Below are positions 1 through 64,000 of a stretch of DNA of 64,000 nucleotides, one piece after another. The stretch is from an uncultured delta proteobacterium. GTDB taxonomy: Bacteria; Myxococcota; Myxococcia; SLRQ01. The translations under genes were made by a program, and so were the position numbers. Numbering within the stretch: the first letter of the stretch is position 1; every line of letters begins with the position of its first letter. The notes beneath the pieces are model-generated. The model searched no databases. It saw only the letters and a list, made by a program, of their open reading frames with translations, and was not told the DNA's origin. Location: contig CAVSGM010000003.1 of the NCBI GenBank assembly GCA_963727485.1, positions 704,001 to 768,000 of the forward strand, in the 5' to 3' direction.

Positions 1-318
1 CTTGGCGAGGCGCTCCTGGATGGTCGCCGCCATGTCCAGGTGGCGGATCACCACGAACTGGTTGCCCACGCTCACCGCGGTGAGGAGGATGAGCGCCAGG
101 GCCACCGTGGGCTTGCGGCCGATGTCGGCGAAGACGGCGCCCGGGCTCACGAAGACCGAGAGCACCCGGGCCAGGGCGCCCATCTTGGGCTTGTCCACCG
201 CCGCCTCGACCATCTCGGCCGCGCGCGCGTCGCCCGGGGCGGGCGCGTCGCTGGGGGCGGGCGTCTCGCCGGTGCTGGGGGGTACCGCAGAGGACTCGGG
301 ACGGTCGGTGTCAGCCAT
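1..318 (-). CDS. Yip1-family membrane protein (5' part, runs off the window edge)
   Basis: Read manually from ATG at 318: ...MGALARVLSVFVSPGAVFADIGRKPTVALALILLT..., a Yip1-like N-terminus; open to position 1. Confidence 0.6.
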   Translation of the reverse strand, partial: MADTDRPESSAVPPSTGETPAPSDAPAPGDARAAEMVEAAVDKPKMGALARVLSVFVSPGAVFADIGRKPTVALALILLTAVSVGNQFVVIRHLDMAATIQERLAK

Positions 319-459
319 CGTATCTCCCCTTCAGGGACGAAGCCGCCGGCCTGGGTGGCCGGCGGCGAAGGGTCTCACGACAGCCGTCTCTACGCACCTC
401 TGACGGCTGGATTTCACCCCCCCAGGATCCCGTGGGTCCGGGGGCGCTGGGGGCCGGGC

Positions 460-843
460 TCAGCCGTTGCCCGAGGCCTGCTTGGCCTCCTGGGCCTCGA
501 GCTCCTTGCGCACCTCGTTCATGTCCAGCTTCTGGACCTGACCGATGATGTCCTCGAGGGCCGAGGCCGGCAGGGCGCCGGGCTGGGAGAAGATGCCGAT
601 CTGCTCCCGGAAGATCATCAAAGTGGGGATGGAGCGGATCTGGAACATCGCGGCGAGCTCCTGCTCGGCGTCGGTGTCCACCTTGGCGAACACGATGTCC
701 GGGTGCGCCTCGCTGGCCTTCTCGAAGGTCGGGGCGAAGGCCTTGCAGGGCCCGCACCACGCGGCCCAGAAGTCCACGAGGATCGTGTCGTTGTTCTTCA
801 CGATCTCCTCGAAGTTGTCCTTGGTCATCTTGACGGTAGCCAC
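460..843 (-). CDS. trxA: Thioredoxin
   Basis: VDFWAAWCGPC motif, 127 aa. Confidence 0.95.
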   Translation of the reverse strand: MATVKMTKDNFEEIVKNNDTILVDFWAAWCGPCKAFAPTFEKASEAHPDIVFAKVDTDAEQELAAMFQIRSIPTLMIFREQIGIFSQPGALPASALEDIIGQVQKLDMNEVRKELEAQEAKQASGNG

Positions 844-927
844 ATCAGTCTCCTTCCGGGGCGTCCGCGGGGGACGGGCACCCGCTAGCGTGGTTTGGGG
901 CCAGCATAATCCGTCTCGCCACCTTGG

Positions 928-2620
928 CTATGGGTCGTGGGGGAAGTCATCCTCCCAGAACTCCAGCGCGCCCCGGGTGTCCTCGGCCCGGCGCGTCCGC
1001 TCGGCCTGCCGGAGCTCCACCCTGCGGATCTTCCCGGAGATGGTCTTGGGGAGCTCGCCGAACTCCAGCCGGCGGATGCGCTTGAACGGCGCCACCTTCC
1101 CCCGGACGAAGTCGAGGATCTCCCGGGCCAGCTCCGGCCCCGCCTCGCGCCCGGGGACCAGGGTCACGTAGGCCTTGGCCACCGCGAGGCGGATGGGGTC
1201 GGGGCTCGGGATCACCGCCGCCTCCTGGACGGCCGGGTGCTCGATGAGGACGCTCTCCAGCTCGAAGGGGCTGATGCGGTAGTCCGAGCTCTTGAACACG
1301 TCGTCGGCCCGGCCCACGTACCAGAAGTACCCGTCGTCGTCCCGGGCGGCGACGTCGCCGGTGCGGTAGAAGCCGCCCTCGGTCACCGCCGCGGTGCGCT
1401 CCGGGTCGTCCATGTAGCCAGTCATCAGCCCCAGCGGCCTGGGGTCGAGGACCAGGCCGATCTCGCCCTCCTTGGCCCCGGGCTTCCCGTCGGGGCCGAG
1501 GAGCTCGACCCGGTAGCCCGGCAGCGGTCGCCCCATGGACCCGGGCCGCACCGGCTGCCCCGGGGGGTTGCCGATCTGGGCGGTGGTCTCGGTCTGGCCA
1601 TAGCCGTCGCGGAGCGTGATGCCCCAGGCGGCCTTCACCTGGTCGATGACCTCGGGGTTCATGGGCTCCCCGGCACCCACCAGCTCCCGGAGCTTCACCT
1701 GGTAGGACTTCAGGTCCTCCCGGAAGAGCAGGCGCCACACCGTCGGCGGGGCGCAGAGGCTGGTGACCCCCTTGTCGACGATGACCTGGAGGGCGGCCTT
1801 GGCGTCGAAGCGCGTGTAGTCGTAGATGAACACCGTGGCCCCGGCGTTCCAGGGGGCGAAGAAGCTCGACCACGCGTGCTTGGCCCACCCCGGCGAGCTG
1901 ATGTTGAGGTGGACGTCGCCCTCGCGCAGGCCGATCCAGTACATGGTCGAGAGGTGGCCCACCGGGTAGCTCTGGTGGGTGTGCAGCACCAGCTTGGGCT
2001 TCGCGGTGGTCCCGGAGGTGAAGTAGAGGAGCAGCGGGTCGCCGACGTCGGTACGACCGTCGGGCTCGAAGGCCGCCGGCTCGGCGTAGGCGCCCGCGTA
2101 GGGGTGCCAGCCCTCGGCGGCGGCGCCGGTGGTGATCTTGGTGTACGACCCCGGTACCCCCGCGAACTTGGCGACCCCGGCGTCGTCGGTGATCACGTGG
2201 CGCACCTCGCCCCGGTCCACCCGGTCGACCAGGTCGTCGTGGGAGAGCTGGGTGGTCGCCGGGATCACCACGCACCCGAGCTTCATCGACGCCAGCATCA
2301 CCTCCCAGATGGGCACCACGTTGGGGAGCATCACCAGCACCCGGTCGCCGCGCACCGCGCCCCGGCGCCGGAGGAAGTTCGCCACCTGGCTGGAGCGCCG
2401 GGACATCTCGGCGAACGAGAATCTTCGTCTCCTCGCCGGTCTCGCTGACGATCCACAGGGCCGGCCGGTCGTTGCCCTGGGCCATGACGTCGAAGTGGTC
2501 GAGGGCCCAGTTGAAGTGCTCGAGCTGCGGCCAGGTGAACTCCCGGTAGGCCGTCTCGTAGTCGGTGCGGTGCTCGATGAGGAAGTCACGGGCGGCGAGG
2601 AAGACGTCGGTGGGGGTCAT
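928..2620 (-). CDS. AMP-dependent acyl-CoA synthetase (frameshift near 2420)
   Basis: YFTSGTTAKPK, YGQTE, YRTGD, LPKTISGKI motifs; N-terminus MTPTDVFLAARDF is in another frame. Confidence 0.9.
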
Positions 2621-2723
2621 GGGCGCGCTCCGGCTCGAGGGGGGGCAGGGGATCCGTCCCGAGAGACTAGGGACCGCGCGCGCGTGGGAAAGACGCAACG
2701 CGTCACCGCGGCGCCGGTCGGAG

Positions 2724-3934
2724 TCAGAGCAGCCGGCGCGGGTGGACCACCACGTTGGCCACCAGGAGCCCGGCGACGATGGCCACCGCCACCAGGACCA
2801 TGGTGAACGCCGTGTCCACCCCGGCGACCACGTTGCGGTCCAGGAGCGCTAGAGGCTCTGGAACCCCAGGCTCCCGGGGACCAGGAGGATGAACCCCGGG
2901 GTCAGCGGCACCAGCGCCGGCCGGTCGAAGCGCCGGGCGAAGGCGTTGCTCGCGGCGGCCACCCCGAAGCCTCCGATGAAGGCGCCGAGCGCCGGGCCCA
3001 GCAGCGCGGTGCCCACCCGGGCGCCGTAGTAGGCCAGCGCGCAGGCGGCGAGGATCCACCCCAGGCGCTTGAGGCGCGCCTGGAAGAACACGGTCAGGGC
3101 CAGCGCCGTCACCGCCACCGCCATCGCCTCGGTCCACGCGGGCAGCGGCGGCACCGACACCTGGGCCACCGGACCGAAGAGCGCCCGGGCCACCTTCTCC
3201 CCGGCGGCGACCCCCAGGGCGAGCTGGAGGAAGACGATCCCCGCGGCGGTGAGGCGCGCGGTCCCCGAGACCAGGTTCCGGGTGGCGAGCTCGGCCATGG
3301 CCACGGTGAGGGTGAAGCCCGGCACCAGGATGATGAGCCCCGAGAGGGTGGCCACGTAGAGGCCCACCGGGCCGGCGAGGCGGGCGGCGAGGTGGGCGAT
3401 GAACGCGGCGGCGAACCCGGCGACCAGCTCGTAGACCCGGGCGCCGGTGCCCTCCCGGCCCAGGCCCAGCGAGAGGGCGCCGATGACCGCCCCGATGACC
3501 GCGGCGGTGAGGAGGTCCCGGAGGCCGCCGTGGAAGAACCGGGTCACCGCTCCCGACGCCACCGCGAAGGCCAGGACCGTCGCCACCTTCCCGTAGGGGG
3601 GCGGGGCGGCGACGATCTCCCGGACCCGGGCCACCCCGGCCTCGGCGTCGAGGTGGCCGTCGATGATCCGCGCCACCACCGCGTCGAGGCGCTCGAGCTT
3701 CTCCAGGTCGATGCCCCCGGGCGCCACCCGGAGGAGCGCCGTCCGGGCCTCGGTGGCCTTGCCGAAGCCGGCGAGGAGCGCGGTGGGGGTGGCGTAGAAC
3801 TGCCCCTCGAGGCCCAGGGTCCGGGCGACCCGGGCGAGGACCTCCTCCAGGCGGTGGGCCGGGGTGCCGTAGGCGTGGAGGGCCCGGCCGAGCTCGAGGA
3901 CGAAGGCGGCGTCGGTGTCGGGGGCGTCGGCCAC
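2724..3934 (-). CDS. ThrE-family threonine/serine exporter (frameshift near 2849)
   Basis: ELGRALHAYGTPAHRLEE, ILVPG repeats, many TM segments; C-terminus continues in adjacent frame. Confidence 0.85.
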
Positions 3935-3986
3935 GGGCGCTACCTACCACACTGGGGGCCCGGTCCGGGTGCTAGAGTCCCGGACC

Positions 3987-6047
3987 ATGCGACGCCCGGG
4001 CTCCCTCCTCCTCGCCTGCCTCCTGGTCCTCCTCGCCGGCTGCGCCCAGGTCGGCGGGGGCGGCGGCGGCGCGGCGGTCTGCGGCAGCACCGGCGGCACC
4101 CAGGTGCACTTCGACCCGAGCCTGGGCAAGCTCGCCACCCCGGCGGCCACCTGGCTCGCCGCCCCCTGGCCCGCGGACTTCCGGAAGACCGCCCGGGGCA
4201 CCCTGCGCATGGTCGACTTCCCGGGGACCGGCGAGCTCATCTCCGACTACGTCTCCGTGGCCCAGGGGGAGCTGACCGGCTACAGCACCGCCGGGGGCAT
4301 CTACCTCGCCTTCACCGGGGCCCTCGACCCGTCCACCCTGCCGTCGGGACCCGGGGCGGGGCTCGCCGACGGGGCCACCGTGCAGCTGGTGGACGTGACG
4401 CCGGCGTCCCCGGAGTACGGCCAGCGCCGGCCCCTGCGCCTCATGTGGCAGGCCCAAGGCGACGACTTCCTCCCGGCGGACACCCTGGCGGTGGGCCCGG
4501 CCTGGGGCTTCCCCCTGCGCCCGAAGACCACCTACGCCCTCCTGGTCACCACCGGGGTCAAGGACGCCGGCGGCCACGCCCTCACCCAGCCCCCGCGCCT
4601 CGCCTGGCTCCTCGGGGGCGACAGCCGGTGCCGCAGCCACTTCGATCCGGCGGGTCCCGACGACACGGTGTTCTCCGACTTCGCGCCGTTGCGCGGGCTC
4701 CTGAAGGCCGAGAAGACGGACCCGGCGACCCTCGCCGCGGCGACGGTGTTCACCACCCAGGACACCCTGGGGCAGATGCGCGCCATCCACGACCAGATTG
4801 AGGCGGCGCCGCCCCCGGCCCCGGACCCCGCCGGGTGGCAGGCCATCGGGCCCAGCGGGAGCTACAGCCAGGCCCACAGCTACCAGTGGTCCCGCACCCA
4901 GACCGTGCAGTACCACGTGATGGAGGGCCGCTACGACGCCCCCAACTACATGGAGGGCGAGGTCCCCTACGCGAGCCAGGGCGGGGCCTTCCACTTCGTC
5001 AACGGTGAGCCGGCGCCGGTGCGCACCGAGCACCTGCGCTTCGTCCTCACCGTCCCCGACGCGCCCCCGCCCGACGGCGGGGCCTGCTACCCCATCGTGA
5101 TCTACCAGCACGGCACCGGGGGCGACGCCTACACCTTCGTGAACAGCGCCACCGGCGCCCGCCTCGCCGCCCGCGGGCTCGCGGCCATCGGCATCGACCA
5201 GCCCCTCCACGGGCTGCGCGCCGAGGGCAAGAGCTTCAACGTCGAGCTCGCCACCTTCAACCTCCCCCACATCGAGGCCGGGCGGACGGTGATGCGCCAG
5301 GGGGCGGTGGACACCTTCTCCCTCGCCCGCTTCGTGCGCCACTCCCTGACGGTGCCCGCGGACAAGAGCCCCACCGGGCGCGCCATCTGCTTCGACCCGG
5401 ACCGGGTGCTCTTCTTCGGCCACTCCCAGGGCGGGATCTCCGGGTCGATGACCGCGGCCCTCGAGACCCACATCCACACCTGGATGCTCTCGGGCTCCGG
5501 CGGCGGCATCTCCATGACCGTGATGCAGCGGACCTACCCGGTGAACCTCAAGGCGCTGGTGGCGTCCCTGGTGGGCATCCCCGCGGAAAAGCTCTCGGAC
5601 CTCCACCCGGTCATCACCCTCATCCAGACCCTGGTCGACGTCTCCGACCCGCTCAACTACAGCCCCTGGTGGGATCGGTGGGGCAGCCCGCCGGTGGGCC
5701 AGAACGTCCTGATGACCTCGGGCCTCGCGGACCAGGACACCCCGTACCTCACCGCCGACGCCGAGGCGGTCGCCGCGCGGATCCCGCTGGTGGCCGCCGC
5801 CGACGGCTCCATCGCGGGGCCCATCCCCGCCTACTCGGTGCTGGGGATGGACCCGCTGGCCCCGCCGGTGTCGGCAGACCTGGCGACCTCCGCCACCGGG
5901 GGCTTCGCCCAGTGGCCCGCGCCCTGGGACCACTTCGTGGTCTTCGACAAGGCGGAAGCCATCGACACCTCGATGCACTTCCTCCAGTCCGCCGCCTACG
6001 ACGGGGGCCCGGTCATCGAGCGCCACCCCAACGCCGACGCCCGCTGA
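3987..6047 (+). CDS. Lipoprotein with alpha/beta-hydrolase domain
   Basis: Lipobox LLAGC; HGTGG, IDQPLHG and GHSQG nucleophile motif. Confidence 0.8.
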   Translation: MRRPGSLLLACLLVLLAGCAQVGGGGGGAAVCGSTGGTQVHFDPSLGKLATPAATWLAAPWPADFRKTARGTLRMVDFPGTGELISDYVSVAQGELTGYSTAGGIYLAFTGALDPSTLPSGPGAGLADGATVQLVDVTPASPEYGQRRPLRLMWQAQGDDFLPADTLAVGPAWGFPLRPKTTYALLVTTGVKDAGGHALTQPPRLAWLLGGDSRCRSHFDPAGPDDTVFSDFAPLRGLLKAEKTDPATLAAATVFTTQDTLGQMRAIHDQIEAAPPPAPDPAGWQAIGPSGSYSQAHSYQWSRTQTVQYHVMEGRYDAPNYMEGEVPYASQGGAFHFVNGEPAPVRTEHLRFVLTVPDAPPPDGGACYPIVIYQHGTGGDAYTFVNSATGARLAARGLAAIGIDQPLHGLRAEGKSFNVELATFNLPHIEAGRTVMRQGAVDTFSLARFVRHSLTVPADKSPTGRAICFDPDRVLFFGHSQGGISGSMTAALETHIHTWMLSGSGGGISMTVMQRTYPVNLKALVASLVGIPAEKLSDLHPVITLIQTLVDVSDPLNYSPWWDRWGSPPVGQNVLMTSGLADQDTPYLTADAEAVAARIPLVAAADGSIAGPIPAYSVLGMDPLAPPVSADLATSATGGFAQWPAPWDHFVVFDKAEAIDTSMHFLQSAAYDGGPVIERHPNADAR

Positions 6048-6060
6048 CCCCGGGGCGCGG

Positions 6061-6601
6061 TCACGCCGGGGCGTGGGCCTCGTGGCGCAGGGCCGTCCCC
6101 CGCACCTCCCGGCGGATGGGGAGGATGAGCGACGAGGCTCACGCCGTAGACCAGGTTGTAGACCAGGAGCCACGTCTTCTCGACGTGGCCGAACATCACC
6201 GGGTCGGCCCAGGGCATGATGAGCCAGGTCATCACCACGAAGAGGCCGGCGCCGTAGAGGAGGCTCATCCACAGCTCGGTCACCACGCCGACCTTCCGCG
6301 GGAGCCAGGTGGCGTAGACCACGCCGAAGACGGCGCCCAGGAAGAGGTGGATGACCACGCCGAGGACCACCGCGCCCACCGCACCGGCGGCGACGGTGTC
6401 GAGGGCCCGGGCCCCGAGGAAGGTCCCGGCGACCAGCTTCATCGGGGTGAACAGGCCCAGGCCCTGGGCGGCGCTGACGAACATGGCGACCAGCCCCATG
6501 GCCACCGCGCCGGCCACGCCCGCGAGGATCCCCGGGGTGAAGAAGTCCCGGGCGGGTGGGGGATCGCTGGGAGGCGGGGTGGGGGCGGGCTGCGTGTCCA
6601 T
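6061..6601 (-). CDS. Hypothetical 4-TM membrane protein (likely frameshift near the 3' end)
   Basis: Hydrophobic helices starting GILAGVAGAVAMGL; the alternative frame ends LILPIRRE...APA* at 6061. Confidence 0.65.
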
Positions 6602-6680
6602 GGCGGAAGGTAGGACGGCGCGTGGGCCCGCGGAAGGGACCCGTCGTTGTCGGCGGCGAGGCGCCGGGGTAGAGGAGGGC

Positions 6681-7412
6681 ATGGCCCGGGTCCTCATCGC
6701 CTGCTCCGACGTCGACTTCGATCCCACCGAGGTGGTGGCGCCCTGGCGGGTGCTCACCGGCGCCGGCCACGAGGTGCGCTTCGCCACGGTCACCGGCGCG
6801 GTGGGCCACGCCGACCCGCGGGTCCTCGCCGGGCCCCTCTTCGGGACCCTGGGCGCCCGCCCCGAGGCGGTGCGCGCCTACGCCGAGCTCGAGGCCGACC
6901 CGGGCTTCCAGGCGCCGGCGCGCTACGCCGACGTGGACCCCCGGACCGTGGACCTCCTGGTGCTCCCCGGGGGCCACGCCCCTGGGATGCGTCCCTATCT
7001 CGAGTCCGAGGCCCTCCAGGGCCTGGTGGTCGCCTGCTTCCGCCGGGGGATCCCCGTGGGCGCCATCTGCCACGGGCCGGTGGTGCTGGCCCGGAGCGTC
7101 GACCCCGACACCGGCCGCTCGGTGATCGACGGCCGGCGCCTCACCGCCCTCACCGAGACCCTGGAGCTGACGGCCTGGGCCCTGACCAGCTGGACCCTCG
7201 GGGACTACTACCGGACCTACGACACGCCGGTGGAGGCCGAGGTCCGCGCCGCCGCCGGGGAGACCGGGCGCTTCGAGACCGGGCCGCTCATGGCGTCCTA
7301 CGGCCGGCCCTTCGTGGTCCGCGACGGGAACCTGATCACCGCCCGGTGGCCCGGGGACGCCTGGGGCTGGGCCGCGTCGCTGGCGGTGGCCGTGGCCCAC
7401 GCCGCCGACTGA
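6681..7412 (+). CDS. DJ-1/PfpI family protein
   Basis: DFDPTEV, LPGGH, AICHGP, DGNLITARWPGD. Confidence 0.9.
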   Translation: MARVLIACSDVDFDPTEVVAPWRVLTGAGHEVRFATVTGAVGHADPRVLAGPLFGTLGARPEAVRAYAELEADPGFQAPARYADVDPRTVDLLVLPGGHAPGMRPYLESEALQGLVVACFRRGIPVGAICHGPVVLARSVDPDTGRSVIDGRRLTALTETLELTAWALTSWTLGDYYRTYDTPVEAEVRAAAGETGRFETGPLMASYGRPFVVRDGNLITARWPGDAWGWAASLAVAVAHAAD

Positions 7413-7481
7413 CCGGCCGCTCTTGCGCCCGCGCCCCGATGGGATAGACACCGGGGGCACGCCCCCGACCGGAGGTCCCCC

Positions 7482-8705
7482 ATGCGCGTCCTCGTCGCCG
7501 ACACCCTCGCCCCCGCCGTCCCCGGCCGGCTCCAGGATCTTGGATGCGAGGTCCTGGTGGAGCCCGGGCTCAAGGGCGAGGCCCTCACCGCCCGCCTCGC
7601 CGAGGCCCGCCCGGAGGTGCTGGTGGTGCGCAGCACCAAGGTCACCGGCGCCGACCTCGCCGCCGCCCGGTCCCTGGCCCTGGTGATCCGCGCCGGCTCC
7701 GGGGTGAACACCATCGACCTCGAGGTCGCCAGCGCCCGGGGCGTCTACGTGGCCAACTGCCCGGGGCGCAACGCCGCCGCGGTGGCGGAGCTGGCCCTGG
7801 GCCACCTCCTGAACCTCGACCGGCGGATCGCCGACAACGTGGCGGCGCTGCGCGAGGGGCGCTGGGACAAGCAGGGCTTCGGGGTCGCCCGGGGCCTCAA
7901 GGGCCGGCGCCTCGCGGTGATCGGCGCCGGGCGCATCGGCCGGGAGGTGGCGCGCCTTGGCCAGGCGCTGGGCATGGAGGTGGTGATGTGGTCGCGAAGC
8001 CTCGACGACGCGGCGGCCGAGGGCCTCGGCGTCGCCCGGGCCGAGAGCCCCGAGGCGGCGGTCGCCGGCGCCGACGCGGTGAGCGTCCACCTCGCCGCCA
8101 CCCCCGAGACCCGGGGGCGCCTCGGCGCCTCGGTCTTCGAGGCGATGAAGCCCGGGGCGCTGTTCGTGAACACCGCCCGGGCCGAGGTGGTCGACACCGC
8201 CGCCATGCTCGCCGCCGCCGACGCCAAGGGGATCCGCTGCGGCCTCGACGTCTTCGACGACGAGCCGGCGGCGAAGCAGGGGCCCTTCGAGAGCGAGGTG
8301 GCCCGGCACCCGGCGGTCCAAGGCACCCACCACATCGGCGCCTCCACCGCCCAGGCTCTGGAGAGCGTGGGCGAGGCGGTGGTGGACATCGTCGCCGCCT
8401 ACGTCGACGGCCGGGAGATCCCCAGCTGCGTGAACCTCGCCTCCCGCACCCGGGCCACCCACGTCCTGGTGGTCCGCCACGCCGACGAGGTGGGCGTCCT
8501 GGCGCGGGTGCTCTCGGTGCTCCGGGAGGCGGGCCACAACGTCGAGGAGATGCAGAACACGGTCTTCTCCGGGGGCGCGGCGGCCATCGCCCGGATCGCC
8601 GTGGTGGGCGAGCCCGCGGCGGACACCCTCGACGCCCTCCGGGGCGAGGCGACAATCCACGCGGCGACGGTGACGCCCATCGCCGTGGGCCGCCCCGAGG
8701 GGTGA
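7482..8705 (+). CDS. serA: D-3-phosphoglycerate dehydrogenase-like with C-terminal ACT domain
   Basis: RAGSGVNTID, GAGRIG, NTAR, HIGAST; ACT domain HADEVGVLARV. Confidence 0.8.
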   Translation: MRVLVADTLAPAVPGRLQDLGCEVLVEPGLKGEALTARLAEARPEVLVVRSTKVTGADLAAARSLALVIRAGSGVNTIDLEVASARGVYVANCPGRNAAAVAELALGHLLNLDRRIADNVAALREGRWDKQGFGVARGLKGRRLAVIGAGRIGREVARLGQALGMEVVMWSRSLDDAAAEGLGVARAESPEAAVAGADAVSVHLAATPETRGRLGASVFEAMKPGALFVNTARAEVVDTAAMLAAADAKGIRCGLDVFDDEPAAKQGPFESEVARHPAVQGTHHIGASTAQALESVGEAVVDIVAAYVDGREIPSCVNLASRTRATHVLVVRHADEVGVLARVLSVLREAGHNVEEMQNTVFSGGAAAIARIAVVGEPAADTLDALRGEATIHAATVTPIAVGRPEG

Positions 8706-8762
8706 GGGGGGCGGTGCCCCCCGGCGGGTCCTGGCGCGGGCGATGCACGGGAAAACCGGGTC

Positions 8763-9725
8763 ATGGACGCGACCACCACCCACCCTGCCCCTCCGGTGGT
8801 GGCGCCCCACGCTGGCCTCCGGGCCGGGGTGTGGCGCCTCGCCGATCCCAAGATCACCCTCGCCTCGGCGGCCTCCCTGCTCCTGGGCACGGCGCTGGCC
8901 GCCCGCCACGGCCCCCTGGCCTGGGGCTGGCTCGGGGTGACCCTCGCCGGGATCTTCTGCGTGGAGGCGGCGAAGAACGCCTCCGGGGAGATCTTCGACT
9001 GGGACAGCGGCGACGACCAGGCGGTCACCGAGGCCGACCGCAGCCCCTTCTCCGGGGGCAAGCGGGTCCTGGTGGACGGGCTGATGACCCGGCGCCAGAC
9101 CGCCTGGGTGGCGCTGGCCTTCTACGTCGCCGGGATCCTCGCCGGCCTCGCCATCGCAGTCTGGCGCGAGCCGGCGGTCCTCTGGGTGGGCCTCGCCGGC
9201 GTCGCCCTGGCGTTCTTCTACCACGCGCCGCCCTTCAAGCTCGCCTACCGGGGGCTGGGCGAGGTGGCGGTGGCCCTGACCTACGGGCCGCTGATCGCCG
9301 GGGGCGCCTACCTGGTCCAGCGCCACACCCTCGGCCCCGACGTGGTCTACCTCTCGATCCCGCTCGGGCTCCTCATCGGGGCGTTCCTGCTCATCAACGA
9401 GTTCCCCGACGCCCGGGCCGACGCCACCGCGGGCAAGCGCACCCTGGTGGTGCGCCTGGGCCGCCGGCGGGCCGCGTGGCTGTTCACCTGGACCATCCTG
9501 GTCGCCTTCGTCCTGGTGCTCCTGGCCCCGGCGTTCGGCCTCCCGGTGGGGGTGTGGCTCGGGGTCGCCGGGGCGCTCCCGGCGCTGGCCGCCGCCGGCC
9601 GGCTCCGGCGCCACCGCGACGACACCCAGGAGATCATCCCCGCCCAGGGCTGGACCCTCCTGTCCTTCGTGGTCACCTCGGTGGCGATGAGCATCGGGGT
9701 GGTGGCCGGGGTCCTCTTCGCCTGA
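8763..9725 (+). CDS. menA: UbiA-family prenyltransferase (MenA-like)
   Basis: EIFDWDSGDD, NEFPDARADATAGKRTLVVRLG, YRGLGE. Confidence 0.75.
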   Translation: MDATTTHPAPPVVAPHAGLRAGVWRLADPKITLASAASLLLGTALAARHGPLAWGWLGVTLAGIFCVEAAKNASGEIFDWDSGDDQAVTEADRSPFSGGKRVLVDGLMTRRQTAWVALAFYVAGILAGLAIAVWREPAVLWVGLAGVALAFFYHAPPFKLAYRGLGEVAVALTYGPLIAGGAYLVQRHTLGPDVVYLSIPLGLLIGAFLLINEFPDARADATAGKRTLVVRLGRRRAAWLFTWTILVAFVLVLLAPAFGLPVGVWLGVAGALPALAAAGRLRRHRDDTQEIIPAQGWTLLSFVVTSVAMSIGVVAGVLFA

Positions 9726-9871
9726 GGCGCCGGTGCACTGGTTGCGCCGGGGGCGGCAGGGGGTGCGGGACCGCGCGCGTGGTGCGCCCCGGGCACGGGA
9801 CGGGCGGCGCCTGCGCGACGCCGCCCGCCCCTGCGCCGGCCCTTCTCCGGCGCGCGTGGCCGTCCTGAAGC

Positions 9872-10321
9872 CTATCGCCTCGGCTGCGGCCGGGCGCCCG
9901 CGCCCTTGCCGAGCTCGGGGACGATGCCGATCTGCTGGGCCATGCTCATCACGTCGTAGAACAGGTGCCCCTCGACGATCTTGCCGCTCTTGTCGAAGCG
10001 GCTGTAGCTGGCGCCGTCGATGGCGAACTTCTTGTTCGACGGCGGGCTGCCCATGAACTCGCCCTTCTGGGTGCCGGTGCAGTGCCAGAGGCCGATGACC
10101 CGCTCGTTCTCCACCACGTAGTCGTTCATCTGGACCTTGAGATCCGGGAAGGCCTTGCGCAGCATCTGGATGCCTTCCTTGAACTGGGCAATGTTGGTCT
10201 TGCCGATCAGCGGATCGTGGCCCACGTACTTCGGGGCGCAGACCTCGTCGATGATGTCGAGGTTGCCCTTCGAGTACCCCTCTTCGGCGAGGCGCCGAAC
10301 GTTCTGCTTCACGTCTGCCAT
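9872..10321 (-). CDS. SnoaL-like ester cyclase
   Basis: AFPDLKVQ, GTQKGEFMGSPPSNK motifs; AGGAG RBS. Confidence 0.85.
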   Translation of the reverse strand: MADVKQNVRRLAEEGYSKGNLDIIDEVCAPKYVGHDPLIGKTNIAQFKEGIQMLRKAFPDLKVQMNDYVVENERVIGLWHCTGTQKGEFMGSPPSNKKFAIDGASYSRFDKSGKIVEGHLFYDVMSMAQQIGIVPELGKGAGARPQPRR

Positions 10322-10470
10322 GATGGGCTCCTTCCGCGCAGGCGTGCCCCGCGCACCTTGCAGGTAGGTCCCGGGGCCGGCGGCGGTAGAGCGTCCGGTG
10401 CCCCAGCGTCCGGTGCCCCTGGGCGACGGGCCCGAGGGGCGGGACGCCCGGCGGGCGAGGACCCCGTGCG

Positions 10471-11816
10471 CTATCTGGCCCAGGCCACGGTGACGACCCC
10501 GTAGAACGGGAAGGGCTGGCTGTCGTCGACGCGGATGTTCTGGGCGGTGGGGGTGGCGGTCACCGGGGGGCCGGCCAGGGCGTCGGCGCAGGCGACCTCG
10601 GGATCCTGGGAGAGCTTGTCGGCGTTCTGCTGGCCGACCTGGTCGAGGATGAGCTGCTTCACGTCGAGGTTGGGGTCGCCCACGGCGCCGCCGGCGACCT
10701 GGTCGAGGTAGGTCCAGGGGAGGTCGCAGTGGCGCAAGGTGAGGTCCGCCGGGTGGTAGCCGGCGCCGATGGCGGTGTGCACCCGCACGCACCCGGGGGT
10801 GGCGTCGTCGGGGGTCACGGTGAGGGTGACCCCGCTTCTGGCCACCAGGTCGTAGTGCACCACCAGGTGGCTGCCGCCGGTGCCCGCGGGGGCGCACACG
10901 TCCCAGTCGGTGGGCGAGACCTGCTCGGCGTCGATGAGGCCGAAGGAGCGCAGGCGGGGGGTGACGCCGCTGACCACCCGGATCACCTCGTTCACCAGGT
11001 ACTTGGGGAAGGGCAGGGTGCCCGCGTCGTCGAAGCGCGTGGGGTCGCCGGTGGCGCCCAGCAGGGTGAAGTCGGCGTTGTAGCGCTCGGTGTCGCGGAA
11101 GGGGTTGTAGTAGGCGCGGACGGTGGTCTCGTTCCCGCTGGTCCTTGGCCCAGGCGAGGAAGCTCATGGCGTGGAGCTCGGTGGAGAAGTCGTCGTGGCC
11201 GCAGTCGTCGATGTAGCGGCCCTGCACCAGCGCCCAGTCGCCGAGGTCGGGCAGGTCGAAGCCGGGCTGGAAGCCGGTGGCGTTCTTCTCGGCCATCTGG
11301 GCCCAGGTCTGGCCGGTGTCCGGCGAGGGGTCGGCGGGCAGGTGGGGGATGTAGCCGGAGGCGAGCTCCACGTGCATCATGGTGGTCCCCTGCTCGCCGG
11401 TGTGGGTGCCCAGGTGCTCGGTGTAGGGGCGGTAGACGGAGTCGAGGACGAGGTTCATCGACAGGTCGTTGCCCAGCTCGTGGCTCATGGGCAGGTCCTG
11501 GGGACCGAGGTGGGTGGTCTTCACGGTCCCGGCCACGGCGATCTGCTCGCCGCCGGGGACGATGTCGGCCCACTCCTGCATCACCTTGGCCTGGGTGATG
11601 GAGGTGCTCTGCAGCTCGCGCAGGAAGGTGGCGGTGTCGGAGCCGCAGACGGCCTTGGCGGGTGAGGCCGGTGGGCGCCGGGCCGTTGTGCGCCAGGACC
11701 ACGGCGTTGTCGTGCCAGTGGATGGGGTGGGTGCCGATGGGGGTCGCGCCCCCGGAGGGTCCGCAGGCGGCGAGGGCGGCGGCGGTGGCGAGGACGGGGA
11801 GCAGGTGGGTGCGCAT
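10471..11816 (-). CDS. Hypothetical lipoprotein (split by about 3 indels)
   Basis: Lipobox LAACG; coding segments hop between ORFs 10992-11816, 9872-11584 and 10471-10995. Confidence 0.6.
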
Positions 11817-11896
11817 GGGAGACCTCCGTACGGCCCTTCGATGCTAGCACCGTCGCCCTGGACGCGGCGGCGGCCGCGTCGGGATCCGCTGGCGCC

Positions 11897-12352
11897 TCAG
11901 GCCTCGGGCGGTGCCACCACCGGCCCGTGGGGGCCCTCCTCGGGGGCACCGGCGTCGAGGTAGCTGCGGAGGATGATCTCCGCGGCGATCTGGTCGATGA
12001 CCGCCTTGCGCTTCTGGGGCGGCACGCCCCGGTCCCGGAGGATCCCCTCGGCCTCCCAGGTGGTCAGCCGCTCGTCCCAGAGGACCACGGGGAGGCCCAG
12101 GCGCCTGACGCACTCGCCGGCGAAGCGCCGGGTCTTCTCGGCCCGGGGCCCCTCGGTGCCGTCCATGTTCATGGGCAGGCCGACGACGAGGCGCTCGGGC
12201 TGCCACTCTTCGAGGAGCCGCGTCAGCTCGGGGAAGTCGTGCTTGTGGCCACGGCGCCACACGGTCTCGACGCCGGTGGTGGTGATCCCGAGCTCGTCGC
12301 ACACGGCGACGCCGATGGTCTTGTCGCCGACGTCGAGGGCCATCAGGCGCAT
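11897..12352 (-). CDS. ruvX: YqgF/RuvX pre-16S rRNA nuclease
   Basis: MALDVGDKTIGVAV, VVGLP, WDERLTT, IDQIAA. Confidence 0.95.
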   Translation of the reverse strand: MRLMALDVGDKTIGVAVCDELGITTTGVETVWRRGHKHDFPELTRLLEEWQPERLVVGLPMNMDGTEGPRAEKTRRFAGECVRRLGLPVVLWDERLTTWEAEGILRDRGVPPQKRKAVIDQIAAEIILRSYLDAGAPEEGPHGPVVAPPEA

Positions 12353-12415
12353 GGCGCGCCTCCGGTCACAGGAAGCGGCGCCCGGGCGGACCCGGCGCCG
12401 CGCGTGGGCCGGGGC

Positions 12416-15004
<2,589 letters not shown>

Positions 15005-15674
15005 GCGCCAGAGGGTAACCATGGGATCGGGGGATCAATGGGGGTGGGGGTGGGTCGGCGGCGCCGAAATCGCACCCCGGCTTGCCCACGCCGAGCAGGA
15101 CGCCGACCAGGCGCGGGCCCCGCCGGGTAGTGCGGGCCTGGCACGTCACCTCAAGCGGCCTTCAGCGAGCGCTGATTAGGCGGGCCGTCGGGGAGGCTCG
15201 TGCCAGCGACGAGCCGGGCCGGCAGGTCCCCGCAGCTCGCCGGCGTTCATCACCTTACGCCGTCCATCTCACACTCCCGACCGACCACAAGTCGCAACGT
15301 GAGCGAACGCGCGAAGGCGATGGCCAGGGCCGCTCCAGGGAGTGGTGGTGGACATCCAGGGCACCGCCCGTTGCGATGAGCAACGCCGCGGGCGAGTGAG
15401 GCCAGGGAGTGCAGCTTCGGCCTTGGTCACCGCCGGAGTTCACGGTGCCGCGCCTACTCGGTCATTCTCCAGACCGGTGCTGCGATCGCACAAATTACTG
15501 AAATTTCGCCACTTTTACTGCCTGCGCCGAGCGATGTCAGGGGCCTGATGTAGATACCTTGGGCCCCCGGAGGATCTCTGGCTGGGGGGCCAAATAGTGG
15601 CCTTGCGGGGACTGAACCCATGGTTACTCTCGCTACCCCCTAGGGACACCCAGAACCGGATCGAGGTGCAAGCT

Positions 15675-16731
15675 ATGGCAGAGCTGCAGAGTGAGTTCAG
15701 ACGATTCCACGAGGAGATTGCCTTCGAGCGGGACAACGAGCAGAAGACGCTCTCGGAGAAACGTGAGCGGATCCTCAAGCAGGCTGCAGCGACGCCATCG
15801 CGCAGTTGCGGAGGGATGGCGCCACCATCCCCAGCTACCGGCACCGCAACCAGGGCAGTTACGCGATGGGAACGGGCGTCAAGCCGCTGGACGGCGACTA
15901 CGACCTCGACGTCGCCATCGTGTTCGACCTCGACACCGAGGACTACCCTGACCCGGTCGTCGTGAAGAGCTGGGTGTTCGATGCCGTCATGAAGCACACC
16001 GAGAACGTGCGGATGCGTGAGCCGTGCGTCACCGTCTTCTACCAGGACAAGGGCGAGTTCGTGTACCACGTCGACCTTGCGATTTACGGCCAGAGGGGCG
16101 AGTCGAAGCCGATTCGGTTGGCCCGCGGTCGGAAGGGCGGTGCCGAGGAGTCCCGGCGCTGGGAGGACTCCGATCCCAAGGCTCTGCTCGAGACCGTCCG
16201 TGACCGGTTCGCGGATGAGGACGGCGCCCAGTTCCGGCGGTGCATCCGCTATCTGAAGCGTTGGAAGGACTTCAAGTTCCCGTCCGACGGGAACGCCGCT
16301 CCCCTCGGCATCGCCCTCACTGCGTGCGGCCTCCACTGTTCCAGCCGGTCAAGACCACCGACCCCGTCTCCATGAAGACGACCTACGACGACCGGCAGGC
16401 GCTGCTCAACCTCGTCCACAGGATTCTGGGGGCCTTCCGGCAGACCATTGACCCGACCACAGGTAACGCGGCTTTTCGGCTGGCCGTCAGCCTCCCGATT
16501 CCCCCGGGGAACGACCTCTTCGAGAAGATGAGCGCAAAGCAGCAGTCGGACTTCCACGGAAAGCTCGAGGCCCTGGCCGAGGCGCTGAGGTCCGCCGGCG
16601 ACGACCCCGACCCGCACTCGGCAGGCAAGACCCTCGAAGCGGTCTTCGGCGATGCCTTCCCCGTGCCCGACGAGGAAGACCAGGCGAAGCGCAGGGGCCC
16701 GGCTATCGTGTCGTCCGGCGATGCCGCCTGA
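15675..16731 (+). CDS. CBASS CD-NTase 1 (possibly clade B-like; indels near 15780 and 16337)
   Basis: QGSYAMGTGVKP, DYDLD, HVDLAIY, IRYLKRWKD; C-terminus AIVSSGDAA. Confidence 0.88.
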
Positions 16732-18453
16732 CGGGGAAGGCACAGACGGCGACGCGCACCTTCTGGCTGTCGTCCTGGGCCATCAAGCCCTCCGGAACGC
16801 CCACCGAGTCGAACCGGGCAGCGACGGGCCCCGGGGTGGTCCCTCCGGCCGTCGCTTTGCGGTGGACTGCGAGGTCGACAGCGACTCCGGCGTGGCCCGC
16901 CTCCGGATTGTCGTTCGCCAAGCCTTTCCGCCCAGGTTGCCGGACGTGTACTTGGTCAACGCCGGCGACTTCGACTCCCCGGCCCACGTCGAGGCCGACG
17001 GGCGCGTCTGCTACGTGTCCCAGGAGGGCCTTTCGATTGACCTGGATGCCCCGGAGCTCGTGCTGGCGGAGGCTATCCAGATGGCTGTGGACGTAGTCCT
17101 GGCGTCGGTCAGTGGGAGTAGTCGAGCAGACATCATCGAGGAATTGGACGCCTACTCACGGCAGGCCGGCGCGAAGACGGTGCTGATTTCCCTCGTCGAA
17201 CCGACCGCTGAGATGCGGTCGATCGTGTCACTGCACCGGAAAGGCAAGACGGAGCTCGTAGCCGACTCTGAGGAGGCGGCCGTAGCATTCCAGGACGGGC
17301 TCCGCGGTGCCAGTTCTACGAAGGCCCTCTACATTCCCTTGCCCAACGTCAGCGACGCTTGTCTCCTGGATCCTCGCCGGCTGCAGGAGGCCGGAGCGCT
17401 TCGCACTGTCGTAGAGCGGTCGCTCACCCGGCCAGAGAAGAAGCGACTGCGACGTCTTCTCGCGAAGAAGGCCTCCTACAGCACGGTCGTGGTCGCTCCA
17501 GTCGCGCCGAGCGGCGGCCGTGCGCTTATCGCGTTCCGACGAGTGTGCGAGGGCCGGGCACATCCGCTGTCCGATGAGAGGCTTCGAGACCGAATCGAAC
17601 CCGTCGACCTGAGAAGAGCCGATAGGACACATCTGATCACCCGGGGAGGAGCCTCGCTCCGCCTAGCGGGCGCGCGAGTCGCGCTGGTCGGCTGCGGCGC
17701 GGTCGGTGGCCCACTCGCGCTCGCCTTGGCAGCCGTGGGCGTCGGCAAGATTGACCTATTCGACCCTGATCTCCTGTGGCCCGAGAACATCTACCGGCAC
17801 ATTCTTGGGAAGTCCGCTCTGGGCAAGCAGAAGGCCGTAGCACTCGCCCATGACATCGCCGCCAGATACCCTTACCTTGAAGTGCGCGGCTGGCCGAAGT
17901 CGGCGGAAGACGCGGTCTAGAAGGTCTCCTCGACTTCTCGAAGACCGACCTTGTGTTAGTGGCCATCGGCCAGCCAACTGAGAGCCGCTTGTTGCAGCGC
18001 AGGCTGGCGGCCGCGAACGGACCCCGGGCCGTCTTCACCTGGGTCGAAGCACTTGGTATTGGTGGGCACGCCCTCGCGTCGGCGCCCCGTGGGGAGCCCG
18101 GCTGCTACGACTGTCTGTTCTCCAAGAACGGCGCTCCCTACGCGCGCTCCGACTTCGCGGCGGAGGGGCAAGATCTCACAGCGAGGCTCGCCGGTTGTAG
18201 CTCCAGCTTCACACCGTACAGCTACCTGGACGCGCTCCGCACAGCAGAGCTGGCGGCCAGGCTGGCAACGAAAGTGCTTCTCGGCGAAGAGCCCGAAGCA
18301 ACGCTGATCTCCCGGAAAGGCGATGCGGCCAAGTTCATCACCCAGGGCTACAAGACCTCGGAGCGGTTCAACGCGGCAGGCCCGGAAGTCATCGTCAGGG
18401 GTGAGGCGCTCGCCAATACCGACTGCACGACCTGCGGCAGGGCCGCGGCATGA
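16721..18453 (+). CDS. cap2: CBASS Cap2 E2-E1 (ThiF) fusion (indel near 17917)
   Basis: E2-like FPPRLP...HVEADGRVC; ThiF GCGAVG, DPD, NIYRH; GCYDC, AGCSSSFTPY, CTTC. Confidence 0.88.
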
Positions 18454-19019
18454 CGGCCCTCATCTTCCAGTCGCGTGATGGCTTTCGGCTCAAAGTTTCC
18501 GGGCCGGCTGCCGAACGCCTGCGCTCTCACGCCCAGATGCACGGGAAGTCACCCGAATCTGGTGGTGTGCTGATTGGCCGCGAGATTGAGGCCTCAAGGG
18601 GCCTTCGTGGTGGACTCCTTCACATCGCCAATGAGAGGAGACGGGAAGAAGAGATTCTCGTTCTTCCGGAGGGATACCGGACACCAAGCCGCGATTGACA
18701 AGACGTGGCGCGCCTCCCGCGGTCGTCGCGGCTACCTCGGCGAATGGCACACACATCCGGAGGCTACGCCGAGACCCTCGAGATTGACCGCCAGGACTGG
18801 AGACGCCGGCTCACCCTGGACACCGTTGACGCCCGGTTCGTCGTCTTCCTCATCGTCGGCACGGACAGCATTGGCGCTTGGCGAGGCGAGCGTACTTCCG
18901 GAAGGCTGGAGCAACTGGCCCTAGCGCCTGCCGGTAGCGCGGCGACCGATCCGGTTGAACCAGACTCGCTGGTACGCACCCGCCGGAACGAAGACCGAGG
19001 AGGAGCGGACAGTGAGTAG
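18450..19019 (+). CDS. cap3: CBASS Cap3 JAB/MPN isopeptidase (2 indels)
   Basis: ESGGVLIG and YLGEWHTHPE...S..D JAMM motif. Confidence 0.88.
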
Positions 19020-20229
19020 AGCGTCCAAGAAGGGCAGGGCCAATGGAACGTCCCCGGTCAAGAAAGCTCGCGATGTCGGCCTGACCACGAAGCTGACTCT
19101 ATTCGCACGAGCCGCCGGGCGATGTGAGTTCGCGGGGTGCAACCGAAGCCTGGTCGAGCACCCGATCACCGGTCGCCATGGCAACTTCTCTAGGTTGCAC
19201 ATGTCGTCGCATTCCACGAGGCCGGACCACGGGGGCGTAGCTCGACCCGACCGGCGGACATTAACTGCGTGGAGAACCTCATGCTCCTCTGTCCGACGTG
19301 CCACAAGCACGTTGACGACGAACCGGAGACCTTCACCCGAGAGGTGCTGCTCTCGTACAAGTCTGACCACGAGGAGCGGATTCGCCGCCTTACTGCCTTT
19401 GGGCCGGACATGCAGACAACGGTCGTGCAGCTAAGGGCGCAGATTTCAGGCCGGACCGTGGACATCCCCATCACGCATGTCTACGACGCAGTCGCCCCGC
19501 GGTGGCCCACAGACCAACGCGGCTGGGTCATTGACCTGACGGGCATCGGCAGCGTCGAGACCAAGGCCGGCGCCCAGGCTGCTCAAGAGCAGATTGACCG
19601 AGAAGTGCGTCGAATCTACGACGCGGGTATGGACGTGCAAAGGACCCGCCATGTCTCTTTGTTTGCCCTGGCGCCCATTCCGATTCTGGCCTACCTGGGC
19701 GCTCGACCTTAAGCGACAAGGTGGAGACAGACTTCTTCCAGCGCCATCGCGACTCGGGACTCTCTCCCTGGAAGTGGCGCGACCTCGGAGAGTCAGTGCG
19801 CTACTCGGCTAGCTGTCAACGCTCGGGACGAGCCACCGGGAGCGTCGCTCTGGTGCTCTCCTTGAGTGGCACCATTCTGCCCGATCACCTACCGCCGAGC
19901 GTCAGCGGTGACTGCACCCTTTACGAACTCACGCTCGCGAACGCCAAGCCCAACGTAGACTTCCTCCGGCAACGGCGTGACCTCGACGAGTTTCGTACCG
20001 CCTACCGGGGTTTGCTCTCCGAGATTGCGAGGACACATGGCTCGTTGGAGTCGATTGACGTCTTTCCGGCGGTGCCAGCGCCCATTGCCGTGGTCCTCGG
20101 CTTCGACCGGCTGCCGAAAGCGCACCCGAGCCTAGGCTCTTCGACTACGACCGGGGCCGCGGCGGCTTCCATCCGGTGCTTTCCGTTAGCTCACGAGCCA
20201 GGGCTAGACAGGATAGGGGGACAGATTGA
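19012..20229 (+). CDS. cap5: HNH-SAVED CBASS effector (Cap5-like; 3 indels)
   Basis: GRCEFAGC, AHVVA..GPRG, NLMLLCPTCHKHVD; SAVED-type LFALAPIP, FQRHR, VFPAVPAPIAVVLG. Confidence 0.85.
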
Positions 20230-21149
20230 GCATCCCAGAGAGCCAACTGGAGACATGGTCACATCTAGGCGCCCGAACGCTCTCGAGCGCCACGGCTCGG
20301 TCCATCGCGAGAGCACTGGAGGCACATGAGTGGCCGGAGGGGTGGTCGACCAGCGTCTACCAGCAGGGCTCCTATCGCAACACCACCAACATCAGGGCGA
20401 ACAGCGACGTTGACCTTGTCATAGAGTTGACGTCCACCTTTCGCGTCGACATGAGTGGGCTTACGCCAGAGGAAGAGGAGCGCCTCGTGCCGCTACTTGC
20501 CAAGCGGCCGAAGGCCGACAAGAAGATGCTTGAGGCGTTTCGTTCGGAGGTAAGGTCGGCCCTGGTGTCCAAGTTCGGATGGTGGAAGGTGGATGGCGGC
20601 CGGAAGGCGCTTCAGGTGAACCGGGACAGGCACGGGAACCGGTTGAAGGCGGACATTCTCCCAGCGCTGCAGCACCGGACGTATGTCGGAGGCTCGGCGC
20701 AGCGCTTCTCCTACGTGCCCGGCGTGGCTTTCTGGCCAGACGACTACTTTGTCGACTGCATTGTGAACTACCCGCGCGTGCACTACTCGAATGGCGTCCG
20801 CAAGAACAGGCGCACGAAGGGCCAGTACAAGAGAACGGTCCGGATCTTCAAGAATGCCAAGGCCAGATACGACCGCGACTCCTGGTGCATGAACCTGAAT
20901 GCTCCCTCTACTTCATCGAGTGCCTTCTCTACCAGGCCCAGACGCACTGTTTGCGCAGCCGCTCGAAACAAGGTTCGTCGATATCTGCGCCTGGCTGGGC
21001 GACCACCTGCGCGAACCGGCAGCGAGCCGCTGGCACTGCCAGAAATGAGATCACGGGTCTGTTCGGCACAGGCTCAGACCAGTGGCGTGTAGCGAAGGCG
21101 CGTAGATTCGTTGATGCGATGACTGAACTCTGGAAGGACTACGCCAGCG
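20226..21149 (+). CDS. CBASS CD-NTase 2, CdnE-like (indels about 20905-21045; no clear stop)
   Basis: MSIPESQLETWS, QGSYRNTTNIRANSDVD, ADILP, IVNYP, YKRTVRIFKN, SYFIECLLY, LFG...DQW. Confidence 0.85.
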
Positions 21150-21786
21150 CATCCCTACTCGATTGCGCCGGGTGGCCGCACCAATGCCACTGTCGGTGTC
21201 GTGTTGGTCAGCCTCGGCGCCTCCTACCTCGTGCACATGGCTACCCGGGCACTCGGGGGTCTTCCATGGTGGTCTCGGCGCCATCCGTGTGGGCCTCCAT
21301 CGGCTTCGTCATCGTTCTGGCTGGATCGCTATCTCTGGCGTGTTCGGCTGGTGCGCGGGCTCTTCCAAATCTGCATTCCGGATCTTTCTGGAGACTGGGA
21401 AGGCGAAGTTGAGAGCTCGCACAAGGAGGGATCCGGGCCCGCGGCCGTGACGGCTCGGATTTCCCAGACGTGGCTGCACATCTCGATCGTCCTTGAGACA
21501 GCGACGTCTCGCTCGCAAAGCCTATCCGCCTCCTTCGGGCTGCGTCCTGACATCAAGCTAAAGGTATCAGTTTGCCAACGAGCCGCGCGCTACTGCCGTG
21601 GAGTCAATGCGACCGCACCAGGGAGCGGCCTGTCTCTACTACCGAGACGGAGAACTGGCTGGCGACTACTTCACCAACCAGCACCGAGGCAACTACGGGC
21701 GGTTGACGCTCCGGCGCGTGGAAGCGACGAGTCCCGTGGGGAAGGGTGCGTTCAGAGCCGTGCGCACGGCGCCCCCAGAGGTGTAG
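21150..21786 (+). CDS. cap15: Cap15-like 2TM beta-barrel CBASS effector (indels; start unclear)
   Basis: HPYSI, two TM segments, DRYLWR, IPDLSGDWEGEVESS, ISQTW, SRSQS, NEP, HQG, GDYFT..RGNYG. Confidence 0.8.
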
Positions 21787-21948
21787 TAATCACAGCCGCC
21801 GCTGCGGGCGAAGCTGGCGGCGGCGTACCGTGTGAGAGGCATGGCCCACTTGGCCTTCGCCGAAGGGCGTGGGTCGAAGTGTGGTAGCTTGGACGTTTAT
21901 GTCTAACGTGGGGCCCTAGAGGACCTGTACGTGCAGTCTGAATGAGGG

Positions 21949-22883
21949 ATGGGACAAGACATGCCGACAGCCTTCGACGGCCGGAACCTGCTGCCCGACA
22001 TGCGCCAGAGGAGTTTCCTGGCGGACGCAGACACGATCGATGAGTACTTGGCGGAGAACGGTGTCACCGTTCATGGATCGGGTCAGCCAATCGCCCGATG
22101 GATAGACACGCTCAGGCAGGCCGCAGCGAGTCGGAGTGCCCCGCTACCGCAAGTGAGGGCAACGCCAACAGCGCTCAGGAAGGAGTCGACGGCCCTCGAT
22201 CTGGTAATGGCCACGCGTCTAGCGTGGGCGATTGGTGTACTGCGAGGGGAGCGCAGGCGAGTTGACGTGGCCAAGTCGGTTTTCACAGACGAAATAGCAT
22301 CGCAAGACCTGCCTTTGGACGACACGCGCCGGCCTCTGATGCCAAGGGGCACAGAGACCATCTACCTAGCTGCAAGGATACTCAAGGCGTCACCAAACGG
22401 CACGGTCAGGGTGGGTGGCCGCAAGAGCAAAGGGGTTGATGTGGTCTGGAACGCCTCCGGATGTCCGGAGATCGAGTTCGAGAGGAAGGACCGCGCCTTT
22501 CGTGCGGCGTACGACGGTCGCCCCAGTTCCTTGGCGCGTCACTTCAGGACAGGCATCCTTGAGGCCGCGAAGAAGTTCGAGCCAGGAGAAGCTGCCCGCG
22601 TCGTGGTCATTGGCTGCATGGCCACATGGAAACAGATTCCAGACCTCCGAAACATACTTCTTCAAGAGAGGGCGGCGTTGGCAGGGGAACTCGCCAACTA
22701 CCCAGCCGGGCCGCACGTGGCGATCAGCTACTGTGTAGGCGTGGAGATCACGGGCAGCGCGTCATTCCGCACGACAGCCGGTACCTACTCGAGATGCGGC
22801 CCTTCGGGGAGGTCCGGAGCCGGTTCTTCCGTGTCTGGAAGCTGTCTTTGGGCCGCGCAGTATGTGAAGCGAGTTCGGCATAG
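21949..22883 (+). CDS. Hypothetical protein, possible PD-(D/E)xK nuclease fold
   Basis: Long ORF with island-type codon usage; VDVVW...IEFERK motif; likely indel near 22755. Confidence 0.5.
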
Positions 22884-23034
22884 AAGCCGACGAGAAGTGA
22901 CAGCGCAGGTGGCACCACGCGGCCTTCACAGACTGGTCGCTGCGGTTGCGCGACTCGTGTCTGCGTACGCGCCGGATGGGCGGACTGCACCGGGTGAATG
23001 CGTGGCCCGCGTACGACTCCTGGTGCAGAGGATG

Positions 23035-24190
23035 CTAGTGTCCCGTTTGTGTAGTGCTGTTGACGGCCGGGTGCGAGTATGATCTACGATGCCGATGGCA
23101 TCCAAACACCGCATCGAGTTGACTGACAGTGATCGCAGCGAGCTGGAGGGCTGGCTGCGTACAACGACGATCAGCAAGGGCCTCGCGGACCGCGCCCGGA
23201 TGATCCTCTTGGCCGCAGACGGGTTGTCCGTGCGGAAGACTGCGGAGCGGATCGGCGTATCGTCGATGAGCGTCTTCCGGTGGCGGAAGCGCTTTGCCGC
23301 CGAAGGCATCGCGGGCCTGAAGGACCGCCCGCGCTCTGGGCAGCCGCGCAAGATGACACCGGCCAAGGCCAAGGAGATCCTGCGGCTCACCACCGAGCGG
23401 ATCCCCAAGGAGGCGACGCACTGGAGCCTTCGGCTGATGGCCAAGTACGCCGGAGTGACGGTCCACCAGGTCCGGCAGGTGTGGATGGCCGCCGACCTTC
23501 GACCTCACCGCCTCAAGACCTTCAAGATCAGCAAGGACCCCCGCTTCGCCGAGAAGGTCGTGGACGTCGTCGGGCTCTACCTCCACCCGCCGGCCAACGC
23601 CGTGGTGCTCTCGGTGGACGAGAAGACGCAGATCCAGGCCCTCGACCGCACCCAGCCGATGCTCCCGTTGCGGCCGGGCCAGGTGGAGCGGCGGACCCAC
23701 GACTACGAGCGCCACGGGACGGCAAGCCTCTACGCCGCTTTCGACATCGCGTCGGGCAAGGTGCTCGGACGGGTGACTCACCGACATCGGGCCAAGGAGT
23801 TCCTGGCGTTTCTTCGCCAGATTGACAAGGCCGTGCCGGAGTGGCTCGACCTGCATCTCATCCTCGACAACTCGAGCACGCATACCACGCCGGAGGTTGA
23901 GGCGTTCCTCGAGAAGCATCCTCGGTTCGAGCTTCACTTCACGCCCACCAGCGCGTCGTGGCTCAACGCGGTCGAGGGGTGGTTCTCGTTGCTGGAGCGC
24001 CGGTCGGTTCGGCGAAACTCGTTCACGAGTGTGGAGGCACTCCGGCAGGAGCTCCGTCGTTTCATCGCCGCCCACAACGCCGAGTCGGCCAAGCCCTTCA
24101 TCTGGACGAAGTCTGCTGAAGCGATCATCGGATCGGTCAACCGCGCAAAGGCTCGCGCGACGGAACAGAACTAACCAAACGGGACACTAG
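23035..24190. mobile_element. IS630-family insertion sequence
   Basis: Perfect terminal inverted repeat CTAGTGTCCCGTTTG / CAAACGGGACACTAG including the duplicated TA in a CTAG target. Confidence 0.93.
23089..24174 (+). CDS. IS630 transposase
   Basis: HTH, SVDEKTQIQAL, ILDNSSTH, SWLNAVEGWF DDE motifs. Confidence 0.95.
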   Translation: MPMASKHRIELTDSDRSELEGWLRTTTISKGLADRARMILLAADGLSVRKTAERIGVSSMSVFRWRKRFAAEGIAGLKDRPRSGQPRKMTPAKAKEILRLTTERIPKEATHWSLRLMAKYAGVTVHQVRQVWMAADLRPHRLKTFKISKDPRFAEKVVDVVGLYLHPPANAVVLSVDEKTQIQALDRTQPMLPLRPGQVERRTHDYERHGTASLYAAFDIASGKVLGRVTHRHRAKEFLAFLRQIDKAVPEWLDLHLILDNSSTHTTPEVEAFLEKHPRFELHFTPTSASWLNAVEGWFSLLERRSVRRNSFTSVEALRQELRRFIAAHNAESAKPFIWTKSAEAIIGSVNRAKARATEQN

Positions 24191-24269
24191 TCGCCCGCAA
24201 CAGTCGTGATTGAGCGCCCCGCGGCGGCCAGCCCCGTTGCCTCAAGGTGGCGCCGCCATGGGGCCGGAT

Positions 24270-24345
24270 CTACACGGGTGCTCGCAGGGGGCCACACGAT
24301 GAGGCTCTTCGCGATGCCGGCGCTCGGCCTCGCCGCCACCGCGGC
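24270..24345 (+). repeat. Degenerate third copy of the lipocalin upstream region and signal peptide
   Basis: GGCCACACGATGAGGCTCTTCGCGATGCCGGCGCTCGGCCTCGCC resembles GGACACACGATGAAGCTGCTCGCGATGCTGGCCCTGGGCCTCGCC at about 31901. Confidence 0.65.
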
Positions 24346-24467
24346 CGCCCCGATGCCGTCGCCAACCCATTCCTCGCCCCCGCCCGCCTGGGCGCTGAGC
24401 ATCGAAGCCCAACACCACGCCTGGGTTCGGATCGCCGGAGTCGCCCCCCTGGCGTAGAGTGCTCCCC

Positions 24468-25636
24468 GTGCTCACGACCCTCGCCATCGCGGGCTACCGC
24501 TCCCTGGTGGACCTCCGGGTCGGCCTCGCGGGGCCTCAACGTGGTCACCGGGCCCAACGGCAGCGGCAAGTCGAACCTCCACCGGGCGCTGCGGCTGCTC
24601 GCCGACACCGCCGAGGGGCGCCTCATCCCCGCCCTGGCGCGCGAGGGCGGGATCCCGTCGGTGGCCTGGGCGGGGCCCCAGGAGGCCACCCGGCGCTTCG
24701 AGACCGGGGAGCTGGCCATCACCGACCACGTCCAGGACGCCCACGCGCCCCTGCGCCTGCGCCTCGGCTTCGCCGACGAGGACCTGGGCTACGCCATCGT
24801 CCTGGGCCGGCCGGTGCCCGTGCCCGATCCCTTTTCGACCAGGACCCGGAGATCAAGCGCGAGGTGATCTTCGCCGGGCCCGCGTGGACCCGCGCCCGCG
24901 CCCTGGTCGACCGCGCCGGCTCCGTGGTTAAGGTGGCCAGGGCCGCAGCTGGAAGGTCATCGCCCAGGACGTGCCGCCGTACCAGGGGCTCTTCGACCTC
25001 GGCGCCGATCCGGCCCTGGCCCCCGAGGTCGTCCGCCTCCGGGAGCGCATCCGCGGCTGGCGCTTCTACGACCACCTGCGCACCGACGACGACGCCCCGG
25101 CCCGGAGCCCCCAGGTGGCCACCCGCACCCCCGTCCTCGCCGCCGACGGCGCCGACCTGGCCTCGGCCCTCCAGACCATCCTCGAGATCGGCGACGGGCA
25201 GGCGCTCGAGGCCGCCATCGCCGACGCCTTCCCCGGGTCGGGCCTGGAGATCGGCAGGCCCGCCGAGGGGCGCCTCGGCGTCGGCCTGCGCCAGGACGGC
25301 CTCCTGCGCACCCTCGACGCCGCCGAGCTCTCCGACGGCACCCTGCGCTACCTGCTCCTGGTCGCGGCGCTGCTCACGCCCCGGCCCCCGCCGCTGATGG
25401 TCCTCAACGAGCCGGAGACCAGCCTCCACCCGGCGCTCCTCCCGGCGCTGGGTCGCCTCCTCGCCGCCGCCGCGACGCAGGGCCAGGTCTGGGTGGTGAC
25501 CCACGCCCAGGCCCTGGCCGCGGCGCTCGCCGGGTCCGAGGGGCACCAGGCCATCGCCCTGGAGAAGCACCAGGGCGCCACGCGCATCGCCGGCCAGGGG
25601 CTCCTCGACAGCCCGAGCTGGCACTGGCCGGAGTAA
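24468..25636 (+). CDS. ABC/SMC-like AAA ATPase (indels)
   Basis: GYRSL, GPNGSGKSN, ELSDGTLRYL, LNEPETSLHP, VTH. Confidence 0.85.
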
Positions 25637-25639
25637 GGG

Positions 25640-26068
25640 ATGCTGGTCGAACAGGTCGAAAGGAAGCTCACGAAGCGGGCGGAGAAGTCGGGCCTCGTCT
25701 TCTCCCTTGGCACATCCGTCGAGGCGAGCCAGCTCCGAAGTGTCGAATCAGCTCTGGGGTTGTCGCTTCCAGCCCAGGTGGAATCATTCTACCGAGCACA
25801 TGACGGTCTGACCGTGGAAGAGCCAGCGCTGGTCGTCTTCCGAACGCAAGACCTGAAGCGAAGAGGCGACCTGCTTCGTTTCGCTACCTTCGATGGCGAG
25901 CATCACGTGGCGTTCGACGTGGGTCACACCAACGAGGCGGGCCAGTGGGACATCGTCTGCGAAGAGACGGGTGACACGATCACCCTCACCATGGCGAGCT
26001 TCTTGGCCAACAAGATTCGGCACTGGATTGACCACCGAAGACGTGTCTGGCTCAACGAAGTATTCTGA
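25640..26068 (+). CDS. SMI1/KNR4 (SUKH) family protein
   Basis: VESALGLSLPAQVESFYRAHDG. Confidence 0.7.
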   Translation: MLVEQVERKLTKRAEKSGLVFSLGTSVEASQLRSVESALGLSLPAQVESFYRAHDGLTVEEPALVVFRTQDLKRRGDLLRFATFDGEHHVAFDVGHTNEAGQWDIVCEETGDTITLTMASFLANKIRHWIDHRRRVWLNEVF

Positions 26069-26074
26069 CCAGGG

Positions 26075-26674
26075 ATGGCCAACACCCCCGAACCCGACAC
26101 CCACTGCCCGGTCTGCGGCTACGAGCTGGGTCTGCCCGCCTGGGAGGGTCACCGGCCGTCGTGGGAGACCTGCCCGGCGTGCGGGACCACCTTCGGCCTG
26201 GACGACGACGTCTCCGAGAACCCCGCGGTCCGGGCGCAGTTCTACTCGCTCTTGCGCTCTCGCTGGGTCGCCGAGGGCACGCCTTGGTCGAGCAACACCC
26301 GGCGGCCGCTCCCTCGCGCGACTCTGCTCGCCAATCTTCAGGCCCGGGATCCCGCCGGCGTTTGGAGGGACCGGGCGCGCTTCCTCGACACCGCACGGGC
26401 CTTCCTCGACGGCGAGCTGACCGTGCCCGCAGCGATGGGCGTGCTCACCCCTTTGAGATTCCACGCCGGGGAGACAGGGCTCCTGTCCCGCGAGTTGCTG
26501 CTGGCGCTCACCGCCGTCGAGTCCGAGCTCGACGAGTTCGGCTTCATGCCCCTCGACCGCGTGTTCGCCCGGGACGGCATCGCCTCGAACAGGAAAGCCC
26601 TGGCCGTGCACCAGGACCTGGAGGCGGCCTGCCGCCGGATCCTCGCCGAGCTGGAGCCGGACGCCACCGACTGA
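26075..26674 (+). CDS. Hypothetical protein with N-terminal Zn-ribbon
   Basis: CPVCGY...CPACGTTFGLDD. Confidence 0.65.
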   Translation: MANTPEPDTHCPVCGYELGLPAWEGHRPSWETCPACGTTFGLDDDVSENPAVRAQFYSLLRSRWVAEGTPWSSNTRRPLPRATLLANLQARDPAGVWRDRARFLDTARAFLDGELTVPAAMGVLTPLRFHAGETGLLSRELLLALTAVESELDEFGFMPLDRVFARDGIASNRKALAVHQDLEAACRRILAELEPDATD

Positions 26675-26789
26675 CGAGCCTTGCCGACGCCGGTGGCCGA
26701 CCCGGTGCGCCGTCTCGGACGCTTTGACGGGCGGCCTCGCGACCCACTAGGATCATTCCCTAGAGACTGGTCCTTGCTGAATCCCGGAC

Positions 26790-27324
26790 GACCTACGAGG
26801 GGACGTGTTGGATGGCTTGCGGCGCTGGTGGCCGGGGTGACGGTCGGCGGATGCCAGTGCCAGGCTGTTGTACCGACGGCCCCGCCTGGCGAGGTCTACA
26901 TCCCCGGATCGACCCTTGAGATGGGGCATGCGCCGACATCCGGAACCCAGTGCCCTGGCCAGCAGCGCGGCCCCGGCCAACTCGGACAAGTGGATGCGCA
27001 CGGTGGGCACGGACTCGCGCGACGTCTCGGCCGAGGGCGTCCACGATCTCTACGGCAATCCGTTCGAACTCGTGGCCAATCTCTACGTGGGCGACCTCTA
27101 CGCGCACAAGCTCGCAGGACAACCCTACCAGGCCAAAGGCCTCCGACCTCCCGACGGGCGTCGTTCCCAGCGCTGACCACGTTGTCCGCGGCAACTGCGA
27201 CGGCACGTTGTGGCCGGACTTCGACTATGCCCACAAGGGTTGCCCGGTCTGGTTCCGCACGTACGACTCGGGCGTGGCCGGCCAGGGACTCATCGACGGC
27301 CCGAGGTGGCACTGGCCCGAGTGA
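26790..27324 (+). pseudogene. Remnant of an FGE-sulfatase (SUMF1)-domain protein
   Basis: VYIPGSTLEMG and DVSAEGVHDLYGNPFE in different frames; central part missing. Confidence 0.55.
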
Positions 27325-27380
27325 GGGCGTGAAGCAGTGCCTTCCCCAAGTCCGTACGAAGAGGCAAGCTTGGTGTTCAC

Positions 27381-27963
27381 ATGAACGAAGAAGAACGAGG
27401 CATCTTCGAGCATCTCGAGGAGATGGGGCACCTGGCGGCGGCGGGTCAATGGGCGTCGCTCGAGCAGAAGTACCTCTCGCTCTGCAGGTCACTGGCAGGC
27501 CCAACCCTTGCGGACAGGGTCATGCGCCTGGACTTCGGCAAGTATGGTGAATCGCTCCGTGCCCCGTACCTCGAGGCCTCGGCCGAGTGCGCCCGGCGCG
27601 GCCATCCCGCGTTGTACTTCGAGTACGACCTCGACAATGCCTGGGAGGGCGCCTTCTTCGTGTGCTGTTGAGTTCCGTCCCATCGAAGAGGCCGATGAAG
27701 ACTGGGCCTGTGACTACGAGGCTCACTTCCGCGCTCCACCATTCGAGGAGGCGTCGGCGCTCTACCTGGAGAATGGGTTTGATCAGACGCCCGAAGCGGT
27801 CGGTACCACGCTGCTCTTGATCGCGCGCCCCGTCCGAGCGGTTCGCGAGCTGGTGCAGGAAGATCCGCCAGGGCTTCGTGCGGTCTGCGTCGCCTTTCAC
27901 GACCAGGATCCCCTTGTGCGTGTCTTCGAAGACCCGAGCGCAACCGCGTTGCACTCCGCGTGA
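27381..27963 (+). CDS. Acidic hypothetical protein (indel near 27665), immunity-like
   Basis: ALYFEYDLDNAW...DEDWACDY...VAFHDQD across two frames. Confidence 0.55.
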
Positions 27964-28560
27964 CGGGTTGAAGCAGCCGGCAAGGGCGCCTCGGCGGCCC
28001 GAGCTGGCACTAGCGCGCCGGGTCCCGACCGCGGAGCGCGTCCAGCACCGCTTCCCTCGCCGCCAGCGCCTGCGCGAGGGACCAGAAGCGACCCGCGGGC
28101 TCATAGAAGCCGTCGCCAGCGAAAACCAGGTGATGAGGGCCTGGCCCGGCTTCGACGTAGAGACCCCGAATCGCCGCCAGCAGGGAGTACCGCTCCCGGG
28201 TCGGGCGGCGAGCCCAGGCGAAGCGCAGTCTCCCGGAGTCACCGGTGACGAGGATGCGGGCCTGTACGAGACCGTCGGATGCACCGCACCAGGAGGAGCC
28301 CGAGAGCGAGGCCGATTAACAGTCGCAGCGGCTGGGGCTCGAGCTCGGACCAGACCGCGGACCCTGGCAGACCGGCCCAGGCGCCCAGGGCCATCCCGCC
28401 CGCGGCAGCTACGCCCAGCATCCCCAGCACCACGCCGGCCACCTGGAGGTACGGTCGGTTGCCCACGCTCGCCTCCCGGATCTCCACGCCACCGTCGGGG
28501 ACCCAGCAATCGGCACCGGCTCCACCAGACGGGCCGACCCGCTCGTCCGCACGTTCCCGG

Positions 28561-29034
28561 CTACCAGGCGGGCCGTGAGCGGTGTCTCCAGGTCGCCGGC
28601 AGCGCGAACGTCGTCGCCGGAGAGGTCCCGCCAGACCAGGGACCAGCCGCCGAGACGACAAAGCCCCTCGGCGAAGGTTCGCACCCGTGTCGGCGACGAA
28701 GTACCCGGAGGACCAAGTGCCGGGTCAATCCGGGCGCCACGAAATCGACGGCGTAGGCCGGACCGGCCACCCCGAGGTGACGTCGACCGCAGCGCGAGAC
28801 CACCACGCACCCCTCTTCTACAGCCAGCGGTCCGGCACGGGTGCCCAAGATGACTCCGCCCTCACGCCGCAGCTCGAGGGCCCTCGGCCGTCCCGTGACC
28901 TGCGGTGCCAGGATGAGGAGCATGAGCAGAGGGGTCGACGGCAAGAGCGTCAGGTAGCCCAGCCCGAAGTGGAGGGAGACGGCTACTGTCGCGGCGAGGG
29001 CGACCAGTGCCCCGCCGATGACGACCCAGCGCAT
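28561..29034 (-). CDS. Hypothetical membrane protein
   Basis: Two N-terminal TM segments MRWVVIGGALVAL...; 3' end uncertain. Confidence 0.4.
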   Translation of the reverse strand: MRWVVIGGALVALAATVAVSLHFGLGYLTLLPSTPLLMLLILAPQVTGRPRALELRREGGVILGTRAGPLAVEEGCVVVSRCGRRHLGVAGPAYAVDFVAPGLTRHLVLRVLRRRHGCEPSPRGFVVSAAGPWSGGTSPATTFALPATWRHRSRPAW

Positions 29035-29274
29035 TCCGGGTCCACACCGGGGATAGGGGTCGGGTACCCGAAGCCTGGACGGGGTATGCGGGAGGGACTT
29101 CGTCCAGATATGGACGGGCGCAGCCATACCCAGATGAAGCTGCGCCCCCCGCGTTCTGACGCCTTCAGCCCCTCAGGCCGCCGAGCCCCATGGCGCACAA
29201 TCGGGGCCCTGCCCAACCTTCTCCGAGCCGCTGGACGCGGACGCCGCGCGGCTGGTGCCGGGCAAGCCCAGTTG

Positions 29275-29918
29275 CTACCCGCCGCCATGCGCCTGGGCGA
29301 GCGCTCGCAGCCGACCCACGGCGCCGTCGACGACCGCGCGGACCTTGGCATCGATCTCCTGGACCTTCGGCGGGGGACCGCTCGGGTCCCAATCTCCCCC
29401 GGCCTCCAGACCGGGTCGTCGTCGGGGGGCAGCACAATCCCGGGCACCTTGATCGCGGCTCGCTGAAGGGGCTGGAGGCAGGCGCAAATCTGGATCAGCA
29501 GCCGGGTCCGGGCCGGGTCGTCGCCAGTGCCCAAATCCTCCCCGGGATCCGAGCGGTCCCGCAGCAGCGGGTTCGGGAACCGCGCCACCTCTGGCTCCAG
29601 GGCCTCGAGCTGGCGCATCGCCTCCGCGACGTCCTCCTGGGCCGCGGCAATCCGCTCGGACCAGGGGCGTGCCGCCCAGTCCACCTGGGCCTCGAGCGCC
29701 GACAGCCGGGCGCGTCCCTGACCTCCCTCGTACCCGCAGCTCCGGCACACGTAGACATCCGGGCCCAGGACCTCCAAATCGGTGCTGTCGCAGCTCGCGC
29801 ATCGGGGCCGGGCGTCCTCGGCGGGGTCGTTCAGCTCGTTGTCGTAGGGCTTGCGGGTGGAGATGAACCAGACGAAGCCCACCAGGGCCAGGGTTCCGGC
29901 CGCGAGGAGCCAGGCCAT
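29275..29918 (-). CDS. Membrane-anchored Zn-ribbon hypothetical protein (indel near 29400)
   Basis: N-terminal TM; CASC...CRSC; start overlaps the HNH stop (TGATG). Confidence 0.55.
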
Positions 29919-30527
29919 CACGCGCCTCCGGGTTCCGTGGAGGCGGCGCCAGCCGCAGGTGGACCTCCGGCGACCGCCGTCTCCGCCGCGCGCCGCCAGC
30001 GTCGCAGGTACGCCGAGGCCAAGGCCTCCGGGTGCGCGTCAGTGTAGGCCAGGAACCAGCCGAGGAGGCCGTCCCAGTCATCCAGGGAGCCCGCCGGGTG
30101 CAGCTCCCAGCCGAGCTCCGCGAGGGTCCAATGCGCCTTCGCGGAGTTCCGGAGCTGCGAGGTCGAGACCATGTTCGACTCGTCGTCGGCGCCGCCGCGC
30201 GCCACGGGCACCACGTGGTCGATGGTGGGAAAGAGCTCCCAGTACATGACGTGCGTCTCCGACACCTTCCAGTTGGGATGAAACGGGAAGGCCTCTGGAA
30301 GCAGGTCCGAGAGGAGCCGCAGCGTGCCGGGAAACACCAGGCGTTCGCCCGAGTACCGGTCGACGAAGCCGTCGCGCCGGAACACGCGCATCATCGTGGC
30401 CTCGGCGTAGTGCCGCCCCGCGTTCTGCGGCGGCGCGAAGGGGTAGTCGGTGCGGGCGATGCGGTGGCGTCATCGCGGTCGCCCTCGGTCAGCGCCCGGC
30501 AGACCGGTCGAGTGCGTCCCAGCTCAT
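29918..30527 (-). CDS. HNH endonuclease (5' indels)
   Basis: VFRRDGFVDRYSG, TIDHVVPVARGG...N...NSAK. Confidence 0.85.
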
Positions 30528-30592
30528 GTCGATGGTGGTTCTCCCATCGAACAACCTTCGTCAAGGACCGCGGTCGCCTGCCGGCCCGGTGC

Positions 30593-30900
30593 CTACTGCG
30601 TCTGCCGGAACCGGTAGTTGCGGACGACGATCGCCGGGATCGGCTGTCCCTTGTTGAGCGCCGGGTGGAACCGGCAGCGGCGCAGGGCGGCGCGCACCGC
30701 GTCGTCGAACACCGGGTTGGTGGACCGCCTGATCCGGATGTCCGTGACCTGGCCCGACCGGGTGACCGTGTACTCGGCGATCACCGTGCCGTGGAGCGCC
30801 TTGCGGCGGAGGCTGCGCCCCGTCGACCTCGGGCGCGTCAGCGGGGCCTGCGCCAGTGCTCCCGCGGACTGGCTTCCGACGCCGGACCGGGCGACGCCTC
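30593..30900 (-). CDS. TonB C-terminal domain protein (5' end uncertain)
   Basis: GTVIAEYTVTRSGQV...FDDAVRAALRRCRFHPA..GQP. Confidence 0.7.
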
Positions 30901-31380
30901 GGAGCTGGCCGGGGGCTCGACGGACACCGGACCGGCCGGTGGGCTGACGCCGCGGTCCCTGGTGCCGGCGGCGCCCCGAGACGTCCGGGCCGTTCGCCGG
31001 CGCCACCGGGGCGCCCCTCGTCGAGCCACGCCGGTGGTGCGGGCACGCCGAGGGGTGCCGACCGTCGCCGGCGCCCAGGGGTGGGCTGGCGCTGGTCGCA
31101 CCGTCGTCGGCGGCTCGTGGTCCCAGGATAGCGCTGCGGCCTGCCGTGCCGGGCGCGCACTCCCCCGGACCCGCGGAAGACCCTCGTCCGCGGGCTCCCA
31201 CCCACCTCCCGGCCGCCGCTGGCCACGCACATCCGGTAGCGCCGCATCCGGTGAGCCGTCGGGATGGGGATCAACGTCCGTTGCCCACCTCGCGCGCCTG
31301 CCCACCTTGGTGCCGGTCGATTTCTCGGCCGTCTCAACGGGTGGAGTGAACTCCCACCCCTCCACGGGGGATGAAGTCTG

Positions 31381-31770
31381 ATGCACGTCACCAAGAACGA
31401 TGTGGAAGTGAAGATGGAGATTCCGGGCGCCGTCATCCGTCAGCACACGGATTTCGGCGACGCCACCGGGCTGGGCAAGATCAGCTGCGAGTACTTCTCG
31501 CTGGCCGCCGGCGTCGACACCACCCCGCTCTTCGAGGGGCTCGAGGGCGATCTCTGCCAGTGCCCGCACTGGGGGTTCGTGGTCCGGGGGGAGCTGACCG
31601 CCACCGATGCGGCGGGGAAGACGGAGACCGTCAAGGGCAACGACCTCTTCTACTGGCCCCCGGGGCACAACGTGAAGGTCACGGCGGACGCCGACCTCAT
31701 CATGTTCAGCCCGCAGCGCGAGCACTCCCAGGTGATCGCCCACATGCAGGAGAAGGTGAAGACGCTGTAG
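31381..31770 (+). CDS. Cupin-like protein
   Basis: CQCPHWGFVVRG, YWPPGH. Confidence 0.8.
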   Translation: MHVTKNDVEVKMEIPGAVIRQHTDFGDATGLGKISCEYFSLAAGVDTTPLFEGLEGDLCQCPHWGFVVRGELTATDAAGKTETVKGNDLFYWPPGHNVKVTADADLIMFSPQREHSQVIAHMQEKVKTL

Positions 31771-31909
31771 GCAGGCGCATCCCAGCGCGGTCATCCCTCG
31801 ACGGGCGACGGGCAGGGCTGGCGCCGCCCTGGGGTCGGGCCAGCTTCGTCGTCCGGGGGTGGCGCCCCCCGGGGCCGCGCCTAGATCAGTGTTCTCGGGG
31901 GGACACACG

Positions 31910-32446
31910 ATGAAGCTGCTCGCGATGCTGGCCCTGGGCCTCGCCACCGGCGCCGGCGCCACCACCGCAAGGGCCCAGGGCGACCCGCCGCCGCTGAAGA
32001 CCGTGCCCCAGGTCGACCTCTCGCGCTACCTGGGGACCTGGTACGAGATCGCCAGCTTCCCCCAGCGCTTCCAGCGCGGCTGCACCGGCACCACCGCCAC
32101 CTACTCGCTCATGGACAACGGCGACCTCCGGGTGGTCAACCGCTGCTTCAAGGGCTCCCTCGACGGCAAGCTCTCCGTGGCCCGCGGCCACGCCTGGGTC
32201 GTCGACAAGACCACCAACGCCAAGCTCGAGGTGAGCTTCTTCTGGCCGTTCCACGGCGCCTACTGGATCATCGACCTCGACCCCGACTACCGGTACGCCG
32301 TCGTCGGCAACCCGAGCCGCGACTACCTGTGGATCCTCTCGCGTACGCCGACCATGGATCCCGCGGTCTACGCCGGCATCCTCGAGCGGCTCGAGGCGCA
32401 GGGCTTTGACACCAGCCGGCTGGTGCGGACGCTGCAGAAGCGCTAA
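31910..32446 (+). CDS. blc: Bacterial lipocalin, copy 1
   Basis: RYLGTWYEIA, YWIIDLD, YLWILSR. Confidence 0.92.
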   Translation: MKLLAMLALGLATGAGATTARAQGDPPPLKTVPQVDLSRYLGTWYEIASFPQRFQRGCTGTTATYSLMDNGDLRVVNRCFKGSLDGKLSVARGHAWVVDKTTNAKLEVSFFWPFHGAYWIIDLDPDYRYAVVGNPSRDYLWILSRTPTMDPAVYAGILERLEAQGFDTSRLVRTLQKR

Positions 32447-32661
32447 CGGCAGACGCGGTCCCCGTGCCGGCTACTGCGTAACGCACAACGCCGACGGTGC
32501 GCACCCTGCTTCGCGGAAGCGGCGTCGACGCGCCTCGTTGCCTGGCGGATCTGGCGCCAACCTCGCGGAAATCGGCACGCCCGCCAGGCTGGCCCGCCCC
32601 TTGCTCCAGGCCTCCTGATCACGGCAAGGACTCGCCCGGTCAGGGCGGCAAGGAGGACCGG

Positions 32662-33333
32662 ATGCGCGATTGGGTGAGGTGGCGGGTGCCGGGCATGCTT
32701 CTCTCCGCACTCGTGGTGTGGGCGCCGGCTGTGGCGCGGGCCGATGCGGGCGCGAGTCACGGAGACGCGACCAAGGCGGTCGCACCGGCGAAGACGCCCC
32801 CGACGATGCTCACGATGTTCCTGGCCTACCAGTGGGTCACGCCGAGGGGGCGCACCCCGGGTGCCAACGGCTTCGTGGGTGATGTCGGCTACGCGACGTC
32901 GGTGGCGGGCACCGGGCTCGTCCTCGGAGGCGGCTTCCTGGTGGAGGGACGGCAAGCGGTGGGCGCGACGACGACCCACGCCTACTTCGGCCCCGCCCTT
33001 CACGTCGGGTGGCAGCTCGACGCCGAGCACGACGTGCTCCTCGACGCCTCGGTGGCGCCGGTCTTCGGAAGGGTGGGAAGCGCCGGCGGCTGGCGCACCG
33101 GGCTCAGCGCCGGCTTCACCGTGGCGGTGCCGATCATCAGCGGGAAGATCCTGACGTGGACGTTCGACCAGGGTGGGGGCGGAGAGCACTTGCCCCTCGA
33201 GGGCATCCTCTACCTGCCGTTGCTCCTCATCCCCAACTCCATCGGGGTGCGCGCCGAGGTCGCGCCCGGGACCACCGGGGTCCGGATGGGGATCGAGCTC
33301 GGGTGGTCCATGCCCATCTCGGCCTCGTTGTGA
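32662..33333 (+). CDS. Secreted hypothetical protein (beta-rich)
   Basis: AGGAGG RBS, signal peptide, amphipathic strands. Confidence 0.55.
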   Translation: MRDWVRWRVPGMLLSALVVWAPAVARADAGASHGDATKAVAPAKTPPTMLTMFLAYQWVTPRGRTPGANGFVGDVGYATSVAGTGLVLGGGFLVEGRQAVGATTTHAYFGPALHVGWQLDAEHDVLLDASVAPVFGRVGSAGGWRTGLSAGFTVAVPIISGKILTWTFDQGGGGEHLPLEGILYLPLLLIPNSIGVRAEVAPGTTGVRMGIELGWSMPISASL

Positions 33334-33363
33334 ACGATGACTCCGCGGTCCGGCCGACGCGCT

Positions 33364-34011
33364 CTACTCCCGAAAACGGCAGTCGCGCCAGAGCGTCTTG
33401 CCCGTGTTCCCCGGCTCCGAGATCGTGAGCTGGAACTCCAGGGCGCGGCAGCTCGATGCACCAACGAACGCCGGCATGGCGGTGTTGCAGTGCGCGTCGG
33501 AGGGGATGGCGATCGGCACGCGGTCCACGTCGCCGCGGGCGAGCGTCACCTCGCCGTGCTTCTTGTCCACCGGCGGGAGTGCGAACCCGCTGGCATCCGG
33601 CGCCAGGAGCACGTGCCGGGAACCGTAGTCGAAATCCTTGGACTCCAGGTCTCCCGCCACCGCGCGAAGCCGCCCCAGCTTCACCTGCACGGCCTCGTTG
33701 CCCACGTTCGAGAGCGCCACTCCGCCCTGGGTGCACTCGATGCGGACGCTGTCGAGGAGCGCGAGCTGCTGGTCGTGGGCGTGGGCGACGATCCCGGAGA
33801 CGACCGCGCCCCCGAGGCAGGCGAGGCCCGCCGTGAGGGCGAGCACGCCGCCCCACGTGTTGAACCCTTCCCAGGTGGCGTTCCGCTGGCTGGCGAGCCC
33901 CTCGGCGCTGTTCCGCCAGCGGGTGACGGCCCACATGGTGTCGGGCTTCCAGAGGGCGAGGGCCCCCGTCCCCAGGAGGATGAGGCTCATGAGGATCAGC
34001 ACGCCCGTCAT
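33364..34011 (-). CDS. Membrane-anchored hypothetical protein
   Basis: Two TM segments flanking WKPDTMW. Confidence 0.55.
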   Translation of the reverse strand: MTGVLILMSLILLGTGALALWKPDTMWAVTRWRNSAEGLASQRNATWEGFNTWGGVLALTAGLACLGGAVVSGIVAHAHDQQLALLDSVRIECTQGGVALSNVGNEAVQVKLGRLRAVAGDLESKDFDYGSRHVLLAPDASGFALPPVDKKHGEVTLARGDVDRVPIAIPSDAHCNTAMPAFVGASSCRALEFQLTISEPGNTGKTLWRDCRFRE

Positions 34012-34112
34012 GACGAGCCTCCGTCGACCGCCGTCTCCGCCGCCCACCGCCACCGCCGCAGGTACGCCGACGCCAGCGCGCGGCAGACCCGGTCGAGTGC
34101 GGCCCAGATCAT
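34008..34112 (-). repeat. Internally deleted in-frame mini-copy of the HNH gene (34 aa)
   Basis: MIWAALDRVCRALASAYLRRWRWAAETAVDGGSS* joins the N- and C-termini of 29918-30527. Confidence 0.8.
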
Positions 34113-34128
34113 CTCGGTTGCCATGACC

Positions 34129-35079
34129 CTACGGCACCGGGTGATACCGCCGCGGGATCCAGCGGTACCCGTGCCCCTCGGCGCGGATGTGTCCGAGCCC
34201 CGGGAACGACAGGTGCGCCCCGCCCACCAGGTACCCCTGGGTCGCCGCCTGCGCCATCAGCTTCAGCCGGGTCTTGGCGGCCCGAGCGGGATCCGAGTCG
34301 AAGCTGATGGTGACCTTCGGATGGGGGAACTGCACCTCGGCGCAGTGGACGATGTCGCCCCAGAGCAGCAGCCGCCGGCCCTTGCTCTCCACCATGTAGG
34401 CGGTGTGCCCGGGCGTGTGGCCGTGGGCGGGCACGGTGCGGATGCCGGGGAAGAGCTCGGTGGTGCCCGAGAAGGTCTTCACCTTCTTCGCCTTGATGTA
34501 GGGGTCGAGGGGCGCATGCGCCTTGGCGCCGGACTTCAGCGACCACGCCAGCTCGCGCTTGGCCAGGTACACCACCGCGTTGGGGAACACCCGGTGGCCG
34601 CCGGCGCTGAGGCCGCCGATGTGATCCCCGTGGGTGTGGGTGAGGAGCACCGCGTCGATCTGGCCCGGCTGGTAGCCCGACGCCTTCAGGTTCGTGAGGA
34701 GGCGACCGGTGGCGCCGGCCGGCCGCTGGCCGGTCCCCGTGTCGACCAGCACCACGCGCTTGCCGGTGTCGATGAGAAAGGCGTTCACCGAGGTCTCGAT
34801 CGGCAGGCGCTCGTGGTCCCGGGCCAGGATCCGGCGCGCCAGCTGGGGCTTGCTCAAGAGCTTGTCCATGGGGCCGGGGAAGGCGCCGTCGTTGAGGGCC
34901 GTGATCACGAAGTCCCCGAGCTTCATCCGGTAGTAGCCCGGCGCCTGGGACTTGGTGTTGGCGGGGGCGGCCGGTGGCGGCGACGCGGCCGGCTGGGCCA
35001 TCGCGGAGGTGGCCACGCAAGCTGCGAGCAAGGCGGCCAGCGGGAGGGGTGTCGGGAGGCGGAAGGACTTGGTCTGCAT
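34129..35079 (-). CDS. Secreted MBL-fold metallo-hydrolase (methyl-parathion-hydrolase-like)
   Basis: THTHGDHIGG, HGHTPGH, WGDIVH, GAHLSFPG. Confidence 0.9.
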   Translation of the reverse strand: MQTKSFRLPTPLPLAALLAACVATSAMAQPAASPPPAAPANTKSQAPGYYRMKLGDFVITALNDGAFPGPMDKLLSKPQLARRILARDHERLPIETSVNAFLIDTGKRVVLVDTGTGQRPAGATGRLLTNLKASGYQPGQIDAVLLTHTHGDHIGGLSAGGHRVFPNAVVYLAKRELAWSLKSGAKAHAPLDPYIKAKKVKTFSGTTELFPGIRTVPAHGHTPGHTAYMVESKGRRLLLWGDIVHCAEVQFPHPKVTISFDSDPARAAKTRLKLMAQAATQGYLVGGAHLSFPGLGHIRAEGHGYRWIPRRYHPVP

Positions 35080-35176
35080 GGTCGTGCTCCGGATAGGGGC
35101 CGGCCAGCCTATCAGGCGCGACGCCGGAGCGGTCGCCGAGTGCGTCGCAACTGCCAACACGCGCTGTAGGTGGAGC

Positions 35177-36667
35177 TCATTGGCACTGGTCGGCACCGAC
35201 GTCGTTGTCGCTGCCACGGGCCTCTGCGTCGAGGTCATCCTTGACGTCGGCCAGCACCCCGCCCTTGCCGGCGACGGCGGGGAGGTTGCACCCGGCAAGG
35301 TGCAGATCGCCCGCATCAGGGGACAAGAAGAAGCTCGCTGTGGCTGTCGTCACGTTGCTGCCGAGGGTTGCCGTGGCGCCGTTGCGGGCGGCGATCGCGT
35401 TGCTGGTCAGGTTGTTCTTCACGACCAGGCCGCTGCTGACGTCCCAGCGGTACTCGATCGCGTTCGGGTAGGCCTGGGGCGACGAGAAGAAGACGGTGTT
35501 GTTGAGGAGCTTCACCCCGTGGCCGCGCTCGACGCTGATCCCCACGTCGTGCTCGGCGTCCCCGGCAAACTTCGAGAACACGGTGTTGTTGCGCACCATC
35601 GTGCCGTAGACGTCCGCCGTCATGCCGACGCCAATGCCCCGGGCGCAGTTCGTGATCACGTTGCGTTCGATGGTGTGGGCGGTGCCCTGGGGACTGTCCC
35701 ACATGTGGATTGCGTACTCGGCCAGTCCACCCGTGTAGGTCTGTCCGCCACGCTCGCTGGCCTTCTTGCCGTGAGCCGGCCGCTGCACCCCGCCGGCGTC
35801 GCAGTAGATGCCCTCGAAGTGGTTGTCGGCGATCAGCCAATTGCGCGCGCCGTGCGCGTCGATGCCGCCCGTGTAGCAAGTGGTGCCGCCCGTCTGCGAT
35901 CCGTAGCCCCAGACGTTGTCGCGCCCGGCCGGCGTCATCGAGAACTCGCTGCAGGTGACCTGCACGTTGTCGACGAACTCGCCCGAGCCGGGGCTCGCCT
36001 TTACGAACTGCTCTCCGCCGTCGATCAGGTGCAGGTTCTGAAGCACCACGTTGTCAGCGTTGGACCAGAGGTGGACCAGGTGAAAGATGCTGCGCTTCAG
36101 TGTCAGGTCGGCGACCACCACGCCAGGCGCGTCGATCGTCATCAGAGCCGTCGTGCCGCCGTGGTCGGCGTAGTCTGAATCGAGGACCACTGCCGCGGCG
36201 TTGCCCGACTTCGAGCGCAGCGTCACGTTCGGCTTGGTGAAGTAGAGTCCCGTGTAGTCGCCGCTTCCCGTGGACTCCGGAAACGTGTAGGTGCCGTCGT
36301 CGAGCACGATGATGTCACCCGACGCCGCCCCCGACACCACCGCGCGCAGCGTCTTCGTACCCCCACCCGCAACGTTGACCATTCCGCCCGCAGCGGGCGA
36401 CACCTCGATGATCTTGCCGGGCTTGGTGCGGATTGCCTGCGAGCGGGCCAGGCAGGCCGCCTCGGCGGCGGTGACACCGCCGTCGGTGCCGCCGTCCGTC
36501 CCCGTGCCGCCGTCCGTCGTCGTGCCGCCGTCCGTCCCCGTGCCGCCGTCCGTCGTCGTGCCGCCAGCGTCGCCGCCGGTCGAGCCGGGATGGCCTCCGC
36601 AGCCGCCGGCAAGCGTGAACAGGAACAGCGCGAGCACGGCGAAGCGGCGGTGGATGGAGGTACGCAT
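35177..36667 (-). CDS. Lipoprotein with right-handed beta-helix
   Basis: Lipobox LAGGC, GTDGG linker, parallel beta-helix repeats, DVGADQ end. Confidence 0.75.
   Translation of the reverse strand: MRTSIHRRFAVLALFLFTLAGGCGGHPGSTGGDAGGTTTDGGTGTDGGTTTDGGTGTDGGTDGGVTAAEAACLARSQAIRTKPGKIIEVSPAAGGMVNVAGGGTKTLRAVVSGAASGDIIVLDDGTYTFPESTGSGDYTGLYFTKPNVTLRSKSGNAAAVVLDSDYADHGGTTALMTIDAPGVVVADLTLKRSIFHLVHLWSNADNVVLQNLHLIDGGEQFVKASPGSGEFVDNVQVTCSEFSMTPAGRDNVWGYGSQTGGTTCYTGGIDAHGARNWLIADNHFEGIYCDAGGVQRPAHGKKASERGGQTYTGGLAEYAIHMWDSPQGTAHTIERNVITNCARGIGVGMTADVYGTMVRNNTVFSKFAGDAEHDVGISVERGHGVKLLNNTVFFSSPQAYPNAIEYRWDVSSGLVVKNNLTSNAIAARNGATATLGSNVTTATASFFLSPDAGDLHLAGCNLPAVAGKGGVLADVKDDLDAEARGSDNDVGADQCQ
36486..36565. 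repeat. Tandem 18-bp coding repeats (GTDGGT/TTDGGT linker)
   Basis: GTGCCGCCGTCCGTC(CCC/GTC) four times. Confidence 0.85.
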
Positions 36668-36848
36668 TCGGGGAGCCTAGCACTTCCCAATTCGCAGACG
36701 GCAAGGAAGGCCAACCCCCGCCTGCACCGCCATCCACGGCCAGCTGTGGAGTGCCGCCAGGTTGTTCAGGCTACCCGGCCGCGTGGTGCCCGCGCCGGGC
36801 TGGCACCGCCCGGGGGCCGGCCCTACACCTGTGTTCTGGGAGGGACAC

Positions 36849-37388
36849 ATGATGAAGCTGCTCGCGATGCTGGCCCTGGGCCTCGCCATCGGCGCCTGCG
36901 CGACCACCGCCACGGCCCAGGGCGAGCTGCCGCCGCTCCAGACGGTGCCGAAGGTCGAGCTCTCGCGCTACCTCGGGACCTGGTACGAGATCGCCAGCTT
37001 CCCCCAGCGCTTCCAGCGCGGCTGCACCGGCACCACCGCCACCTACTCGCTCATGGACAACGGCGAGCTCCGGGTGGTCAACCGCTGCTTCAAGGGCTCC
37101 CTCGACGGCAAGCTCTCCGTCGCGCGCGGCCACGCCTGGGTCGTCGACAAGACGACGAACGCGAAGCTCGAGGTGAGCTTCTTCTGGCCCTTCCACGGCG
37201 CCTACTGGATCATCGATCTCGATCCCGACTACCGGTACGCCGTCGTCGGCAACCCGAGCCGCGACTACCTGTGGATCCTCTCGCGTACGCCGTCGATGGA
37301 TCCCGAGGTCTACGCCGGCATCCTGAAGCGGCTCGCGGCGCAGGGCTACGACACCAGCCGGCTGGTGCGGACGTTGCAGAAGGGCTAG
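36849..37388 (+). CDS. blc: Bacterial lipocalin, copy 2
   Basis: Near-identical to 31910-32446; has a lipobox-like IGAC. Confidence 0.92.
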   Translation: MMKLLAMLALGLAIGACATTATAQGELPPLQTVPKVELSRYLGTWYEIASFPQRFQRGCTGTTATYSLMDNGELRVVNRCFKGSLDGKLSVARGHAWVVDKTTNAKLEVSFFWPFHGAYWIIDLDPDYRYAVVGNPSRDYLWILSRTPSMDPEVYAGILKRLAAQGYDTSRLVRTLQKG

Positions 37389-37456
37389 CGGCGCCCGCGA
37401 TACCCCTCGGTCAAACGGCGGATGGGCAGACGCGCGTGGTCTGCGATCATCGCGCC

Positions 37457-37948
37457 ATGAAACGAGCCCTCGGCGTCGCGGCCCTGTGTCTCTTTGCCGC
37501 CTGTCATCCACGGGTGCCGATCAACGACACCTTCCCCGGCCGCACGGCGCGCGAGATCCTGGCGCACGCCGAGAGCGCCACCATCTCCCGCACCGAGCAA
37601 CCGTCCGGTGCCAGCGCCACCCGCAAGCTCGGCTCCCGCGATCGCGGAAAGATCATCGAGGCGATGCTGGCGCTGAAGCCCGGCGGCGGCTGCCGGTGCC
37701 TCTGCGGCTTCCTCGATCACAAGTGGTACCTCGATTACGAGGTGAAGGGTCCCCTGGGCAGCGTGACCCTCGAGAAGATCTACGGCTGTCCGTTTGCGCC
37801 AACGCTGACGGTCGTCTCGGCGAAGACCGGGAAGACCACCTCCGTCAAGGTGGAGGTACAGGGACTGGATGCGCCGGAGCGGATCTTCAAGCGCATCTTC
37901 CCCAAGAGCGGGCCGTTCGTGGAAGCCGCCGGTCACGGCGCGCAGTAG
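37457..37948 (+). CDS. Hypothetical lipoprotein
   Basis: MKRALGVAALCLFAAC lipobox; CRCLC. Confidence 0.65.
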   Translation: MKRALGVAALCLFAACHPRVPINDTFPGRTAREILAHAESATISRTEQPSGASATRKLGSRDRGKIIEAMLALKPGGGCRCLCGFLDHKWYLDYEVKGPLGSVTLEKIYGCPFAPTLTVVSAKTGKTTSVKVEVQGLDAPERIFKRIFPKSGPFVEAAGHGAQ

Positions 37949-38052
37949 ACTTCGGGGCATCCGCGGGACCCGGGACCCTGCCCGCGCCCCACCGCGCGAC
38001 CGCTCGGGACGCACCGACCCCGCCCGCCGCGCCGAGAAGCGGGCGCGGGAGC

Positions 38053-39546
38053 TCACCGCGGCACGTGCACGCCGGTGGTGCTCGGATCGAGCAGGCTGCC
38101 GAGGTTGTGCACCTGGGCGTCGTTGTACCCGAGCTGGCCCACCGGGCCGAGGAAGTTGTACTCGAGGAACCGCACAATCGACGAGTGCTCCAGGGTCACG
38201 TGCGAGAGGGTGCCGGGCTTCACGAACGGCCCCAGGACCAAGAGCGGCACCCGGGTCCCATAGGGCACCGGGTTCCCCTGGGCGTCGGTGTCGATGCTCG
38301 GCGGCGGCGGGACGTGGTCGAAGAAGCCGCCGCCCTCGTCCCAGGTGATGAGGATCAGGGTGGAGTCGGCCTCGGCGGACTGCTGGACGGTCTGGACCAC
38401 CTGCTCCACGAAGGCCTCGCCGTCGTGGATGTTGGAGACGTTCGGGTGCTCGTTCCTCGTCGTCAGCGCCTTGAGGTAGGCGAAGTTGGGCAGCGCGCCG
38501 CTCGCCACGTCCTGGGCGAACTGCGAGAAGTCGACGATGTCCGGGCCGTCGGCGAACTGCGCGTAATAGGCGAAGGGGATGTCCGAGGCGTCGTAGCGGC
38601 ACGCCTGGTGGGCCACGGGGTGGGCGACGGCGCCGTACTGGCAATCGGCCGCGATGCCCGGACAGTGCCCGTAGCCGGCCGCCTTCGCCTCCGCGTAGCC
38701 CTGGGCGTAGACCTTGAAGGTCTTGCCGGCCGCGAGGAGCAGGTCGGCGATGGTGGTGCGACCGTAGTACTTGGTCCGGTGCGCCGAGATGCAGACCGCG
38801 TCGGCGGTGCAGTCGAGGAGGCAGCCGATGGCGTCGGGCATGTTCTGGTTGTCCACGAACTGCTCGTGGGCGATGGCGAAGTACATGTCGTTCGACGAGG
38901 TGCTGCCGGCGATGGGCTGGAAGTAGCGGTCCGCGAGCGCGCCCTCGCCCGCGAGCTGCCAGTAGGTGCCCACCGTGCTCGCGTCCGCGAGAGCGTAGTT
39001 GTCGGCGGCGGAGCAGTTGGGCCCCGTGCCGAGGCAGGTGTCGGAGCCGCTGGCGCCGCTGACGTAGCCGTCCATGGCGCCGCCGTCGATCTGCTGCAGC
39101 TCGCAGGCCTGGGTGTGGTCGCGGTCGCTGGCGAAGTTGCTGGCGTCGTCGAGCACCGTGGGAAAGGCGCCGCGGGGCTCGGTCCCCGGCGCGGCTTCGC
39201 AGCACGACGGCCCCTGGGTGCAGGTGGGGTCGGAGTACGCCGGCGCCTGGCAGTAGAGGCCGAAGTAGGCGTCGAAGGTGTGGTTCTCCTCCACCACCAG
39301 CACCACGTGCTTTATCTTCGAGTCCTGGCAGGTCGCGTCGGCGCAGTGCTGCGCGCCGGTGCACGCGGTCTGGCAGGCGCCGCAGTGGGCGTCGTTCTCG
39401 GTGACGTCGATGCACTGGCCGCCGCAGAACGCCTGGCCGGTGGGACAGGAGGGACCGGCGTCCGGGGTGCCGGCGGGGCCGTGGCCGCAGCCGACCAGCG
39501 GGACGAGGAGGACGAGGAGGACGAGGAGCCAGAGTCGAGCGTGCAC
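38053..39546 (-). CDS. Phosphoesterase/phospholipase C family lipoprotein with Cys-rich N-terminal repeat
   Basis: IKHVVLVVEENHTFD, TWDEGGGFFDHV, GTRVP; CGGQCID...HCGAC. Confidence 0.88.
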   Translation of the reverse strand: MHARLWLLVLLVLLVPLVGCGHGPAGTPDAGPSCPTGQAFCGGQCIDVTENDAHCGACQTACTGAQHCADATCQDSKIKHVVLVVEENHTFDAYFGLYCQAPAYSDPTCTQGPSCCEAAPGTEPRGAFPTVLDDASNFASDRDHTQACELQQIDGGAMDGYVSGASGSDTCLGTGPNCSAADNYALADASTVGTYWQLAGEGALADRYFQPIAGSTSSNDMYFAIAHEQFVDNQNMPDAIGCLLDCTADAVCISAHRTKYYGRTTIADLLLAAGKTFKVYAQGYAEAKAAGYGHCPGIAADCQYGAVAHPVAHQACRYDASDIPFAYYAQFADGPDIVDFSQFAQDVASGALPNFAYLKALTTRNEHPNVSNIHDGEAFVEQVVQTVQQSAEADSTLILITWDEGGGFFDHVPPPPSIDTDAQGNPVPYGTRVPLLVLGPFVKPGTLSHVTLEHSSIVRFLEYNFLGPVGQLGYNDAQVHNLGSLLDPSTTGVHVPR

Positions 39547-39573
39547 GCCCCAGTTTACCACGCGGCCCGCCGC

Positions 39574-39981
39574 TCAGCCGCCGAGGGTGAGCTCGGCCTC
39601 GGCCGGCGCCTCGCCGACGGGGTGACCCATGCGCTCGAAGCGCACCACGAGGCGGCCGGCGGCGTCCGCGGGGAGCCCGTGGCTCTCGGCGAGGTCCACG
39701 GCGACCTCCAGGGCCTGCCCGGGCTCCAGGGTGCCGTAGAGGCGCTCGCTCGGCGCCACGCTGACCATCGGGCCCGCGTAGCGCACCTCGTGCCCCTCGA
39801 GGGTCACCTTCAGCCGGCTCGCGAGGTTGAAGGTGAACACGTGGACGGTCCGCGCCGACGTGTTCTCGAAGCGCACGGTGGCCACCACGTGGTCCCCGGC
39901 GCGGGTGAGGGCAAGCGTGGTCACGACCTCACCGGGGTCGATGCGGCCGTACGCGTGCCAGTCGATGTGCGCCTCGCCCAT
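39574..39981 (-). CDS. Hypothetical protein
   Basis: GGAGG RBS; MGEAHIDW...; beta-rich. Confidence 0.55.
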   Translation of the reverse strand: MGEAHIDWHAYGRIDPGEVVTTLALTRAGDHVVATVRFENTSARTVHVFTFNLASRLKVTLEGHEVRYAGPMVSVAPSERLYGTLEPGQALEVAVDLAESHGLPADAAGRLVVRFERMGHPVGEAPAEAELTLGG

Positions 39982-39994
39982 GGTGGCCTCCACC

Positions 39995-42900
39995 CTACGC
40001 CTCCCCGGCGGCCCGCGCGACAGACCCCAGCCGCACCCGGACCTCGCGGGTGCCCGTGCCGGCCGGGTCCAGGCGGAATCCGGTTCCCCGCAATCCGGGC
40101 GCCGTCCACGGTCAGCGTCGCCACCCCGCTCGCCACGCCGTCGGGGTTCTCGACCACCACGTGGACGACCTGCTGCCCGCTGTGGACCCAGGCCTCGAAG
40201 CCCGGCCACGCCGGGGGGATGCAGGGATCGAGGCGCAGCTGGCCCTCGTCCCGGCGGAGGCCGAGGATGCCCTCGACGCCCAGGCGCCACAGCCACGCCG
40301 CCGCGCCGGTGTACCAGGTCCAGCCGCCGCGCCCGACCCAGGGGGCGGCGCTGTAGACGTCGCCGGCCAGGGCGTAGGGCTCGACCCGGTAGCGCTCGGC
40401 GTCGGCCAGGGTGCGGACCCGGAGCGCCGGGTTGAGCAGGCGGAAGATCCGCTCGGCGCCCTCGCCGTCGCCGAGGGCGGCGTGGGCCAGGCCGAGCCAG
40501 GTGGCGGCGTGGGTGTACTGGCCTCCGTTCTCGCGGATGCCGGGCGGGTAGGCGCGGATGTAGCCGGGGTCGTGGCGCGTGGTGTCGAACGGGGGCCGCA
40601 GGAGGAGGACCAGCCGGTCGGCCTCGAGCACCAGGCGCTCGTCGGCGGCGGCCAGCGCCCGGCGCGCCCGCTTGGGGTCGCCGGCACCGGAGAGGACCGC
40701 CCACGACTGGGCGATGGAGTCGATGGTGCACTCCCGCGACCGCGTGGAGCCCAGGCGCGAGCCGTCGTCGTGGAAGGCGCGCAGGTACCAGTCGCCGTCC
40801 CAGGCCGAGGCCTCCAGGTTGTGGCGAAGCCCCTCCGCCCGGCTTCGCCACGCCGCCGCCTCCTCGTCGTCCCCCCGGCGCTCGCAGAGCCCGGCGAAGC
40901 GCTGGAGGGTGCTGAACAAGAACCACCCGAGCCACACGCTCTCCCCGCGACCCTCGGCGCCGACGCGGTTCATCCCGTCGTTCCAGTCCCCGTCGCCCAT
41001 CAGCGGCAGCCCGTGTCGCCCGCGGGTGGCGCCTTTCGCCACCGCCCGTCGGCAGTGCTCGAGGAGGGGCTCGGGGGCCGGCGCCGACTCGAAGAGGGCG
41101 TAGCGGTCGTGCTCGTCGCGCCGGAGGGGGGCGCCCCGCAGCAGCGGCACCCGCTCCGACAGGATCGAATCGTCGCCGGTGGCCGAGACGTACTCCGCGA
41201 CCACGTAGGGCAGCCACAGCAGATCGTCGGAGCAGTGGGTCCGCACCCCGCGCCCGGAGGGGGGGTGCCACCAGTGGAGGACGTCGCCCTCCTCGAACTG
41301 GTGCGCCGCCGCCTCGAGGATGTGGGCCCGGGCGAGCTCGGGCGCCGCGTGGAGCAGCGCCATCACGTCCTGGAGCTGATCGCGGAACCCGAAGGCGCCG
41401 CTGGACTGGTAGAACGCCGTCCGCCCGAACACCCGCGAGGAGAGGCTCTGGTAGAGCAGCCACCGGTTGAGCATCAGATCCATCGACGGCTCCGGGGTCT
41501 TGACCTGTACGCTCCCGAGGATCCGGTCCCAGAACTGCCCCAGCGCCACCTGCGCGGCGTCCACCGTCGCCGGGGCGCGGTAGCGCTCGACCACCGCCAG
41601 CGCCTCGGCCCGGCTCGCCGCCTCCCCGAGGAGGAAGTGGGTCTCGATCGTCTCGCCGGGCTCGAGCTCCAGGTGCACCTGCAGCGCCGCGCAGGGATCG
41701 AGGCCGCCGCCGACCCGGCCACCGAGGCCCCAGCGCTCCAGGGCGGCCGGTCGCGCGTAGTCCCCGCGCCGCCCGAGGAACTCGGCGCGGTCGGCGGTGA
41801 ACCCGTGGAGCTCCCGCGCCGAGGCGACGAACGCCACCCGATCCGCGAACTCGGGCCGCCAGCTGCAGCGGGCCAGGATGCTCGCGTGGCTCTGGACCTG
41901 CTCGGTGGTGATGTACGCCTGCTGCGCCTCCCGCAGCGCCCCCAGGACCCACTCGACGTAGTAGGTGGCGGTGAGCCGCCGGTGGCGCGTCAGGGTGTTC
42001 TTCAGGCGCAGCCGCAGCACCTTCACCGGCGCGTCGGGCGGGACGAAGACCGAGAGCGCCTGCTCCAGCCCGTGGCACTCCCGCTGGTAGCGCGTGTAGC
42101 CGGCGCCGTGGCGGACGAGCACCTCGCCGTGCTGGCCGGCCGGCCGCGGCGTCGGCGACCAGATCGCGGCGGTCTCCTCGTCGCGCAGGTAGAGGACCTC
42201 GGAGGGCGTGTCGAAGACCGGGTCGTTGCGCCACGGGGTGAGCCGGTTCTCGCCGGCGTTGAGCGACCAGGTGGAGCCGAGGGACGACTCGCTGACCAGG
42301 CAGCCGAAGGTCGAATTCGCCAGCACGTTGCCCCACGGCGCCGGGGTCGGCGCGCCGGGCCGGACCCGGATCACGTACTCGCGGCCGTCCTCGGTGAAGC
42401 CGCCGAGGCCGTGGTCGAAGGCCAGGGTCGGCGCCGCCACCGGGCGCGCGCCGTCGTCCTCCACCAGGGTCGGCTCGAGGCGGGGCGCGTCCCGGCGGAC
42501 CTCGGCCGGTCGCGCGAAGCGGGCGGCGAGCGAGCCGTCCCGGGTGTCGAGGACGGCGCGGGCGCTGGCCTCGAGGTCGCGGCCCTCGTCCTCGGAGATC
42601 TGGTCGCTCGCCAGGACGACGATGCCGCCGCGGCGATTGATCCACTCGTCGAGCTCATGCTGGGCGATCACGCTGCGCAGCGTGCCGGAGCCTTCGGCGG
42701 CGTAGCCGGTGGCCTGCTCGTCGACGAGGACCACGTCGATCCGGATCCCGCAGAGCCGGAGGTAGCGGTGGGCGACGAGCACCTCGTGGAGGAGGGCCGC
42801 CTGGGCGTCGTGCACCCGGACCAGAAGGATCGGATCGTCGCCGGAGATCCCCCGCCCCCAGAGCCGGCTCTGTGACGGCCGCGCCTCGACCAGGACCTCC

Positions 42901-45900
42901 GAGGGCGGGCGGAACGCCGGATCGGCGAAGACCAGGGCCGAGAGCAGGCGCTGCACCGAGGGCACCAGCGCCGGCTCGAGGCCCAGGCGCTGCATCCGGC
43001 GCAGGGTCTCCGGCTCGGCGTCGCGGAAGGCCCAGCGCACCGCGTGCATCGAGCCGTACCGGCGCGCGAGCTCCAGGGCCTCGCTGCGGGAGCGGGCCAC
43101 CGCGGTGGCGAAGGCGAAGGTCACCGTGCCCCGAGGCTTGAGCTCGACGCCCGCGGTCAGGCTCATCACCGGGTCGAGCACCGCCCCCGTCCGGCCGCCC
43201 CGGGCGCCCTGTCCGGGTGAGAGCGCCCGCGGCGCCCGGGCGTGGGTCCCCCGGCCGAAGAAGGCGAGGCGGTCGGTCTCCTGGCCCGCCAGCGTGACCG
43301 CCGCCCCCTCCCGGACCAGCCGGTGGACGAGCACCGCCCGCCCCTCGGCGGCGGCCCGGGGACGCCGCGCGAAGAGGAGACCCTCGAGCTCGGCCACCGC
43401 CTCGCTCTCCAGGAAGAGCTTGGAGAACGCCGGATGGGTCGTCGCCTGGTCGGCCGGGAGCAGCACCGGCTCCCCCACGCTGGTCACCGACAGGCGCCGG
43501 CGCCGATCGGTCTCGTTGTGGATCGTGACCCGCCGGAGCTCGACGTCGTCGGCGGGGGCGACCGCCACGTCCACACGCATCGAGAGGCCCTGCTCGCGGC
43601 GATGGAACTCCGCCCGGTGGGCGGCGAAGGTGGTCCGTCCCCGCTCGGAGGTGGCCCGCCACCCGAGCCCGCTGTCCTGGTCCCGCACCTCGATCCACAG
43701 GCCCTCCTGGTCGCGATTGCGGTCGGTGCCCTGGCGGGTGAGCGCGAGCCCGTCCCAGAGCAGGCCGCCCCCGCCGGAGCCGGTGAGCAGGCTGCTGAGG
43801 CGACCGTTGCTCAGGATCTGCGCCTGAGGCCGGCCGCCGGCGCTCGGCGACCAGGGCGCGGGCGCGGGGAGCGGGGCCCCGTTCCCGGCGGCGCGCAGGG
43901 TCTCGGGGCGCTCGGCGATCGGCCACTCCCGCGGCGCGTGGGCGGGGGCCCGCTCGTTGAGCAGGGCCTCGCCGGTCTCGACCAGGGCGTTGGCGTGGAA
44001 GCGCGCGACCATGACCTCCTGGTTCAGGCAGTTGTCCAGGGCGACCAGGAGCATCCCCTGGTGGTGGGCCATGTACGAGCGCACCACCGCCCCCGGCCTG
44101 CCGTCGGGCACCCGGTTCGGCCGCAGGTCCAGCGCCTCGAAGAGCCCGTAGGCGCCGAGCATCCCCCGGGCCTCCAGCGCGGCGAGGTTGTCGACCACGG
44201 CCCGGGGCCGGATCGACACCCCCAGGGCCGAGGCATAGGGCGCGACCACCAGGTCCTCCTCCAGCCCCCGCTTGAACCCGAGCCCGGGCACGCCGAACGA
44301 CCGGTACTGGTAGGTGTGGTGCGCGTCGAGGCGGGCGTAGGCCGACTCCGAGACCCCCCAGGGCGCGCCCCGCGCCGCCATCCAGGCCACCTGGGCGTCG
44401 ACCACCCGGGCGCTGGTCTCCGCCAGGAGCGTCCCCTCGTGGCTGCGCATCAGCAGGCCCGGCATCAGGTACTCGAACATCGACCCGCCCCAGGAGAGGA
44501 GCGCGGGCCCGCCGTGAACCCGGGTCATCGGGCGCCCCAGGGCATACCAGTGGGACTCGGGCACCTCGCGCTTGACGATCGCCAGGTAGCTGGCGAGCCG
44601 CGCCTCCGAGGCGAGGAGGTCGTAGTGGTGCGAGTCGACCTGGTCGAGGGTGACGTTGTAGCCGATGCGGAAGAGCTTGCGTTCGTGATCGTAGAGGAGG
44701 CCGAAGTCCATCCCCTGGACCTGGGCCTCGGCGCGGCGGGCGACCGAGACCAGGTCGTCGTGCAGCGTCCTGGCGGTCGTCGCCGCCTGGCCGAGCGCCT
44801 CCCGGACCCGCTGCGCCGACCCTTGGAGCGCCTGCGAGAGCTCGCCCTTCGCCCGGTGTCCGGCCTCCCACCGGTCGAGCGCCTCGAGGCGGTCCCGACA
44901 CGCGCCGGGGATCTCGTGGAGCGCGGGCGCGGCCGGGAGGTCCTCGCCTCCGACCGCCGGCTCGCCGGTGAGCGCCAGCCAGGGGAGCAGCACCTCCAGC
45001 TCCTGGCGCACCTGCCGGAGCTGCTGGTGGAAGGTGTCCATCCAGGTGTGCAGGGCGTGGAGGCTCTCGGCCTCGTGGCGGTAGGTCCCCGACTCGAGGA
45101 GGGCGATGAGCGCCTGGTCGAGCTCGGCGGCGGTGTCGTCGGCGAGGGCGCACAGCCTCGCGTAGGCGTCCTGGGGACTGTCCCAGGGCGCCTCGAGGGC
45201 GCGGCGGATCCGCGCCATCGCCGGCGCCAGGCCGTCGGTCGGCGACACCGAAGCCGAGTCGATGACCTCCTGGAGGACGTCGAGGGTGTCGGTGAGGCCC
45301 GCCCCCAGCGCCGGGCGGAGGACCGGAGCCCGGGCCGCCGCCCGGCACCCCTCGGCAAGCGCGAGCAGGGCGCCGGCGAGGTTCCCGCTGTCCACGGTGG
45401 ACACGTAGCGGGGCAGAAGCGGCTGGAGGTTGCGGGTCTCGTACCAGTTGAGCAGATGGCCCTGGTAGTGGGTGAGCCGCTCCAGGGTGTCGACGGCGCT
45501 GCGCAGGCGCAGGACCAGCTCGCTTTGCCCGAGGTAGCCGAGGTCGTAGGCGGCGAGGGTCGACAGGAGCATCATCCCGATGTTCGTCGGCGAGGTCCGG
45601 TGCGCGGTCTGCTCCAGGGGCGCCGCCTGGTAGTTGTCGATGGGCAGCCACTGGTCGCCGGGGCCGACGAAGGTCTCGAAGAAGAGCCAGGTCCGCCGCG
45701 CGATCCGGCGCAGCCGCCGGCGATCTTTGGCGCGCAGCACCTCGCCGCGCGCGCGGGGCGGCTGGCCAAGCCACCGGGCGATCTCGGGCGCGAAGAGCCA
45801 GAGCCCCAGGAGCCCGGCCCCCACCGGGAGCGCCGCGGGCCGGACCCACCAGACCAGCGCGGTGCCGGCGAGGGCGAGGACGGGCGACAGGTACATCTCG

Positions 45901-48410
45901 CGCCAGAGCACCGCCCGCGACGATCGCATCCCCAGGCGGAAGGCGGTGTGCTCGGCGGAGGTCCACTCGAGCAGGTGCCGTCGGGTGAGGGTCATCCGCA
46001 CCAGCACCCGGACCACCGCGTCGAGCACCAGGGCCGCCTGGTGGGCGAGGAACGCGAGCGCCAGCAGATAGCGGGCCAGGCCCGCGGCGCGGCCGGGACC
46101 CGCGCCGGTGAGGGCGGGGAGGAAGGGAACCAGGAGCGCGGCCAGGGCGGCGAGGGTCCACACCCACGGCGAGCCCGGGAGCCAGGTCCAGGCCGAGACC
46201 AGGAGCGCGACGAGGCCCACGCTCGTCAGGCTCCGCCGGAGGTTGTCGACGATCTTCCAGCGGTCGATGAGCCGGAGCCGGTTGGGGATCCGCTCGCCGC
46301 CGCGCGTCGGGACCCGGGGCCGCAGCCAGGGCACCAGCTGCCAGTCGCCGCGCACCCATCGGTGGAGCCGTCGCGCCTGGGTGGCGTACCCCTGCGGGTA
46401 CTCCTCGAAGAGGACGATGTCGCTGGCCAGCGCGGTGCGGCCGTGGATCCCCTCGAAGAGATCGTGGCTGGAGAGGGCGTTGTCGGGGACCCGGCCCTCG
46501 AGGGTGCGGCTGAAGCCGTCGACGTCGTAGAGGCCCTTGCCGACGTAGATCGCCGAGGCGAAGAGGTCCTGGTAGGCGTCGGACACGGCGTGGGTGTAGA
46601 TGTCGAGGCCGACGTCGCCGGCGAAGATCCGCGAGAACCGGGTGTCGCGCGCGCTGGTGGGCGAGGTGTCGATGCGCGGCTGGACGATGGTGTACCCGGA
46701 GACGACGCGGCCGGTGGCGTCGTCGAAGACCGCGCGGTTGAGGGGGTGGGCGAGGAGCCCGACCAGGCGGGCGGCGCTGCCCATGGGCAGCTGGGTGTCG
46801 CTGTCGAGGGTGAGGACGAAGCGGATGCCCTCGAGGCCCCCGGGATCCCCGACATGCCGCTCGAAGCTGGTGTCGGCGTGCCCGCGGAGGAGCCGGTTGA
46901 GCTCCTCGAGCTTCCCCCGCTTGCGCTCCCACCCCATGAACCGGTCCTCCGACGGGTTCCACCGGGAGGTGCGGTGCAGGAGGTGGAAGGGGCCGACCCC
47001 GCCGGTGCCGTGCTTCTCGTTGAGCGCCGCAATCCCCCGGGCCGCGCGATCGAGGAGGGTCGGGTCCCGGGGGAGGGTCTTCGAGTCCACCTCGTCGGTG
47101 AGCAGGGCGAGGCCGATCCGGGGATCGGGGTTGGCGAGATGGTGCAGCTCGATCTGGCGGAGCACCGCGTCCACCTCGTCGGGGCGGCCGAGGAGGGTCG
47201 GGATCACCACCAGGGTCCGCGCGTCCTCGGGGAGGCCCCCGGAGAGGTCGAGCTTGGGCAGCGCCTGCGGCGGCAGGAGGTGCGCGAGCGCCCAGTGCAA
47301 GACCGCGACGGCCATGACCGACGCCGGCAGGAGGGCGAGGATCACCGCCAGGGCGATGGACCAGGGGGGCGCCTGGGACCGGGCGGCGTACCCCCCGGCG
47401 AGGGCCATCGGTGCCGCGGTGAGGAGGGCCAGCGACGCCAGGTAGGTCAGCGTGGGCCACCGCCGCAGGCCCCGGCGCACGCGCTCGAGGCCGCGGGGGC
47501 GATACCCGAGCTGCGCCTCCAGCACGCGCCGTCCGTCGTCGACGAGGTAGTAGCCGACGTGCCCGTGGCGCGGGTCGGGGTACCCGGCTCGCGCCAGCGC
47601 GATCGCGCGCCCCGCCACCTCCGCCTCGGGGACGCCGGTGGCCCAGGCGAGCGCCTCGACCCCCTTGCGGTAGGCATCACAGGTGGCGAACTCCATGCGC
47701 CCATAGACCTGGGCCGGGTCCTGGCGGAGGACGCGCTCGACCGAGCTGGTGTCCTCGAAGAACGCCAACCAGTCGATCTCCGCGAGCAGGCGCAGGGCCC
47801 GCACCGCCCGCTCCACACCGGCGCCCGGGTCGAGCTCGAGCTCGAAGGGCTCGGCCGGGCCGTCGTCGGCCTCGATCACGTGGAGGCCGGCGAGGAAGTG
47901 CAGCAGGCCGCGCAGCACCGACACCCGCAACATCGTCGGCAGCGCCCAGAGCTCGGCGATGGTGAGCGGCGAGATCTCCTGGTAGGCGTCGAGGTACCGC
48001 TCGAGGGCGGCCGGGTCGAGCTCGACGCCGCGCCCGACCACCAGCGCCCGCGCCAGGGCGTAGACCCGAGGCAGGCCCCGGGAGGGGCCCGAGGCGAGCT
48101 CGGGGAGGTGCCGGAGGAAGCCGCGCGGGAGCTCCTGGTCGATCTGTCGCGCCACGCGGCGAATCAGATAGTAGTTGTCGAGGAACCACTCGGCCGCCCG
48201 CTTCAGGGTCGGGTTGTCCGACTCGAGGCCGAGGAGGTGTTGCTCGGCCCGATCGAGGGCGTGGGCCATCGCCGACGGCTCGAGGAACCGGGTGACCGCG
48301 CGCCGGGCCCGGCACAGCTGGCGCTGGCCCTCGGCGAGCCCCCGGGCCTCCGCTTCGACGGCCGTCGCTTCCGCGGTCTCTTCGACGGTCGAGACCCGCG
48401 CGGGGTCCAT
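39995..48410 (-). CDS. ndvB: Cyclic beta-1,2-glucan synthase (GT84 plus GH94; NdvB/ChvB/Cgs type)
   Basis: About 2800 aa; GWERKRGKL, LDSD, SHDLFEG, RWVRGDWQ, QSSGAFGFRDQLQD, GDWNDGMN, ENGGQYTH; probable indel near 40080. Confidence 0.92.
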
Positions 48411-49489
48411 CAACGGGCCTCCGGCGAGTAGCTCGCCCGGGGCGGGGGCGCCACCTCCTCATCGCGCACGTCGGTGGTGCGCTCGAGCTCGAGCTCGGAG
48501 AGATCCTGCAGCACCAGGAGGGGGACGGCCGAGTTTGCCAGCAGGTGCGTGGTCACGTTTCCGAAGGGGCGGGCGGCGTTGCAGGTCACGCCGTGGGCGG
48601 AGAGGACGACGAGATCGGCCTGCTCCTTCTGGGCGAGCTCGAGGAGGAGCTGATGCGCGTCCCCATGCCGGACGACGAGGGCGCGCACCGAGGTGCCCTC
48701 CCGGGCGAGCTGGTCCCGAAGGTGATCCAGATAGCGCTGGGCGCTGGCGGCGAGACGGGTCGCCAGCTCCTGAGCCAGCGCCAGGTCCTCGGGGGCGCAG
48801 AGCACCCCCGTGGGCTGGGGCTCGACGATCACGTGGACCAGCAGCAGCTCCGCGTCATGGGCCTTGGCGATCCGCGCCGCCGTCGGCAACACGCTCTCGG
48901 TGCGGGCCGAGCCGTCGAGGGGGACGAGGATGTGCCTCGGGCACACCACCTCCGGGGCGGGCAGGGAGGAGCGGGCGACCAGGACCGAGTTTCGGGCCAC
49001 CGCGAGGACCTGCTGCACGGTGCTGCCCAGGTTCCAGGGCACCACGCCGCCCTCGCCGTGGCTCCCGAGCACGGTGAGATCGGCGCCCAGCTCCCGGGAG
49101 AGCGCGACGATCCGTTCGGCGGGGTGGCCCTGCTCGAGCCGGACGTCGACCTGCTGGCCGGTGGACTCCGCCGCCTGGCGGCCGACGCGCTCGAGGTAGT
49201 CGCTGGCCTCGTGCCGGGAGATCTCCCAGCCCACGGCGTTGGTGGCGTGGGGCCCCGCGCGCGGCCCCACGCGCTCCTGCCGCGCCTCCAGGACGTGCAG
49301 GAGGGTGAGCGCGCTGCCGAAGGTCTTGCTGATGCAGACCGCGTAGGGGAGGCACACCTCCGAGAACGGCGAGCGGTCCAGGCACACCAGCACCCGACGG
49401 ATGCCGTGGCCGCGGGCCGGCCGGATCGGCGTGGATGAGCGGGTCGCCCTCCGAGGGGGGCGCGGTGAGGGTTCAGACCAGGTCCCCAT
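48410..49489 (-). CDS. Tandem universal stress protein
   Basis: VLVCLDRS, LGSHG...LGS, ILVPLDGS, LSAHG; TGATG overlap with ndvB. Confidence 0.88.
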   Translation of the reverse strand: MGTWSEPSPRPPRRATRSSTPIRPARGHGIRRVLVCLDRSPFSEVCLPYAVCISKTFGSALTLLHVLEARQERVGPRAGPHATNAVGWEISRHEASDYLERVGRQAAESTGQQVDVRLEQGHPAERIVALSRELGADLTVLGSHGEGGVVPWNLGSTVQQVLAVARNSVLVARSSLPAPEVVCPRHILVPLDGSARTESVLPTAARIAKAHDAELLLVHVIVEPQPTGVLCAPEDLALAQELATRLAASAQRYLDHLRDQLAREGTSVRALVVRHGDAHQLLLELAQKEQADLVVLSAHGVTCNAARPFGNVTTHLLANSAVPLLVLQDLSELELERTTDVRDEEVAPPPRASYSPEAR

Positions 49490-49667
49490 GGTCTGACGTG
49501 GCTACAAGAAGCCTGCCAGGAGCGAGGTGCTGGGCAGGAACCCGACCTGCGCGTCCGAAACCCCAGCGGGGGGCGGGGGACGGGGCGGGGCGGCCCGCGG
49601 GAGGGGGCACCGATTGCCCGGGTCGGACGGGCTCCGGTGCACACTCTGCGGACAGGGGCACCTGCCC

Positions 49668-50087
49668 CTAGTGCCGCTTCGTCGCCTCCACGTAGCGCAG
49701 GCGCAGGTCGTAGAGCAGGGCGTCGAGGTAGCTCGCCTCGTCCCGGTCGAGGTTGCCCTGGGTCTTGTCCCGGAGCATGGCGAGCATGTCGATGGTCTGC
49801 TTGGCCATGGTCAGGTTGGGCTCGGGGGCGTGGGTGTCGGGGTGGGGCGAATCGCCGAGGTGGACGAGCGCCGAGGAGCCGAGCGAGAGGACGAAGGTGG
49901 TGAAGTCCATCTCCGGGGCGGGGCGGCGGGGGCCCTCCTCGGCGGCGGCGTCGGCGCGGCGCGCGGCGTCGTCCATGGCGGCCTGGCTGGGGCGGGGTGG
50001 GGCGCCGGGCTCATCGTCGAGGTGCACCCGCCGGTGGTCGGTGACCTTGAACGCCGGCTCCTGCTCGTCCCTGTCCTTGTCGGCCAT
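49668..50087 (-). CDS. DUF1844 protein
   Basis: FTTFVLSLGSSALVHLG, AKQTIDMLAMLRDKTQGNL. Confidence 0.85.
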   Translation of the reverse strand: MADKDRDEQEPAFKVTDHRRVHLDDEPGAPPRPSQAAMDDAARRADAAAEEGPRRPAPEMDFTTFVLSLGSSALVHLGDSPHPDTHAPEPNLTMAKQTIDMLAMLRDKTQGNLDRDEASYLDALLYDLRLRYVEATKRH

Positions 50088-50140
50088 GTGCGCTCCTCCG
50101 ATCGTCGATGGTAGGCAGGACCACGCCAGGTGGCAATGGT

Positions 50141-50947
50141 TCAGCCGAGGACCTCGGGGTCGAGGTCCACGCCCACCGGGCAGTGGTCCGAGCCCATCAC
50201 CTCGGGCTGGTGGAAGCCCCGGCGGACATGGCGCATGGCGCTCGGCGCGGCCAGGACGTAGTCGATGCGCCACCCCACGTTCCGCTCCCGGACGCCCTGG
50301 CGGTTGCTCCACCAGGTGTAGTGGCCGCCTGCGGGCTCGAAGTGGCGGAAGGTGTCGACCCAGCCGGCGGCGAGCCACTGGTCGAGGGCCTCGCGCTCCT
50401 CGGGGAGGAAGCCGCTGGTCTCCCGGTTGCCCTGGGGGCGGGCGAGGTCGATCTCGCGGTGGGCGGTGTTGAAGTCGCCCATCACCAGCACCCGGTAGCC
50501 GCCCTTCCGCAGGCGCTGGAGGCGGTCGAAGAGGGCGGCGTAGAACTCGAGCTTGTAGGGGACCCGGCTGTTGTCCCGGTCCTTGCCGCTGCCGTTGGGG
50601 AAGTAGACGTTGGCGACCACCAGCTTGCCGAAGCGCGCGATCTGGAGGCGGCCCTCGGCGTCGAAGCGGTCCTCGCCCAGGGAGGTGTCGAGGCGGTCGG
50701 GGGCGCGGGTCATGTAGAGGCCCACGCCGGAGTAGCCCTTGCGCTCGGCGGCGACGAAGTGGGCCTGGTAGCCCGTCGGCGCGCGGACCGCCTCGGGGAG
50801 GACGTCCTCGGTGGCGCGCACCTCCTGGACCCCCACGGCGAAGGCGGGCTCCCGGTCGAGCCAGTCCACGAAGTGGCCCTTGCGGTGGGCGGCGCGCAGG
50901 CCGTTGACGTTCCAGGAGAGGATGCGGATCGGGCGGGGGCGGGACAT
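50141..50947 (-). CDS. xth: Exodeoxyribonuclease III
   Basis: SWNVNGLRA, GYSGV, GDFNTAH, GWRIDY, SDHCP. Confidence 0.95.
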   Translation of the reverse strand: MSRPRPIRILSWNVNGLRAAHRKGHFVDWLDREPAFAVGVQEVRATEDVLPEAVRAPTGYQAHFVAAERKGYSGVGLYMTRAPDRLDTSLGEDRFDAEGRLQIARFGKLVVANVYFPNGSGKDRDNSRVPYKLEFYAALFDRLQRLRKGGYRVLVMGDFNTAHREIDLARPQGNRETSGFLPEEREALDQWLAAGWVDTFRHFEPAGGHYTWWSNRQGVRERNVGWRIDYVLAAPSAMRHVRRGFHQPEVMGSDHCPVGVDLDPEVLG

Positions 50948-51013
50948 GATCGCCGCCGATATAGCATCCCCGAGAGGGGTCCGCGACCGGTGGCGCCGTG
51001 GTACCGTCCGCCG

Positions 51014-51607
51014 ATGCTCGCCGCCGGCTGGGACATGCAGGTCGTTCGCGCCGCCACCGAGGCCGCCCATGGCCCCGGCGTCGGCGCCGCGATCCTCGCC
51101 ACGGTGGCCCGGAGCCTCTCGGCCCGGTGGTTCCCCTTCGTGGTCCTCGCCATCCTCCTGGCGATCGCCGTCCGCCGGCGGACCCGCCGGTCGGTGCTGG
51201 CGGTCCTCGCCCCCCTCGCCGCCATCGGCATCTGCGACCCGGTGAACAGCCAGATCTTCAAGCACCTCTTCCACCGGCTGCGCCCCTGCCACGCCGACGC
51301 CGCGCTGCGCACCCTGGTCCACTGCGGGCCCGGGTTCTCCTTCCCCTCGAGCCACGCCGCCAACGGCGCCGCCGCCACCTGCGCCCTGATCCTGGCCCTG
51401 CGCCCGCGGTGGCCTTCGGCCCTGGCCCTCGGCGCCATCGGCCTCTCGGTGGGCCTCTCGCGCATCGTGGTCGGGGTCCACTACCCCACCGACGTCCTCG
51501 GCGGGTGGGGGTGGGGCGCGGTGGCGGGGACGGTTGCCTACCTGCTGATGCGCCGGCTGATGGGCCTGGTGCCGCCAGGGGTGTTCCGGCGGCCCGAGTC
51601 GGGGTAG
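51014..51607 (+). CDS. PAP2 phosphatase
   Basis: KHLFHRLRP, SFPSSH, SRIVVGVHYPTD. Confidence 0.9.
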   Translation: MLAAGWDMQVVRAATEAAHGPGVGAAILATVARSLSARWFPFVVLAILLAIAVRRRTRRSVLAVLAPLAAIGICDPVNSQIFKHLFHRLRPCHADAALRTLVHCGPGFSFPSSHAANGAAATCALILALRPRWPSALALGAIGLSVGLSRIVVGVHYPTDVLGGWGWGAVAGTVAYLLMRRLMGLVPPGVFRRPESG

Positions 51608-51630
51608 AAGGTCCGGCGAAAGGAGCCCGC

Positions 51631-52155
51631 ATGTCCAAGGTTGCGCAGGGCAAGGTCATCGACATCGAGTACACCCTCACCCTCGAGGACGGAGAGGTGG
51701 CCGACGCCACCGACGGTGAGCCCGTGGTCTACCTCCACGGCGCCGGCGAGATCCTCCCCGGTCTGGAGAAGGTCCTGGAGGGCCACGCGGTCGGGGACAA
51801 GGTCACCGTCACCCTCGCGCCCCCGGACGCCTACGGCGAGTACGACGCGGACCTCACCGCCGACGTGCCCCGGGACGCCTTCCCCGACGGCGCCGAGATC
51901 GAGGAGGGCGACGAGGTCGATCTGGTCTCCGACGACGGCGACGACATGACCGGCTGGATCGAGTCCTTCGACGACGAGAACGTCCACGTGGACCTGGACC
52001 ACCCCCTCGCCGGCGAGACCCTCACCATCGTCGCCGAGGTCATGGCCATCCGCGACGCCACCCCGGAGGAGGTCGCCCACGGGCACGCCCACGATCCCTT
52101 CGAGGAGGACGAGGAGGGTGGCGAGGACGACGAGAAGAACGGCGTCATCCACTGA
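51631..52155 (+). CDS. slyD: FKBP-type peptidyl-prolyl isomerase
   Basis: YLHGAGEILPGLE, DLDHPLAG, His/acidic tail. Confidence 0.92.
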   Translation: MSKVAQGKVIDIEYTLTLEDGEVADATDGEPVVYLHGAGEILPGLEKVLEGHAVGDKVTVTLAPPDAYGEYDADLTADVPRDAFPDGAEIEEGDEVDLVSDDGDDMTGWIESFDDENVHVDLDHPLAGETLTIVAEVMAIRDATPEEVAHGHAHDPFEEDEEGGEDDEKNGVIH

Positions 52156-52189
52156 CGCCCGTCGCGCCTGGCCCAGCGGCAGGTGATCG

Positions 52190-53359
52190 TCAGCGCAGCG
52201 GCTCGGTCCCCTGGGCGAGCAACGCCAGGTACGGGTCGTAGGCAAACAGACGGTCCCGCTTCCGCCCGGTGATCTCCCGGAGGAGCCCCAGGTCGATCAT
52301 TCGGGCGAAGGCCGCGCCGACCGTCGGGGCCGAGAGGCCGGTCTCGCGGGCGCCAGCCTGAACCGAGAGCAGGGGCCGCTTCTGCATCACCTCGTGGACC
52401 TGGAGCGCCGAACCCGCGGTGCGGCCGAGGGTCTGGAGTCGCTGGCGATCGCGGTTGAACAGGTCGAGTGCCCCGCGTGCGGTGTCCACCGCCTGGCGCG
52501 AGGTGGCGAGGACGCCCTCCAGGAAGAAGCGGAGCCACGCCTCCCACTCGCCGTGGGTCCGGACGCGCTGCAGGCGCTCGTAGTACTCCTCGCGGTGCTG
52601 TTTGAAGTGAAGGGAGAGGTAGAGGATCGGCTCCGAGAGCGCCGCGCCGGCGCAGAGCAGGAAGGTGATGAGCAGGCGGCCCAGGCGCCCGTTCCCGTCG
52701 AGGAACGGGTGGATGGTCTCGAACTGCGCGTGGGCCAGGGCGGCCTTGATGAGCAGGGGCGTGGGCTCGGGGTCGTCGTGGAGGAAGCGCTCGAGGGGAT
52801 CGAGGCAGTCCATGAGCCGGGCCGGCGGCGGGGGCACGTAGCGCGCGTTGCCCGGTCGGCTGCCACCGATCCAGTTCTGGGTTCGCCGGAACTCCCCCGG
52901 CGTCTTGTCGCTCCCGCGGCCGGCCGCCAGCATCACGCCGTGGATCTCGCGGATGAGCCGGAGCGAGAGGGGGAAGCCCTCCTTGAGACGCGCGAGCCCG
53001 TGCTCCATGGCGCGGACGTAGTTGACCACCTCCACCACGTCGTCGAGAGGCGTGCCGGGGACGCCGTCGGCCTCGTGTGCCAGGAGGTCCGAGAGGGACG
53101 ACTGGGTCCCCTCGATCTGCGACGAGAGGACCGCCTCCTTGCGCACGTAGTTGTAGACGAAGAGCGAGGTGTCCGGCAGGACGGTGGCCAGGCCGTCGAG
53201 ACGGCCGAGGGCCAGGTTGGCCTGACCGAGCAGCTCGTGGTCCGCCGCGCGGAGTGCCAGCGGCGGCCGGGGCGGCAGGGGGTGGGGGACGAACGCCCGT
53301 ACCGCCTCGCCCCCGGTGTCGGTCGTCACCCAGTCGCCCGAGGGCGCGTCACGCGCCAT
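52190..53359 (-). CDS. Fic family protein with C-terminal HTH
   Basis: SSQIEG inhibitory motif, HPFLDGNGRLGR. Confidence 0.92.
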   Translation of the reverse strand: MARDAPSGDWVTTDTGGEAVRAFVPHPLPPRPPLALRAADHELLGQANLALGRLDGLATVLPDTSLFVYNYVRKEAVLSSQIEGTQSSLSDLLAHEADGVPGTPLDDVVEVVNYVRAMEHGLARLKEGFPLSLRLIREIHGVMLAAGRGSDKTPGEFRRTQNWIGGSRPGNARYVPPPPARLMDCLDPLERFLHDDPEPTPLLIKAALAHAQFETIHPFLDGNGRLGRLLITFLLCAGAALSEPILYLSLHFKQHREEYYERLQRVRTHGEWEAWLRFFLEGVLATSRQAVDTARGALDLFNRDRQRLQTLGRTAGSALQVHEVMQKRPLLSVQAGARETGLSAPTVGAAFARMIDLGLLREITGRKRDRLFAYDPYLALLAQGTEPLR

Positions 53360-53492
53360 GGCGCACCGGGTAATAAAGGGACGTTCTTGTCACCGACGGA
53401 TAGGAAAGAATAGGCACTTATCTTTCTTAACGCCGGGTACCAGGCCGGTCAATTCGAATGGGGGGCTCCACTGACCGCGCCGGCCGATCCGG

Positions 53493-53924
53493 TCAGTCGT
53501 CGCGGCCGACCGGACGGCGCCCCTGCTTCACCTGGCCCCGGGCCTTCTTGCCCTTGATGCGCCGCTCCTTGGAGCCCTTGGTGGGCCTGGTCGGCTTGCG
53601 GCGCTTGGGCGGCACCAGGGCCCGGCGCACCAGCGCCGCCAGGTCCTCCCGGGCCGCCTCGAGGTTCCGGGGCTGGTCCCGGTAGGCGCCGCGGACGAGC
53701 ACCACGCGGCCCTCGGCGTCGAGGCGGCTCGGGCCCGCGAGCTTGCGCAGGCGCGCCTTCACCGGGGGCGCCAGCGCCTCGCAGCCCTCGAGGTCGAAGC
53801 GCAGGTCGACCTTGGAGGCGACCTTGTTCACGTTCTGCCCCCCGGGGCCGCTCGACCGCACGGCGGTCCACGAGAGGTCGGCGGCGGGGAGGGTGATCCG
53901 GCTGGAGATGCGCAGGGGGTCCAT
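53493..53924 (-). CDS. arfB: Alternative ribosome rescue factor B
   Basis: RSSGPGGQNVNKV, basic C-terminal tail. Confidence 0.93.
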   Translation of the reverse strand: MDPLRISSRITLPAADLSWTAVRSSGPGGQNVNKVASKVDLRFDLEGCEALAPPVKARLRKLAGPSRLDAEGRVVLVRGAYRDQPRNLEAAREDLAALVRRALVPPKRRKPTRPTKGSKERRIKGKKARGQVKQGRRPVGRDD

Positions 53925-54012
53925 GACGGGCCCCGATATAGCGCGCCGGGCGCGAGGATGCGAACGCACCGCCCTTGCCCCCGCGGGCCCTGGCGGCGAT
54001 CCTCGGGGACCC

Positions 54013-54726
54013 GTGAGCACCCTCGAGCGCATCACCGACGACCTGGTCCAAGACCTCTCGCGCCTCCGCTTCGGCCCGCCGGTCACCCACGTCTACGACC
54101 CCCTGGTCTACGCGCGCCGGGCCTGGGACCGGTACTGCACCCGGTACGGCCGCGGCCGCCGGGAGGTGCTGCTCCTCGGCATGAACCCCGGGCCCTTCGG
54201 CATGGGGCAGGTGGGCGTGCCCTTCGGCGAGGTGAACCTGGTGCGCGACTGGCTCGGGATCGAGGCGCCCATCGGGAAGCCCGAGCCCGAGCACCCCAAG
54301 CGGCCCATCCAGGGCTTCGCCTGCACCCGCAGCGAGGTGAGCGGCGCCCGGCTCTGGGGGTGGGCGCGGGACACGTTTGGCACCGCCGAGGCGTTCTTCG
54401 AGCGGTTCTTCGTCGCCAACTACTGCCCCCTGGTGTTCATGGAGGACAGCGGGCGCAACCGCACGCCCGACAAGCTGCCGGCGGACGAGCGCGAGCCGCT
54501 CTTCGAGGCCTGCGACCGGGCCCTCGAGCGGACCATCGACCACTTCCGGCCCCAGCGGGTCATCGGCGTCGGGGCCTTCGCCGAGGGGCGGGCGCGGGCG
54601 GTGGTCGGGGACGACGGGCCCAAGGTCGGCCGCATCCTCCACCCGAGCCCGGCGAGCCCCAAGGCGAACCGCGGCTGGGCCGCCGAGGCCACCCGGGAGC
54701 TGAAGGCCCTCGGCGTGAAGCTCTAG
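54013..54726 (+). CDS. SMUG1-type uracil-DNA glycosylase
   Basis: GMNPGPFGM, GVPFG, SEVSG, HPSP. Confidence 0.9.
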   Translation: MSTLERITDDLVQDLSRLRFGPPVTHVYDPLVYARRAWDRYCTRYGRGRREVLLLGMNPGPFGMGQVGVPFGEVNLVRDWLGIEAPIGKPEPEHPKRPIQGFACTRSEVSGARLWGWARDTFGTAEAFFERFFVANYCPLVFMEDSGRNRTPDKLPADEREPLFEACDRALERTIDHFRPQRVIGVGAFAEGRARAVVGDDGPKVGRILHPSPASPKANRGWAAEATRELKALGVKL

Positions 54727-54773
54727 CGCCGCCCCGGTTGGCCTTTGGCCCCGCGCCGGGATAGACAGGCCCC

Positions 54774-55913
54774 ATGGATACCTGGGACCGCCTCCGCGTC
54801 GAGTTCGCCGAAGTCCGCAAGCAGTGGGTCTACCTGGACCACGCCGCCGTCGCGCCCCTGCCGCGCCGGTGCACCGACGCCATCGCCGGCTACTGCTACG
54901 AGCTCGGGTCAAACGGCGACGCCCACTACCCCGACTACGCCTTCGGGGGCCTGATGCGCGCCCGGCAGCTCGGCGCCGAGCTCCTCCACACCGACCCGGG
55001 GCACGTGTTCATCGTGCGCTGCACCACCCAGGGCCTGGGCCTCGCCGCCAGCGGCCTCGAGGCGGACGAGGGCGACAACGTGGTCCTGGTCGAGGGCGAG
55101 TTCCCGGCGAACATCCGGCCGTGGCTGGCGCAGCGCCGCCGGGGCGTCGAGGTCCGGTTCGTGAAGATGGCCCAAGGCCGCGTCCCCCTCGACGCCCTCG
55201 CCGCCGCCGTCGACGACCGCACCCGGGCGGTGAGCGTGAGCTACGTGCAGTTCGGCACCGGCTTCCGCATCGAGCTGGCCAAGGTCGCCGAGCTGTGCCG
55301 CCGCCACGACGCCCTCTTCGTGGTCGACGCCATCCAGGGCCTCGGACCCTTCCCCGTCGACGTGGGGCGTGACGGCGTCGACTTCCTCGCCGCCGACAGC
55401 CACAAGTGGCTGCTGGGCCCCGAGGGCGTGGGCCTGGGCTACGCCTCCGACCGGGCCCTGGAGCGCATCCACCCGGCGGTGGAGGGGTGGATGGGCCTGG
55501 CCAACCCCTTCGACTTCTCCGATCCCGAGCAGCCGCTGGCCGCCGACGCCGGGCGCTACCACGACGGCGCCTTCAACTTCGCGGGCATCTTCGGGATGAA
55601 CGGGAGCCTGGAGCTGTTCACCGAGCGGGGCGTCGACGCCTTCACCGAGCGGCTCCTGATGCTCACCGACCACCTCTGCGAGGGCCTCAAGGGCCGGGGC
55701 TTCGACATCCTCTCGCCCAGAGACACCGAGCAGGAGAAGTCGGGCATCGTCATCACCCACCGCGACGACGTGGACCCGGCGCACGTGGCCACCCGGCTCA
55801 AGGACGAGGGCTTCCTCGTCAGCGTCCGCGCCGGGGGCCTGCGCCTCTCGCCCCACGCCTACACCACCACCGACGAGCTCGACGCCCTGGTGAAGGCCCT
55901 GCCGGCGCCCTAG
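54774..55913 (+). CDS. Class V PLP aminotransferase
   Basis: YLDHAA, VDAIQ, SHKW, RLSPH. Confidence 0.9.
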   Translation: MDTWDRLRVEFAEVRKQWVYLDHAAVAPLPRRCTDAIAGYCYELGSNGDAHYPDYAFGGLMRARQLGAELLHTDPGHVFIVRCTTQGLGLAASGLEADEGDNVVLVEGEFPANIRPWLAQRRRGVEVRFVKMAQGRVPLDALAAAVDDRTRAVSVSYVQFGTGFRIELAKVAELCRRHDALFVVDAIQGLGPFPVDVGRDGVDFLAADSHKWLLGPEGVGLGYASDRALERIHPAVEGWMGLANPFDFSDPEQPLAADAGRYHDGAFNFAGIFGMNGSLELFTERGVDAFTERLLMLTDHLCEGLKGRGFDILSPRDTEQEKSGIVITHRDDVDPAHVATRLKDEGFLVSVRAGGLRLSPHAYTTTDELDALVKALPAP

Positions 55914-57235
55914 AGCGGGAAGGTCAGCTCCTGGAGGTAGCCGCCGCGCTGGATCACCAGCTCGAGCTGCCCGCTGCGCTCGGCCCGGAGCACCATCTCC
56001 TTGAGGTCCGAGTGCCCGGTGACCTCCACCGAGTTCACCGCCCGGATCACGTCCCCGGGCTTGAGCCCCACCCGCGCCGCCGGCGACCCGGGCGTCACCC
56101 GGGTGACCACCAGGCCCCGATCGGTGGCCAGGCGCATCCGCCGGGCCAGGCGCCGGCCGTTCGCCCGCACCGTGATGCCCACCTGGGTGCGCAAGAGCTC
56201 GTCGGCCACGTGGGCCGGCACCTCGGTGGTCTTCACCGAAAGCTTCACCGTGCCCTCGCCGCGCACCACCTTCAGGTGGGCCACCGCGCCCACGGTCACC
56301 GCCCGCAGCCGGTAGCGGTACTCGGCGCTGCTCCCCACCGGCCGGCCGTCGATCCCCAGGATCACGTCGCCCTGCTTCACCTTCCCCGCCGCCGGCGACC
56401 CGCGGAGCACGTCGGTGACCACCACCCCGCGGTCGTTCTGCACCGGCTGGACCAGGAGCCCCAGCCAGGCCTCGCGGATGTGGCCAAAGTGGATGAGGTC
56501 GGCGACCTCGCGCTTCACCCGCGCCGCGGGGATGGCGAACCCAATCCCCTGGCCCTTGCCGAGGATGGCGGTGTTGATGCCCATCACCTCGCCGTCGATG
56601 TCCAGGAGCGGCCCGCCGCTGTTCCCCGGGTTGATCGAGGCGTCGGTCTGGATGAAGTCGAAGTAGGTCCGCCCCTCGGCCTTCAGGTCCCGGTGCAGGG
56701 AGCTGACGATCCCCCGGGAGACCGTGTGCGCCAGGCCGAAGGGGTTGCCGATGGCGATCACCGTCTCCCCGAGCATCAGGGTGTTCGAGTCGCCCAGCGG
56801 CGCCGCGGGCAGCGGCTTGCCCGCGTCGACCTTGAGCACCGCCAGGTCGCCGTCGGGATCCGTGCCCACCACCTGCGCCCGGAGGCGCTTGTCGTTCCAC
56901 AGGTGGACCCAAATCCGGGCCCCGTGGCGGATCACGTGGTAGTTGGTCACCACGTAGCCCCGGGGGTCGATGATCACCCCCGAGCCCAGGGCGTAGGGCC
57001 GGTAGCCCTCCTTGTACCGCGGGGGCTGGTAGTAGCCCCCGAAGAACTCGTTGAGCCAGTGGGAGCCGCCGACCTGGACCCGGACCTTCTGGTCGGTGGA
57101 GATGGAGACCACCGCCGCCTTGGTCTTCTCCACCGCCAGGACCGTCGGGGTCCGGCGGGCGGCGAGATCGGCGCGGGCGCCCGCAGGCGCCAGGAGGGCG
57201 GCGGCGACGACGAGGGCGGCAGCGGGGCGCAGCAC
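55910..57235 (-). CDS. HtrA/DegP serine protease with two PDZ domains
   Basis: TNYHV, DLAVL, INPGNSGGPL. Confidence 0.93.
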   Translation of the reverse strand: MLRPAAALVVAAALLAPAGARADLAARRTPTVLAVEKTKAAVVSISTDQKVRVQVGGSHWLNEFFGGYYQPPRYKEGYRPYALGSGVIIDPRGYVVTNYHVIRHGARIWVHLWNDKRLRAQVVGTDPDGDLAVLKVDAGKPLPAAPLGDSNTLMLGETVIAIGNPFGLAHTVSRGIVSSLHRDLKAEGRTYFDFIQTDASINPGNSGGPLLDIDGEVMGINTAILGKGQGIGFAIPAARVKREVADLIHFGHIREAWLGLLVQPVQNDRGVVVTDVLRGSPAAGKVKQGDVILGIDGRPVGSSAEYRYRLRAVTVGAVAHLKVVRGEGTVKLSVKTTEVPAHVADELLRTQVGITVRANGRRLARRMRLATDRGLVVTRVTPGSPAARVGLKPGDVIRAVNSVEVTGHSDLKEMVLRAERSGQLELVIQRGGYLQELTFPL

Positions 57236-57239
57236 GGGG

Positions 57240-57437
57240 CTACTCGTCCGCGGTCTCGTCGGCTTCGTCCTCGTCCGCCGGATCCATGGAGACGGCGACC
57301 ACGTCGGCGTTCTCCTTCTGGTCGGCGAGGCCCTTCACGAACTTGTCGTAGTCCTTCTCGGCCACCACGCCGTCGTGGATGAAGCGTTGGACGATGCGCT
57401 GGTCGTAGAGGCGATGCTCGGGACGGTCCTTGGCCAC
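57240..57437 (-). CDS. Small acidic hypothetical protein
   Basis: AGGAG RBS, strong codon bias, LYDQRIVQRFI. Confidence 0.65.
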   Translation of the reverse strand: MAKDRPEHRLYDQRIVQRFIHDGVVAEKDYDKFVKGLADQKENADVVAVSMDPADEDEADETADE

Positions 57438-57532
57438 GTTTCTCTCCTAGCTGGTCCCCGGAAAAGGGGCGGAAAGGTAGCTTCCGCGTGGGAAGGCTGT
57501 CAACGAGCCAGGGATGGCGTAGATTCCCGGCC

Positions 57533-58186
57533 GTGGACCCGGGCCTCTACGCCATCGCCGACCTCGCCGCGGGCGCCGCCGACCCCGAGGCCCTCGCCGG
57601 GCAGCTGCTCGCCTGCGGCCCCGCCGCCCTCCAGCTCCGGTGGAAGGACCCCCCGGGGGCCGGGGCCTTCCTGGAGGTGGCCCGGCGCCTCGCCGCCCTG
57701 AGCCGCGCCGCCGGGGTGCCCTTCATCGTGAACGACCGGGTCGACGTCGCCGCCCTCGCCGGGGCCGACGGGGTCCACCTCGGCCAGGACGACCTGCCCC
57801 TCGCCGCCGCCCGGCGCCTGCTCCCCCCGGGGACCCTGGTGGGCGTGTCCACCCACACCCTGGCCCAGGTCGAGGCGGCGGTCGCCGAGGGCGCCGACTA
57901 CCTGGGCTTCGGCCCGGTCTTCGCCACCTCCACCAAGGCCCGCCCGGACCCGGTGGTGGGCCCGGGCGGCCTCGCCGCCGCCGTCCGCGCCGCGGCCCCG
58001 GTGCCCGTGGTGGCCATCGGGGGCATCACCCTGGAGCGGGTGGCCGAGGTCGCCGGCACCGGGGCGGCGTGCGCCGCGGTCATCGGCGACGTCCTCGGGG
58101 CCGCCGACGTCGCCGCCCGCGCCGCCGCGGTCCACCAGGCGTTTCTCGACGCCCGGCCGGCCACCCCGGGGGGCCCCCGCCGGTGA
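57533..58186 (+). CDS. thiE: Thiamine phosphate synthase
   Basis: [30 protein letters not shown]. Confidence 0.93.
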
Positions 58187-58914
58187 TCCTCGTCGGGCTC
58201 ACCGCCGACGAGGCCGAGGCGACCGAGGCGTCGCCCCTGGCGTCCTACGTCCTCAAGGCCCCCTACGCCGACGCCGTGGCCCGGGCCGGGGCGCTGCCCG
58301 TGATCCTCCCCTACCTCGACGCCGGCGCCGTCGACGCCCTCCTCGACCGCCTCGACGCGGTGGTGGTCACCGGCGGCGCCTTCGACGTCTCGCCGGCCCT
58401 CTACGGCGCCGCCCCGGCGCCGGGCCTCGGCCCCCTCAAGGCCGCGCGCACCGCCTTCGAGGCGGCCCTCACCCAGGGCGCCCTCGCCCGGGGCCTGCCC
58501 CTCCTCGGGGTCTGCGGGGGGATGCAGCTCCTCGCCGTCCTCGCCGGCGGCACCCTCCTCCAGGATCTGCCCACCGAGCGCCCGGACGCCCTCGCCCACG
58601 AGCAGGCCACCGACAGCCGCCAGCCGGCCCACCCGGTGGCCGTCACCGCCGGCACCCGCCTCGCCGCGGCGGTGGGCGAGGGCGGCCTGGACGTCAACTC
58701 CACCCACCACCAGGCGGTGGACGATCCCGGGCGCCTCACCGTGAGCGCCGTCGCCCCCGACGGCGTGGTCGAGGCCGTGGAGGACCGGTCCGCGGCCTTC
58801 GTGGTCGGCGTCCAGTGGCACCCCGAGCGCCTCGTCGCCCGCGACCCGCGCCACCAGGGCCTCTACGACGCCCTGGTCGCCGCCGCCGCCGCCCGCGCCG
58901 CCGGAGGGGCCTGA
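58183..58914 (+). CDS. Peptidase C26 / gamma-glutamyl hydrolase (PuuD-like)
   Basis: [22 protein letters not shown]. Confidence 0.9.
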
Positions 58915-59844
58915 TGGCCGACGCCGATCTGTTCAACCGCGTCCGCAAGACCTGGCGCCACCGCCGGAAGTGGGCGGCGCGCCAGGGCCTCGAGGCCTTC
59001 CGGGTCTACGACCGGGACATCCCCGAGCACCCCTACACCGTGGACTGGTACGCGGGCCGGATCGTCTGCGTCCACTACCCCTCGCGCCGGCGTCCCGGGG
59101 GTATCCCCGAGGCCGAGCTCCGCGCCGGCCTCGCCGAGATCTTCGAGGCGGTGGCCTCGGAGGTGTACCTGAAGACCAAGACCCCCCGGCGCCCGGGCCG
59201 AAGCCAGTACGAGAAGCTCGCCGACACCGGCCGGCGCTTGCCGGTCGCCGAGCAGGGCCTGCGCTTCTGGGTGAACCTCACGGACTACGTGGACACCGGG
59301 CTCTTCCTCGACCACCGGCTGACCCGGGCGCGGGTCCGGGACGAGGCGCGGGGCAAGCGCTTCCTCAACCTGTTCTGCTACACCGGCGCCTTCACGCGTC
59401 TACGCCGCCGCCGGGGGCGCCGCGGCGACCACCTCGGTGGACCTCTCCAACACCTACCTCGCCTGGACCCGGGACAACCTCATCCTCAACGACCTCGAGG
59501 CCAAGGCCCACACCCAGGTTCGCGCCGACGTCCTCCGGTGGATCACCACCGGCCCCGCCGGCGCCTTCGACCTCGCCGTCCTCGACCCCCCGAGCTTCTC
59601 CCGCTCCAAGGGCATGCGCACCGACTTCGAGCTCCAGGCGGATCACCCGGTGCTCCTCGCCGCCACCCTGCGCCTGCTGGCCCCCGGCGGGGTCCTCTAC
59701 TTCTCGACCAACTACCGGGGCTTCGAGCTCTCGGAGTCCGCCGCCGCCGGTTGCGAGATCGAGGAGCTCACCCCGGCCTCCATCCCCGAGGACTTCCGGG
59801 ACCGGCAGGTCCACCGGTGCTTCCGCATCGTGACGCCCCGGTGA
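58914..59844 (+). CDS. SAM-dependent rRNA methyltransferase (RlmK/RlmI-like; indel near 59397)
   Basis: [29 protein letters not shown]. Confidence 0.85.
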
Positions 59845-59865
59845 GGGCCGGGTAGGCTTTGGGCC

Positions 59866-60242
59866 ATGGCCCCGGATCCCACCGACCCGCGCCACTGGCT
59901 CCTCTACGACGGCGACTGAGGCTTCTGACGCCGCGCCGTCGCCTGGGTCAGGCGACACGACCGCGCCGGGGCGCTCAACCCGGAGCCCTTCCAGACGGCC
60001 CCCTCGCCGCCGATGACCCCCGAGCTGCGCCGGGCCTGCGCCCGGGCCGTCCACGTGGTCACCTCAAGCGGCCAGGTGCTCCGGGCGGGGCGGGCGGCCC
60101 TCTTCGTCCTCGAACGCACCGGCCACCCGATCCTCGGGCGGGTCCTGGGGTGGCCGCCGATGGTCTGGGCGGTGGAGCTGACGTACCGGGTGGTGGCGGC
60201 CAACCGCGGCTTCTTCGCCCGGTTCCTCTTCCGGCCGCCGCG

Positions 60243-60246
<4 letters not shown>
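59866..60246 (+). CDS. DCC1/DUF393-like thiol-disulfide oxidoreductase, putative selenoprotein (UxxU)
   Basis: ATG...CTC TAC GAC GGC GAC TGA GGC TTC TGA reads LYDGD-U-GF-U, in frame with ORF 60013-60246 ending YRVVAANR. Confidence 0.8.
59938..59956 (+). promoter_or_regulatory. Putative bacterial SECIS hairpin
   Basis: GTCGCCTG-GGT-CAGGCGAC, a perfect 8-bp stem; the G-containing loop is 17 and 26 nt after the two TGAs. Confidence 0.7.
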
Positions 60247-61150
<904 letters not shown>

Positions 61151-61154
<4 letters not shown>

Positions 61155-62512
61155 GGTACGCCCTCGCGGCGCTCGTAGTTGTCGAACCGGGTGTAGCTCT
61201 CGAAGAAGACCAGCTCCACCGTGTCCACCGGGCCGTTTCGCTGCTTGGCGATGATGACCTCGGCGAGCCCGTCGTGCTCGGCGTTCTCGCCCTGCTTGTA
61301 GCGGTCCTCGCGGTGGATGAAGGCGATGACGTCGGCGTCCTGCTCGATGGCGCCCGACTCCCGGAGGTCGGAGAGCTGGGGCCGCTTGTTCTCCCGGCGC
61401 TCCAGGGAGCGGTTGAGCTGGGAGAGGGCCATCACCGGCACCTCCAGCTCCTTGGCGAGCTGCTTGAGCCCCCGGCTGATCGCCGAGATCTCCTGCTCGC
61501 GGCTGTCGGTCTTGGGGCCGCGCATCAGCTGGAGATAGTCGATGACCACCAGGTCCAGGCCGTGCTTGGCCCGCATCCGCCGGCACTTGGAGCGCAGGGC
61601 GTTGAGGGTGAGCGCCGGGGTGTCGTCGATGTAGAGCTTGGAGTCGTTGAGCTTGCTCGCCGCGGTGGCGAGCTTGGGCCAGGAGCCCTGGGCGATGCGC
61701 CCGGTCCGCAGGGTCTCGCTGGGCACCCGGCCCTCGCTGGCGAGCATGCGCATCACCAGCTGCTCCCGCGGCATCTCCAGGGAGAACACGGCGACGGCGG
61801 CCCCGGGCTCCAGGCGCAGGGCGGCGTTGGAGGCGATGTTCAGGGCCAGGGCGGTCTTCCCCATGGAGGGGCGGGCGGCGAGGATGATGAGGTCGCCGCG
61901 CTGGAGGCCGGCGGTGATCCGGTCGAGGTCGGTGTAGCCGGTGGAGACCCCGGTGACGTCGGACTGGGCGGCGAAGCGGGCCTCGAGGATCTTGAAGACG
62001 TCGAGGGCCACCTCGCCGGCGTGGGCGAGGTCGCGCTTCTCCTGGGACTGGGAGATCTTGAAGACGTCGCCTTCGACCTGGTCGATGAAGTCCCGGATGC
62101 TCGACGGCCCGGCGACCGCCTCGGTCAGCGCCCCGTTGAGGCTGCCGATGAGCCGCCGGAGGGTGGCCTTCTCCTTGACGATGCCGGCGTAGGTCACCGC
62201 GTGGGAGGCGGTGGGGACCCCGGTGTCGAGGTTCGCCAGGTAGTCGAGGCCCCCACAGGCGTCGAGCTGGTCGTGGTCCCGGAGGCGCTCGACCAGGGTC
62301 ACCAGGTCGACGGGCTTGCTCTCCGCCGACAGGGCGGTCATCGCCTCCCAGATGACCCCGTGGGCCCGGCGGTAGAAGTCCTCGGGGTGGAGCTGGTCCT
62401 CGAGCTCATGGAGGACCTCGGCGTCGAGGAGCACCCCGCCGAGGACGCTGCGCTCCGCTTCCAGGGAGTGGGGGAGCGCTCGCTCGCGCGTCTCTTGAGC
62501 GTCCGGGAGCAT
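61151..62512 (-). CDS. dnaB: Replicative DNA helicase
   Basis: AARPSMGKT, FSLEM, IDYLQL, LRESGAIEQDAD, KQRNG. Confidence 0.97.
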
Positions 62513-62685
62513 GGCCAGGAGACGCCGGAGCATACCATGGGGGGCAAGGTCCGGGACGATTCCCGGCCCGTCAGGGGTTCTGCCCCGGGGAGCGGTGGCT
62601 TCTCACCATCCCTGGCGCTATATTCGCGGAAGATGTATAGGACGGCTCGGCTCGGGAGGGCCGGAACCCGTCTTGGAGGTACGAA

Positions 62686-62889
62686 GTGCTCGGCACCCCA
62701 GAACTCCTCATCATTCTCGCCATCGTGGTCCTGGTCTTCGGGGCCAAGCGGATCCCGGAGCTCGGGAAGGGCCTCGGAGAGGGCATCCGCTCCTTCAAGG
62801 ACGGCCTCGCCGCCAAGGACCAGGAGCCCGGCGACCCCAAGGAGGTCAAGGGGTCCGAGGATGAGGCAGAGAAGAAGCTTCTCCCCTAG
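62686..62889 (+). CDS. tatA: Twin-arginine translocase TatA/E
   Basis: [26 protein letters not shown]. Confidence 0.93.
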
Positions 62890-62905
62890 GCGGGGCCCCT
62901 AATCG

Positions 62906-63520
62906 ATGGCCAATCGGAGGTACTCCCGTCGGGACCTCTTCCGCCTCTTCGGCGCGCGGGTGAAGAACGCCGCGGAGCCGGTGGCCCGGGCCGTGCGCCC
63001 GCAGCCGCCCGGGGCTTCCGCCGGCGACGCCCCCGGAGCCGCGGCCGCCCGGGACCTGGTGTGGATTCGGCCCCCGGGCTACGGCGAGGGGACCACCGAG
63101 GTCTGCGGGGGCTGCGACGCCTGCCTCGAGGCCTGTGGCCCCGAGGCCATCGTCAAGCTCACCGACGGCACCCCCGGCATCGACCCGAGGCGACAGCCGT
63201 GCCTCCTCTGCGGGGACCTGCCCTGCATCGAGGCCTGCCCCTCGGACGTGCTCCAGCCCCTGCGCACCCCGGCGATGGCCCGGATGGCCGTCGCCGAGAT
63301 CGTCGCCGAGCGCTGCCGCCACGGCCGGGGCGAGCCGTGCAGCGACTGCTACACCGCCTGCCCCCTGCCTGGCCGCGCCATGGCGCTGGTGACCGGGGGG
63401 CCCGCGGGCCCCAAGCCGGTCGTGTTCGCCGAGGGCTGCACGGGGTGTGGCGCGTGCCTCTACGCCTGCCCCGAGCGCCCTCGCGCCATCCGCCTGGTCC
63501 CCGCGGCTACTCCGCGGTGA
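62906..63520 (+). CDS. NapF/MauM-like 4Fe-4S ferredoxin
   Basis: SRRDLF, IRPP, four Cys clusters. Confidence 0.85.
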   Translation: MANRRYSRRDLFRLFGARVKNAAEPVARAVRPQPPGASAGDAPGAAAARDLVWIRPPGYGEGTTEVCGGCDACLEACGPEAIVKLTDGTPGIDPRRQPCLLCGDLPCIEACPSDVLQPLRTPAMARMAVAEIVAERCRHGRGEPCSDCYTACPLPGRAMALVTGGPAGPKPVVFAEGCTGCGACLYACPERPRAIRLVPAATPR

Positions 63521-63950
63521 CCCACACCATGACCTCGGGGGTGACCTCGGGGTGCAGGCGCACGGTGACCTTGTAGACGCCCAGCGTCTTGATGGGCTCC
63601 TGGAGCCGGATCCGCTTGCGGTCCACCTCGACCCCCTCAATCCCGAGGGCGTCGGCGATGTCCCGGACGGTCACCGAGCCGAAGAGCTTGTCCATCTCGC
63701 CCGCCTTGCGGGAGACGGTGACCGACAGGCCCTCGAGCTTCGACGACAGCTCGGTGGCCTCGGCCTTCATCGACTCCAGGCGCTTGGCGATCAGCCGCTG
63801 CTCGTGCTCGATGCGGCGGACGTTCTTGGGATCCGCCAGGACCGCCAGGCCCTGGGGAAGCAGGTAGTTGCGTCCGTAGCCTGGCTTGACCTCGACGATG
63901 TCGCCGACGTCGCCCAGACCGTGGACGTCCTCACGAAGAATGACCCTCAT
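63507..63950 (-). CDS. rplI: 50S ribosomal protein L9
   Basis: VKPGYGRNYLLP, KLFGSVT, IKTLG. Confidence 0.97.
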   Translation of the reverse strand: MRVILREDVHGLGDVGDIVEVKPGYGRNYLLPQGLAVLADPKNVRRIEHEQRLIAKRLESMKAEATELSSKLEGLSVTVSRKAGEMDKLFGSVTVRDIADALGIEGVEVDRKRIRLQEPIKTLGVYKVTVRLHPEVTPEVMVWVTAE

Positions 63951-63976
63951 GTCGTCTCCCGGTGGGATCGCCGGCG

Positions 63977-64000
63977 TCAGCCGGTGATGCTGAAGGGCAG
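63977..64000 (-). CDS. rpsR: Probable 3' end of ribosomal protein S18
   Basis: LPFSITG* directly upstream of rplI; only 8 codons visible. Confidence 0.5.
   Translation of the reverse strand: MPFSITG

Follow-up and report, generated by a model that had tools for sequence, protein, structure and literature searches.

A DCC1-like gene with TGA at both active-site cysteine codons and a conserved downstream hairpin: a likely UxxU double selenoprotein

Selenoprotein L (SelL) is a Prx-like protein with a diselenide in its UxxU redox motif; it has been characterised from eukaryotes and depends on a 3'-UTR SECIS. It provides a precedent for a UxxU diselenide, although the gene described here, unlike the Prx-like, eukaryotic SelL with its 3'-UTR SECIS, belongs to the DCC family. 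UxxU Prx-like proteins are noted in the available part of PMC2398784, where the SelL diselenide paper is cited by title. In bacteria, the UxxU families in Table 1 of PMC13188914 comprise a Prx-like thiol:disulfide oxidoreductase (PF00578), the metal-binding NF041115 and the FmdB-family TIGR02605. There too, two Sec residues three codons apart are predicted from TGA/Cys pairs; our query, in contrast, matches PF04134 alone in Pfam and nothing in NCBIfam. The Group 4 [NiFeSe] hydrogenases contain UXXU, CXXU and UXXC motifs, and the part of PMC13582414 available to us raises, and leaves open, whether one SECIS serves both UGAs. All three Sec patterns occur both in these hydrogenases and in the family studied here. 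According to the same source, Sec serves the hydrogenases, which are large enzymes, as a metal ligand, and UXXU is associated with tRNA-ReC, whereas here the protein has 126 aa, all four Cys/Sec states occur on one hairpin sequence and no tRNA-ReC was found. The closest relatives by sequence are the Cys-type DCC1-like/DUF393 proteins (PF04134; 'DCC family ... YuxK'; Arabidopsis DCC1), which share with the query the profile match and the DxxCxxC spacing and of which the nearest are 60-67% identical to it. It departs from them in having TGA for both Cys codons and a SECIS-type hairpin, and in three marks of its subfamily, an APSPPMTP segment, Cys58 and His63. Plant DCC1 is summarised as reducing carbonic anhydrase 2 in the available part of PMC7598583.

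No DCC/PF04134 entry stands among the 119 families of a 2026 selenoprotein catalogue (PMC13188914, Table 1), and the main texts of PMC9312934, PMC13326102, PMC13745706 and PMC12013277 nowhere use the term DCC. The literature searched, which included few subscription papers, contained no report joining DUF393/DCC to selenocysteine or to a selenoprotein; in the bioRxiv passage available, the DCC name occurs only as an unreviewed annotation. We describe here an intact DCC1-like gene in which both active-site TGAs are likely read as Sec by means of one conserved downstream hairpin. The initial annotation had put this gene forward as a candidate UxxU double selenoprotein. That proposal is supported for the gene itself; the UxxU motif as such is not new, given Table 1 of PMC13188914 and the available part of PMC13582414. 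We conclude that the gene is genuine and very probably encodes a selenoprotein, from a family that the catalogues examined do not list, with known decoding machinery and a motif that is rare but precedented.

In the window, by which we mean the whole 64,000-nucleotide stretch of DNA that was analysed, the reading frame opens with ATG at 59866 and runs through 126 codons, with TGA at codons 18 and 21, to a TAG at 60244-60246 (Table 1). Start, stop, both TGAs and the hairpin were found exactly where the initial annotation had placed them, and its assignment of the product to the DCC/DUF393-like proteins holds: the 126-aa read-through product matches Pfam DCC1-like PF04134 with 62.6 bits over residues 12-115 (cut-off 27.8, E 1e-16). 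No Pfam family besides PF04134 was matched at E up to 1, so the AhpC-TSA profile (PF00578) is unmatched, and a search of NCBIfam (June 2026) with the product gave zero matches at E up to 10. In public protein collections the gene is present only as a 77-aa product beginning at Met50 (P0012), which is 100% identical to the query over 61% of the latter. On the upstream side lie genes for thiamine-phosphate synthase, peptidase C26 and a SAM methyltransferase, and a response-regulator/GGDEF gene stands tail to tail with the DCC-like gene; a scan for promoters and terminators found none. The SAM-dependent methyltransferase (PF10672; 58915-59844, plus strand) lies in two different frames, with the break near 59395-59437 probably caused by an assembly indel, which agrees with an earlier claim that errors elsewhere in the window are of the indel type.

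Table 1. Features of the DCC1-like gene and their coordinates in the window
Feature	Coordinates	Strand	Evidence
CDS, 126-aa DCC1-like (PF04134) protein, putative motif D15-x-x-U18-x-x-U21	59866..60246	+	Pfam match; homologue frame lengths
In-frame TGA at codon 18, in place of the first DCC-motif Cys; likely Sec	59917..59919	+	Homologue codons; TGA also in L526
In-frame TGA at codon 21, in place of the second DCC-motif Cys; likely Sec	59926..59928	+	Homologue codons
In-frame SECIS-type hairpin, 8-bp stem, conserved core 59940-59954, loop GGU 59946-59948	59938..59956	+	Fold, conservation
77-aa shortened product of public protein collections, start Met50, without the motif	60013..60246	+	P0012
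Cys58, conserved; candidate resolving or metal-binding residue	60037..60039	+	Alignment, locus counts
His63, start of third predicted strand	60052..60054	+	Alignment; model strand 63-65

Homologues were sought with an alignment of residues 22-126 only, so that the motif could not steer the search patterns. An earlier scan with a Cys-containing pattern had given TGA in 1 of 80 loci, a result biased by the pattern, and a DNA pattern for DGxUxFUR, scanned over 6 of 64 parts, had yielded 120 matches, 118 of them by chance and 2 homologues. From the restricted search we kept the best 80 of 139 genome matches and the best 80 of 143 metagenome matches, ranked by likeness to the query gene; 27 and 20 of these, respectively, carried TGA. 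Together with 13 earlier loci they made 173 (43 TGA/TGA, 8 Cys/TGA and 122 Cys/Cys, with no other codon), and 30 duplicates were dropped at 95% nucleotide identity. The 143 non-redundant loci comprise 37 UxxU, 8 CxxU, 98 CxxC and no UxxC forms, again with no other codon at either site; counted by site, TGA and Cys stand at 37 and 106 for codon 18 and at 45 and 98 for codon 21. D15 is present in all 143 subfamily loci, and the DxxCxxC spacing reads as DxxUxxU in our gene if TGA is Sec. The UxxU loci are labelled Myxococcota (9), Chloroflexota (7), Planctomycetota (4), Armatimonadota (4) and Pseudomonadota (2), with 11 unlabelled; the substitution of TGA for Cys spans at least five phylum labels. 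The homologue comparison proposed in the initial annotation thus finds TGA aligned with Cys in dozens of relatives, with the hairpin kept alongside. A targeted pattern scan for UxxC returned 114 matches, of which 24 are DCC proteins at E under 1e-15. One of them, L526 (Armatimonadota), is the one UxxC member of the subfamily; it carries this hairpin at the identical position, and tRNA-Sec is present in its genome. The other 23 fall in different DCC subfamilies and have different sequence downstream.

The hairpin, a perfect 8-bp stem closed by GGU, folds at -12.5 kcal/mol. The distance to the loop is 26 nt from UGA18 and 17 nt from UGA21, and the conserved core begins 11 nt past UGA21; in E. 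coli fdhF the spacer is 11 nt. With a loop of 3 nt, G first, and the stem, distances and energy just given, it falls within the bSECIS consensus set out in the available part of PMC13188914 (loop of 3-9 nt with G at position 1-2, stem of 4-16 bp, 16-37 nt from the UGA, MFE at most -7.5). When scripted, that consensus was passed by 42 of 45 TGA forms against 14 of 98 Cys forms. Taken in isolation the hairpin is modest evidence. The folding energy of the stretch is ordinary for DNA of a genome with 73% GC (z-scores between -0.71 and +0.10 for six segments), and a loose SECIS-like fold was seen after 364 of the 1,500 random TGAs sampled; a loop G on a perfect stem of at least 8 pairs was seen after only 9 of 3,000.

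The strong evidence comes from comparison. Of the 45 TGA forms, 44 make the five inner pairs, as against 1 of the 98 Cys forms; the two outer pairs are less well kept (37/45 and 18/45). Among 45 distinct rows, in which kin are not independent, 90% of cells are paired and the stem has 17 double-sided changes, both values above all 500 shuffles; slid controls, in which the partners were moved by 1-3 columns, were 16-46% paired. Two of five covariation measures, the number of pairs with double changes and the number of pair types, failed against the shuffles (42 and 53 of 500). RNAalifold returned this stem alone, a lower stem not being conserved. The codons under the hairpin, which fixes residues 26-29 (AWVR), are also constrained: in the TGA forms, codon 26 ends in C in 45/45 genes and codon 28 in 40/40 Ala/Val codons, and Arg29 is AGR (AGG/AGA) in 42/42. 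The comparison values for the C-ending and AGR biases elsewhere in the same genes are 390/926 and 38/593, and the Cys forms give 13/30, 21/65 and 2/16 at codons 26, 28 and 29. As had been claimed for the hairpin's 3' arm, AGG and CGA are rare in the host, at 3.4% and 2.8% of 70,145 Arg codons in 1,713 long high-GC3 ORFs. On this comparison of sequences, the hairpin is selected as RNA and its synonymous positions are locked. Trp27, a residue also found in 85 of 98 Cys forms, supplies the loop G as the last base of its codon; the G is thus forced and does not discriminate between the two kinds of gene.

From these data we regard it as very probable that UGA is read as Sec in this gene, and as quite probable that both UGAs are. 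The CxxU forms have the hairpin in the same place, which indicates that it works at 17 nt, and by the same reasoning the UxxC form L526 indicates that it works at 26 nt; decoding of the first UGA alone is attested by that one locus. The natural occurrence of both mixed forms with the hairpin in the same place therefore makes one SECIS likely for both codons and lends support to the single element originally proposed. Two rounds of SelB delivery from one hairpin would be the simplest reading. SelB-GTP-Sec-tRNA would bind the G-containing loop and decode UGA18 from 26 nt; with the hairpin not yet unwound by the ribosome, another such complex would then bind it in turn and decode UGA21 from 17 nt. 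In an uneven sample, CxxU forms outnumber UxxC forms, suggesting optimal placement of the hairpin for the second codon.

What the protein does was approached through its predicted fold. In an AlphaFold model of the product (pLDDT 80, pTM 0.70), strand 10-14, helix 19-31, strand 37-41, helix 52-58 and strands 63-65 and 71-73 are followed by four helices, and the motif sits at the start of helix 19-31, where it caps the first helix as in glutaredoxins. This topology fits a thioredoxin-like fold; the structural matches are mostly GST N-domains, thioredoxins and glutaredoxins, all of them weak (the best with Z 6.0 and rmsd 2.7 over 74 residues). Foldseek with the model gave no match under E 0.001, and a sequence search of the PDB none under E 0.3. 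A cis-Pro before strand 3 is a usual thioredoxin feature; it is absent from the product, which has Ala61-Val62 there. We lean towards a thiol-disulfide oxidoreductase that acts on a protein partner. In such an enzyme U18-G-F-U21 would cap helix 1 of a domain of the glutaredoxin/thioredoxin type and alternate between the selenolate and diselenide states, perhaps with Cys58 as a helper.

The main rival to this redox cycle is a metal site involving Cys58 and His63. Both UGAs would still be Sec, and the protein would bind or traffic a soft metal through U18, U21, Cys58 and His63 and would not be mainly a disulfide oxidoreductase. His63 is invariant among 120 aligned proteins, and Cys58 is kept in 90% or more of them and in 140 of the 143 loci, a count that is partly circular with the search pattern. 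These constancies and the missing cis-Pro would suit a metal site, as would the listing among UxxU families of the metal-binding NF041115 and an FmdB-family protein (PMC13188914, Table 1). We nevertheless consider it unlikely: most of the top fold matches are thioredoxins, glutaredoxins and GST N-domains, for plant DCC1 the reported activity is the reduction of a protein partner (PMC7598583), and no metal-resistance genes recur in the neighbourhood. The neighbourhoods of the TGA forms contain no common neighbour that points to a substrate, and those neighbours that do recur track lineage. Thirteen loci (5 UxxU and 8 CxxC, the labelled ones Armatimonadota; L248-L251, L272, L275, L280 and L292 among them) share one gene directly downstream on the same strand.

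Whether a selenoprotein reading is open to the host at all depends on its Sec machinery, for which the initial annotation had proposed a search. The host genome (G000; 93% complete, 73% GC) has the full set: SelA (384 bits), SelB (above cut-off), SelD, with an in-frame TGA of its own, and one tRNA-Sec (SelC; 65 bits) with a TCA anticodon and a G discriminator. Its formate dehydrogenase has TGA at the Sec site; the alpha gene (G000:C3:464474-467283, minus strand) is in two pieces in different frames, likely because of an indel. Among the 29 genomes with TGA-type genes, 27 have a strong SelA and 25 a tRNA-Sec, with at least one of the two in each. SelA is also present in 42 of 50 Cys-type genomes (50 of 57 loci; one genome, G100, is unpublished) and in 55 of 61 genomes of the host's class. 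Its co-occurrence was tried as a discriminator and dropped, since it is near-universal in both of these groups. Sec machinery in relatives is necessary, not telling.

The same tRNA data bear on a second explanation, that one or both UGAs are read as Cys by a tRNA of the SelC*/tRNA-ReC type or by a mis-charged tRNA-Sec, so that the product would be CxxU, UxxC or CxxC. In the available part of PMC13582414, tRNA-ReC-like genes are given for about 56% of genomes with UXXU hydrogenases, whose UGAs may be Cys; Armatimonadota, the source of those genes, hold 4 of our 37 UxxU loci. By the rule of that paper, such an extra tRNA is 80 nt or more, has a UCA or GCA anticodon and carries a U discriminator. 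The host has instead one long TCA tRNA with a G discriminator, beside a tRNA-Cys of 74 nt; ARAGORN found no second long TCA or GCA tRNA among 59 host tRNAs, and no tRNA of the tRNA-ReC type was found in this 93% complete genome. All 25 TCA tRNAs in the 29 TGA-type genomes likewise have a G discriminator and none fits the rule, in a search cut at E 1e-8, below which a diverged tRNA-ReC could fall. Recoding as Cys thus appears improbable, and we favour Sec at both codons.

Far less probable still is that the TGAs stem from long-read errors, or from two nonsense mutations in what would then be a pseudogene. Such an origin might be suspected from the indel breaks in the assembly and from the CxxC motif of five relatives of the host's class. 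However, an independent short-read contig (run X3; 242 nt, 59882-60123) spans both TGAs with zero differing letters, from which we conclude that the TGAs are real: where the initial annotation had asked for an inspection of reads, this contig has TGA and not TGC or TGT at both codons. A contig from run X5 covers 59814-60027 with 2 differences, the places of which are not listed, and runs X1 and X2 gave no clean coverage of both TGA codons. Moreover, the 37 UxxU genes are diverged (46-92% mutual protein identity, median 60%) and all have full-length frames, open for 107-121 codons past the motif (98-131 across homologues), and their third-position changes (41/78) exceed those at first and second positions (27 and 24). 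Two nonsense changes at the catalytic codons had been called unlikely from the outset, and the X3 contig and the 37 full-length genes contradict them as a reading. Two in-frame TGAs in one gene might suggest a variant genetic code that reads every TGA as Trp or Gly; this can practically be dismissed, since RF2 is present (above cut-off) and TGA is the stop of 1,032 of 1,713 long host ORFs, which means that TGA is not reassigned, and since TGA is also the terminal stop of 22 of the 37 UxxU genes and the in-frame TGAs align with Cys only.

The history of the Sec and Cys forms was examined in a tree of 112 columns and 147 rows, which is poorly resolved. The two kinds interleave, with 19 Sec/Cys changes on the free tree, and the AU test does not reject one Sec clade (p-AU 0.17). 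That the forms have their hairpin sequence in common speaks for one origin, with transfer and reversions afterwards. L380, a CxxC gene that has the whole hairpin and the AGG codon and is sister to a CxxU gene (support 92), fits a recent Sec-to-Cys reversion. AWVRR residues typical of the TGA forms are seen in this gene and in three further CxxC genes (P0061, P0071 and P0104), and all four are possible recent reversions of this kind. The Cys-type genes of genomes of the host's class group with Myxococcaceae-labelled loci in the tree, which makes a member of the Myxococcota the likely host. The subfamily profile was unmatched in the four other genomes of the host's family (completeness 85-98%). 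Outside the subfamily, the UxxC forms in other DCC subfamilies (L472, L518, L519, L529, L497, L521, L498 and L443, and 15 Acidobacteriota-type loci, e.g. L479 and L496) bear the labels Actinomycetota, Anaerolineae/Caldilineae, Planctomycetota and Vicinamibacteria. tRNA-Sec was found in three of the four genomes with such forms that were tested. To judge from their sequences, these forms are likely separate Sec gains, and they suggest that Sec may have entered the DCC family more than once.

Taken as a whole, the data incline us slightly towards a broader view, in which a multi-phylum family absent from the lists would use one 15-nt hairpin with plain SelB and tRNA-Sec to decode UGAs 9 nt apart, and would thereby place a diselenide site in a DCC fold. 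The bacterial selenoproteome would gain a family that gene callers reduce to a 77-aa fragment without the motif. An open question, whether one bacterial SECIS can drive two close UGAs without extra factors, becomes testable; compared with the Group 4 hydrogenases, a single domain of 126 aa that occurs in all four Cys/Sec states offers a far simpler setting for it. If the reading is true, the natural CxxC/CxxU/UxxC/UxxU series on a fixed SECIS is a test set for tandem Sec insertion and for the role of a bacterial diselenide. Sec at these positions would also point to redox activity of the DCC motif in bacteria, for which the function of the family is only predicted.

The host genome contains three further likely selenoproteins of known kinds. 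L538 (G000:C1:553242-553541), L539 (G000:C2:1506400-1506699) and L540 (G000:C3:504464-504763), two of them AhpC/TSA-like and one DsbA-like, each have UxxC with a SECIS-like fold. L536 (G000:C1:609436-609675) is a 78-aa CxxU protein that we take to be SelW/Rdx-like, and L537 (G000:C1:928264-928563) is a UxxC protein with no Pfam match, presumably resembling the C-terminal part of GrdB/PrdB; a scripted fold check of these two gave no SECIS-like fold. Finally, two GTPase matches, at G000:C3:569221-569841 and C12:27957-28577, are of equal score and length, which suggests that contig C12 duplicates part of C3.
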